Positions 1 to 64,000 of a stretch of 64,000 nucleotides of DNA are shown piece by piece. Numbering within the stretch: the stretch's first letter is position 1; the number at the start of each line of letters is the position of its first letter. The notes below the pieces were generated by a model. That model had not been told where the DNA came from. It did not search any database and saw nothing but the letters and a program-made list of their open reading frames with translations. A program made the translations under genes and the position numbers. Source of the stretch: Eledone cirrhosa. Its lineage: Eukaryota. The stretch covers positions 1-64,000 of the forward strand of contig CAXHJY010001228.1 of NCBI GenBank assembly GCA_964016885.1. Direction: 5' to 3'.

Positions 1-328
1 GAGGTTTTTTATATGAAATCGTGTGTCGAAACAGATATTGTTATATTTGGGAGGGTCATATTTGCGTAATATTGCCAGAATTAATAACAGAACACACTCA
101 CTGTTTGGTTGGTTTTCGCTTCTCGCTGTCTTTTATATATATATATCTGCGATCTAACTTACTCGGTCCTCAATATCGCAGATATATATATATAAAAGAC
201 AGCGAGAAGCGAAAACCAACCAAACAGTGAGTGTGTTCTGTTATTAATTCTGGCAATATTACGCAAATATGACCCTCCCCAAATATAACAATATCTGTTT
301 CGACACACGATTTCATATAAAAAACCTC
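1..328. repeat. Long inverted repeat (arms ~1-153 and 175-328), terminus of Penelope-type fragment family A; cut by window edge
   Basis: gaggttttttatatgaaatcgtgtgtcgaaac...ctgcgat is the reverse complement of atcgcag...cgacacacgatttcatataaaaaacctc with a 21-nt loop; same sequence recurs at 872-1019, 28675-28850 and 53690-53810. Confidence 0.9.
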
Positions 329-1015
329 GCAAAACTAATTCATCGCCGCTATGGCATTAGCTTGTGCCAAGCTGAAAGGTTATTGAAAGACACTGTTTTC
401 TGTTATATAAAAACTACATAAACAGAAAGAATGAGTGGAACAACAACAACACCCAAACAAACAACACTGACCTAAGAGAAGTATAAATAAATAAGTAAAT
501 TAAATTAAATAAAATAAGATAAATAAATACATACACAAGCACATAAACACACACTAGTCACCCAGCAGACACAACACTATACACACTAGTCACACATCAC
601 ACATAACACTATACACACACGCAAACGCATGCGCAAAGAAGACAAAATAAAATAAGATAAACAAACAAGCAAATAAATAAATAAATATATAGACAGACTG
701 AACAAAAAAAAAAAAAAAAAAAAAAAATGGCGTAGACATACAACACAACAGGAGGAACAATGAATATAACACCACTGACGATGTTGCAGATGTGCAACGA
801 AAGATTTATGTAAACTATATATATATGTGTTTGTCTATATTGTATCTGTATTATTTTTGACCGCCGGTCAGTCAATGGCAACATTGAGGACCGAGTAAGT
901 TAGATCGCAGATATATATATATAAAAGACAGCGAGAAGCGAAAACCAACCAAACAGTGAGTGTGTTCTGTTATTAATTCTGGCAATATTACGCAAATATG
1001 ACCCTCCCCAAATAT

Positions 1016-1019
<4 letters not shown>
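329..1019 (+). mobile_element. Family A non-coding retroelement fragment, probably Penelope-like pseudo-LTR
   Basis: Homologous to 28675-29310; ends in (TA)n; contains CTGACGA-hairpin-GAAA core; PLE assignment is inference. Confidence 0.6.
768..832 (+). ncRNA. Hammerhead-like core, probably decayed
   Basis: CTGACGA t gttgca gatg tgcaac GAAA (775-802); identical core on minus strand at 28926-28953; stems I and III weak. Confidence 0.45.
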
Positions 1020-1052
<33 letters not shown>

Positions 1053-1118
1053 AATATATATATATAAATGAAAATATATTTTATATATATATATATATTA
1101 TATATATATATAAATATA

Positions 1119-1313
1119 CAGCGAGGGAAAAGTGGTAAGGAACCAGGTGGACCATAACGCACCAAAGTACTCAATACTTAGGGTAGTAGAGTGGGTAATA
1201 GGAGTAAGTAAGACCCCGACAGCTGAGCTCAAGCCGTTTCGACGGCTAATTCAGTACAGAATTAGCCGTCGAAACGGCTTGAGCTCAGCCGTCGGGGTCT
1301 TACTTACTCCTAT
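1119..1313 (-). mobile_element. Family D Penelope-type fragment with snap-back inversion and 3' half of a hammerhead
   Basis: Inverted arms ~1198-1252 / 1259-1313; GAAA cggct tgagctc agccg TC ggggtc at 1271-1299; flanked by (TA)n; other copies at 20661, 23428, 29947, 36611. Confidence 0.7.
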
Positions 1314-1389
1314 ATAAATATATATATATATATATATAAATATATATATATAAATGAAAATAAATTTTATATATATATATATTATATAT

Positions 1390-1431
<42 letters not shown>

Positions 1432-1515
1432 CTATGTATAATATATCTATAATATATATATATAATATATATATAATATATATATATATATTATATATAT
1501 CTATGTATAATATAT

Positions 1516-1562
<47 letters not shown>

Positions 1563-1955
1563 TATAATATATATATATATATAATATATTTATAATATAT
1601 ATATATAATATATATATATAATTGTTTCTACTTTTGGCACAAGGCCAGCAATTACCCAGTGCATTACTGGTACTTTATTTCGTCGACCCCATGAGGATGA
1701 AAGGCAAAGTTAACCTTGGCGGGCTTTGAACTCAGAATGGCAAGGGACGTAACTCTATGCGTCAAAGCATGGCGTCCGACCCTCTACCGATATGTATATA
1801 TATAATATATATATTATATATATATATAATATATATATATATAATATATATATATATATATAATATATATATTATATATAATATATATATTATATATAAT
1901 ATATATATTATATATAATATATATATTATATATAATATATATATTATATATAATA

Positions 1956-2000
<45 letters not shown>

Positions 2001-2161
2001 ATATTATATATATATATATTATATATATAATATATATATAATATATATATGATATATATATATATATAATATATATATTATATATAATATATATATATAT
2101 ATATAATATATATATTATATATATATATATATTATATATATATTATATATATATATATTAT

Positions 2162-2195
<34 letters not shown>

Positions 2196-2265
2196 GTATA
2201 TATATATATATAGTATATATATAATATATATATATATATATAATATATATATATATATATAATAT
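1314..2265. repeat. Imperfect (TA)n microsatellite tracts interrupted by a SINE
   Basis: Direct reading. Confidence 0.95.
1620..1793 (-). mobile_element. tRNA-derived SINE (major family, SINE-1)
   Basis: Minus strand has B-box-like gagttcaaagcc, body ttgcctttcatcc...aaagtaccagt, tail ggccttgtgccaaaagtagaaacaatt; over 15 copies in window. Confidence 0.85.
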
Positions 2266-3032
2266 ATACGTTATTCCGGGTTGAATCGGAGGTAACCACA
2301 GTAAGTAAGGTACTCAATACATAGCAGAGTATAACAGTTTTAATATAGATGAGATTCTAGAGGACTAGAACTGTTTCATTCATTAGAAATCATCAGGAAT
2401 CTGGGTATCAAAAAATAAATATGGTATTTATAGGTCTCTACAAGTGGTAGGAGAGGGTGGGGAGTGGGATGGGTGCAGGTCATTGGTTGATAGAAAAGGG
2501 AATTCATTAAAAGCTAATTCTACAAAGCTATAGTTTATTTTTATTTTTATTTATATTTATTTATGTTTTTAGAGTAACAAAGGCAGACAGAATTCTATAA
2601 ACAGGTTCCGGATGGCATACCATTCCTTGTCAATAAGTTTCTCTTAAGCTAACAGATGTCTATAAACTCAGTGGGGGGTCAGTCATGGTCGATAGAATTA
2701 AAGAAAAGGGAGATTCTTTAAAAGCTAAAGTCATTAAGGTTCTACTAAGTGACAAATGTCTAGAGAATTCTGCAGACAGATTCAAAATACTGAGTGCATA
2801 TCTTACTATTATCTTCGAACTTCTCTTTCATTAAAAGCTAATTCTACAAAGCTATAGTTTATGAATTCCCTTTTCTATCAACCAATGACCTGCACCCATC
2901 CCACTCCCCACCCTCTCCTACCACTTGTAGAGACCTATAAATACCATATTTATTTTTTGATACCCAGATTCCTGATGATTTCTAATGAATGAAACAGTTC
3001 TAGTCCTGTAGAATCTCATCTATATTAAAACT
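2266..3032. mobile_element. Family C Penelope-type fragment with inverted pseudo-LTR duplication
   Basis: ~2338-2505 is reverse complement of ~2862-3032; (TA)n both sides; HHR in each arm; second copy at 20350-20531. Confidence 0.75.
2966..3016 (+). ncRNA. Type I hammerhead ribozyme (family C)
   Basis: agattc CTGATGA t ttc taat gaa t GAAA cag ttctagtc ctg TA gaatct; stems I, II, III pair; GUA cleavage triplet; mirror copy 2352-2402 (-) has one stem III mismatch. Confidence 0.75.
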
Positions 3033-3225
3033 ATATATAATATATATATATATAATATATATATATAATATATATATAATATATATATATATAATATATA
3101 TATATATAATATATATATATAATATATATATAATATATATATATATATAATATATATAATATATATATATAATATATATATAATATATATATAATATATA
3201 TATAATATATATATAATATATATAT

Positions 3226-3273
<48 letters not shown>
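3033..3273. repeat. (TA)n-derived microsatellite
   Basis: Direct reading. Confidence 0.95.
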
Positions 3274-3275
<2 letters not shown>

Positions 3276-3430
3276 GATATTAATAAATGGAAACTATATT
3301 TATAAAACCATATTTATTTCATTATACATATTTCCTGGATACCAAATTAAATTATGGTATGCCTTCATCAGACAAAATACAATATATAACAGTTTTACAA
3401 ATAAGCTTTGACGTACCCTATTAAAATGCA
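3274..3430 (-). mobile_element. Family E Penelope-type fragment with hammerhead-like motif (~3315-3380)
   Basis: Minus strand CTGATGA aggcatacca...tggtatccag GAAA tatg TA; homologous to 16300-16492 in opposite orientation; stems I/III imperfect. Confidence 0.6.
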
Positions 3431-3586
3431 ACCATTGTTTTAGGAAGTCATCCGGATAGTGATTTGTTTATATTACTCCAGATCCTCAGTGAATTAACAA
3501 CCCAACAAGGAACTGGGCATATCAGAGTATTGACAATATTACACACCTAAACAACATATGTACTTGTCTATACCATACTAATTCAA

Positions 3587-3641
3587 ACTGCATGAAGAGG
3601 TCACAGCCAAAGATGGCTGTCACTGAAATATATATAGCAGT
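3587..3641 (+). ncRNA. Minimal hammerhead ribozyme, C3-to-A variant
   Basis: actgc aTGAAGA ggtc acagcca aaga tggctgt cact GAAA tatata TA gcagt; stem I actgc/gcagt, palindromic stem III. Confidence 0.6.
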
Positions 3642-3787
3642 AATAAACGAAGCTAAATTTTAATCATTTGACTTTTATTTAACTTTATTTTACACTACTC
3701 CGGAGTAACCAAACCAACCTGCGCACTTCGTCGAGTGCTCCAGCCTGCATACTAAGGTGTTGGTATACAACCAACATAAACTCAAAA

Positions 3788-3790
<3 letters not shown>

Positions 3791-3827
<37 letters not shown>

Positions 3828-4112
3828 TATACATATATAATATATAAATATATATAAAATATTTTTTCATTTATATATATATATAAATATATAATATATA
3901 AATATATATAAAATATTTTTTCATTTATATATATATATATAATATATATATATATAATATATATATATATATAATATATATATATATAATATATAAATAT
4001 TTTTTCATTTATATATATATATAATATATAAATATTTTTTCATTTATATATATATATAATATATAAATATTTTTTCATTTATATATATATATATATAATA
4101 TATTTATATAAT

Positions 4113-4199
<87 letters not shown>

Positions 4200-4245
4200 A
4201 TAATATATATATATATATAATATATATATATTATATTTATATAAT

Positions 4246-4330
<85 letters not shown>

Positions 4331-4375
4331 ATAATATATATATATATATAATATATATATATATTATATATATAT

Positions 4376-4409
<34 letters not shown>

Positions 4410-4455
4410 ATTATATATATATTATATATATATTATATATATATTATATATATAT

Positions 4456-4486
<31 letters not shown>

Positions 4487-4678
4487 ATATATATATATAT
4501 TATATATATATATTATATATATATATATTATATATATATATATAAATGAAAATATATTATATATATATATATAATATATATATATATTATATATATATTA
4601 TATATATATTATATATATATATATTATATATATATTATATATATATATATATTATATATATATATATTATATATATAT

Positions 4679-4711
<33 letters not shown>

Positions 4712-4921
4712 ATATATATATATAAATGAAAATATATTATATATATATATATTATATATATATTATATATATATATAAATGAAAATATATTATATATATA
4801 TATATTATATATATTATATATATATATATTATATATATATATATTATATTTATATATATGATATATATATATTATATATATATATAAATGAAAATATATT
4901 ATATATATATATATTATATAT
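3791..4921. repeat. Imperfect (TA)n array with recurring aaatgaaaa / tttttcattt interruptions
   Basis: Direct reading. Confidence 0.95.
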
Positions 4922-4924
4922 AGT

Positions 4925-5131
4925 AATAATAGTAAAATTGAAGACTAAAATCCAAAGAGGGCTCGATAAGGAAAATATATATAAAATATATAAGAACCGT
5001 AGAGGAAATATTTATTAAAATAACAGATTAAAGTTTAAGCAAAGAATCGCTGCTTTCACCCTTAACGGGATCTTAGAAGATCCCGTTAAGGGTGAAAGCA
5101 GCGATTCTTTAATCTGTTATTTTAATAAATA
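4925..5131. mobile_element. Family F Penelope-type fragment with snap-back inversion
   Basis: Arms ~5010-5073 / 5078-5131 (12-nt deletion in right arm); GAAGA tccc gttaa gggt GAAA gca resembles an HHR core; fragment also at 35905-35962. Confidence 0.55.
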
Positions 5132-5325
5132 TATTATATATATATATATTACATATATATATATTATATATATATTATATATATATATATTATATATATA
5201 TTATATATATATATAAATGAAAATATATTATATATTATATATGTATATAAATATATATATATAAATGAAAATATATTTTATATATATATTATTTATATAT
5301 ATATATAAATATATATATATATATT

Positions 5326-6038
5326 ATGCACCACCATTTGCAACGCGCAGCCATCACTATTATCATATTTACACATAATTTTTCTTCTGCTGCCACCCGT
5401 CTGTTTCTTACTTTGTACCTTTTACCCTTTCTCGTTCTTTGTATCTTTTACCCTTTCTAGCAGTCTCTCTCTCTGTTAGCCTCCTCCTCAACTTTCACTC
5501 ACTCATTCTCTGCCACTACCTCTCCTCCCCCTTCAAGTTTGACCTGTGTGTAATTCTTTTCTCGCGCGGTCTTGGTCAAGCTGGTATGGAATTTTTTTCT
5601 CTCTCTCTCTTTCGTCTGCGACTTCACAAAACTTATGTTTACCGAATTCGTAGACCAGACCCCTACTTCTTCTTCTTCTTCTTCTCCCCCCCCCCGTTAG
5701 ACCTGTGCGAAATTCCTTCCTTGCTCACATTTCAACCAGGTTTGATAGTCTTTTGTCTCTTGTTCACGATTTCACCGAGTTTATATTCATAGAGATCTGG
5801 GACTTGTTTATTTCTTCTCACTTTCCGTTGCTTAAACCATTTTGTTTGTTACCCTAACGTCCTCTTTATTTACGTGTCCCAACGACTTTTTTTAGCCGTT
5901 GTTCGCACCAACCTGAGGCATATGGCCCTTAAAGCGATGAAATGCCTGGGACGGTTGGAGGGTCACTGATGAAGGACTTACTTTTTCATATGCACCACCA
6001 TTTGCAACGCGCAGCCATCACTATTATCATATTTACAC

Positions 6039-6040
<2 letters not shown>
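5326..6040. mobile_element. Family B element with terminal direct repeat (pseudo-LTR-like)
   Basis: ~50-bp atgcaccaccatttgcaacgcgcagcc...tttacacata at both ends (~5327-5377 and ~5990-6041); flanked by (TA)n; diverged homologue 24243-24553. Confidence 0.65.
5877..5977. ncRNA. Conserved three-way-junction RNA motif of unknown class (copy 1)
   Basis: Stems gtcc/ggac, caacgact/agccgttg, ccaacc/ggttgg, aggca/tgcct; compensatory changes versus 24390-24492. Confidence 0.55.
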
Positions 6041-6133
<93 letters not shown>

Positions 6134-6160
6134 ATATATATATATATATATAATATATAT

Positions 6161-6203
<43 letters not shown>

Positions 6204-6242
6204 TATATATATATAATATATATATATATATATAATATATAT

Positions 6243-6308
<66 letters not shown>

Positions 6309-6343
6309 TATATATATAATATATATATATATATAATATATAT

Positions 6344-6376
<33 letters not shown>

Positions 6377-6540
6377 ATATATATATATATATAATATATA
6401 TATATATAATATATATATATATAATATATATATATATATATAATATATATATATAATATATATAAATATAATATATATATATATATAATATATATAAATA
6501 TAATATATATATATATATATAATATATATAAATATAATAT

Positions 6541-6636
<96 letters not shown>
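6041..6636. repeat. (TA)n microsatellite
   Basis: Direct reading. Confidence 0.95.
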
Positions 6637-7047
6637 TGTAATGTTTTTGTAATATCTTGCCAAAGTTGACACCAACTATAAACAAATTAAGGCGGGGTCA
6701 TAAGAAGGACAGAGAATGATAAGGGATTTGGGTAAAAACATCTAAACGATGATGATGACACAAACACACATATATATATACAAACACACATATATATATA
6801 TACATACAGACACACATATATATACACACATATACACACCCACACATATATATATAAGAGAAAATAATCATACACGCAATACTAATTAACACCATATCAC
6901 TATAGAGACCTATTGTAAATAAACAAACTGTATCGTAACTTTCAATGTAAAAAAAACAAACAAACACATTCACTTGTCAGAAAACCTACTTTCAGTTTCG
7001 CGAACGTTATAATTAACCTACGCCATATATATATATATATAGTTATG

Positions 7048-7114
<67 letters not shown>

Positions 7115-7446
7115 TTTAGAGTAAAGCATGTCCAGAGAATTATTTGATAATATATATACATCATCTCTACTCCCAATCAGCATAATTAACCAAACAAAAA
7201 ATCAATTAGACCAGGCTATAAGAATAAAAGGCATCTATGAGGAAACAGTAAATAAATTAATTAGTGCATGTGTAAATATTTATATATATGTATGTATATA
7301 TATATATATACATACTGCTGTGCGTCTGTATACATATATGTATGTACGTGGTGTACATACTTATATTTAAGTAACAGCCGTACTAAGAGTGGGAAATGAA
7401 ATTTCGTTTCATTTTTTTCCGTTTATATATAAATATAGTTATGTAA

Positions 7447-7513
<67 letters not shown>

Positions 7514-7952
7514 AATAGTCATGTAAACATATGTATATATATTTATATCTAGTTATATATGTATGTGTGTGTTTGTGTGTATGTGAGCGTGTCTTAGTAG
7601 TTCAGTATGACATGCTAAGGGGAGCAACTGTTGGCATGTCAGTCAGTGATTGTATGCTGGGTTCTGTAAGTACAGCTAGATAAATAGGTTTTCTACACAC
7701 AGTCACAAAGGCACACACATACATACATACACACATGCACACATATACGCATGTACACATACGCAACATGCACACATACACATATCCACACATACACACA
7801 CATACACACATACACACATGCACACATGCACACCATCACACATGCACACATACATACGTGCACACATACATACGTGCACGCACACACACGTACATCGACG
7901 GAACGTTAACTGGGGGAGGGGTAGATCCAAGACTAATATCACATGATATTAT

Positions 7953-8140
7953 ATAATTGTTTCTACTTTAGGCACAAGGCCAGCAATTACCCAGTGCATT
8001 ACTGGTACTTTGTTTTATCGACCCTGTAAGGATGAAAGGCAAAGTCAACCTCGGCGGGATTTGAACTCAGATTGTAAAGGGACGTAACTCTATGCTTCAA
8101 AGCATGGCGTCCGACACTACCGATACTGCCAATCCACCGC
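7953..8140 (-). mobile_element. SINE-1, full length
   Basis: A-box-like ggattggcagtatcggtag, B-box gagttcaaatcc, same tail. Confidence 0.85.
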
Positions 8141-8340
8141 AGGTATTATATAATGACGTTATTCACCGCAGGTATTATATAATGACGTTATTCACCGCAG
8201 GTATTATATAATGACATGGTATTATATAATGACGTTCCATGTAATACCGTGAGATATTGTTCACTTAAGCTGGGTCATTATGACGTTACATGTAATACCT
8301 TCATAATGACCCAGTTTAAGTGAACACTATCTCACGGTAT
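8134..8340. repeat. Satellite junction: 29-bp tandem units plus an inverted copy of the 41-mer
   Basis: caccgcaggtattatataatgacgttatt x3; ~8239-8283 is the reverse complement of the 41-bp unit. Confidence 0.8.
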
Positions 8341-9562
8341 TACGAGAACACTATCTCACGTTATTACATAGAACAATATCTCACGGTATTACATAGAACA
8401 CTATCTCACGGTATTACGAGAACACTATCTCACGTTATTACATAGAACACTATCTCACGGTATTACATAGAACATTATCTCACGGTATTACGAGAACACT
8501 ATCTCACGTTATTACATAGAACACTATCTCACGGTATTACATAGAACACTATCTCACAGTAATACATAGAACACTATCTCACAGTATTACATAGAACACT
8601 ATCTCACAGTATTACATGGAACACTATCCCACGGTATTACATAGAACACTATCTCACGGTATTACATAGAACATTATCTCACGGTATTACGAGAACACTA
8701 TCTCACGTTATTACATAGAACACTATCTCACGGTATTACATAGAACATTATCTCACGGTATTACATAGAACACTATCTCACGGTATTACATAGAACACTA
8801 TCTCACAGTAATACATAGAACACTATCTCACAGTATTACATGGAACACTATCTCACAGTATTACATGGAACACTATCCCACGGTATTACGTAGAACATTA
8901 TCTCACGGTATTACATAGAACACTATCTCACAGTATTACATGGAACACTATCTCTCAGTATTACATGGAACACTATCTCACGGCATTACATGGAACACTA
9001 TCCCACGGTATTACATAGAACATTATCTCACGGTATTACATAGAACACTATCTCACGGTATTGCCAGAACAATATCTCACGGTATTATATGGAACACTAT
9101 CCCACGGTATTACATAGAACACTATAGCACGGTATTACATAGAACATTATCTCACGGTATTACATAGAACACTATCTCACGGTATTGCCAGAACAATATC
9201 TCACGGTATTATATGGAACACTATCCCACGGTATTACATAGAACACTATCTCACGGTCTTACATGGAACATTATCTCACGGTATTACATAGAACACTATC
9301 TCACGGTATTACCAGAACAATATCTCACGGTATTACATAGAACAATATCCCACGGTATTACATAGAACACTATCTCACGGTATTACATAGAACACTATCT
9401 CACGGTATTACCAGAACAATATCTCACGGTATTACATAGAACACTATCCCACGGTATTACATAGAACACTATCCCACGGTATTACATAGAACACTATCTC
9501 ACGGTGTTACATGGAACATTATCTCATGGTATTACCAGAACAATATCTCACGGTATTACATA
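8341..9562. repeat. 25-bp minisatellite
   Basis: Unit gaacactatctcacggtattacata, roughly 50 copies with variants. Confidence 0.95.
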
Positions 9563-9600
9563 GTGACCCAGCTTAAGTAAACAATATCGCACGGTATTAC

Positions 9601-9788
9601 ATAATTGTTTCTACTTTAAGCACAAGGCCAGCAATTACCCAGTACATTACTGGTACTTTATTTATCGACCCCGTAAGGATGAAAGGCAAAGTTAACCTCG
9701 GCGGAATTTGAACTCAGACTGTAAAGGGACGTAACTATGCTAGAAAGCATGGTGTCTGACGCTCTACCGAATCTGCCAATCTACCACC
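9601..9788 (-). mobile_element. SINE-1 near the junction of two satellites
   Basis: Full SINE motifs; flanked on both sides by cacggtattacataat. Confidence 0.85.
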
Positions 9789-9794
9789 CTACAC

Positions 9795-12700
9795 CCACGG
9801 TATTACATAATGACCTAGCTTAAGTAAACAATATCCCACGGTATTACATAATGACCTAGCTTAAGTAAACAATATCCCACGGTATTACATAATGACCTAG
9901 CTTAAGTAAACAATATCACACGGTATTACATAATGACCCAGCTTAAGTAAACAATATTCCACGGTATTACATAATGACCCAGCTTAAGTAAACAATATTC
10001 CACGGTATTACATAATGACCCAGCTTAAGTAAACAATATTCCACGGTATTACATAATGACCCAGCTTAAGTAAACAATATTCCACGGTATTACATAATGA
10101 CCCAGCTTAAGTAAACAATATTCCACGGTATTACATAATGACCTAGCTTAAGTAAACAATATTCCACGGTATTACATAATGACCCAGCTTAAGTAAACAA
10201 TATTCCACGGTATTACATAATGACCCAGCTTAAGTAAACATTATTCCACGGTATTACATAATGACCCAGCTTAAGTAAACAATATTCCACGGTATTACAC
10301 AATGACCCAGCTTAAGTAAACAATATCCCACGGTATTACATAATGAACTAGCTTAAGTAAACAATATTCCACGGTATTACATAATGACCCAGCTTAAGTA
10401 AACAATATCCCACTGTATTACATAATGAACTAGCTTAAGTAAACAATATCCCACGGTATTACATAATGACCTAGCTTAAGTAAACAATATTCCACGGTAT
10501 TACATAATGACCCAGCTTAAGTAAACAATATCTCACGGTATTACATAATGACCCAGCTTAAGTAAACAATATCTCACGGTATTACATAATGACCCAGCTT
10601 AAGTAAACAATATCTCACGGTATTACATAATGACCCAGCTTAAGTAAACAATATCCCACGGTATTACATAATGACCAAGCTTAAGTAAACAATATCCCAC
10701 GGTATTACATAATGACCCAGCTTAAGTAAACAATATCTCACGGTATTACATAATGACCCAGCTTAAGCAAACAATATCCCACGGTATTACATAATGACCC
10801 AGCTTAAGTAAACAATATCCCACGGTATTACATAATGACCCAGCTTAAGTAAACAATATCCCACGGTATTACATAATGACCTAGCTTAAGTAAACAATAT
10901 CCCACGGTATTACATAATGACCTAGCTTAAGTAAACAATATCCCACGGTATTACATAATGACCTAGCTTAAGTAAACAATATCCCACGGTATTACATAAT
11001 GACCCAGCTTAAGTAAACAATATTCCACGGTATTACATAATGACCCAGCTTAAGTAAACAATATTCCACGGTATTACATAATGACCCAGCTTAAGTAAAC
11101 AATATTCCACGGTATTACATAATGACCCAGCTTAAGTAAACAATATTCCACGGTATTACATAATGACCCAGCTTAAGTAAACAATATTCCACGGTATTAC
11201 ATAATGACCTAGCTTAAGTAAACAATATTCCACGGTATTACATAATGACCCAGCTTAAGTAAACAATATTCCACGGTATTACATAATGACCCAGCTTAAG
11301 TAAACATTATTCCACGGTATTACATAATGACCCAGCTTAAGTAAACAATATTCCACGGTATTACACAATGACCCAGCTTAAGTAAACAATATCCCACGGT
11401 ATTACATAATGAACCAGCTTAAGTAAACAATATTCCACGGTATTACATAATGACCCAGCTTAAGTAAACAATATCCCACTGTATTACATAATGAACTAGC
11501 TTAAGTAAACAATATCCCACGGTATTACATAATGACCTAGCTTAAGTAAACAATATCCCACGGTATTACATAATGACCTAGCTTAAGTAAACAATATCCC
11601 ACGGTATTACATAATGACCTAGCTTAAGTAAACAATATTCCACGGTATTACATAATGACCCAGCTTAAGTAAACAATATTCCACGGTATTACATAATGAC
11701 CCAGCTTAAGTAAACAATATCTCACGGTATTACATAATGACCCAGCTTAAGTAAACAATATCTCACGGTATTACATAATGACCCAGCTTAAGTAAACAAT
11801 ATCTCACGGTATTACATAATGACCCAGCTTAAGTAAACAATATCCCACGGTATTACATAATGACCCAGCTTAAGTAAACAATATCTCACGGTATTACATA
11901 ATGACCCAGCTTAAGTAAACAATATCTCACGGTATTACATAATGACCCAGCTTAAGTAAACAATATCCCACGGTATTACATAATGACCAAGCTTAAGTAA
12001 ACAATATCCCACGGTATTACATAATGACCCAGCTTAAGTAAACAATATCTCACGGTATTACATAATGACCCAGCTTAAGTAAACAATATCTCACGGTATT
12101 ACATAATGACCCAGCTTAAGTAAACAATATCTCACGGTATTACATAATGACCCAGCTTAAGTAAACAATATCCCACGGTATTACATAATGACCCTGCTTA
12201 AGTAAACAATATCCCACGGTATTACATAATGACCCAGCTTAAGTAAACAATATCTCACGGTATTACATAATGACCCAGCTTAAGTAAACAATATCTCACG
12301 GTATTACATAATGACCCAGCTTAAGTAAACAATATCCCACGGTATTACATAATGACCCAGCTTAAGTAAACAATATTCCACGGTATTACATAATGACCCA
12401 GCTTAAGTAAACAATATCTCACGGTATTACATAATGACCCAGCTTAAGTAAACAATATCTCACGGTATTACATAATGACCCAGCTTAAGTAAACAATATC
12501 TCACGGTATTACATAATGACCCAGCTTAAGTAAACAATATCTCACGGTATTACATAATGACCCAGCTTAAGTAAACAATATCTCACGGTATTACATAATG
12601 ACCCAGCTTAAGTAAACAATATCTCACGGTATTACATAATGACCCAGCTTAAGTAAACAATATCCCACGGTATTACATAATGACCTAGCTTAAGTAAACA

Positions 12701-12832
12701 ATATCCCACGGTATTACATAATGACCTAGCTTAAGTAAACAATATTCCACGGTATTACATAATGACCCAGCTTAAGTAAACAATATTCCACGGTATTACA
12801 TAATGACCCAGCTTAAGTAAACAATATCTCAC
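9795..12832. repeat. 41-bp minisatellite
   Basis: Unit cacggtattacataatgacccagcttaagtaaacaatatcc, about 74 near-identical copies, no spacers. Confidence 0.97.
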
Positions 12833-13140
12833 CCGCACACAAACATAGTTAAGTGCCAAGATACCCATTGATGAGTACATACACAGAAAGAGTTAAAGAC
12901 ACACACACATATACAGCACACAGAGATGCAATTATATACTAAACCGAAAACAAACCCTCACACACACACACATACACATACTCTCTCTCTTACACACGCA
13001 CAAACATACATACATACATACATACATATACATATTTAAATATACAAACACGTATTTATATATATACGCACAAAAACTACGTACCAAACTACAATTTGAA
13101 TGTACAAACATGTACATACACATAGACGCCAATTCCCACT

Positions 13141-14075
<935 letters not shown>

Positions 14076-14397
14076 AGGCGTACACACACAGAAAGAGAGA
14101 CGCATTCTGTTTTCTATACATTTAAGTTAACAAGTTAACTGGAGCTTTCCTTAGTAAATGTATCAGGCAGAACACCCCACCCACATCCGCACACCCTCAC
14201 AACCACCACCCCACTCACCCCACCCAAAGCCACACACCCTCACAACTCCCCCCTCACCCCACCCACAGACACACCGACTCGCAATCCCCCCCCCCCCCCC
14301 CAGCCACACACCCTCACAACCCCCCCACACCCCTCATCCTCACACCCCGCAGCCACCTCACCCTCAGAACTCCCTCTCACCGCCTATCACCCCACCA

Positions 14398-14887
14398 CCA
14401 CACACTCTCTCATCCCCCACCATCACAACACACACACACAGCCTCTTACCCCCACCACCTCTCACCCCATCCCTCTCACCTCACAACCGCCACACACACA
14501 CACACACACACACACTCTCTCTCATTCCCCACCACACACACTCTCTCATCCCCCACCATCACAACACACACACAGCCTCTTACCCCCACCACCTCTCACC
14601 CCATCCCTCTCACCTCACAACCGCCACACACACACACACACACACTCTCTCTCATTCCCCACCACACACACTCTCTCATCCCCCACCATCACCACACACA
14701 CACACCCTCTTACACACACCACCTCTCACCCCACCCCTCTCACCTCACAACCGCCACACACACACACACACACACACACTCTCTCTCATTCCCCACCACA
14801 CACACTCTCTCATCCCCCACCATCACAACACACACACAGCCTCTTACACACACCACCTCTCACCCCACCCCTCTCACCTCACAACCG

Positions 14888-14922
<35 letters not shown>

Positions 14923-15790
14923 CTCTCATTCCCCACCACACACTCTCTCTCATCCCCCACCATCACCACACACACACAGCCTCTTACCCCCACCACCTCT
15001 CACCCCATCCCTCTCACCTCACAACCGCCACACACACACACACACACACACACTCTCTCTCATTCCCCACCACACACACTCTCTCATCCCCCACCATCAC
15101 CACACACACACACCCTCTTACACACACCACCTCTCACCCCATCCCTCTCACCTCACAACCGCCACACACACACACACACACACACACACTCTCTCATCCC
15201 CCACCATCACCACACACACACACACCCTCTTACACACACCACCTCTCACCCCACCCCTCTCACCTCACAACCGCCACACACACACACACACACACACTCT
15301 CTCTCATTCCCCACCACACACACTCTCTCATCCCCCACCATCACAACACACACACAGCCTCTTACCCCCACCACCTCTCACCCCATCCCTCTCACCTCAC
15401 AACCGCCACACACACACACACACACACACACTCTCTCTCATTCCCCACCACACACACTCTCTCATCCCCCACCATCACAACACACACACAGCCTCTTACC
15501 CCCACCACCTCTCACCCCATCCCTCTCACCTCACAACCGCCACACACACACACACACACACACACACTCTCTCTCATTCCCCACCACACACACTCTCTCA
15601 TCCCCCACCATCACCACACACACACACACCCTCTTACACACACCACCTCTCACCCCACCCCTCTCACCTCACAACCGCCACACACATACACAGACACACA
15701 CACGCACACACACACTCTCTCTCTAATTCCCCACCACAACACACACTCTCTCATCCCCCACCATCACCACACGCACACAGCCTCTCACAC
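14398..15790. repeat. ~130-bp C/A-rich compound minisatellite
   Basis: Unit ctctctcatcccccaccatcac...cctctta...acctctcacccc...cctcacaaccgc(CA)n ctctctctcattccccac, about 10 copies. Confidence 0.9.
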
Positions 15791-15949
15791 CCATAACCGC
15801 CACCGCCACTCTCACCCCCACCCCACCCCCACCACGCGCACATCTCACCCCCCTCACCTCCACACCCTACAACCCCTACCACCCCCACACTTAAACCCAC
15901 ATACATACGTACGTACACGTACACACTGTCACACAGTGTGTACGTGTGT

Positions 15950-16180
15950 AGATGCAACTTCGCCGGTTCCGACGACAAATATTTCATCTGTTCCACCAAG
16001 AGAACAGCTCAGGAAATTAACGTTCTAGTGGCTGACCACCATTCCAGGAACACGGAGTTCTCAGGGAGATTCAGCGGGACACAGTGTATGTGACAAGGTT
16101 GGATCAATGCGAAAACATACACCGGGAATCGAACTATTTGACCTTAGGATTGTCAGCCTTAACCACTAGGCCACGCGCAT
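15950..16180 (-). mobile_element. Degenerate tRNA-derived SINE (second family)
   Basis: Minus strand gcgcgtggcctagtggttaagg (A box), gttcgattccc (B box), body gctgaatctccctgagaact; related to 60738-60922. Confidence 0.65.
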
Positions 16181-16299
16181 TCGCATACACACAGGCACAC
16201 ATACATATACATACATATACATATGACATATGATATACACACATACACACACATACATATTTATATAGATATACATTATATATATAATATATATATATA

Positions 16300-16491
16300 T
16301 ATTGACTACCAAACCAACTTCTTACATAAAAGTTGATCAATATTTATGGTACGTCAAAATTATTTATAAAACTGTTTATATATTGTATTTTATCTGAAGA
16401 AGGCATGCCATATTTTTAATATGGTATCCCCGAAATATGTATAATGAAATAAATATGGTTTTATAAATATAGTTTCCATTTGTTTAATATC

Positions 16492-16492
<1 letters not shown>
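16300..16492 (+). mobile_element. Family E fragment with hammerhead-like motif (~16385-16452)
   Basis: CTGAAGA aggc atgccatatt ttt aatatggtat cccc GAAA tatg TA; (TA)n flanks. Confidence 0.6.
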
Positions 16493-16533
<41 letters not shown>

Positions 16534-16539
16534 CAAACC

Positions 16540-16581
<42 letters not shown>

Positions 16582-16794
16582 CAAACCGTGTCACTCTTCT
16601 TTCCTGATTTATCATTACTCCAAGTGTTTACAACATAGGAATTACAGCGTACTCGCAGCATCACTATGGAAACGTCTTGTTGAGTCAAACTTAGCCAAGC
16701 GTTGATATCATCCACTACCCGGAGTACCATAACTAGACTACACTTAAGTGAACTACCTATAACAATAATTTGTATATATATATATATATATATA

Positions 16795-17110
16795 TAGAGA
16801 TTACAGTAATCAAAGTTCAGTTTAAGTCATTTATTTGCTTACAATTGTTTCCTCCAATCCGAGGTTTGGATTCTTCGGAGCAGCTATTTACTGATCTATA
16901 ACATACTTGACCTCCTTTTCAACCCAAGAGACACATAAAACATATGCGCATATTGATCAACAGTGGGGTGACATTCACTTAAACTGAACTTTGATTACTG
17001 TAATCTCTATATAACTGCTCTGTAAAACAACTGATGTTATTACATTGAGCTATTTATCTTACTGGTAATAGGATAGGAATTAACGACTATCTCTCACTAT
17101 TTAGGGTTTG
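16795..17110. mobile_element. Penelope-type fragment with inverted ends
   Basis: ~16795-16828 inverted at ~16977-17012; contains HHR on minus strand. Confidence 0.6.
16836..16882 (-). ncRNA. Minimal hammerhead ribozyme, U4-to-C variant
   Basis: Minus strand: tgct CCGAAGA a tccaa acctcgga ttgga g GAAA caattg TA agca; palindromic stem III acaattgt. Confidence 0.6.
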
Positions 17111-17177
17111 TGTATATATAATATATTACCATTAAAGGTTTTATTGCATACATAACCATAAATAGTACCCTTAATAC

Positions 17178-17208
<31 letters not shown>

Positions 17209-17657
17209 CACCCCAAACATAAAATTGGGATTATACTAAGGTATATCCTAATGTTTGTTGAGTGAGATGGAAGCCAGTCAGAGTATAGCTTAAACCTTTC
17301 TCTGTTAATGTATTAAATATATATATATATCAAAGGTATATATTGAGTTAGAAATTCAAAAATAGTCTCTTATAATAAAATAGCAATAAAATAGCTCAAG
17401 GAAAGAAATTTTTCCGGGCCGTATATTATAATTGAATGTGAATTGGATCGCGAAACAGCCTCGGCAAACGTTGTCTGGGTGATTGGTAGTTATCACAATT
17501 CCGGTTTGTATTTATTTTCTTGATTTATTCTTAAATTGAGCCTGGCAAACCCTATTGTCCATAGTTAGTATCTTTTTCACCTTAGCGAATCTGGTCCCTT
17601 GCGATTTGAACACATATATGTTTATGTCTGTGTTTTTATCTCTCTTTTATATTCAAT

Positions 17658-18099
17658 TATAATTGTTTCTACATTTGGCACAAGGCCATCAATTATCCCA
17701 GTGCATTACTGGTACTTTATTTTATCGACCCCGTAAGGATGAAAGGCAAAGTCAACCTCGGCGGGATTTGAACTCAGATCGTAAAAGGACGTAACTATGC
17801 TGGAAAGCATGGTGTCTGACCCTCTACCGATACTGCCAATCCACAATGATATATATATATACACACATATATATATATATATAATATACAATACACACAC
17901 ACATATATGTATAGAAGTTTCTATTTTTGGCACAAGGCCAGCTAATACCCAGTACATTACTGGTACTTTATTTTATCGACCCCGTAAGGATGAAAGGCAA
18001 AGTTAACCTCGGCGGGATTTGAACTCAGATCATAAAGGGACGTAACTCTATGCTTCAAAGCAAGGCGTCCGACCCTCTACCGATACTGCCAATACGCCG
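17658..18099 (-). mobile_element. Two tandem SINE-1 copies (17658-17844, 17915-18099)
   Basis: Both with A/B boxes and shared body. Confidence 0.85.
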
Positions 18100-18312
18100 G
18101 CATATAATTATGTATAATACATATATACATATATGTATAATAAACAATACACACACACACACACACGCATATATATATAATATACAATACAATACACACG
18201 CACACACACACACGCATATATAATATACAACACACGTGCACACACAATAATCACCTAGAAAATGCTTCATCATTCTGCACTTAACTCACCAAGCAGCACA
18301 AATCAAAGTAGA

Positions 18313-19448
18313 AAACAACAACAACAACAATCACAACAACAATAACACCACCACCACCTCCACCTCCACCACCAACATCACCACCACCACTACCATAAAC
18401 ACCACTACCAACACCAACACCACCACCACTACCATCACCACCATTACCACCACCACCAACACACCACCACCACCACCAACACTAACACCACTAACACCAC
18501 CACCACCACCACCACCAATACCACCACCAACAACACCACCATCACACCACCAACACCACTAACACCACCACCACCAACAACAACACCACCACCACCACCA
18601 CCACAAACACCACCAGCACCACCACCAACACTACTAACACCACTAATACCACCACCAACACCAACAACACAACCACCACCACCACTAACACCACCACCAC
18701 CACCACCACCACAAACACCACCACCACCACTAACACCACTAACACCACCACCACCACAAACAACACCACCACCACCACAAACACCACCACCACCACCACC
18801 AACACCACTAACACCACCACCAACAACACCACCACCACCACAAACACCACCACCACCAACACCACTAACACCACCAACACCCCAAACACCACCACCACCA
18901 CCACCACCAACACCACTAACACCACCACCAACACCACCACCACAAACACCACCACCACCACCAACACCACTAACACCACCACCAACAACACCACCACCAC
19001 CACAAACACCAACAACACCATCACCACCACCAACACCACCACCAACACCACCACCACCACCAACACCACCACCAACAACACCACCACCACCACCAACACC
19101 ACCACCAACACCACTAACACCACCACCAACAACACCACCACCACCACAAACACCAACAACACCATCACCACCACCACCACCACTAACACCACCACCAACA
19201 CCACCACTAACACCACCACCACTAACACCACCACCACCACCACCGCCTTCACCACCACCACTAACACCACCACCACCACCACCACTAACACCACCACCAC
19301 CACCGCCATCAACACCACCAACACCACTAACACCACTAACACCACCACCACTAACACACCACCACCACCAACACCACTAACACCACCACCACCACTAACA
19401 CCACCACACCACCACTAACACCACCACCACCAACACCACCAACACCAC
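18313..19448. repeat. (CAC/CAA)n trinucleotide array
   Basis: Direct reading. Confidence 0.95.
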
Positions 19449-19772
19449 TTACTGTATGTCTGTCTGTATGTCTGTCTGTCTGTCACACTGTCTTTTTCTC
19501 CAGTTGCCTCTCTTTTTGTCTCTCTCTCTCTCTCTCCCTGTCACTCTCTCTCTGTCTTTCTCTCTCTCTCACTTTGTCTCTGTGTCTCTCTATAGCAATA
19601 TTTCACGGCTGACACTAAACTAAAGCAAAAGAACCACACTACTACGAGTCCAGCTAGTAACACATACACACAAACGCACACATATACGTACGCAGACACA
19701 CATACACGCGCACGCAGACACACACACACACACACACACGGACGCACACATACACACACACAGAGACACAAA

Positions 19773-19806
<34 letters not shown>

Positions 19807-20318
19807 AAAGCCCAACTCGGGTACTCCGATTGACACCTACATAAAAACACAAACATACTCACAAACACACACACACACACACACACAAATAGATATATAC
19901 ATTCACTCACCCGCACACACACACACACAAATACATGTACACATTCACTCACGCACATACACACACACACACACACACAAATACATATACACATTCACTC
20001 ACGCACATACATACACACACAAACAAACTGACAAAAAACTTAAACAAAAGCGCAACGCGGATGTTACCACTTACGGCAAACACCTAGACAAACAGACAGA
20101 CAGACACACACACACACAAACACACACACGTACACACCAACACACACACACACATACACACACACACACACATAAACACACCTGTACGTTGAAATACCAG
20201 ATGTTGTGACTTAAATTCGAACTTGTCTGCAAAATATCAACTTCTAACTATCAAACGAAACTCTATTTTAAGGTAAACGTGTTATTTTTACATCTATTTG
20301 TCTATATCTATAAATACA

Positions 20319-20349
<31 letters not shown>

Positions 20350-20353
<4 letters not shown>

Positions 20354-20530
20354 TGGGATTCTACAGGACTAGAACTGTTTCATTCTTTAGAAATCATCAG
20401 ATTCCTGATGATTTCTAAAGAATGAAACAGTTCTAGTCCTGTAGAATCTCATCTATATTAAAACTTTTATACTCTGCTATGTATTGAGTACCTTACTTAC
20501 TGTGGTTACCTCCGATTCAACCCGGAATAA

Positions 20531-20531
<1 letters not shown>
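20350..20531 (+). mobile_element. Family C fragment, snap-back inversion, with complete HHR at 20399-20449
   Basis: agattc CTGATGA tttctaaagaat GAAA cag ttctagtc ctg TA gaatct preceded by its own reverse complement. Confidence 0.75.
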
Positions 20532-20598
<67 letters not shown>

Positions 20599-20660
20599 TG
20601 TGTGTGTGTGTGTGTGCGTGTGCGTGAGCGAGTCTGTGTGCGTGTATGTATGTATATATA

Positions 20661-20766
20661 TAACGAAGGAAAAGTGGTAAGGAACCAAATGCACCATAAC
20701 GCACCCAAGTACTCAGTACTTAGGGTAGTAGAGTGGGTATTAGGAAAATGTTTGACCCCGACGGCA
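20661..20766 (-). mobile_element. Family D short 3' fragment
   Basis: Homologous to 1121-1222. Confidence 0.75.
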
Positions 20767-20813
20767 ATATATATATATATATATACATACATACACACCC
20801 ATACAAACACACA

Positions 20814-20854
<41 letters not shown>

Positions 20855-20941
20855 GCACACACATATATATGCATACATAAATATATACATACACTCACAC
20901 ATATATATATATACATACATACACACCCATACAAACACACA

Positions 20942-20976
<35 letters not shown>

Positions 20977-21069
20977 GCACACACATATATATATGCATAC
21001 ATAAATATATACATACACTCACACATATATATATATATATACATACATACACACCCATACAAACACACA

Positions 21070-21104
<35 letters not shown>

Positions 21105-21270
21105 GCACACACATATATATATGCATACATAAATATATACATACACTCACACATATATATATATACATACATACATACACACCCATACAAACACACACGC
21201 ATATATATATATATACGCACACACATATATACATGCATACATAAATATATACATACACTCACACACACAC
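20767..21270. repeat. ~120-bp tandem repeat built from microsatellites (4 units)
   Basis: cacacccatacaaacacacacgc(TA)n cgcacacacat...gcatacataaatatatacatacactcac repeated. Confidence 0.85.
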
Positions 21271-21582
21271 ATATATATATATATATACTTGTGGATCAAT
21301 ATGTGTGCATGTCAGTGTATGCGTGTATATATGTATGTACATAAATGTTTATATTGAGTATGTATACTGCATACATATAGACTCCCATATACTATAAATA
21401 TGTATGTATATATGTATGTATATATGTATGTATGTATTTATGTATGTATGTATGTATATATGTATATATATGTGCATATGTGTATATGCATGTATGTGTA
21501 TATGTATACTAAATAACTCTATTGTATTTATATCTGGCCTTTTTAACCCCATCACATATTTAAACTAATTTCTTCCCTACAG

Positions 21583-22610
21583 ATATCTCTTTTATCATCC
21601 CTTATACCATATCTATTTTATCATCCCTTATACCATATCTCTTTTATCATGCCTTATACCATATCTCTATTTATCATGCCTTATACCGTGTCCCCCCTAT
21701 ATCCCATGTATCAACATCCTATTTCTCTCTATATATCGTGTATTTTATTCAATATCTCCGCTGTCTTACATGTACCCATACCGTATCTCGCCTATATACC
21801 AAGTATCAATATCCCATTTCTCTCTATATATCGTGTATTTTATTCTATATCTCCTCTATATATCATGTATTTTAGCTTATCTCCTCTCTATATATTTTAT
21901 CCAATATCTCCGCTATACTACATGAACCCATATCTCCTCTATATATCATGTATTTTAGCTTATCTCCTCTCTATATATTTTATCCAATATCTCCGCTATA
22001 CTACATGAACCCATATCTCCTCTATATATCATGTATTTTAGCTTATCTCCTCTCTATATATTTTATCCAATATCTCCGCTATACTACATGAACCCATATC
22101 TCCTCTATATATCATGTATTTTATGCTATCTCTCCTTTACTTATCATGTATATATACCACAACTCCTCTAAATATCATGTACCCATATCATATTTCCTCT
22201 GTATATCATCCTGTATTTTATCCTATTTCTCTATATATATCATCTATTTTACCATATCTCTTATCCGTATATCATGTACCTATACAATATCTCCTCTATA
22301 TATTATACCGTATTTCCCGGCGCCGAAGACGCTTCGTCCACGAGGGCGCACCCTAATTTTGACAACCAAAAATTTGAAAAAAAATAATAAACAACCTCCA
22401 GCTTCCAGGACGCATGGTAGATGTTTGAGACTAATTTTAGGGAAAAAGTAGCGTCTTCGACGCCGGGAAATACGGTACTTTACCATATATTTTATCTATA
22501 TATCATATACCTATACAATACCTCTTCTATATATTATATTTTACCACATCTGCTCTCTATATATCATGTATTTTATCGTATATCTCCGCTCTTTAACAAC
22601 TATCTATATC
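21583..22610. repeat. Degenerate pyrimidine-rich minisatellite with a 3-copy ~85-bp subrepeat
   Basis: Recurring atatctcctctatatatcatgtatttta units. Confidence 0.75.
22308..22475. mobile_element. MITE, Tc1/mariner-pogo type
   Basis: TIR ccgtatttcccggcgccgaagacgct / agcgtcttcgacgccgggaaatacgg, TA on both sides. Confidence 0.85.
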
Positions 22611-22980
22611 ACGTCCCTTTATGATCTGAGTTCAAATCCCGCCAAGGTTAACCTTGCCTTTCATCCTTACAGGGTCGATAAAATAAAGTACCAGTAATAC
22701 ACTGGGATAAGTGCTGGCCTTGTGCCGATAGTAGAAACAATTATTTAACATGTATTTATCATGTCAATTAATGCCACCCCACTAAATAGTCACAGTTATT
22801 TTGGGAGTATCGGTAGAGGGTCGGACGCCATGCTTTCCAGCATAGTTACGTCCCTTTATGATCTGAGTTCAAATCCCGCCGAGGTTGACTTTGCCTTTCA
22901 TCCTTACGGGGTCGATAAAATAAAGTACCAGTAATGCACTGGGTGATTGCTGGCCTTGTGCCTAAAGTAGAAACAGTTAT
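22610..22980 (+). mobile_element. Two SINE-1 copies (22610-22743 5'-truncated; 22806-22980)
   Basis: B box gagttcaaatcc and shared tail. Confidence 0.85.
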
Positions 22981-23212
22981 TTATTCTGGAACTTTTCCCC
23001 ACTGATTTGTTTTCTTATTGCTACACGTCACATCGATTACAGTCTGTTGTGAGATGTATTTTACACTTACGTCTCTAAGTCAACACAATCTCTCTCTCGC
23101 TCTCTCTCTCTCGCTCTCTCGCTCTCTACACACACACATACAACCGTATATGTATGTGCAAATAATATATACATATATACTTCTGTATGTACACACAAAC
23201 ACACACACATAC

Positions 23213-23255
<43 letters not shown>

Positions 23256-23427
23256 TATATATGTGCGTGCATAATGTATGTATGTATGTATGTATGTATG
23301 TATGTATGTATGTATGTATGTATGTATGTATGTATGTATGTATGTATGTATGTATGTATGTATGTATGTATGTATGTATGTATGTGCGTGTATATATATA
23401 TGTATATATGTATATATATATATATAT

Positions 23428-23592
23428 AACGAAGGAAGTGTGGTAATGAACCAGATGGACCATAACGCATCAGAGTACTCAATACTTAGGGTAGTAGAGT
23501 GGGTAATAGGAAAATGTTCAAGACCCGACGGTAGAGCTCAAGCCATCGAAACGGCTTGAGCTCTACCGTCGGGGTCTTGAACATTTTCCTAT
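23428..23592 (-). mobile_element. Family D fragment with snap-back inversion
   Basis: Arms ~23507-23545 / 23553-23592; GAAAcggcttgagctctaccgTCggggtc. Confidence 0.75.
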
Positions 23593-23609
23593 ATATATAT
23601 ATATATGTA

Positions 23610-24236
23610 TATGTATATATAAAGTTGTATGTTTGTTTGTTTTTTTGTTCACGAACTACTCCTATGGTTTTGGAGATCGACTCCCTATTCACAAAATTTC
23701 AGCAAATTTCAATAATATTAAGACACCCTAATGGGGGTTAAACTCTCTATAGTGACAATTTTGGCCAATAAATGGAACAAGATTTCACGAACTCCTCCTA
23801 TAGTTTTGGAGATAGACCCCCATAACTATATATATTCTGAAACTACATTGCCCAGGATACTTGGATAAGTATATTTCATTTTAATCAAAGGGTTCCCCGG
23901 GGCACAAAACTTCTGCTGAAAGTTTTTTCCCTTTAATTTAAACCATAGGTAAATGACAAGATATGATGCCTATTCACAAAAGTTTTGAATTGATATTTTG
24001 AAAAAAAATATTTACAAGAAACAAAATAAGATTTAATAATGTAATTTTGATTTGGTATATTACAAAAAATAATGTTTTCCAATTTTTCATGCATTTCATT
24101 TTACATTGAGTAATATTGAGATGCAGAGTTTTCTCCATAAATTATATCACTGATTTAAAATCAATCATCATTTTCTTACAAAAAAAAAAAAGAAAAAAAT
24201 ATGTGAAACGCAGCAAGGCGAGGGTAATTCGGCTAG
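23610..24236 (+). mobile_element. Probable non-autonomous Helitron
   Basis: 3' end gcagcaaggcgagggtaattcggCTAG followed by T, similar to the 34544 terminus; 5' tatataaagttgtatgtttgtttg; 5' TC not clear. Confidence 0.5.
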
Positions 24237-24242
24237 TATATA

Positions 24243-24553
24243 TCTGCAATTTCGATTTCTTTTCCATCTCGCTCATATATTCACCCAGCTTATACTGATA
24301 GAATAACTATGTAGCTTGTGTCTCTTCCATTCTTCGGTTAGCTTTCCTCTGTGTTGTTTACTTGTCTCACTCGCTTTACGCGTTTTAATTGTCCTAATAA
24401 CTTATTTTAGTTATTATTGCGCCAACGTGAGGTATATGATTTTTAATGCAATGAAATACCTATGACCGTTGGTAAATCACTGATGAGGGACTCATTTTAT
24501 AACATGTTATCCATGTGCAACCATGCAGTATTCTTCTCCCCATTTTTTCACAT
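24243..24553. mobile_element. Family B diverged copy with RNA motif copy 2 (24390-24492)
   Basis: Colinear with ~5700-6040; stems taataact/agttatta, ccaacg/cgttgg, aggta/tacct. Confidence 0.6.
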
Positions 24554-24576
24554 ATATATATATATATATATATATA

Positions 24577-24733
24577 TGGAAAAGAAATCGAAATTGCAGC
24601 TGGAGTCTTTTTAAGAATATTTATTTAATCTTTTTAAAAAGACTCCAGGTACATTTTCGATTTCTTTTCCTTATACTTTCTCCCGTGTAGGACATCTCGT
24701 TTTTATATTAAAAAAACAACTCATTTTCTTACA
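24577..24733. mobile_element. Family G Penelope-type fragment with inversion
   Basis: ggaaaagaaatcgaaattgcagctggagtctttt inverted at aaaagactccagg...cgatttcttttcc; homologous to 36288-36601 and 39145-39217. Confidence 0.65.
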
Positions 24734-24804
24734 TATATATATATATATATCCAAGGGCGGTGCCCCAGCATGGCTTCAGCCGGATGGCTGGAACAGCTAA
24801 AAGA

Positions 24805-24854
<50 letters not shown>

Positions 24855-24886
24855 AGATCAAAAGATGGTTAAAGGAGTTCCATGTA

Positions 24887-24953
24887 TTTTATTATGCGCA
24901 TTTCAAAAACAAACATCATCATGCAATAATATTTGTGTTTTCATCAGATAAAA
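24887..24953 (-). ncRNA. Type I hammerhead ribozyme with intact core
   Basis: Minus strand: ttttat CTGATGA aaacacaaatattatt gcat gatgatgtttgttttt GAAA tgcgca TA ataaaa; palindromic stem III; inside a fragment (24850-25087) flanked by (TA)n. Confidence 0.75.
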
Positions 24954-25083
24954 CAGGAGAACATGATATGAAGGCTAAAAAACACTTGTGGATAGTGCAG
25001 TTTTAAATCAACATATCAAACTATAGAGTGCTTCTTATCCGATATCTGCATTGCTTTATTGTACTACAATAAAACTCACCTCC

Positions 25084-25120
<37 letters not shown>

Positions 25121-25419
25121 CTCTCTCCTCTCCCTCCCCCTCTCTCTCTCCCTCCCCCTCCCTCTCTGTATATATACATCAACGACATTCATATATATAT
25201 ACACACACATATATACATATATAATACGCACACATATACATATATAATAGACACGGTTGAATAATTCACAAAAGTCTAAAACAGGAAGATCCAGTCAGCC
25301 GAATTTGTGTTTAATATTTTGACTTTATTACACATACACACATACATATATGTAATCTTTGTTTTAATAATTCGTGTTAAGGGTTGTTTATAACTGAATA
25401 TCTTTAAAAGTAAACGTTA

Positions 25420-25776
25420 CACGGTTTAGTGATTAGAACGTTGAGGCAACAATGGCGAGATTATGAGTTTGTGTTTGGTTCCTTTACTGTGTGATGTGTT
25501 GTGTCCTTCAGCAACACACTGTGTTTCACGGTACACCAGTTCACCCAGCTGGAAAAAAAAAATAGTTGCGATGTCACTGATGCCAAACTGTACAAGCCTT
25601 TGCTTTTTTTTGGGGGGGGGGACAACATCAGTGGCGTGGAGAGGGGGGAGACTGATATGCATGGGTAACTGCAGGTCTTCCACATAAACACATTGCCCGG
25701 GCTTGTGTGCCTCGAAGAAGAACTTTCTAGGTGCAAATCCCATGGCCGTTCGTGACCGAAGGGGCCTTTACCCCTT
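25420..25776 (+). mobile_element. Degenerate SINE (third family)
   Basis: Homologous to 29340-29629: gttgtgtcctt..gcaac, agaggggga, gtgcaaatcccatgg, tail ctttacccctt; further fragment at ~26330-26412. Confidence 0.7.
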
Positions 25777-25838
25777 ATATATATATATTTTCATATATAT
25801 ATATATATATATATACATACACACACATATATATACAT

Positions 25839-25881
<43 letters not shown>

Positions 25882-25895
25882 ACATATATATACAT

Positions 25896-25930
<35 letters not shown>

Positions 25931-25938
25931 ACATACAT

Positions 25939-26004
<66 letters not shown>

Positions 26005-26123
26005 TGAGAGAGACATTCCTATATATCTATACACGCACACACACATATATATATATATATACACTACATACATACATACATATATAGATAGATATATAGA
26101 TATATTCCTATATATCTATCTAT

Positions 26124-26174
<51 letters not shown>

Positions 26175-26255
26175 CATATATATATATATATAAAATATTT
26201 CTTCCATGTACTGTGCCGTTTGTTGTTATTTTTGTTATTTCTGTTTACCTTTTAC

Positions 26256-26296
<41 letters not shown>

Positions 26297-26665
26297 TAAT
26301 AGAATGTGCGGGTTCATGGAAATCTATATAAACACCTGGCCGGGGCTTGTGTCTCGGGGGGGGGGGACTTTCTAAGTTCAAACCTATGGTGAGCCATGAC
26401 TGAAGGGAGCCTTAAGATCAATATACGTGTAGGCGCGTCCAAGGCTGCGTGGCCGAGGATACCACTTCGTAAACCCATGTATTCATTTCAAGCGCATTAT
26501 ATGGCACCTTGACCAAGTGCCATCAAGGCTGGATTAAGTTCTTTTGAGACCTGAAGCACTTAAGAGATTATGGTGACCCACCAAAACTAATAGACAACAA
26601 ACTATTGGGAGAATGAAAAATACATTTACTTAAGAATTAGATGGAGCTACACTTCCTTTGATGCT

Positions 26666-28200
26666 CAAAGCTCGTGCTCTGGGTGTCATCCCGGTAAAGC
26701 CTAGTGCTCTGGGTGTCATCCCGGTAAAGCCGAGTACTGAGGGTGTCATCCCGGTAAAGCCGAGTACTCTGGGTGTCATCCCGGTAAAGCCGAGTACTCT
26801 GGGTGTCATCCCGGTAAAGCTTAGTACTCTGGGTGTCATCCCGGTAAAGCCGAGTACTGAGGGTGTCATCCCGGTAAAGCCGAGTACTCTGGGTATCATC
26901 CGGTAAAGCCGAGTACTCTGGGTGTCATCCCGGTAAAGCCGAGTACTCTGGGTGTCATCCCGGTAAAGCCGAGTACTGAGGGTGTCATCCCGGTAAAGCC
27001 GAGTACTCTGGGTGTCATCCCGGTAAAGCCGAGCACTCTGGGTGTCATCCCGGTAAAGCCGAGTACTCTGGGTGTCATCCCGGTAAAGCCGAGTACTCTG
27101 GGTGTCATCACGGTAAAGCCTAGTACTCTGGGTGTCATCCCGGTAAAGCCTAGTGCTCTGGGTGTCATCCCAGTAAAGCCGAGTACTCTGGGTGTCATCA
27201 CGGTAAAGCCTAGTACTCTGGGTGTCATCCCGTTAAAGCCTAGTGCTCTGGGTGTCATCCCGGTAAAGCCGAGTACTGAGGGTGTCATCCCGGTAAAGCC
27301 TAGTACTGAGGGTGTCATCCCGGTAAAGCCGAGTACTCTGGGTGTCATCACGGTAAAGCCTAGTACTCTGGGTGTCATCGCGGTAAAGCCGAGTACTCTG
27401 GGTGTCATCGCGGTAAAGCCGAGTACTCTGGGTGTCATCCCGGTAAAGCCTAGTACTCTGGGTGTCATCCCGGTAAAGCCGAGTACTGAGGGTGTCATCC
27501 CGGTAAAGCCGAGTACTCTGGGTGTCATCCCGGTAAAGCCGAGTACTGAGGGTGTCATCCCGGTATAGCCGAGTACTCTGGGTGTCATCCCGGTAAAGCC
27601 GAGTACTCTGGGTGTCATCCCGGTAAAGCCGAGTACTCTGGGTGTCATCACGGTAAAGCCTAGTGCTCTGGGTGTCATCACGGTAAAGCCTAGTGCTCTG
27701 GGTGTCATCCCGGTAAAACCTAGTACTCTGGGTGTCATCACGGTAAAGCCGAGTACTGAGGGTGTCATCCCGGTAAAGCCGAGTACTCTGGGTATCATCC
27801 CGGTAAAGCCTAGTGCTCTGGGTGTCATCCCTGTAAAGCCGAGTACTCTGGGTGTCATCCCAGTAAAGCCGAGTACTCTGGGTGTCATCCCGGTAAAGCC
27901 GAGTACTCTGGGTGTCATCACGGTAAAGCCTAGTGCTCTGGGTGTCATCCCGGTAAAACCTAGTACTCTGGGTGTCATCACGGTAAAGCCGAGTACTGAG
28001 GGTGTCATCCCGGTAAAGCCGAGTACTCTGGGTGTCATCACGGTAAAGCCGAGTACTGAGGGTGTCATCACGGTAAAGCCTAGTGCTCTGGGTATCATCC
28101 CGGTAAAACCTAGTACTCTGGGTGTCATCACGGTAAAGCCTAGTACTCTGGGTGTCATCACGGTAAAGCCGAGTACTGAGGGTGTCATCCCGGTAAAGCC
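26666..28200. repeat. 30-bp GC-rich minisatellite
   Basis: Unit gggtgtcatcccggtaaagccgagtactct, about 51 copies. Confidence 0.97.
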
Positions 28201-28606
28201 ACGGGTTAACTGGTGCGTGAAATTTGATGGACAGAAAAGACGGAAAATGCGTGGAAGATCGACGTATGTATGTGTGTGTGTATGTATGTATTTATGTATG
28301 TGTGTATGTATTTTTGTATGTATGTATGTATGTGTGTATGTATGTAAACATGTATACATGTATGTATGTATATTAACTGTTGAACTAGGTGACCTATTTT
28401 CTTTATATATATATATATATATAATGTATGTGTGTGTATGTGTTTGTATATAGATATAAATATATATATATAATATATAAACATATGTGTGTATTTATGA
28501 TCGTGTCCGTATTTACGTTTACTATTTAAGTCCGTAACGTAGTGGTTCGACACAAAGAGATCGATAAAAAAATTACAAATACATACATATATATATATAT
28601 ATACAC

Positions 28607-28665
<59 letters not shown>

Positions 28666-28671
28666 TATATA

Positions 28672-29310
28672 GTTTTGCTGGGTTTTTGATATGAAATCGT
28701 GTGTCGAAACAAATATTGTTATACTTGGGGAGGGTCATATTTGTGTAATAATATTGCCAGAATTAATAACAGAACACACCCACTGTTTGGTTGGTTTTCG
28801 CTTCTGTGTCTTTTATATCGGTTAATTTAATTTATTCGGTCCTCAATGTTACCATTGACTGACCAATGGTCAAAAATACAGATACAATATAGACACAAAC
28901 ACATATATATAGTCTATCAAAGTTCTTTCGTTGCACATCTGCAACATCGTCAGTGGTGCTATTATGTTTCCTCTCGTTGCATTGTATGCTTACGCCATCT
29001 TTATTTAGTCTGTTTATTTATTTATTTATTTGTTTATTTTTTTTTGTTAAAAATGAAAAATTATTTATTTTTTTGTTTATTTTTTTTGAAAAAATGAAAA
29101 AATGAAAAAATGAAAAAATGAAAAAATGAAAAAATGAAAAAATGAAAAAATGAAAAAATGAAAAAATGAAAAAATGAAAAAATAAAATTGAATGGAATAA
29201 CAACAACAGCCAAACAAACAACACTGATCTAAGAGAACTATAAATAAATAAATAAATAAATACATACACAAGCACAATAACAACAAACACATATAAACAC
29301 ACACTAGTAA
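28672..29310. mobile_element. Family A copy with internal inversion and (GAAAAAAT)n expansion
   Basis: 28672-29045 is reverse-complement-homologous to ~660-1019; 29190-29310 matches ~430-560 in direct orientation. Confidence 0.7.
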
Positions 29311-29339
29311 ACTAAGATAGAATAATATGATAGAATGAT

Positions 29340-29924
29340 ATGAGTTCGATTTTAAGTTCGGGTGATGCGTTGTGTCCTTGAGCAAGACATTTTATTTCAT
29401 GTTGCTCCAGTTTACTCAGCTATAGTAATGTGTTTGCGACGTCACTAGTGCCTAGCTGTATCGGCCATTATCTTTCCCTTGGACTACATCGGTGACGTGA
29501 AGAGGGGAGACTGGTTTGCTTGGGCGACTGCTGGTCTTCCACAAACAACCTTGCTCGGTCTTGTGCCTCGAAGAACTTTGAAGGTGCATATCCCATGATC
29601 GTTCGTGACTGAAAGGGTCTTTACCTTTTATATATAATATGTATATATAAAAGGTAAAGACCCAAGGTTGTTTGTTGAAGATCAGCAGTCGCCCAAACAA
29701 ACCAGTCTCCCCTCTTCACGTCACCGATGTTGTCCAAGGGAAAGACAATGGCCGATACAGCTAGGCACTAGTGACGTCGCAAACACATTTCTATAGCTGA
29801 ATAAACTGGAGCAACATGAAATAAAATGTCTTGCTCAAGGACACAACGCATCACCCGAACTTAAAATCGAACTTACAACCTCACGTTTGCAAGCCTAAAG
29901 CGCTAACCACCAAGCCATACGCCT
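29340..29924. mobile_element. Two tail-to-tail copies of the third SINE family (29340-29629 +, 29649-29924 -)
   Basis: A box ggcgtatggcttggtggttag, B box gttcgatttt, conserved gtgtccttgagcaagaca motif; copies are near-identical reverse complements. Confidence 0.85.
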
Positions 29925-29946
29925 TTATATAATATATATATATAAT

Positions 29947-30108
29947 AACGAAGGAGATGTGGTAAGGAACCAGATGGACCATAACGTACCAGAGTACTCA
30001 ATACTTAGGGTAGTAGAGTGGGTAAATGTTAGACCCCGACGGCAGAGCTCAAGCCGTTTCGACGGCTAACGGGTCGAGCTCTGCCGTCGGGGTCTAACAT
30101 TTTCCTAT
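29947..30108 (-). mobile_element. Family D fragment with snap-back inversion
   Basis: Arms ~30024-30050 / 30077-30102. Confidence 0.75.
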
Positions 30109-30344
30109 ATATATATATATATATATGTATGAGTGTGTTTGGTTGAGTGCGTGTGTTTTTGAGTGCATCTATGCGTGTGTGTATATGCGTGCATCTGTGC
30201 ACGTCTTGACCTGTCTGTAAAACTAGAATCCTGTGTTGTTTACGTAAACCAACCAACAACCAATATTTTACTGTCATATATCAAATACTCGGAAAACGAA
30301 CACACACACACAAACATGACGTTATTATATTATATTCCGGATAA

Positions 30345-30956
30345 GGCGCTGGATTGGCAGTATCAGTAGAGGGTCGGACGCCATGCTTTGCAGCATAGAG
30401 TTACGTCACTTTACGGTCTGAGTTCAAATCCCCACCGAGGTTAACTTTGCCTTTCAACTTTACGGGGTCAATAAAATAAAGTACCAGTAATGCACTGGGA
30501 TAATTGCTGGCCTTGTGCCAAAAGTAGAAACAATTATTATAAGTGGATTGGCTGTATCGGTAGAGGGTCGGACGCCATGCTTTCCAGCATAGTTACGTCC
30601 CTTTACGATCTGAGTTCAAATCCCGCCGAGGTTGACTTTGCCTTTCATCCTTACGGGGTCGATAAAATAAAGTACCAGTAATACACTGGGGTAATTGCTG
30701 GCCTTGTGCCAAAAGTAGAAACATTTATATTATATTCCAGTGGATTGGTAGTATCGGTAAAGGGTCGGACGCCATGCTTTGCAGCATAAAGTTATGTTCC
30801 TTAACTGTCTGAGTACAAATTCCGCCGAGGTTAACTTTGCCTCTCGTCTTTGCTGGGTCGATAAAATAAAGTACCAGTAATGCACTGGGGTCGATTTAAT
30901 GGACTTTCCCCTATCCTTCAAATTGCTGGCCTTGTGCCTAAAGTAGAAGCAATTAT
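30345..30956 (+). mobile_element. Three head-to-tail SINE-1 copies
   Basis: ~30345-30537, 30543-30724, 30740-30956; third retains the internal gtcgatttaatggactttcccc segment. Confidence 0.88.
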
Positions 30957-31154
30957 TTATCGAGCTCGAAATGAAGAAAGGCAAAGTTTACATCAGTGAG
31001 GCTTGAACCCGTCCCGATACTCACAACTCGTATCATTCTATCAGTTGGTATATTCCTTGCACATAATAACTATGTAGGGACGACCGGTAACTCCTGATGG
31101 ATTTGTTGGTGATGGTGGGAGTGCCTGAACACTGGGATAATTGCTGGCCTTATA

Positions 31155-31699
31155 TTATATTATACTCTGGATAGCTCCATTCACGATAACCTACACCTCA
31201 TGCGATACATCAGAGGGTGGGTGGCTAAAGAACTTGGCACTTGTGGGTCACTGATCAGCTTAGCTCAATCGAAAGCTTTCGATAGGGTCAATCATCGATA
31301 GGGTCAATCATCGGTACCTGGCAACTGTCTTTCAAAGAGGGACGTTCTATCCCAGCCCCCACAGTCCATTTGTTAAAAGATTGGTGAATGTAGCGAGAAT
31401 TGCCCTAATGGATGGACCTACTCCGACCATGTACCTGTAGGCTAGAGAGTTTTATGGTGAGAAGAGGGACAACTTGCTATGGTGCTCTTGAAGATTAGAG
31501 TGGTTTAGGAACTGTGGGGTCCCTAAATTACCCATGGCTGGTACTCCTCTCTATTGCGGGATTTTTATTGTTAGAATTATATTGTTTATTTTTATCTGTT
31601 AGCTTTTTTTTATACACATTTTATATAAATTCCCACCCTCCCCGTTTTTATATTGTTCCCCCTGTTTCGGCCCTAGTGGCCAATAAATAATAATAATAA
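31155..31699 (+). mobile_element. Internally deleted Tx1/L1-clade LINE remnant
   Basis: Translates IHDNLHLMRY...LISLAQSKAFDRVNHR (RT motif A like DQxKAFDRVxH), then apparent ORF end at ~31440, 3' UTR and aataaataataataa tail. Confidence 0.65.
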
Positions 31700-32283
31700 G
31701 TGTTTCTACTTTTGGCACAAGGCCAGCAATTATCCCAGTGTATTACTGGTGCTTTATTTTATCGACCCCGTAAGAATGAAAGGCAAAGTTAACCTCGGCG
31801 AGATTTGAACTCAGAACGTAAAGGACCGTAGCTCCATGCTGCGAAGCATGGCGTTCGACCCTCTACCAATACTGCCAATCCAATGACTTTATTTTTAAAA
31901 TAATTGTTTCTACTTTTGGCACAAGGCCAGCAATTACCCCAGTGTATTACTGGTACTTTATTTTATCGACCCCGTAAGAATGAAAGGCAAAGTTAACCTC
32001 GGCGAGATCTGAACTCAGACCGTAAAAGGCCGTAACTCTATGCTGCAATGCATGGCGTTCGACCATCTACTGATACTGCCAATCCACCGCCCTATATAAT
32101 TGTTTCTACTTTTGGCACAAAGCCAGCAATAACCCCAGTGCATGATTGGTATACTTTATTTTATCGACCCCATAAGGATGAAAGGCAAAGTTAACCTCGG
32201 CGGAATTTGAACTCAGACCGTAAAGGGCCGTAACTCTGTGCTGCAATTCATGGCGTTCGACCTTCTACTGCCGATCCAGCGCC
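31700..32283 (-). mobile_element. Three head-to-tail SINE-1 copies
   Basis: ~31700-31882, 31899-32091, 32096-32283. Confidence 0.88.
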
Positions 32284-32436
32284 CTATATAATAACGATGT
32301 GTTTTATTTCTTATCTATGTCTATGTCACTAACACATCCTGTTATGGTTGTTTCTGTGTCACTCACACAATTATTAGTATTGTAATGTAGCTGTTGTTTA
32401 TTTTTAGGCTTTCTTTTGGGAGGTCCTATCGTATAC

Positions 32437-33414
32437 TAGTAGTGGTAGTAGTGGTAGTGGTGGTGGTGGTGGTGGTGGTGGTGGTGGTGGTGGTGGTGGT
32501 GGTAGTGGTGGTGGTAGTGGTGGTGGTGGTGGTAGTAGTAGTAGTGGTAGTAGTGGTAGTAGTGGTAGTGGTGATGGTGGTGGTGGTGGTAGTAGTAGTG
32601 GTAGTAGTAGTAGTAGTTGTTTGTAGATGTAGTAGTAGTAGCCGTAGTAGTAATGGGTTGTAGCAGCAGTAGCAGTAGTAGTAGTAGTAGGTTGTAGCAG
32701 CAGTAGCAGTAGTAGTAGTAGTAGTAGTAGTGGGTTGTAGATGTAGTAGCAGCAGTAGCAGTAGTAGTAGTAGTAGTAGTAGTGGGTTGTAGATGTAGTA
32801 GCAGTAGTGGTAGTAGTAGTAGTAGTAGTAGTGGGTTGTAGATATAGTAGCAGCAGTAGCAGTAGCAGTAGTAGTAGCCGTAGTAGTAATGGGTTGTAGC
32901 AGCAGTAGCAGTAGTAGTAGTAGTAGTGGGTTGTAGATGCAGTAGTAGTAGTGGTAGTGGTAGTGGGTTGTAGATATAGTAGCAGCAGCAGTAGTAGTAG
33001 TAGTAGTAGTAGTATTAGTGGGTTGTAGATGTAGTAGTAGTAGTAGTAGTAGTGGTAGTAGTAGCCGTAGTAGTAGTGGGTTGTAGATGCAGTAGTAGTA
33101 GTGGTAGTAGTTGGTTGTAGATGTAGTAGTAGTAGTAGTTGGTTGTAGATGTAGTAGTAGTAGTGGTGGTAGTGGGTTGTAGATTTAGTAGCAGCAGTAG
33201 TAGTAGTGGTAGTAGTAATGGGTTGTAGCAGCAGTAGCAGTAGTAGCAGTAGTAGTAGTAGTGGGTGTAGATGTAGTAGCAGTAGTAGTAGTATTGGTAG
33301 TGGTAGTAGTAGTATTGGTGGTGGTGGTAGTAATAGTAGTAGAAGTAGTAGTAGTAATAGTAGCGGTGGTGGTAGTAGTAGTAGCGGTAGTAGTAGTAGT
33401 AGTAGTAGTAGTAA

Positions 33415-33447
<33 letters not shown>

Positions 33448-33527
33448 CGGTGGTGGTAGTAGTAGTAGTAGCGGTGGTGGTAGTAGTAGTAGCGGTGGTG
33501 GTAGTAGTAGTAGTAGTAGCGGTGGTG

Positions 33528-33570
<43 letters not shown>

Positions 33571-33620
33571 CGGTGGTAGCAGTAGTAGTAGCGGTGGTAG
33601 TAGTAGCAGTAGTAGTAGCG
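32437..33620. repeat. (GTA/GTG/GCA)n trinucleotide array with recurring gggttgtagatgt motif
   Basis: Direct reading. Confidence 0.95.
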
Positions 33621-33918
33621 TGGTTGGTAATGAGATTTGGTCGAGCTATCTCGTTACGTCCATCTGTAGTCTGATTTCGAATTTCGTATCAGTCCATTTT
33701 GACTCTCACTTTCGTCGATATCATTAGGATCATAATCGATATAATCGATTATACATTTAGGGGAAATATGATACGGTCAGGTAGCGAATAGATTTAATCC
33801 TATATAACATTGTCACACGTTGTTAAGCTCTGTTACTGATGATGATGATGATGATGACCCTGCAATAAATAAGCGAAACACCTGAGTCACAAGACTCATC
33901 AGTCAGCTACAATGAAGA

Positions 33919-33990
<72 letters not shown>

Positions 33991-33994
<4 letters not shown>

Positions 33995-34033
33995 ATGGCT
34001 GCCTCCTCGTTATCGAGTATGGCCATTGCACGA
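33991..34033 (-). mobile_element. Isolated RTE 3' tail fragment
   Basis: Reverse complement of tcgtgcaatggccatactcgataacgaggtggcagccatcatg (46609-46652). Confidence 0.75.
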
Positions 34034-34053
34034 TATACCATTATTAATAAACA

Positions 34054-34236
34054 GTGGATTGGCAGTATTGGTAGAGGGTCGGACGCCATCTTTCGAGCAT
34101 AGTTACGTCCCTTTACGGTCTGAGTTCAAATCCTGCCGAGGTTAACTTTGCCTTTCATCCTTACGGGGTCGATAAAATAAAGTACCAGTAATACACTGGG
34201 TAATTGCTGGCCTTGTGCCAAAAGTAGAAACAATTA
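34054..34236 (+). mobile_element. SINE-1, full length
   Basis: A/B boxes and tail. Confidence 0.85.
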
Positions 34237-34476
34237 TTAATAATTATCAATTAATTCTATCGTGCAATGCCTGTGCATGAAGATATTTTTTTAAATGAGG
34301 AAAGACTGTGCACTGAGCCAATCCCACTCTCTGGGCGACAGTAGCTATAACCCGAAAAGAAGAAAATATCAACATCATCGGTAACTACTGAGCCGCAGGT
34401 TTTATATCGGAGTTATATATATATACACACACACACATATATATATATACACACACACTTATATATATATATATAT

Positions 34477-34530
<54 letters not shown>

Positions 34531-34543
34531 TTATATATATATA

Positions 34544-36286
34544 CTAGCTGAGGTACCCAGCTTCGCCAGGGTTAACAAACGATAAGAGAAAACCGGCAGA
34601 CGAGAAAACGTCTGTATTGAATGCATTGTCTTGTTTACAGTGTGTGTGTATTGTGTGTGTGTGTGTGAGAGTGTGTGTGAGTGTGTGTGTGTGTGCCTGT
34701 GTACCTGTGTGCCTGTGTATCTTTGTGTATATATATATGTGTGTCTGTGTGAGTGTATATATGTGTGTGTGTGTGTGTGCGTATATATGTGTGTGTATGT
34801 GCCTGCGTGTGCATGTGTGAGTGTTCGTATGTGTGCGTGTGCATGTGCGTGTGTGTGTGTAATCCACACGCTGGAATCGGAGACATAGGCTGCGAAACAC
34901 GATCATCACTGATAACGAACTCGCAGAGAGAATCCCTTATGGTTGATACCCAACCTGCTAAAAATAGCAGTCAGGTTGGTTAGCATACGTGGTATGTCTT
35001 TCTTCTTCTTTGGTGTTATAAAATTAGTATCAATAACATTTCCTGGATATACTCTTATCCCAATCCTGTACATACTTTCTGATTGTCACCTTTCATTTTT
35101 TTCGTGTGATACGCGAAGGAACCAACCAACAAACATCTCTCTTTTATATCTCTTTTATTTGTTCATTCAAAATATTTTCCAGCTAATTCTGTCCTACAAT
35201 ATACATCAGCAATCTTTATTTAATGTTTAAAACATATGAATAGCTGCGATATATGCACCATATCAATCAAAAACGATATGAGAATTAAATACCGTACTAA
35301 AGCGCCAGTAAGCTTGCTAAGAACCTGCAGATAGAAATGTTAATAAATACAACATTTAGCTTGGATAAACTTTAAGATGCTCTTTCATTGTAGGTTTCTA
35401 TTCTCAGCCAGTACGTTAAAGAAAATTGATAGTTGCAACAATAAAGGTTGAACAGAGAACACATTTTTTAACAAACTTTACAATAATTTGTACAACCATA
35501 ATGGAAATTCCATGCAACAGAAAATACATAAATTACATTGTTAGAGCCTCAGAGTATACAATATTTTTTGTCCGGCCCTCGGGAGCAAAGATGAAGAGAT
35601 TGTTTGGTGAGCTCAACCTAGAGCATCCTACATACAATGGACTATGGTTTTCCCAGATGAAGGCCAGCCACATTTAGGGTTTGACCCTGAACTTTGTTGA
35701 TGGTAATCGCGCAGCTTAGTCTCTCTGTTGCTCTAGTAACATTTTTTCTTCTGGAAAATCTGATCTTGTGGCCAGGATGGGACTTTTTGGGTGGCATCTC
35801 GGCAGTAACAATGACGATAAGCCGTATGTGCTTTCGTGAAATAAATACGTTTGTTTATATTTTGTGTTTGTGTATGCAAACATATCTGTACACGAATATA
35901 TAATTATATATTAAAATAACAGATTAAAGTTTAAGCAAAGAATCACTGCTTTCACCCTTAACTCTGAAAGTAAAAAAAATCAATCTGTGAACGCAGAAGT
36001 AAATATTTCGAAAAAGTTGCAACCGAAAGAAAACAGGAATATGATACTTTGGTTCGTGAAGACGTTAGGAATGTCGTATAACCGGAAGTGTTGACATTTG
36101 AAAATTTTAAAGAAGTGAATATATAAATAATGTCTTTAATCTTTTAACAAAATTGTGTAGACAAAAATACCCTCACTTTCTTACTTGGAAACAGTTACTT
36201 CTATGGTGCAAATTTGGTGCCATTTGGTCCAGCCGCTTGGCGGAAAGTTTGTTACTTACATACGGCCGTCAGTTTTATAGTATAGA
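34544..36286 (-). mobile_element. Non-autonomous Helitron
   Basis: Minus strand starts A|TCTATACTATAAAA and ends hairpin cctggc gaa gctggg ... CTAG|T; contains helicase remnant. Confidence 0.8.
35532..35722 (-). pseudogene. Helitron PIF1-type helicase C-terminal remnant
   Basis: RLSCAITINKVQGQTLNVAGLHL, frameshift, HSPLYVGCSRLSSPNNLFIFAPEGRTKNIVYSEAL*; matches PIF1 motifs TINKSQGQT and QLYVAxSR. Confidence 0.85.
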
Positions 36287-36287
36287 T

Positions 36288-36601
36288 ATAAGGAAAAGAA
36301 ATTGAAAATGCAACTGAAGTCATTTAAGAATGTTTATTTATTTACTTAACCGGTTTCACATTTCTTAGGATTTTCGAAAGTAAAATTGAGATGGAGGGTT
36401 TATGTATTTGTTGTGGACAAACCACATCAGAAACACAAACCCTCCATCTTTTTATTTTGAAAATCATAAGAACTATGAAACCGGTAAAGTAAATAAATAA
36501 ATATTCTTAAAAGACTTCAGTTGCATTTTCAATTTCTTTTCCTTATACTTTCACCAGTGTAGGACATCTCGTTTTTTTTTTTAAAACTCATTATTGTCTT
36601 A
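36288..36601. mobile_element. Family G fragment with long inversion and decayed HHR
   Basis: Arms ~36288-36400 / 36437-36547; GAAA ccgg TA aagtaaa at 36477-36493 with palindromic stem III. Confidence 0.65.
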
Positions 36602-36610
36602 TATATATAT

Positions 36611-36764
36611 AAGTGGCTTAGTTCGGATCTAGCTGTCGAAACGGCCGGAGCTCAGCCGTCGGGGTCCTGACTCTTTTCCTATTAAACACTCTACTACCCT
36701 AAGTATTGAGTACTCTGGTGCGTTATGGTCCACCTGGTTTCTTACTACACCCTCTTTCTTGTTA
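36611..36764 (+). mobile_element. Family D fragment
   Basis: GAAAcggccggagctcagccgTCggggtc followed by the family 3' end. Confidence 0.7.
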
Positions 36765-37036
36765 CCCCCCCCCCCCCCACATATATATAGATCTATATAT
36801 ATATATATATAGACTGTAGTAAAAGTTTGGTAGAAATGTCGAAGGGTAAGAGCACTCAGTCCATAGGACCCGTTTAGTATTAATAGTTACAACAGTGACA
36901 TAAACCGAACGAAACTTAAGTTTTCATCCTTTTGAGGTCAATAAATAACGTACCAGTCCAATGCTGGGGTCGATCCTTCACTCTCACCTTCTTTGAAAAA
37001 CAAACAAACAAACAAAAAAAAACGTCTGCTTTCCGA

Positions 37037-37202
37037 ACTGGAGACGGATAGACTGTCCCAGGTTTTAAATATTCATGACGTGGTCCTACCATCTGGAGAC
37101 GGATATACTGTCCGAGATTTTAAATACTCAGGACGTACCCATACCACCCTAGAGACGGATAGACTGTACCAGGTTTTAAATACTCGGGATGTACCCCTAT
37201 CA
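37037..37202. repeat. Three ~56-bp diverged tandem units
   Basis: gagacggatagactgt..caggttttaaatactcaggacgtacc repeated three times. Confidence 0.8.
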
Positions 37203-37511
37203 CTCCCACAAGTGTTTCTATCAATTATTCTCTATCCATCATATCTTACTCAATCCATAAATGATTTTCTATGGTGAATATTTTCTATTTTTTGACTCAC
37301 AAAAACTTCCTTAATCGGATGGCAACTTGGACAGATTTTATATAATCGATTAATTCCGATATTTATATTAGATATTTCTATTATTTAGGTTTTTAAAACA
37401 TGAATATGTCATTTGTTTCAAATATCAACAAATCGTTTTTTCCTAATTCTTCTATGGCAAATATCTTTTCCCATTAACAGAAACGATTTGTTGATATTTG
37501 AATCAAATGAC

Positions 37512-37568
<57 letters not shown>

Positions 37569-37573
37569 ATATG

Positions 37574-37607
<34 letters not shown>

Positions 37608-37643
37608 TGTATGTATGTATGTATGTATGTATGTATGTATGCT

Positions 37644-39112
37644 TGCATTATGGGAGGTGCTCCAGAAACTTGGTTGCCCTGATAAGTTCCTTGCTTTAGT
37701 TAGATCTTTCCATGACGACATGAAGGCTTGGGTTAATGTCGGAGGTAACATGTCGGAGCCTATCTCAGTAAAAAATGGAGTGAAACAGGGGAATATTCCA
37801 GCACCGACCCTGTTTGCCATATACTTTGCAATGGTTTTCTATATTGCATTCAGGAATTGCGAGCATGGTGTTTACATCCGATTTCGAACCTCAGGAAGCA
37901 TATTTAACATCAGGCGCTTTGCTGCAAAGACAAAAGTATTTACATCAATCATAAGAGACCTCTTGTATGCAGATGATTGCGATCTTGTAGCGCACACAGA
38001 GAGTGATATGCAGCACATTTTGAATGCATTTTCTGATGCTTGCACTGCCCTAGGATTGACTGTCAGTCTCAAGAAAACCGTCGTCATGTACCAACCTGCC
38101 CCTGGTAAGCAGTACAGTGAACCAAATATCTATGTGTATGGTAAACGACTTGGAGTGGTTGATCAGTTTGTCTACCAGGGAAGCACTGTCAATCGATACA
38201 GCAACCTTGACAGTGAAATCTCACTTAGGATTAGGAAAGCAAGTGATGCTTTCGGAAAGCTAGAAAGGCGACTCTGGGGTCGGCGAGACATATGCAGGAG
38301 GACAAAGGTAAAGGTATACAAGGCATGTGTGCTCTATTGTCTTCTTTATGCCTGCGAGACCTGGGTCACATATCGACACCTCCTTAAGCAATTGGAGCGT
38401 TTCCATCAGATGTGTCTCAGGCGGATCCATGGCGTTAACTGGAGGGACCACATCAGTGATGTCGAGATTTTGGAAAGCTCTATGTGTGACAGTATAGAAG
38501 CTCTTGTGCTTAAGCAACGACTCCGTTGGAGTGGTCACCTTGCCAGGATGAAGGATTCTAGAATACCAAAACAACTCTTTTATGGATAGTTAGTTAAAGG
38601 AAAACGACCGCCACATAAACCAAAAAAGAGGTATAAGGATTCCTTGAAAGCCTCTCTGAAAGACGCTAACATCTCTGCTGATACATGGTAAAATATTGTT
38701 GCTGATCGTAATAAATGGAGAAAGACTGTATATGAGGGAAAAGTTGCCTTTGAGGCATCTCGAATCGCATACGAGAAAGTAAAGCGGGATGTGAGGAAGG
38801 GCATTGCTGTTGCACTTGCAGACGGCGAGGGTCCTCCTATGGTGCTGACATGCAACGTATGTGCGAGACTCTGCCTTAGCAAGGCTGGACTCGAAAGTCA
38901 TCTTCGCAGTCATAAAGTAAGACCAGTGGTTGACTACCAGGCTGCTGTTGGAGATGCTACTCATCATGCTTGCCAAACATGTGGTAGAGAATGTAAATCA
39001 GCAGGAGGGCTCAAACGACATGCAAAAGGACATGAACTCCAACCACAGGCGGCTATTCCCAGTGAATGTTTTGGTTGCCGACTCTGTGCAAGACATTTTA
39101 GATCATTGGCTT
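37644..39112 (+). mobile_element. RTE-clade LINE copy A, 5'-truncated, pseudogenised
   Basis: RT motifs GVKQG, LLYADD, RLRWSGHLARM...RIPKQLFYG; stops at 38587 and 38689; zinc fingers; 3' end replaced by a family G fragment. Confidence 0.93.
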
Positions 39113-39212
39113 TTGAAAAGCAGAAGAACTGCGAAACCGCTAAAGGAACCAAATAAATATATATATTTAAAAAAAAAAAGACTCCAGTTGCATTTTCGAT
39201 TTCATCTTTTTT

Positions 39213-39249
<37 letters not shown>

Positions 39250-39256
<7 letters not shown>

Positions 39257-39543
39257 GATAGCTGCATCTCGGTTTCAAGATTCTCAAACATGGTTGACAT
39301 GGAGATAACTCTTTGGCACTGTAAAGAACTTACATTCTGCATATGCTGCTCTGATGAACTTTACTTCCATTTTCGTTCCCTGTTTTGATTTTAGGAACTT
39401 TCAAGGGTCCACCGGTCGAGGTACATTGTTTTCCACACTTCCGACAGGTAGAAATGCCAGAAAGACCAAAATAAACATTTTGTATACACACTTTAAGTAG
39501 AATGCTGTTGAAGTGTGTCTACATTTTTGGGGGACATCCTGTA
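39250..39543. mobile_element. Possible Tc1/mariner terminal fragment
   Basis: Ends aagtgtgtctacatttttgggggacatcctg TA, with partial inverted tgtatacacacttt upstream. Confidence 0.35.
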
Positions 39544-39635
39544 TATATTACAGCTATGTATGTATGTATGGATGGATGTATATATGTATGTATGTGTGTA
39601 TGTATGTATGTATGTACCTATAATGTATATATGTA

Positions 39636-40145
39636 TGTTCTGGTTTTATAACTTTATAAATTTTTACCTATAGAGAGAGAGTTGGTTTCTAACAAAGATA
39701 CAAGACTCTCTCATTGGAATTTACACAACATCAACTAGGCAGATATGTATGCATGTCTGCATGCATGCATATGTGTGCAGGTATGGATGTTATTGCATGT
39801 GTGGATGTGTTTGTTTTGAGTTATATGTGTAGATGTGGATGTTTTGAGCTATATGTGTGCATGTGCATATGCTTTGCATCTGTACATGTGCACATGCAGT
39901 TATTATATGCAGAATTTTTGGAATGTTTTATATATTTTTACTGTTCCATTAATGGATTGTACTTGTAATTTCCTAACTAGTTGTGTTCTTTCTGTTTCTG
40001 TGAAGCCTAGCTTCTCAAGACTTATACTGAGGCAGTTACTAACATATCTCAGTGCCCCAATAATCACAGGTATAAATCTGAAGGTACAGTTAGGGTGGAG
40101 TATCTGCAGATTTCTCATTAGTTCTGCATAAATATTTTCATTTTC
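39636..40145 (-). mobile_element. R4/Dong element 3' fragment (tandem, diverged)
   Basis: MRNLQILHP...PVIIGALRYV C-terminus and 3' UTR homologous to 40163-40635; (TATG)n both sides. Confidence 0.85.
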
Positions 40146-40162
40146 GTATGTATGTATGTATG

Positions 40163-43100
40163 TTCTTCTGGTTTTATAATTTCACAAATTTTTTCCCAAT
40201 AGAGAGAGAGTCAGTTTCTAACCGAGATACAAGATTCTTTCATTGGAATTTACACAACATCAACTAGGTAGATTATGTATGCATGCATGCATGCATGTTT
40301 AGATATAGATGTTATTGTATGTGTGATGTGTATGTTTTGAGTTGTATGTGTGCATGTGTATATGCTTTGTATCTGTACATGTGTATATGCAGTTAATAGA
40401 TGAAAAATGTTTGGAATGTTTTACATAATTTTACTGTTCCATTAATAGATTGTACTTGTAATTTCCTAACTAGTTGTGTTCTTTCTGTTCCTGTGAAGCC
40501 TAGCTTCTCAAGATTTGTATTGAGGCAGTTACTAACATACCCCAGTGCCCCAATAATCACAGGCATAAATCTGAAGGTGTAATCAGGATGGAGTATCTGC
40601 AGATTTCTCATCAGTTCTGCATAAATATTCTCCTTTTCACTAATCTTTGATATTATATTGGCATCTGCTGGGCAGCTAATTTCCACTACTGTGCATGTTT
40701 TCTTCTCCCTGTCCCATATCATAATATCTGGTCTGTTGTGCCTGCATTTTATTGGGGTTTTTACTGGAACATTCCACCAGTACTCTTTCATATTATGTAC
40801 GTGGATGTCTTCGACATTGCTATAGCTTTTAATGTGTTTATTATCGGGGCTATCTTTTTTACGGACTGTGTTTTGGCCACTACATCATGCCTCATGGGTA
40901 GATAGTACCGCGATGACATTCTTTGGACAGCTGCTGATGACATGGGTGATATCCTCGATGTTAGTTCTGCAGAGTCTGCACTTGTTATCACATCTAGGTG
41001 TTTTGCCTGCATCCCTATCTCTTTTGTGAATCAGGTATTTCGTGTTAATCTCCTGTTCCTGGATTGCAAAAGCGTATCCTTCAAAGTAGGAGCCAATATA
41101 GCGGTTGTTGGTCCAAGATAGACTACTTTCCTTATCTATATTACTCTCACTCTGGAGCTTCCTGGCAACATATCCATGCATAATTTTTTTGCTGATAAGC
41201 ATGCGGTTTTTCATTCATGGATTCACTGCGATACTGCTGAGCGACTTCCCTGGGTGTGAGTTTTTGATTATCACACAGAGAATATCTCTCAAGGAGTTCC
41301 TTCCCAACTCTCATGATCTTATCTGTTTCATGCAGATAGACTTGCTCGAGAAATGGGCTCCTACGCTTCGAGGTTCGTAGATGTTGTTGGAGGGATATGA
41401 TGTGACATTCCAATGCTGTCTGGACTGATGTTAGGCCTCTGCCTCTCTGCTTACGTTTCAAGTAAAGGCGGTCTATGTCACTGTTGGTGTGGAAGTTTCC
41501 GGTGTTGTTTAGTATTTTTCGAGTTCTAACATCAAGTGCTCGGATTTCGTCTATCGTCCAATTGAGTATTCCAAACGTTGGTGTTAGGACAGGCACAGCA
41601 AACACATTGTGAGCCACTGTTTTGTTCTGCGCAGAGAGTTCCGATGACCAAATATTTCTTAATCGGGTGTAGTATTCCCTGGTTACGCGTTCCTTATTAC
41701 AGATACCATTATAGGATATGTTTTCATCTATACCCAGGTATCTGTAGCAGTCCTCATCAGATATCGATGAAACAGTTAGGCCATTGATGACAATGTTGCT
41801 AGATTGGGTTGTTGTTTTTCCCTGCTTTACAGTCATGTATGAGCATTTATCTTGGCCAAACTCCATTCCTATATCCTTTGAGAACGTTGTAACCAAGTAA
41901 AGATTTTTCTTCCTCCCATCCATGTTCTTGGCATAGAGTTTCAGATCGTCCACAAAGAAATTATGGATTAGGTTCGTATTTCTGTCCTCCTGTGAGCCAA
42001 TGATGTATCGCTCACATTTCTTGAGCAGAAAGGACAAGGGGTTTAATGACAAGATAAATAATATCACAGAGAGACTGTCCCCCTGAAATATACCCCTGCG
42101 ATATTTTATTTTATCAGTGAAAATAGAGTCCTCCCTCTCTGTCTTTAACCTAGGATAGTAGCCCAAGAAGAAGACAGCCTCTCTATGGCTCTGACAATAA
42201 TGTCTGGGACTTTAGCAAGCTGGAGGGCCTGTATCATTCAAGAGTGGGGAACAGAATCGAAAGCTTTCCTGCAGTCCAGCCAGACTGTAGCCATATTCCT
42301 CCTAAGTTGTCGCACTTCCGACATCGCAGGTTTGTTGATTAGGAGTTGTTCAGCACATCCCCAAACCCCTTTCTTTCCAGCTGCTTGTTTATCTGTGATG
42401 ATCTTATTATTTTCACAGTGATCTTGGAGGAATAGGTTCAGGCAGGCTTATACATCAGGTTCTGGCATGCAATGGGTCGGTAGTTTTTTGCCAAGTGGGT
42501 GTCTTTGTTCTTGGGGACCAGTAATGTTTGTGCTAATGTCAACCATTCTGGTATAAGTGTATCTCCCTTAAGAACTTGTTGGTAGAGGTCAGTAAGGTAC
42601 TTCCGATAAAATATCAGTTTTTTTGTACCAGTAGCCGACAATCATGTCTCTTCCTGGTTTTTTCTACTCTTGGAGTTTTCCTATCACAGTCTCAAGGGTA
42701 CCCTCACTTATTTCGTATGTTTTTGTTGTAGTGTAGGAGCAATAATTCTTTCGGATTTCTGTTAGCCACACTGCATCTTGGTCGAAATTCTTCTTTTCAC
42801 CCCATATTTTGCTCTAAAAGGAATCTATGTCTTTCTGGGATGGGGCCTCAGTGACACTTATTATTTTGTTCTTCATATCTCTATAGACTGATGTTTGGTT
42901 TCGTCTGAATCTTTTATTAAGCACTTTCTCTTATCTACCTTCTTCAGGTATCGGCGTTTTTCGCTAACAGCTCTCAATTCTTGTTTGAGGGTGATCAGCT
43001 TATATTGGAGAGTTCTGGTTCTACTGTTACCAAACATCGTCTCTATTTTATTTTTCACTCTTTGTTGGTGAGGAGTGAGGTTTTTGTGTGTTTGTTTGCA

Positions 43101-44245
43101 TGTAAGGAGCATTGTCACATATCCTATGGTTTTACGTAGGTCAACAATATTTTTTTCTATTTTAGTTATATATGATGGTATTTTTGGTGGTGTTCTGTTC
43201 TTGTTAATATCTCTGCTCTCACCAAGATAATACTTCACTGTCGTTGCTAAGGCATATAAACAGGCGTTGATTTGCCAAAATGTTGGGGTTTTTATCCGTC
43301 GTAAATATTCATCCCCTATTTCGTCAATAACACGTAATATTTCATTATTTGGTTTTTTATTAAACGTTGTCGTTTTAACACGTTCAGCAAGAGAGATATT
43401 TATACATGAATTAATTTCTCTCTGGAAGATTTCGTTGAGGGAAATTTTCAATTGATTATTATCATTATCGATAGTATTTTCAACAACAGTCGAGGTAGAC
43501 TCGGATGGTACACGTGGTGTCAAATTTATTCGATTATTATTATTATCGATCGTGTTTTCCCCAGCATTCGAGGTAGACTTAGATGGTACAGGTGGTGTCA
43601 AGTTTCTTATAGGCATAGTTGTTTCAAGGCGCTGTTCGACCTGGCTGCTAGGAAGTCTAGTAGCATGGCGACCTGTAGCACATGTTGTTGATCCAATGTT
43701 TGTTGTGGGGGACTTACAATTAATACTATATATCTTATTTTTACGTTCAACAAACGTCGGTTGTTGGCGTAATTGTTTCGCTGTGAAGTAATTTAGCTCT
43801 GGGTGCATTTCGTCCCAGTGTAGCTTCATTCTGTTCATATAGCCAATGGAGGGATTGTTTTTTGCCATTTCATAACAATTAAATAAATCATTAATAAGTT
43901 GAAAACTCCAAGAGAAATGCGATTTATAATTTCGGTTTCTTCTGTAGCTACAACTGAATAAAGTTTGTTTACCTTTCTTGTTGTTTGTCTTCGATACTTC
44001 CTTAATTTTGTTGTTGATGTTGTGTTCAGCCATGCTGTTTGTAGCAAATCCTTGTAAAATGAATTATGTATTTAGTCGGATATCTCTACGAATTCGAATA
44101 AAAGGTGTCTTCAGAAGATATACTTAGAAGAATATCCAGTTATTCAACATGACAGTAGTTGTGGCATTACTGTCGGAGATTGTATTCATCTTAAATTTAA
44201 TAAATAGTCTCCCACGCCAAAATATGCGACTGATCGCGTTGACTG
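40163..44245 (-). mobile_element. Near full-length R4/Dong-clade RLE non-LTR retrotransposon, frameshifted
   Basis: NYRPIAC, RGIFQGDSLS, HNFFVDDLKLYAK, CCHC knuckle CRLC...HVISSC, RHD, HNRPDI...VEISCP restriction-like endonuclease; broken ORFs 40393-44033; flanked by (TATG)n. Confidence 0.9.
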
Positions 44246-44310
44246 TATGTTATGTTATGTTATGTTATGTTATGTTATGTTATGTTTGTATGTATGTATG
44301 TATGTATGTA

Positions 44311-46544
44311 TAATAATTCTACGAAGGTGGCGAGAGCACTTTGATGATCTTTTGAATAAGCCGTCTGTCGTCAATGAAGATTTCCTCAATCTCATTCCAG
44401 AAAGTCCCGTGAAAGTAGCTCTCGCAGAACCCCCGACGCTTGTGGAGGTTGCAGTGGCTATCCCGAAGCTGAGCAGTGGAAGGTATCCAGGTATGGATGG
44501 CATACATGCTGAGCTCCTACAATATGGTGGTGAGAGACTCCTGCAACATCTTCACTCTTTGTTTGGCAGGATATGGGCTAATGAATCCGTACCTGAGGAC
44601 TGGAGAGATACAGTAATGGTGGTCTTGTACAAGAGAAAGGGTAACAGGAATGATTGTGGGAACTATAGAGGTATATCATCGCTTTCTCTCGTAGGGAAAT
44701 TTTGATGTAGGGTACTTCTGGACCTTCTGCTGACACACATTGCAGATTGTGTTCTTCCTGAAAGTCAATCTGGTTTTCGTGCTGGACGCGGCACTACTGA
44801 TATGATCTTCTCAGCTAGACAGCTCCAGGAGAAGTGCATGGAACAAGGTTTGGATCTGTATCAGGTTTTTGTCGATCTGACAAAAGCTTACGATACTGTT
44901 AACAGAAATGCATTATGGAAGGTTCTCCAGAAACTTGGTTGCCCTGATAAGTTCCTTGCTTTAGTTAGGTCTTTCAATGATGACATGAAGGCTTGGGTTA
45001 ATGTCGGAGGTAACATGTCGGAGCCTATCTCAGTAAAAAATGGAGTGAAACAGGCGGATATTCCAGCACCGACCCTGTTTGGCATATACTTTGCAATGGT
45101 TTTCTGTATTGTATTCAGGAATTGCGAGCATTGTGTTTACATCCGATATCGAACCCCAGGCAGCATATTTAACATCAGGCGCTTTGCTGCAAAGACAAAA
45201 GTATTTACATCAATCATAAGAGACCTCTTGTATGCAGATGATTGCGATCTTGTAGCGCACACAGAGAGTGATATGCAGCACATTTTGAATGCATTTTCTG
45301 GCGCTTGCACTGCCCTAGGATTGACTGTCAGTCTCAAGAAAACCGTCGTCTTGTACCAACCTGCCCCTGGTAAGCAGTACAGTGAACCAACTATCTATGT
45401 GTATGGTAAACGACTTGGAGTGGTTGATCAGTTTGTCTACCTGGGAAGCACTGTCGATCGATACAGCAACCTTGATAGTGAAATCTCACTTAGGATTAGG
45501 AAAGCAAGTGATGCTTTCGGAAAGCTAGAAAGGCGACTCTGGGGTCGGCGAGACATATGCAAGAAGACAAAGGTAAAGGTATACAAGGCATGTGTGCTCT
45601 CTTCTCTTCTTTATGCCTGCGAGACCTGGGTCACATATCGACACCACCTTAAGAAATTGGAGCGTTTCCATCAGATGTGTCTCAGACGGATCCATGGCGT
45701 TAACTGGAGGGACCACATCAGTGAGGTCGAGATTTTGGAAAGCTCTATGTGTGACAGTCTAGAAGCTCTTGTGCTTAAACAACGACTCCGTTGGAGTGGT
45801 CACCTTGCCAGGATGAAGGATTCTAGAATACCAAAACAACTCTTTTATGGATAGTTAGTTAAAGGAAAACGACCGCCACATAAACCAGAAAAGAGGTATA
45901 AGGATTCCTTGAAAGCCTCTTTGAAAGACGCTAACATCTCTGCTGATACATGGGAAAATATTGTTGCTGATCGTAATAAATGGAGAAAGACTGTATATGA
46001 GGGAAAAGTTGCCTTTGAGGCATCTCGAATCGCATATGAGAAAGTAAAGCGGGATGTGAGGAAGGGCATTGCTGTTGCACTTGCAGACGGCGAGGGTCCT
46101 CCTATGGTGCTGACATGCAGCGTATGTGCGAGACTCTGCCTAAGCAAGGCTGGACTCGAAAGTCATCTTCGCAGTCATAAAGTAAGACCAGTGGTTGACT
46201 ACCAGGCTGCTGTTGGAGATGCTACTCATCATGCTTGCCAAGCAAGTGGTAGAGAATGTAAATCAGCAGGAGGGCTCCAACGACATGCAAAAGTACATGA
46301 ACTCCAACCACAGCCGGCTATTCCCAGTGAATGTTTTGGTTGCCGACTCTGTGCAAGACATTTTAGATCATTGGCTGGGCTAAAAAGCCACATTCGATCG
46401 CAGCGCTGTTAGTTGCTATCGTGTGTGTGTGTGTGTGTAGATATGTTTATGTGTGTGCGTGTGTGTGTATATATATATATGTATATTATTATTGTTGTTG
46501 TCGTTATTATTATTGTTGTTATTATTATTGTTATTAATATATAT

Positions 46545-46578
<34 letters not shown>

Positions 46579-46652
46579 ATACATATATATATAAATATTT
46601 TTTTTCTTCTCGTGCAATGGCCATACTCGATAACGAGGTGGCAGCCATCATG
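44311..46652 (+). mobile_element. RTE-clade LINE copy B, 5'-truncated, with 3' UTR and (ATGT)n tail
   Basis: RRWREHF, NYRGIS, DMIFSARQLQEKC, FVDLTKAYDTV, YADD; stops at 44703 and 45852; three C2H2-type motifs ending 46412; tail hairpin ctcg ataa cgag. Confidence 0.95.
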
Positions 46653-46805
46653 TATGTATGTATGTATGTATGTATGTATGTATGTATGTATGTATGTATG
46701 TATGTATGTATGTATGTATGTATGTATGTATGTATGTATGGAGGTATCTGTTGTAGCAGGCCTGATTCCTATATTCATCCTATGTATGTGTATGTACGCT
46801 ATATG

Positions 46806-46879
<74 letters not shown>

Positions 46880-47259
46880 CGAATATCATGCATTTTATGT
46901 GTGTATTTACATGTGCAAATTGTTTACAATTCCCTTGGTTATACACAGAGAATCCTTGTTGCTCATTGCTCTTTTATAGATTCAGACAAAGAATAGTAAC
47001 AGCTGGGATGTTATATATACACGCGGCACTAGTAATAGAAATAGTACATAGTCTAACGAACGTCTTGTGTTCTCTATAGAATTTGTCTTAGCAGTCACGT
47101 GTTTTAGAATTTGCTCGCGCTGTGCGTGGTCCTTGGGTAGGTATATTGTAGCATAGTCTCGGGCTGATCAACACTTGAAACAAAATCTGAAAATACTGAA
47201 CCACCACGTACTTGTGCGCGTGCGTGCGTGCGTGCGTGCGTGCGTGTGTGTGTGTGATA

Positions 47260-47667
47260 CGGGGGTAATCCCAAAAGTAAGGCCTCCAAAGCGTTGGGGA
47301 CGCAGAGAAACTGTTCGTACGGCTGTTGGCAACATTGTTGTGATGTGTGCTTCCTTCACTCCCAAACAAGCATGCGCGCGCTTCGCTGGGATGCTCAATC
47401 CTGGCTTGGCAGCCGTTGAGAATGGAGCTCCCGTTGAACGCTACCGCCAAGTGCGAATTTAACGCAGTTATCATATAGAGGGCAATCCCCAAAGTAAGGT
47501 CTCCTTCCGAGGAAAACATGCGTAAAGATCGGTGGATCACTCTGGATGCTCTCTGCATTTCGGTTCCTGAGGTTTGCCGAAGCACCATCGACAGGATTTT
47601 AACGGAAAAGTTGCAATATCGGAAGTTGCAATTTCGGAAGGAGACCTTACTTTTGGGATTGCCCTTG
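47260..47667 (+). mobile_element. Deleted mariner-type element with duplicated left TIR
   Basis: TIRs at 47260, ~47476 and 47637-47667 (gggcaatcccaaaagtaaggtctcc), TA ends; remnants MELPLNATAKCEFNAVI and MRKDRWITLDAL...RSTIDRILTEKLQYRK. Confidence 0.8.
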
Positions 47668-48094
47668 TAATAAGTTAGATGGTAGAAAAATAAATATATT
47701 GATAAAAATGTCTATATTATGAGACAGTAAGCATGCACATACATGTACACCAGGTCAGAACACAGAGGAGCCGAACTCCCACTGTCATCACCTCCGTCTC
47801 TCTCGCCCTCCTCATCTCTCATGTAGATGAGGTCCGAACACAGAGGAGCCGAACTCTCACGGTCACCACCTCCATCTCTCTCGCCCTCCCCATCTCTCAC
47901 TATTACGAGCAAATGGTGCCCCACGTGTAGGCCGCCCCACGGCCCCGGCGGATAGAATGGCGAAGGCGTTTCCTCGGAGGATGGTAAGGGAGATGCGTTG
48001 GAAGAGCTATTCCATCTCGCGAGGCTCACACCTATGGCTCGCCAGCTCAGAGCCTATGGTGGTAAGTTTCTGATTTCGGCAAAGGTGGACAATC

Positions 48095-48256
48095 TCGGTG
48101 GAGGGGAAAGTCGATTACATCGATTCCAGTGCCTTACTGGTACTTTCCTTTCATCCTTACGGTATAGATAAAGTTAACGTCGGATTTCAACTCAGAATGC
48201 AAATAACTATGCCAAAAAGCATGTTTCTGACACTCTACCAATTCTGCCAACCCATC
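48095..48256 (-). mobile_element. Degenerate, rearranged SINE-1
   Basis: ccagtgccttactggtactt, atttcaactcagaatgc, ctctaccaattctgccaa. Confidence 0.65.
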
Positions 48257-48980
48257 GTCCTGTGTGTGTGTGCGTGTGTGTGTGCGTGTGCGTGTGCGTG
48301 TGCGTGTGCGTGTGCGTGTGCGTGTGTGATAATAGCAATGGCAACAGTAACAATAATTGCACCATGCTCACCCATTGTACAAACTTACAATGGCTGCATG
48401 TCCATAGAAGGATTTCTAGTTTAGGCACCAGACCAACATTTTGGGGGAAGAAGAAATTCGATTAAATTGACCCGCAGTGTTTGACAGCATGTGTAAATTT
48501 TCTCCTTTGTATATCGTCAAAGAGGAGATCTCACATTTTAGGTATACAGAAGTCGACAATAACATGAATAAAATATAACGAAACTGAAAATAAATGATAA
48601 TGGCCAATATATTGGAAAAAAAAATTATCTGTGTATTCAATAATAGATAAATACTGTAAGATACCATAAATAATCGTGATTAATGAAGATTTGATTCGAA
48701 TAAAGTTTAAATTTTTATCAACCAAAAATTAAACGAAAAAAATCATTCAAATTTTGATGAAAAATTAGATACATACCCACCCCACAAAAATCTCATATTT
48801 AAATGGCACAGTCTACTACACTGACCAATATTAGGAGAACTTTATCACCAAAGGAATAAACTGTAGTAATTTTACGTAAAATTTAACACAATATATATAT
48901 TAATATTAAAATCTATAATTATAATTATTTTAATTAATATAGTTTATTATTGTTTCAACCAGCGACTGACCTTCACCTGC

Positions 48981-49063
48981 TGAGACCCTAACCTATATGA
49001 AATTTGAGACCCTAGAATTATATGAATTTTGAGACCCTAAGCTGTATGAAATTTGAGGCCCTT
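48981..49063. repeat. ~25-bp tandem repeat x3-4
   Basis: tgagacccta...tatgaaatt units. Confidence 0.7.
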
Positions 49064-49473
49064 CTCTAAAAAATATTCGGGTAAATCAATTTACATTATT
49101 ATTTATTGATGATTACAGAATCAAATTAGTTCTAAAATGTTCCCTTTAACTAATTAATTAATTATTCTATTCGCCGCATAGAAAAATAAATATATATTTT
49201 AAAAAAATGATGCCCCCTAAGGCGTGTCATGATAGGAAAAACCTGATTTTATATTCATTCAGAATACAATGCTACACATGGGGCACCTATTGAAATACTG
49301 GTGAGAAAATTGTTATTGGCTAATGGAAAGAAAAGAAAAAATATAATTATATATAGGTCGATTACTACAAATGTAATCCACACTAAAAAGAAGAAAATGA
49401 AATGCAGTCCATAATAGTGCTTGAAGAAGTGACAACATATAAGTGTGAAAAATAAAGGAAAGAACGTGTTAAA

Positions 49474-49518
<45 letters not shown>

Positions 49519-49913
49519 GTATGTGTGTGTGTGCGTGTGCGTTTTTGTGTGTGTGACTATAGAAAAACACATTTATATATAGGCTTATAGGTATACTTGT
49601 TTTATAAGCGTATAAAAGATGTAACGATTGACACATGTACGCACAACCATACATACAACCATACATACAACCATACATACAACCATACATACAACCATAC
49701 ATACAACCATACATACAACCATACATAAATACTGAAATACATTCATGTTCCCCCCCCCCTACATATCTACCAACCTTCTTAACTACATACATACCTACTT
49801 ACATACATACCTACCTATTTACCTACCTATCTACATACATATATACATACCTAGTTACATACCTACCTCCTTACTCACATACATACCTATATACCTACCT
49901 TCCTACATACATA

Positions 49914-50025
49914 CATGATGGCTGCCCCCTCGCTATCGAGTATGGCCAATGCACGAGGAGAAAGAAAAAAAAATAATAATAAATAAATAAAAATAAAATA
50001 AAAATAAAAAAAAAATAAAAAGAAG

Positions 50026-50057
<32 letters not shown>

Positions 50058-51302
50058 CATACATATATATACACACACACACACACACACATACTCACAC
50101 ACACATACATTAATAACAATAACAACAATAATAATAATAACAACAACAATAATGATATACATATACATATATATACACACACACACGCACACACATAAGC
50201 ATATCTACACACACACACACACACACGATAGCAACTAACAGCGCTGCGATCGAATGTGGCTTTTTAGCCCAGCCAATGATCTAAAATGTCTTGCACAGAG
50301 TCGGCAACCAAAACATTTACTGGAAATAGCCGGCTGTGGCTGGAGTTCGTGTACTTTTGCATGTCGCTTGAGCCCTCCTGCTGATTTACATTCTCTACCA
50401 CATGTTTGGCAAGCATGATGAGTAGCATCTCCAACAGCAGCCTGGTAATCAACCACTGGTCTTACTTACGATGACTGCGAAGATGACTTTCGAGTCCAGC
50501 TTTGCTTAGGCAGAGTCTCGCACATACGGTGCATGTCAGCACCATAGGAGGACCCTCGCCGTCTGGAAGTGCAACAGCAATGCCTTTCCTCACATCCCGC
50601 TTTACTTTCTCGTATGCGATTCGAGATGCCTCAAAGGCAACTTTTCCCTCATATACAGTCTTTCTCCATTTATTACGATCAGCAGCAATATTCTCCCATG
50701 TATCAGCAGAGATGTTAGCGTCTTTCAGAGAGGCTTTCAAGGAATCCTTATACCTCTTTTTTGGTTTATGTGGCGGTCGTTTTCCTTTAACCAACTCTCC
50801 ATAAAAGAGTTGTTTTGGTATTCTAGAATCCTTCATCCTGGCAAGGTGACCACTCCAACGGAGTCGTTGCTTAAGCACAAGAGCTTCTAGACTGTCACAC
50901 ATAGAGCTTTCCAAAATCTCGACAACACTGATGTGGTCCCTCCAGTGAACGCCGTGGATCCACATCTGATGGAAACGCTCCAATTGCTTTAGGTGGTGTC
51001 GATATGTGACCCAGGTATCGCAGGCATAAAGAAGACAATAGAGCACACATGCCCTGTACACCTTTACCTTTGTCCTCCTGCATATGTCTCGCCGACCCAA
51101 GAGTCGCCTTTCTAGCTTTCCGAAAGCATCACTTGCTTTCCTAATCCTAAGTGAGATTTCACTGTCAAGTTTGCTGTATCGATTGACAGTGCTTCCCAGG
51201 TAGACAAACTGATCAACCACTCCAAGTCGTTTGCCATACACATAGATGTTTGGTTCAGTGTACTGCTTACCAGGGGCAGGTTGGTACATGACGACGGTTT
51301 TC
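49914..51302 (-). mobile_element. RTE LINE copy C, 5'-truncated
   Basis: KTVVMYQP...RIPKQLFYGEL, zinc fingers, same 3' UTR and tail as copy B; 12-nt deletion giving FHQMWIH. Confidence 0.93.
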
Positions 51303-51950
51303 ATACATACATACATACATACATACATACATACATACATGGTGGCTGCCAACTCGTTTTCGAGTACGGCCACTACTTTATATCCATGTAGGAGAACCCC
51401 TACCGATGCGCTGAACGAGTGTGACTTTTTAGTCCAGCCAGCGACTTGAAAACTCTGGTACAAACACTACACTTGTGACAATTACTGACACATAGTGCTG
51501 GGCCCATGGTACCATGTGACGACAAGTGCAGAGAGATCTCCAGATATAAAGCAATGCCTGTGCCGTGAAGCTTTTATAGTGAGCAAAGGCACTGCACAAA
51601 GCCAGTCCCACTCTCTTAACCAAGATGATATTTACCAAAAAGAAGAACAAGTCAACATCATTGGATACCATCAGGGTTGCAGGTGTTATATCAGAGTTTT
51701 CCTTCTCCTAGAATTCTGCCTTGACAAAGGCTAAGGGGTCATCTCTCCCGGTGATTTTGGATGGCCATTGACTCTTAAGAGCTCCTTTGCCCTTTGACAG
51801 GTTTTGTTTTTAGTCCTGCAGGATGTCCAAAGTCACCCTCCTCACCAAGAAACCTTGGTGGGGTTGCCAGTTTAGTCGCCAACGACCCGACCATGGGACA
51901 GGTTGTACTGGGATACATGTTACCAGTAGCACCAACTGGTGACCTGACAT
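51303..51950 (-). mobile_element. Non-autonomous RTE-related element (5' UTR-like head plus RTE-type tail)
   Basis: Tail gtggccgtactcgaaaacgagttggcagccaccatg(TATG)n resembles the RTE tail; head has ggcgactaaactggcaacc and ctaggagaaggaaaactctga, which I recall from RTE 5' UTRs. Confidence 0.6.
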
Positions 51951-51994
51951 ATATACATATATACATACATACAAGAATATATTTTGAATATATA

Positions 51995-52342
51995 TGGATC
52001 CACATCTGATGGAAACGCTCCAATTGCTTTAGGTGGTGTCGATATGTGACCCAGGTATCGCAGGCATAAAGAAGACAATAGAGCACACATGCCCTGTACA
52101 CCTTTACCTTTGTCCTCCTGCATATGTCTCGCCGACCCAAGAGTCGCCTTTCTAGCTTTCCGAAAGCATCACTTGCTTTCCTAATCCTAAGTGAGATTTC
52201 ACTGTCAAGTTTGCTGTATCGATTGACAGTGCTTCCCAGGTAGACAAACTGATCAACCACTCCAAGTCGTTTGCCATACACATAGATGTTTGGTTCAGTG
52301 TACTGCTTACCAGGGGCAGGTTGGTACATGACGACGGTTTTC
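51995..52342 (-). repeat. Direct duplicate of 50955-51302 (RTE segment)
   Basis: Appears identical at 1040-bp offset, same 5' breakpoint and same 12-nt deletion. Confidence 0.93.
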
Positions 52343-52653
52343 ATACATACATACATACATACATACATACATACATACATACATACATACATACATACAT
52401 ACATACACACATACATATAAATGGGTAAATACACTAGATATTTGAAGATTAACAGAACATAATTCAGATAATTATTTTAAAAAGGTCAAAGATTAGTTAA
52501 TAGATGGTAAATAAATAGGAGTTAAAACAAACATATAAGTATATATTCCTAATTTGTTATGGATAGAAGTATTTATAGCAACTGCAAGGATAAAAAGAGT
52601 TAAAAATATAACCAGGGGTTTTCTATATTGATAATTTGTTGGCTAGTTATGAA

Positions 52654-53023
52654 TGAGGGTGGGCTGAAAAGTTCATTATTTGACTATGAAGGAGTGATGC
52701 TAGACTGAGAAATCTTGCATGCATTAATTTTAACACTTTTATACTGCATTGTTGCTTTCCAAGTAAATACAGCTGATTTCTTCCAGCAAAATAAAGAGAA
52801 GAAAAGGAAGAGAGAATTGTGAAAGATAACATAGAGGGAGAATAGACCCCAGCATTGAACTGGTATCAATCTCGAAAGAATGAAAGGCAAAGTTGACCTC
52901 GGCGGGATTTGAACTCAGATCCGAAAATGAATACAATAAAGCATATAAATTACACATAAGGTATCATATAGTCATTTCATGAGAGTATTTTGGTCAGCGT
53001 ATGAACATTTCAGCCGACCCTCG
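52654..53023. mobile_element. Mariner-type MITE with nested SINE-1 fragment (52836-52920)
   Basis: TIR tgagggtgggctgaaaagttcat / atgaacatttcagccgaccctcg TA. Confidence 0.7.
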
Positions 53024-53293
53024 TAGTTAGGTTGAAAAAAAAAGAATATTCTGGCTACATGGTATTATTCTCGCCAACATATTCCTCTCTAAAAAGAATT
53101 TGAAGAGATGTAACCATACATATATCACAAGAATGGGTATAATCGAACATTTGTCCATATTCGCCATTTTAGCTAATATGTCATATCGTCATGATTTCTG
53201 CATTTATTTCGTCGTCATTCACACAGAGTATATAAATATATTGTTCGATATGGAAAAAAAACAACATGAGTAAATGAAAAAAACTACACAGCG

Positions 53294-53490
53294 GAACGAT
53301 ACAGTACAACGAAGATATATATTAGTTTAACGCTTGATATAGCAGGAAAAAGCCTTTTACATTCATGCATATTTACATATATAAATACACTCACACACAT
53401 ATTTTCCTACTATATCAAGCGTAAAACTAATAATATATTTCTGCATTGTACTGTGTCGTTTGTTTTCCTATTTCTGTTTGCCCTTTGCAT
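53294..53490. mobile_element. Penelope-type fragment with inversion
   Basis: ~53294-53350 inverted at ~53402-53461; related fragment at 26194-26255. Confidence 0.5.
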
Positions 53491-53555
53491 ATATATGCCC
53501 CCCTCCCATATTCGCTAATTCCAAAGCCGAAATACGATTCTCGCTAATTTATATT

Positions 53556-53604
<49 letters not shown>

Positions 53605-53638
53605 ACACATGATTTATATATATATACACACATGATAT

Positions 53639-53669
<31 letters not shown>

Positions 53670-53836
53670 ATTCGTATTTTTATTTTTTTTGCAAGATTTC
53701 TTACCTGAAAACGTGTGTTGAAACAGATATTGTTATACTTGGGGGGTGGGGGGATAAAAACACAGTTGTTTTTATTGGCAACATGACCCTTCCAAAGTAT
53801 AACAATATATACATATATATACATATAAAAATGAGA

Positions 53837-53868
<32 letters not shown>

Positions 53869-54256
53869 TTATATACATAAGACAAACAGAGAGTTGCATC
53901 TTTATCTCGTCAGCCACCTTGCTTGCCTACAGTTTCGTGCGCATATATCTAAGGTGATAAATTATTAAAGTCGTTAAAACATCGGATAGAACGTCTTGAG
54001 ATATTCGTCCCTCCTCTCTGCACTCTCATTTTAAAACCCCTTATTTTCAACTTTGTCTTTCATCTTTCGATATTGACAAGAAAAGTACCAGTGCATTACT
54101 GAGCTCCCTTCTCACCTTCTTTCTCCTTCTTTCTGTCTCTTTCCAAGTCGGCCATATTCTTAGCTCGAGAAAGATGGGATCCACCAGGTTAAAAGAAGCA
54201 TGCTCCTAGGACTCCATCGGGAGTCCATGGATGAGGGGATATATTATATAGATTAT

Positions 54257-54258
<2 letters not shown>

Positions 54259-54308
<50 letters not shown>

Positions 54309-54328
54309 CGAGAGCGAGAGCGAGAGAG

Positions 54329-54376
<48 letters not shown>
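54259..54376. repeat. (GA)n microsatellite
   Basis: Direct reading. Confidence 0.95.
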
Positions 54377-54379
<3 letters not shown>

Positions 54380-55152
54380 GAAAGTTCAGTTTCTGTGAGG
54401 AAAAGAAAAAAAGACAAATGCTTCAGGCAGCTTTTCCTACGTCTGAGAGTGAAGAAGGAGAGGTAAATTGGTTCTATCGATTTGGTTGTAGGCAAAGAAA
54501 TAGAAAAGGAACTGAAAGAGTGCTGTAATGTGTGAAATAAGTGGAAAAGGCTGTTGAGGTGTTGAAATAAGGAAAGGAAAGGTAGGAAAATGTAAGTAAA
54601 AGAAGAATGAAACGATATTCGCTATTGAGAGGTGTTTGTTGCGTTATGACTACAAATTAATCAGCAACATACAAAGGTCATTTTAACAGCTGGAGAGGGT
54701 CATAGTTAGAGATATTTCCCACCAGATACAACAATATTTCAACCAGTTGACTTCAAGTTTACATTACTAATTACAACAAAAACTAATCTAAATGTATTAA
54801 CATCAATACAAATGTATTTCGTTACGACTTCTATCATGTCTTCGTTTTCGTCTTCGTATTTTCCCTGTCTTTTCTTTGTTTCTTTCTCTTGCTCAATTAC
54901 ATATATCTGTGGCTATCAGTAGTCTAAGCTATCGTTACATACATTAACTTTGACAAAAGCGAAGAACAGCGCAATGTAGTTCCAGGTACGTGATACAAAA
55001 TACCGATTATTCAAATGATAATGAAATGGATCAGTAGATAAACTTATATATATGCCTTGTTTTCTTCATTTTAATTGTTGTTTAGCCCCAGGTAAGTTCT
55101 AATTAGGCACCTATGATCAAAGGTGTTCCTTCTGCAACCATATTGAACTTCT

Positions 55153-57030
55153 TTGGTTTTAGTGGTGTATATTAGAATAAAGGCTTGGGTTTAGTGGTGT
55201 ATATTAGATTACAGACTTGGTTATAGTGGTGTATATTGGAATACAGACTTGGGTTTAGTGGTGTATATTAGATTACAGACTTGGTTTTAGTGGTGTATAT
55301 TAGAATACCGACTTGGTTTAAGTGGTGTATATTGGAATACAGACTTGGGTTTTATTGGTATATATTAGACTACAGACTTGGGTTTAGTGGTGTATATTAG
55401 ACTACAAACTTGGGTTTAGTGGTGTATATTAGAATATGGACTTGGTTTTAGTGGTGTATATTAGAATACAGACTTAGATTTTAGTGGTGTATATTAGACT
55501 ACAGACTTGGGTTTTAGTGGTGTATATTAGACTATAGACATGGTTTTAGTGGTGTATATTAGACTACAGACTTGGGTTTAGTGTTGTATATTAGAATATG
55601 GACTTGGTTTTAGTGGTGTATATTAGAATACAGACTTGGGTTTTAGTGGTGTATATTAGACTACAGACTTGGGTTTTAGTGGTGTATATTAGACTACAGA
55701 CTTGGTTTTAGTGGTGTATATTAGAATATAGACTTGGGTTTTAGTGGTGTATATTAGAATATAGACTTGGATTTTAGTGGTGTATATTAGAATATAGACT
55801 TGGGTTTAGTGGTGTATATTAGAATACAGAATTGGTTTTAGTGGTGTATATTAGAATATAGACTTGGGTTTTAGTGGTGTATATTAGAATATAGACTTGG
55901 GTTTTAGTGGTGTATATTAGACTATAGACTTGGTTTTAGTGGTGTATATTAGAATACAGACTTGGTTTTAGTGGTGTATATTAGAATATAGACTTGGTTT
56001 TAGTGGTATATATTAGAATATAGACTTGGGTTTTAGTGGTGTATATTAGAATATAGACTTGGGTTTTAGTGGTGTATATTAGAATATAGACTTGGGTTTT
56101 AGTGGTATATATTAGAATACAGACTTGGTTTTAGTGGTGTATATTAGAATACAGACTTGGGTTTTAGTGGTGTATATTAGAATACAGACTTGGGTTTTAG
56201 TGGTGTATATTAGAATACAGACTTGGGTTTTAGTGGTGTATATTAGAATATAGACTTGGGTTTTAGTGGTGTATATTAGAATATAGACTTGGGTTTTAGT
56301 GGTGTATATTAGAATACAGACTTGGTTTTAGTGGTATATATTAGAATATAGACTTGGGTTTTAGTGGTGTATATTAGAATACAGACTTGGTTTTAGTGGT
56401 GTATATTAGAATACAGACTTGGGTTTTAGTGGTGTATATTAGACTACAGACTTGGTTTTAGTGGTATATATTAGAATATAGACTTGGTTTTAGTGGTATA
56501 TATTAGAATATAGACTTGGGTTTTAGTGGTGTATATTAGAATACAGACTTGGTTTTAGTGGTGTATATTAGAATACAGACTTGGGTTTTAGTGGTGTATA
56601 TTAGAATATAGACTTGGGTTTTAGTGGTGTATATTAGAATATAGACTTGGGTTTTAGTGGTGTATATTAGAATGCAGACTTGGGTTTTAGTGGTGTATAT
56701 TAGAATGCAGACTTGGGTTTTAGTGGTGTATATTAGAATACAGACTTGGGTTTTAGTGGTGTATATTAGAATACAGACTTGGGTTTTAGTGGTGTATATT
56801 AGAATATAGACTTGGGTTTTAGTGGTGTATATTAGAATGCAGACTTGGGTTTTAGTGGTGTATATTAGAATATAGACTTGTGTTTTAGTGGTGTATATTA
56901 GAATGCAGACTTGGGTTTTAGTGGTGTATATTAGAATATAGACTTGTGTTTTAGTGGTGTATATTAGCATGCAGGCTTGGGTTTTAGTGGTGTATATTAG
57001 AATATAGACTTGGGTTTTAGTGGTGTATAT
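55153..57030. repeat. 32/33-bp minisatellite
   Basis: Unit gacttgggttttagtggtgtatattagaatata, roughly 57 copies. Confidence 0.97.
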
Positions 57031-57240
57031 GATTGGGTAAGACAGATTAGCGAGATAGATGAAGATGGATGAATATAGTTGGGTTGGTACACAGCATGCA
57101 AGTCCAGGAACTGTTATCGTAACAATCACGAGAGAGAGAGAGAGAGAGAGGGTGTGTGATGATGTGTGTGTGTGAGAGGGAGACACAGTGAGAGAGAGGG
57201 GGATTGTAAAAGAGAGAAAGTGTGTATTTATGTATGTGTG

Positions 57241-57326
<86 letters not shown>

Positions 57327-57345
57327 GGTGCGTCAGAGAGAAAGA

Positions 57346-57398
<53 letters not shown>

Positions 57399-57503
57399 AC
57401 AATCTATCGTTCAACGTGCATGCGTAAGTTGGGTATTAATGAATAAAGTTTTTAAAATAAAAAGTTTAACAATATTTTTTTAAAATAAAATCGCGTCTAT
57501 AAT

Positions 57504-57691
57504 TGTTTCTACTTTTGGCACAAGGCCAGCAATTATCCCAGTGCATTACTGGTACTTTATTTTATCGACCCCGTAAGGATGAAAGGCAAAGTTTACCTCG
57601 GCGGGATTTGAACTCAGATCATAAAGGGAGGTAACTCTATGCTTCAAAGCATGGCGTCCGACCCTTACCGATACTGCCAATCCACCGCCTT
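57504..57691 (-). mobile_element. Young SINE-1 with 16-bp target-site duplication
   Basis: aaatcgcgtctataat at 57488-57503 and 57692-57707. Confidence 0.92.
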
Positions 57692-58096
57692 AAATCGCGT
57701 CTATAATGAAACAGTTCCCGGTTTGAGTTTAAATACTTAGCAGAGATTTCGTTCCATAATTTTGGTGCTACACCTAATTTTATATAACCAAATATCAACC
57801 AGGCCGTCGATAATGGCAAGCATATATTTTTGATCGGAAGATGCTGGCTGTAATGTAATATCCTATTCTCCAGGGAAAGTTTCATATATCATCTCCTAAT
57901 ATCATAAGTCTGGATCTCAGCATCAACTCGTGAAAGTTCGCCCATTGGGGATACTTGGAGTAGTGAAAGAGGGATATATTTATATATTTACATTATAGCA
58001 TTCGCTATCGTCTGCTACCAATTCACTTTCAACAAGAATGCTTCGCACAATACAATATAAACATGTTTTATACAGACACACACTATCATAAATACA

Positions 58097-58116
58097 CTAT
58101 ATATATATACACCTTT

Positions 58117-58199
<83 letters not shown>

Positions 58200-58961
58200 C
58201 ATATATATATAGATATAGATATATGCATATATATATAGATATACATACATGCATATATATACATACATATATACATATATGCATATATATACATATATAT
58301 ATAGATATACATATATGCATATATATACATATATATATAGATATACATATATGCATATATATACATATATATATAGATATACATATATGCATATATATAC
58401 ATACATATATAGATATACATATATGCATATATATACATATATATATACATATATGCATATACATATATATATAGATATACATATATGCATATATATACAT
58501 ACATATATACATATATGCATATATATACATATATATATAGATATACATATATGCATATATATACATACATGCATATATATACATACATATATACATATAT
58601 GCATATATATACATACATATATATATATATATATATATGTATGTATACACATATATATGTATAAATATATATATATATATATATATATGTATACACATAT
58701 ATATGTATAAATATATATATATGTATATATATATATGTATACACATATATATGTATACATATATATATGTATACACATATGTATACACATATATAAGTAT
58801 ACATATATATATGTATACACATATATATATATATGTATACACATATATGTATACATACAAATTTATATATATATATATATATGTATACATAGATATATGT
58901 ATACATATATATATATAAACATATATATATATAAACATATATATAAACATATATATATATA

Positions 58962-59011
<50 letters not shown>

Positions 59012-59159
59012 TAGATATATGTAAATGTAAATGTAAATATATATATATACATATATAAATGAAAGGTATAGAAAGTATTGTAGCAAGAAGCCAACAGTAT
59101 TCCATAATAGATAAGTGACTATAGCGTCAAAATGGGAAAATAGTTAACGTAAGATGTGG

Positions 59160-59214
<55 letters not shown>

Positions 59215-59308
59215 TATGAATATATATGTGTACATATATCATATATATCACATATGATATATGTACACATATACCTTCCCCCCATCTATATATATATATA
59301 TATACACA

Positions 59309-59345
<37 letters not shown>

Positions 59346-59428
59346 CTATATATATATACACATCTATATATATATACACATCTATATATATATATATATA
59401 TACACATCTATATATATATATACATATA
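58097..59428. repeat. Compound (TA)/(CATA)/(GATA) microsatellite with local higher-order units
   Basis: Direct reading. Confidence 0.9.
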
Positions 59429-60655
59429 ATTTATAGTAATAGAAGGATATATGATCAGATCACTTCATCCATTCATAGTGAAATAAAGTTGGCAAGGTCA
59501 CAATAAAAATGGTAACATTCGGTACATAACTCAGCTAAGAGGCGCTTCATATACTGTCATAAATATTTATTGACATTTGTAATCAATGAGCATGGAGGAA
59601 TTATTGAGAAAGAATTACAATATTCTATAATCATTAACCATGTACATACTGTACGAATAGCTGAATAGGCCAGTTTGTGATATCTATGAATGGTAGTAGT
59701 TTTATGTTCTCTCCCTGAGTCCATATAATAGAAGGATGCTATTATTTGTCGGTTGTAAATCCTTTCCTGTCCATTTGTCAGATCGTAATATATTACAACA
59801 TATGCCACAGCAATGGGAGGCGGGGCAGGGCTGGTCACTTTCTAGATTAGTTTCACTTTCCCTTTCACTCTCCCAATATCTTCTTCGCAATCTCTTGTTG
59901 TTATTTTCAGATTACAACCTCAAAGCTCGATACTTTGACAAATTCCCGATTAACGCCAATATTTCAGAAAAGTCAATATTTCAGATATTGTCACTTGTGT
60001 TGGCCTGTGATATGTATAATAATGATTACTTTTTAATCTCACTAGTTAAGAAATCTCTCTCTCTCCCTCTCTACCCCCCCTCTCTCATCCCCTTCTTATT
60101 TCTCTTTGCAAACGCGTACCATGAAATAGTATTACTCTAAAAACGACGATAGGTGGCGGTTGTAATGAATGGATGCAGGAGCAGAGGGAGAAGTGAGTTA
60201 GTTTAATTTTGCTACATATTAATAAAAAAAAATATTATATTGCTACAGAATACATTTATAGATTTTAGCTAACACAGTATGTAAGCTCTCTTTATACATA
60301 ATATCATAGTACAGTATAGCAATGAAACACTGTTAACACACTATCGAACTAAATGCACTTTACATTCAAATGTCCGATGTATTTAGTGGTTTTATTAGTA
60401 ATGACCCCTTGTGCAAGTTAAAGGTGGTACTCGGCAGCTGAAGAAACCTCAACACAGGAGTTAAATTAAATTGCCATAAGAAGCAGTAAGAAAATTTGAA
60501 ATGTGGAGTTTAGGAGTCTGGCATCGATTCTTCCTCTGTCTCTTTCTAGGTGGCTTTCTCTCCTCTATCTCTGGAAGTAAATGGCTGTTTTCAGAACTGG
60601 AGAGACACACGTTCCATCAGGTTTAATTTGCCCAAGACAAGCCATGTGTGCGTGC

Positions 60656-60728
<73 letters not shown>

Positions 60729-60737
60729 GACACAGAT

Positions 60738-60922
60738 AGCTGGGAAAAAGGAGTTATACCTGTAATTCAAGTGGCCAGCTTTGTCACACATGGTGTTAAA
60801 CTGAATCTCCCCGAGAACTACGGTAGCGATACATGTGTTTATAAAATGATCAGCCACATACAAGTGAATTTCACGAGCGGACAGTTCTACTGATTGAATT
60901 AACTGGAGCACAAGTTGTGTGA
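60738..60922 (+). mobile_element. Degenerate SINE body (second family)
   Basis: ttgtcacaca...ctgaatctccccgagaactacg...tcagccac...aatttcacgagc matches 15950-16100 reversed. Confidence 0.6.
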
Positions 60923-61223
60923 AAAAGACTTCCTCCTACAATAATATCTCTTTAGTGATTCCATTCACCTCTAATTTAGCAAATAATCCCCTGCAGTGAT
61001 ATACCATTATAATACGTTTCTTGAACATTTGTGAAAAGAACCAGTTGTAACATAATGCACAGTACTTTATTTCAGTAAAAGTCTATTTATTAAAGAAGAT
61101 AGAATACAGAGACACACAATTATTTACGTCACATTGTTTTCGTTATATCCTTCTCATATATCATTGTCATAGCCAAGCAACATCTGTGTAAAGATTTATA
61201 TACACTCACACACACACACATCA

Positions 61224-61282
<59 letters not shown>

Positions 61283-61283
61283 C

Positions 61284-62833
61284 CTGAAAGATCACAAATC
61301 TAACTTTAACTCTAATCCTTCTATAAGACTTATATTCCCTTCCAAATCTGACATTGGCATCATTAGTAAAAAAAACTTTAGACAGAATCATCCCACCAAT
61401 AAGAAAACACGTTAATTTACCACACTGGGAAAGCACATCCCAAGTAATTTACTTCATTTTTACAATTTGATATAGATGCTTATTATCCCTCTATATCACC
61501 CATACTCCTGAACAAAGCCTTGATATTTGCCAAAAATAGATCAAACTTAACTATGGATGACATTAATATTATCAAACACTACTGGAATTTCAGAAGGAAT
61601 ACTGGACCAGAAATACATATAGTAATCTATTCGATATTACTATGGGCTCTAGTGATTCTACCCAAATTACCGATCTTGTGGGCCTCTTTCTTCTATTTAA
61701 CATACATTCTTCTTTTCCCCACCTTAAAGGTGGTTTATATCGTGATGACTGTCTTCTTCTTCTTTCCAATAACCTTAGCCTATCAGAAATTGAAAAAAAT
61801 AAAAAACTTATTAGAACTGTCCTCAAAGACTATTATAGTCTCACTATTACATTTGAAAACACCAGTAAAGTAGTTAATTTCCTTGATATAACTTTAGACT
61901 TCTCTACGGGTACCTACCAACCTTACCATAAACCTAACCAAAACTTACATTACATACACTCACAATCCAATCACCCTAGATCTATCCTTAAAAACCTAGC
62001 ATATAATATCTCACTCAGAATTTCTAACCTTTCCTCTAACCAGGATGTATTCGATAAAAATGCGCCCTTTTATAACGAAGCTTTAGCTAGAAGCGACCAC
62101 AAAAACAAATTAGTCTATATACCTTGCACCAATAATACTTCAAACATACAACCCAATATTACCAACAAACACCAAATGAAAAACACAACACCTAAATGCC
62201 ACTCACACTACATCCCAAAATACCAACCTAAAACTTAATTTCTCTACCTCTTCTCACATAAAATATAATGACTTTCAAAAAACCATTCATCCTAATACTC
62301 CAATATACCTTAATAACATTACTAACACAATTCCTAATAATCAGACTAAAACACCTAAATCAGTTAATCTAACTAAACCTATATATAATAAATTCACTAA
62401 TACTAATTCTCTTAGTAAACATCCTGATACATCGTATAAATATAAAAAAACAACATCGAAACCGTAATAGACGAGTTACTTGGTATAATGCTCCATTTAA
62501 TCTTCAAATTAAAGATAATATCCCTAAAAATTGTTTTACTATCCTAGAGAAAAACTTCCCGCCAAACCATAAATACCATCAAATTTTAAATAGATCAACT
62601 GTCAAATTTCCCTACTCCACTACCAAAAATATACAACAAAATATAAGTGCGTACAATGCATATAAACCTGACTTGGAGTGTACTCAAAAGGGTCAAAGGT
62701 GTATCAAAATAATAGATATGAGTGTAGATTATGCTCCCAGGAACTTTTTGAAATAATGAAATCTAAGGATATCCTATTAAATAAGCGACAAGAATTAATT
62801 ATATCTTGCAATCATAGAATTAGAAGAACTTTC
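61284..62833 (+). pseudogene. PLE reverse transcriptase / endonuclease C-terminus remnant
   Basis: LKDHKSNFNSNPSIRLI, QFDIDAYYPSI, MGSSDSTQITDLVGL, GLYRDDCL, NFLDITL, YQPYHKPN, SNHP, WYNAPF, terminal LLNKRQELIISCNH; several frameshifts; no GIY-YIG core seen. Confidence 0.85.
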
Positions 62834-63560
62834 AAATATTATAAACCTAATTAATATACACCTTACACTTATATTTTATATATTATTATAATTAATTTTT
62901 TTTATTTAGTTAACCTATAATTAGTACTTTACTAGAGAGAACTTCATAATTTTATTTCCCTCTTACAGCTCTCTTTTCCTAAAATTAATACCTAAAAGTA
63001 TACATATAAATTAATTTAATTTCCTGTTATGAATCTAGATTCCTTGTAGTCTATATAAGATTGCTATTTCTCACTACTACATTTATCCCAAAATTTTATT
63101 TTCCTTCGTTTTTAACAACATCCTTTAATAACATCTAATTCTTATTTATCACATCCATATGAATTAATATAAATTTATCCCTATAAGTATACCTATCAAT
63201 TAATTTAATTTCTTGTTATAGATCTAAATTCCTTGTGTTTTAAATAAGATTGGTATTTCTCACTAACACCTTTACCCTAAAATGTTATTCTCCTTCGGTT
63301 TTAACATTAACATTAATCTTTAATAGCATCAAATGTTCGTGAACTTTTCACCGGCTTAACCTCTTTTCATCCCCAAAGTACTCTTTTCATTCTTTCCATT
63401 CAAAACTTAAGTCTGCATTCTTCTACCCCTAAATTAAATTTCTACTACTACTATTCTATCAACTTGACCTTTTACTACTTTTCTATTGGTCAATTCAAAA
63501 CCTGTTCCCAAACAGACCTATTATATTAAATCTTTGTTGGTTTTATTCAATAAACAAATA

Positions 63561-63700
63561 TCATTGTTTCTGAAGACAGCATATATATGTGAAGGTATGT
63601 ATATTTCCTCTGATAATTTGTAAAATTTTTACATAAATCTATATGATATACATACCAACACACATATATATCCTAGAAACGATCGATCGTAAAATGATGA
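63561..63700 (+). ncRNA. Type I hammerhead ribozyme with 99-nt extended stem II
   Basis: tcattgttt CTGAAGA [63577-63675] GAAA cgatcgatcg TA aaatgatga; 9-bp stem I, palindromic stem III, GUA triplet. Confidence 0.75.
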
Positions 63701-64000
63701 ATTTTTTAATTTAAGGAGCTTGTTCTTTGTTTTTATTCATTGTTTTTATTAATTTATCTTGACTCTGCTTTCCTATGATTTTCATGGAAAATTTTTGAAT
63801 GCATCTTCTCTTTTCATGATATTTGGATTACATTGAGTTCTTCATACAGATTGGACACTACCGTATATTTTGGTAGATTTATCTACATATATATCTATCT
63901 ATATCAATATATATTTCATATATATATATATATGTTTCATATATATATCTATATATTTCATATATATATATATATGTTTCATATATATATCTATATATTT

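Follow-up and report, generated by a model that had tools for sequence, protein, structure and literature searches.

A predicted non-circularly permuted hammerhead in ORF-less Penelope-like elements of Eledone cirrhosa

Permuted hammerheads and the two copies in the window

The hammerhead ribozyme can be divided into the blocks S, G, and C, and a non-circular order of these blocks, type SGC, occurs (Eckert 2023, PMC10085705). According to the main text of that paper, type-SGC RNAs cleave in vitro and in cis at 0.007 to 0.19 per min, in some of them the interaction helix joins stem III without a linker, and they were seen in metatranscriptomes, with none in the genomes of known organisms. Non-circularly permuted hammerheads have so far been reported from environmental sequence only. 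The Naiads, a large animal clade of Penelope-like elements said to be without a hammerhead, have no canonical one according to the relevant passages of Craig 2021 (PMC8557442), where eight families are flagged as "HHR_half_core". A report of a permuted hammerhead in animals or Naiads was not found in the openly accessible literature, including the main text of PMC10085705.

The window analyzed here, a stretch of 64,000 nucleotides of the E. cirrhosa genome, contains two copies of a repeat family termed B, which lie where the earlier note had placed them and are 70% identical over ~185 nt. Both copies have the hairpin, the two inner helices, and the stem GTCC/GGAC that closes the motif, the five compensatory pairs described between them are borne out by the sequence, and the reported A-C mismatch of copy 1 is there. 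The topology proposed at the time, a type II-like three-way junction without the hammerhead GAAA, was nevertheless wrong, as GAAA is found at 5939-5942 and 24453-24456. The invariant atgaaa of the earlier note contains G12A13A14A15.1, which is located 5' of CUGAUGA, and from A15.1 onward the RNA pairs with an upstream strand whose last base is U16.1, with A17 next to it. The hammerhead core is complete and follows a non-circularly permuted order with two pseudoknots, whose helices had been missed and add four two-sided changes between the window copies, for a total of nine. The motif TCACTGATGARGGAC has 2 occurrences in the window versus 0.09 +/- 0.32 expected by chance, and 1/100 shuffles reached 2.

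The carrier of copy 1 (5325..6041, + strand) is an ORF-less Penelope-like unit of family B1, which is located in (TA)n, slightly exceeds one unit (the family B1 monomer measures ~660-750 nt), and has a terminal direct repeat of 53 nt (5325-5377 and 5989-6041). Its permuted hammerhead spans positions 5876..5977 of the + strand and is closed by helix A (5876-5879 with 5974-5977), next to which hairpin H1 (5880-5887 with 5894-5901) forms an arm of a predicted four-way junction at stem II. Pseudoknot B, the substitute of stem II (5903-5906 with 5934-5937), ends one base before GAAA, helix C is composed of 5908-5913 with 5953-5958, and stem III of 5916-5921 with 5942-5947, with U16.1 at 5921 and A15.1 at 5942. 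A17 is position 5922 and the predicted cut is 5922|5923, G12A13A14 is located at 5939-5941, the covarying stem I (5923-5929 with 5959-5965) represents the other pseudoknot, and the C3-A9 core CUGAUGA occupies 5966..5972. Copy 2, likewise on the + strand, resides in a 5'-truncated family B2 unit ending in (TA)n (24259..24559, ends approximate; monomer of ~530 nt), and its motif (24391..24491) comprises helix A (24391-94 with 24488-91), hairpin H1 (24395-402 with 24409-16), helix B (24417-20 with 24448-51), helix C (24422-27 with 24467-72), stem III (24430-35 with 24456-61), A17 at 24436 with the predicted cut 24436|24437, stem I (24437-42 with 24474-79), GAAA at 24453-56, and CUGAUGA at 24480-86.

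In both copies, the order along the RNA is cleavage site, GAAA, CUGAUGA. The strand 3' of CUGAUGA pairs with the 5' end of the motif (helix A) and not into stem II, whose 5' strand comes from upstream, after hairpin H1, where the strand preceding GAAA pairs with it (helix B). The four-way junction that helix A and hairpin H1 form on the core is the predicted route of the stem II strand. Both strands of helix C run on into stem III through short linkers; in family B, the two helices are separated by a 2x5-nt internal loop, and one 10.1-11.1 pair is possible at most.

The functional strand, formerly considered unresolved, is the + strand, because the catalytic core of both copies is found there only and the fixed 3' ends lie downstream on it, and also because A-U to G-U changes shared across subfamilies (in 15 and 19 rows of metagenome alignment A4, see below) would turn into A-C if the opposite strand were read. 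Nested folding gives no strand choice (z of -0.27 for the + and -1.99 for the - strand of copy 1, -2.76 and -3.49 for copy 2). Since stem I and helix B both cross the nested fold, such folding misses them and Rfam is left without a match: no family reached its gathering score at either copy (best 19.6 bits versus 65), and the 150 of 295 matches listed for the whole window were microsatellite miRNA noise alone. By strand order, as judged by eye from consensus features, a reading as SECIS, box C/D, twister, pistol, or HDV was rejected.

Abundance, carriers, and covariation in the genome

The tight pattern had 11,779 matches in the 3.0-Gb genome versus 1 in the control, and each window copy had ~1,450 first-look candidates, the best of them 98-100% identical. 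A second pattern that excluded family B gave 881 matches (overlaps counted) versus 80 in the control and exposed families D and F, which have other stem letters in the same block order. The links to family D and to the metagenome family discussed below rest on architecture and not on sequence, because model R1 detects neither of them. Family E (L121-L125) resembled the motif but turned out to be a canonical type I hammerhead.

The carriers are ORF-less Penelope-like units of 497-791 nt in (TA)n, which often occur in tandem or with inverted 5' pieces; families B1 and B2 are young. Their 3' ends are concentrated at two sites, +68/72 and +118/123 nt after the predicted cut (12/39 B1 ends in the +60 bin and 22/39 in the +110 bin; 36/43 B2 ends in the +120 bin), which matches the two internal RT start sites that explain the Penelope "tail" in the pertinent part of PMC11167929. 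The motif is accordingly situated 70-120 nt upstream of the inferred RT start sites. The 5' ends are scattered round the unit and show no enrichment at the predicted cut (3/107 arrays versus ~1.9 expected; 6 further rows were dropped as reference artefacts). Fixed 3' ends with a tail, 5' truncations, inversions, partial tandems, and a microsatellite target are traits that these units have in common with Penelope-like elements. The template must have been a circle or an uncut multimer, because copies read through the cut site. Long satellite-like arrays of ribozyme-bearing units were observed at C1:81.54-81.64 Mb and C1:43.918-43.924 Mb, with periods of ~515 and ~740 nt. The window also contains an abundant, often tandem repeat of ~190 nt (1610-1792, 7946-8140, 17655-18109, 22611-22984, 30341-30960, 31690-32289, 34054-34250, and 57498-57695) and a 41-nt tandem satellite with ~74 copies (9673-12800).

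Covariation was assessed in alignment A2, i.e., 20 diverged copies that were hand-chosen to span the subfamilies. The six-helix structure pairs 95.6% of its 678 cells, whereas slid control structures pair 25-43%. Two-sided change was present in 16/34 pairs versus 9.2 in shuffles, a count reached by 0/500; none of the 500 shuffles matched the alignment on four of five measures, and A2 was not above the shuffles on the measure "further pair types" (489/500). Since these shuffles ignore relatedness, each of a few subfamily changes enters the count repeatedly. The pairs with two-sided change are distributed over stem I (5/6, with 97.5% paired), helix C (4/6), hairpin H1 (4/8), stem III (2/6, the outer pair being broken in 9/20 rows), and helix B (1/4, with 95% paired and a C-G/U-A swap in 5/20 rows), and helix A has none. 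The former concern that CG-to-TA transitions might weaken the evidence is answered by transversion swaps (columns 41-81, C-G in 10 rows versus G-C in 7; columns 52-93, G-C/U-A in 1 row) and by the families with other stem letters. The motif is a real, selected RNA structure, and the proposal of selection on an RNA fold in a Penelope-like pseudo-LTR is upheld.

The core letters C3U4G5A6N7G8A9 and G12A13A14 were kept in 20/20 rows of A2, a sample partly selected on the core; in most copy sets, the search patterns themselves account for part of the core invariance. The A15.1-U16.1 pair is U-A in 20/20 rows, position 17 is A in 16 rows, C in 3, U in 1, and never G, and N7 varies. Hammerhead chemistry allows H17 and any N7. 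Among incidental copies, which model R1 identified in loci fetched for other reasons, CUGANGA and GAAA were kept in 5/5, and one of these copies (L198) has G17. Overall, the arrangement of letters and helices makes a permuted hammerhead fold very likely.

Relationship to the Naiads

The pointer of the earlier note to Naiads proved right, and two metagenome contigs carry the same architecture downstream of a Naiad RT. In the consensus passages of PMC8557442, inspection by eye recognized it at the ends of Naiad_Amil, Aacu, Anas, Obim, and Ovul, in two unnamed passages (cubozoan and ostracod by file order), and weakly at the end of the Bfor Naiad; places 1-52 of 62 were covered with one core spelling and 7-16 with three others, which is not systematic over 54. 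Nematode Naiads display the canonical hammerhead order by eye in the same source, and the permuted form is thus not present in all Naiads. An arachnid-region consensus (PMC8557442 supplement S5, part 17) is, again by eye, arranged as S-G-C, with stem II directly after the core and a long insert, which brings it nearer to the published type SGC. The hairpin of copy 2 has a 12-nt core in common with the printed Octopus Naiad ends (by eye). Naiads, as characterized in PMC8557442, and the window families are alike in their (TA)n targets, tails, and inverted 5' pieces, but the window families are ORF-less.

A pattern scan of metagenomes revealed at least 119 loci, 40 copies of which were picked as repeat-family members for alignment A4; about 12 of the 31 metagenome rows of alignment A3 were unrelated pattern matches and were kept out of it. 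The structure pairs 94.4% of the 1,747 cells of A4, with two-sided change in 7/45 pairs, a count that 14/500 shuffles reach, and the subfamilies differ by swaps in stem I (closing pair U-A in 19 and C-G in 18), helix C, and helix A. Stem III extends to 13 pairs and helix C to 9. In loci L287 and L310, an RT thumb ends ~230-290 nt upstream of the permuted core on the same strand; the RT motif occurs in only 2 of these 119 loci, and stem I of L287 has a 4-nt insertion. Full-length relatives of this RT (P0005 and P0036, 77% and 72% identical) have an N-terminal GIY-YIG at 91-134 (E of 7e-4, just under the Pfam cut-off). In both contigs, the permuted architecture is situated in the 3' UTR of a Naiad RT. 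Viral contigs had 120 pattern matches, 0/100 of the tested ones matching model R1, and an L217 query found neither protein relatives nor viral loci.

The parent element with an ORF, whose identification had been proposed earlier, was not recovered, as no intact Naiad was found in the E. cirrhosa genome and the 150 scored of 318 candidates were mostly broken. Ten aligned 3' ends of Naiad remnants from this genome contained no recognizable permuted core; the remnants resemble the printed Octopus Naiad proteins (by eye, PMC8557442). GIY-YIG matches in the genome belonged to C-terminal-endonuclease types in 50/50 loci examined, and no ORF with an N-terminal GIY-YIG and an RT was found in the window families. 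An 832-aa ORF beside L127 was rejected as a parent, being antisense and unlinked. A broken Penelope-like RT fragment without a Pfam match is located at 61448-62753 of the window, unlinked to the two copies. On balance, the window families are probably derived from Naiads.

Predicted cleavage and comparison with known hammerheads

Of the two functions once suggested for the motif, a self-cleaving ribozyme or an RT-recognition structure, the former is favored here, with a complete core in place of the supposed topology lacking a GAA junction. Judged from sequence, the motif is likely to cleave its RNA, and it is likewise a good candidate for a complete permuted hammerhead of Naiad-derived, ORF-less elements that would cut its own transcript after A17. 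By the precedent of type SGC and of retrozymes, a tandem transcript would be cut once per unit, after A17, and the monomer would be converted into a circle. With a nick in (TA)n as primer, a Penelope-type RT would then start at one of the two 3'-end sites given above and read round the circle, leaving 1-3 units in (TA)n.

The geometry suggests that helix C continues almost straight into stem III as a single stalk and that the far end of stem III lies on the opposite side of the core from the far ends of stems I and II, a point also made in PMC10085705. A loop of one unit may dock into the junction of the neighboring unit, and cleavage would then need two copies. Because helix C runs into stem III and the far ends point to opposite sides, such a dimer is at least as plausible as a monomer, with about an even chance of being right. 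Minimal Penelope hammerheads are reported to cleave as dimers. A bolder and still tentative proposal is that Naiads from corals to cephalopods possess a seventh hammerhead topology outside the six-permutation scheme, a non-circular S-G-C core that receives its stem II strand via a four-way junction. It would require a domain-swapped dimer for cleavage, and cutting and circularization would in that case be restricted to transcripts with two pseudo-LTRs.

The same fold might also cleave as a single molecule in the manner of type SGC, with helix C and stem III bending at the internal loop and closing a cage. The 2x5-nt loop of family B could kink in this way, and type-SGC RNAs cleave in cis, some without a linker between interaction helix and stem III (PMC10085705, main text), but here stem III is connected to helix C through both strands of the latter, the two helices reach 9 and 13 pairs in A4, and one printed Naiad consensus has, by eye, a 1-nt bulge alone between them, all of which makes this a possible but somewhat doubtful course. 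Little or no cleavage would be required if the hammerhead-derived fold were kept mainly as a recognition site for the RT or endonuclease, which would fit its location upstream of the RT start sites, the absence of 5'-end enrichment at the predicted cut, and the anole Penelope element, whose insertion in vitro is independent of hammerhead cleavage in the portion of the report that describes it. The conserved letters are, however, the exact catalytic set, held across families with differing stems, and H17 and N7 vary as the chemistry allows, so that a mere recognition site is quite improbable.

Two further explanations concern the origin of the motif. Palindromes at the DNA level, combined with CpG decay in an AT-rich repeat, could mimic covariation without any RNA function; many swaps are indeed C-G/T-A transitions, and the nested-fold z-scores are modest and strand-neutral, but the crossing pseudoknot helices covary, transversions included, and other families and other animals show the same architecture with letters that are unrelated, which largely refutes this view and leaves it hardly any likelihood. 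The ribozyme could also be genuine and the window families mobilized by, or derived from, a Penelope-like element other than a Naiad. This genome contains intact Neptune- or Hydra-like elements, its Naiads are present as broken remnants, and long ORFs with a C-terminal GIY-YIG (832-1096 aa) exist. The 3' regions of 8 such Neptune-like ORFs, however, had no permuted core, one family being canonical type I, and the hairpin core shared with the printed Octopus ends speaks for Naiads, which renders a non-Naiad partner rather unlikely. The favored reading is a self-cleaving permuted hammerhead of Naiad descent.

If cleavage holds true, animal chromosomes contain thousands of copies of the permuted form, and what were termed "half cores" in Naiads are complete ribozymes invisible to standard descriptors. 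Ribozyme counts in invertebrate genomes would then be too low, and the assumption that the three hammerhead blocks stay uninterrupted would be broken, by an RNA of 100 nt whose predicted cut site is exact.

Canonical type I hammerhead motifs were observed in other Penelope-like families of the same genome (L188, L192, L193, L196, L202, and L204), and the Neptune-like elements of L190, L205, L206, and L208 end, in their 3' UTRs, in minimal hammerhead-like motifs of type I whose stem III is palindromic (U3/A8 instead of C3/G8 in L190). Tails like that of L190 are located at 24580-24740, 36455-36611, and 39110-39219 of the window, which also contains, at 2396, 2972, and 20400-20405, a repeat with CUGAUGA followed ~10 nt on by GAAAC, in canonical order and in inverted pairs.

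Hammerheads of types I, II, and III proceed from CUGANGA via GAAA to the cleavage site and have no core pseudoknot, in contrast to the order in the window motif. The type I hammerheads of Penelope-like elements and retrozymes (bioRxiv 10.64898/2026.07.22.740005, in the parts that describe them) resemble it in their pseudo-LTR location, ORF-less tandems of 500-800 nt, and likely circular intermediates, but they have the circular order without a core pseudoknot, and their descriptors cannot match it. The tandem, ORF-less organization is a trait of non-LTR retrozymes that the window families have in common with them, although the ribozyme of the window families is not type I. The closest match is type SGC (HRIMA-1, PMC10085705, main text), which has the same block order S-G-C, two core pseudoknots, and all core letters. 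The linker from stem I to the stem II strand has 3 nt in type SGC and 4-5 in the window motif, and the helix that joins the far ends of stems I and II in type SGC presumably corresponds to helix C. Type SGC is metatranscriptomic, whereas the window motif resides in animal DNA with ~12,000 copies. In type SGC, the 5' strand of stem II directly follows CUGAnGA, an explicit assumption of the six-permutation scheme in PMC10085705; in the window motif that strand is situated 5' of block S, and the four-way junction leads to it. The broken block C would explain why the RefSeq searches of PMC10085705 and the type I descriptors missed the motif. It may be regarded as a candidate that works like type SGC yet breaks the rule of an unbroken block C.
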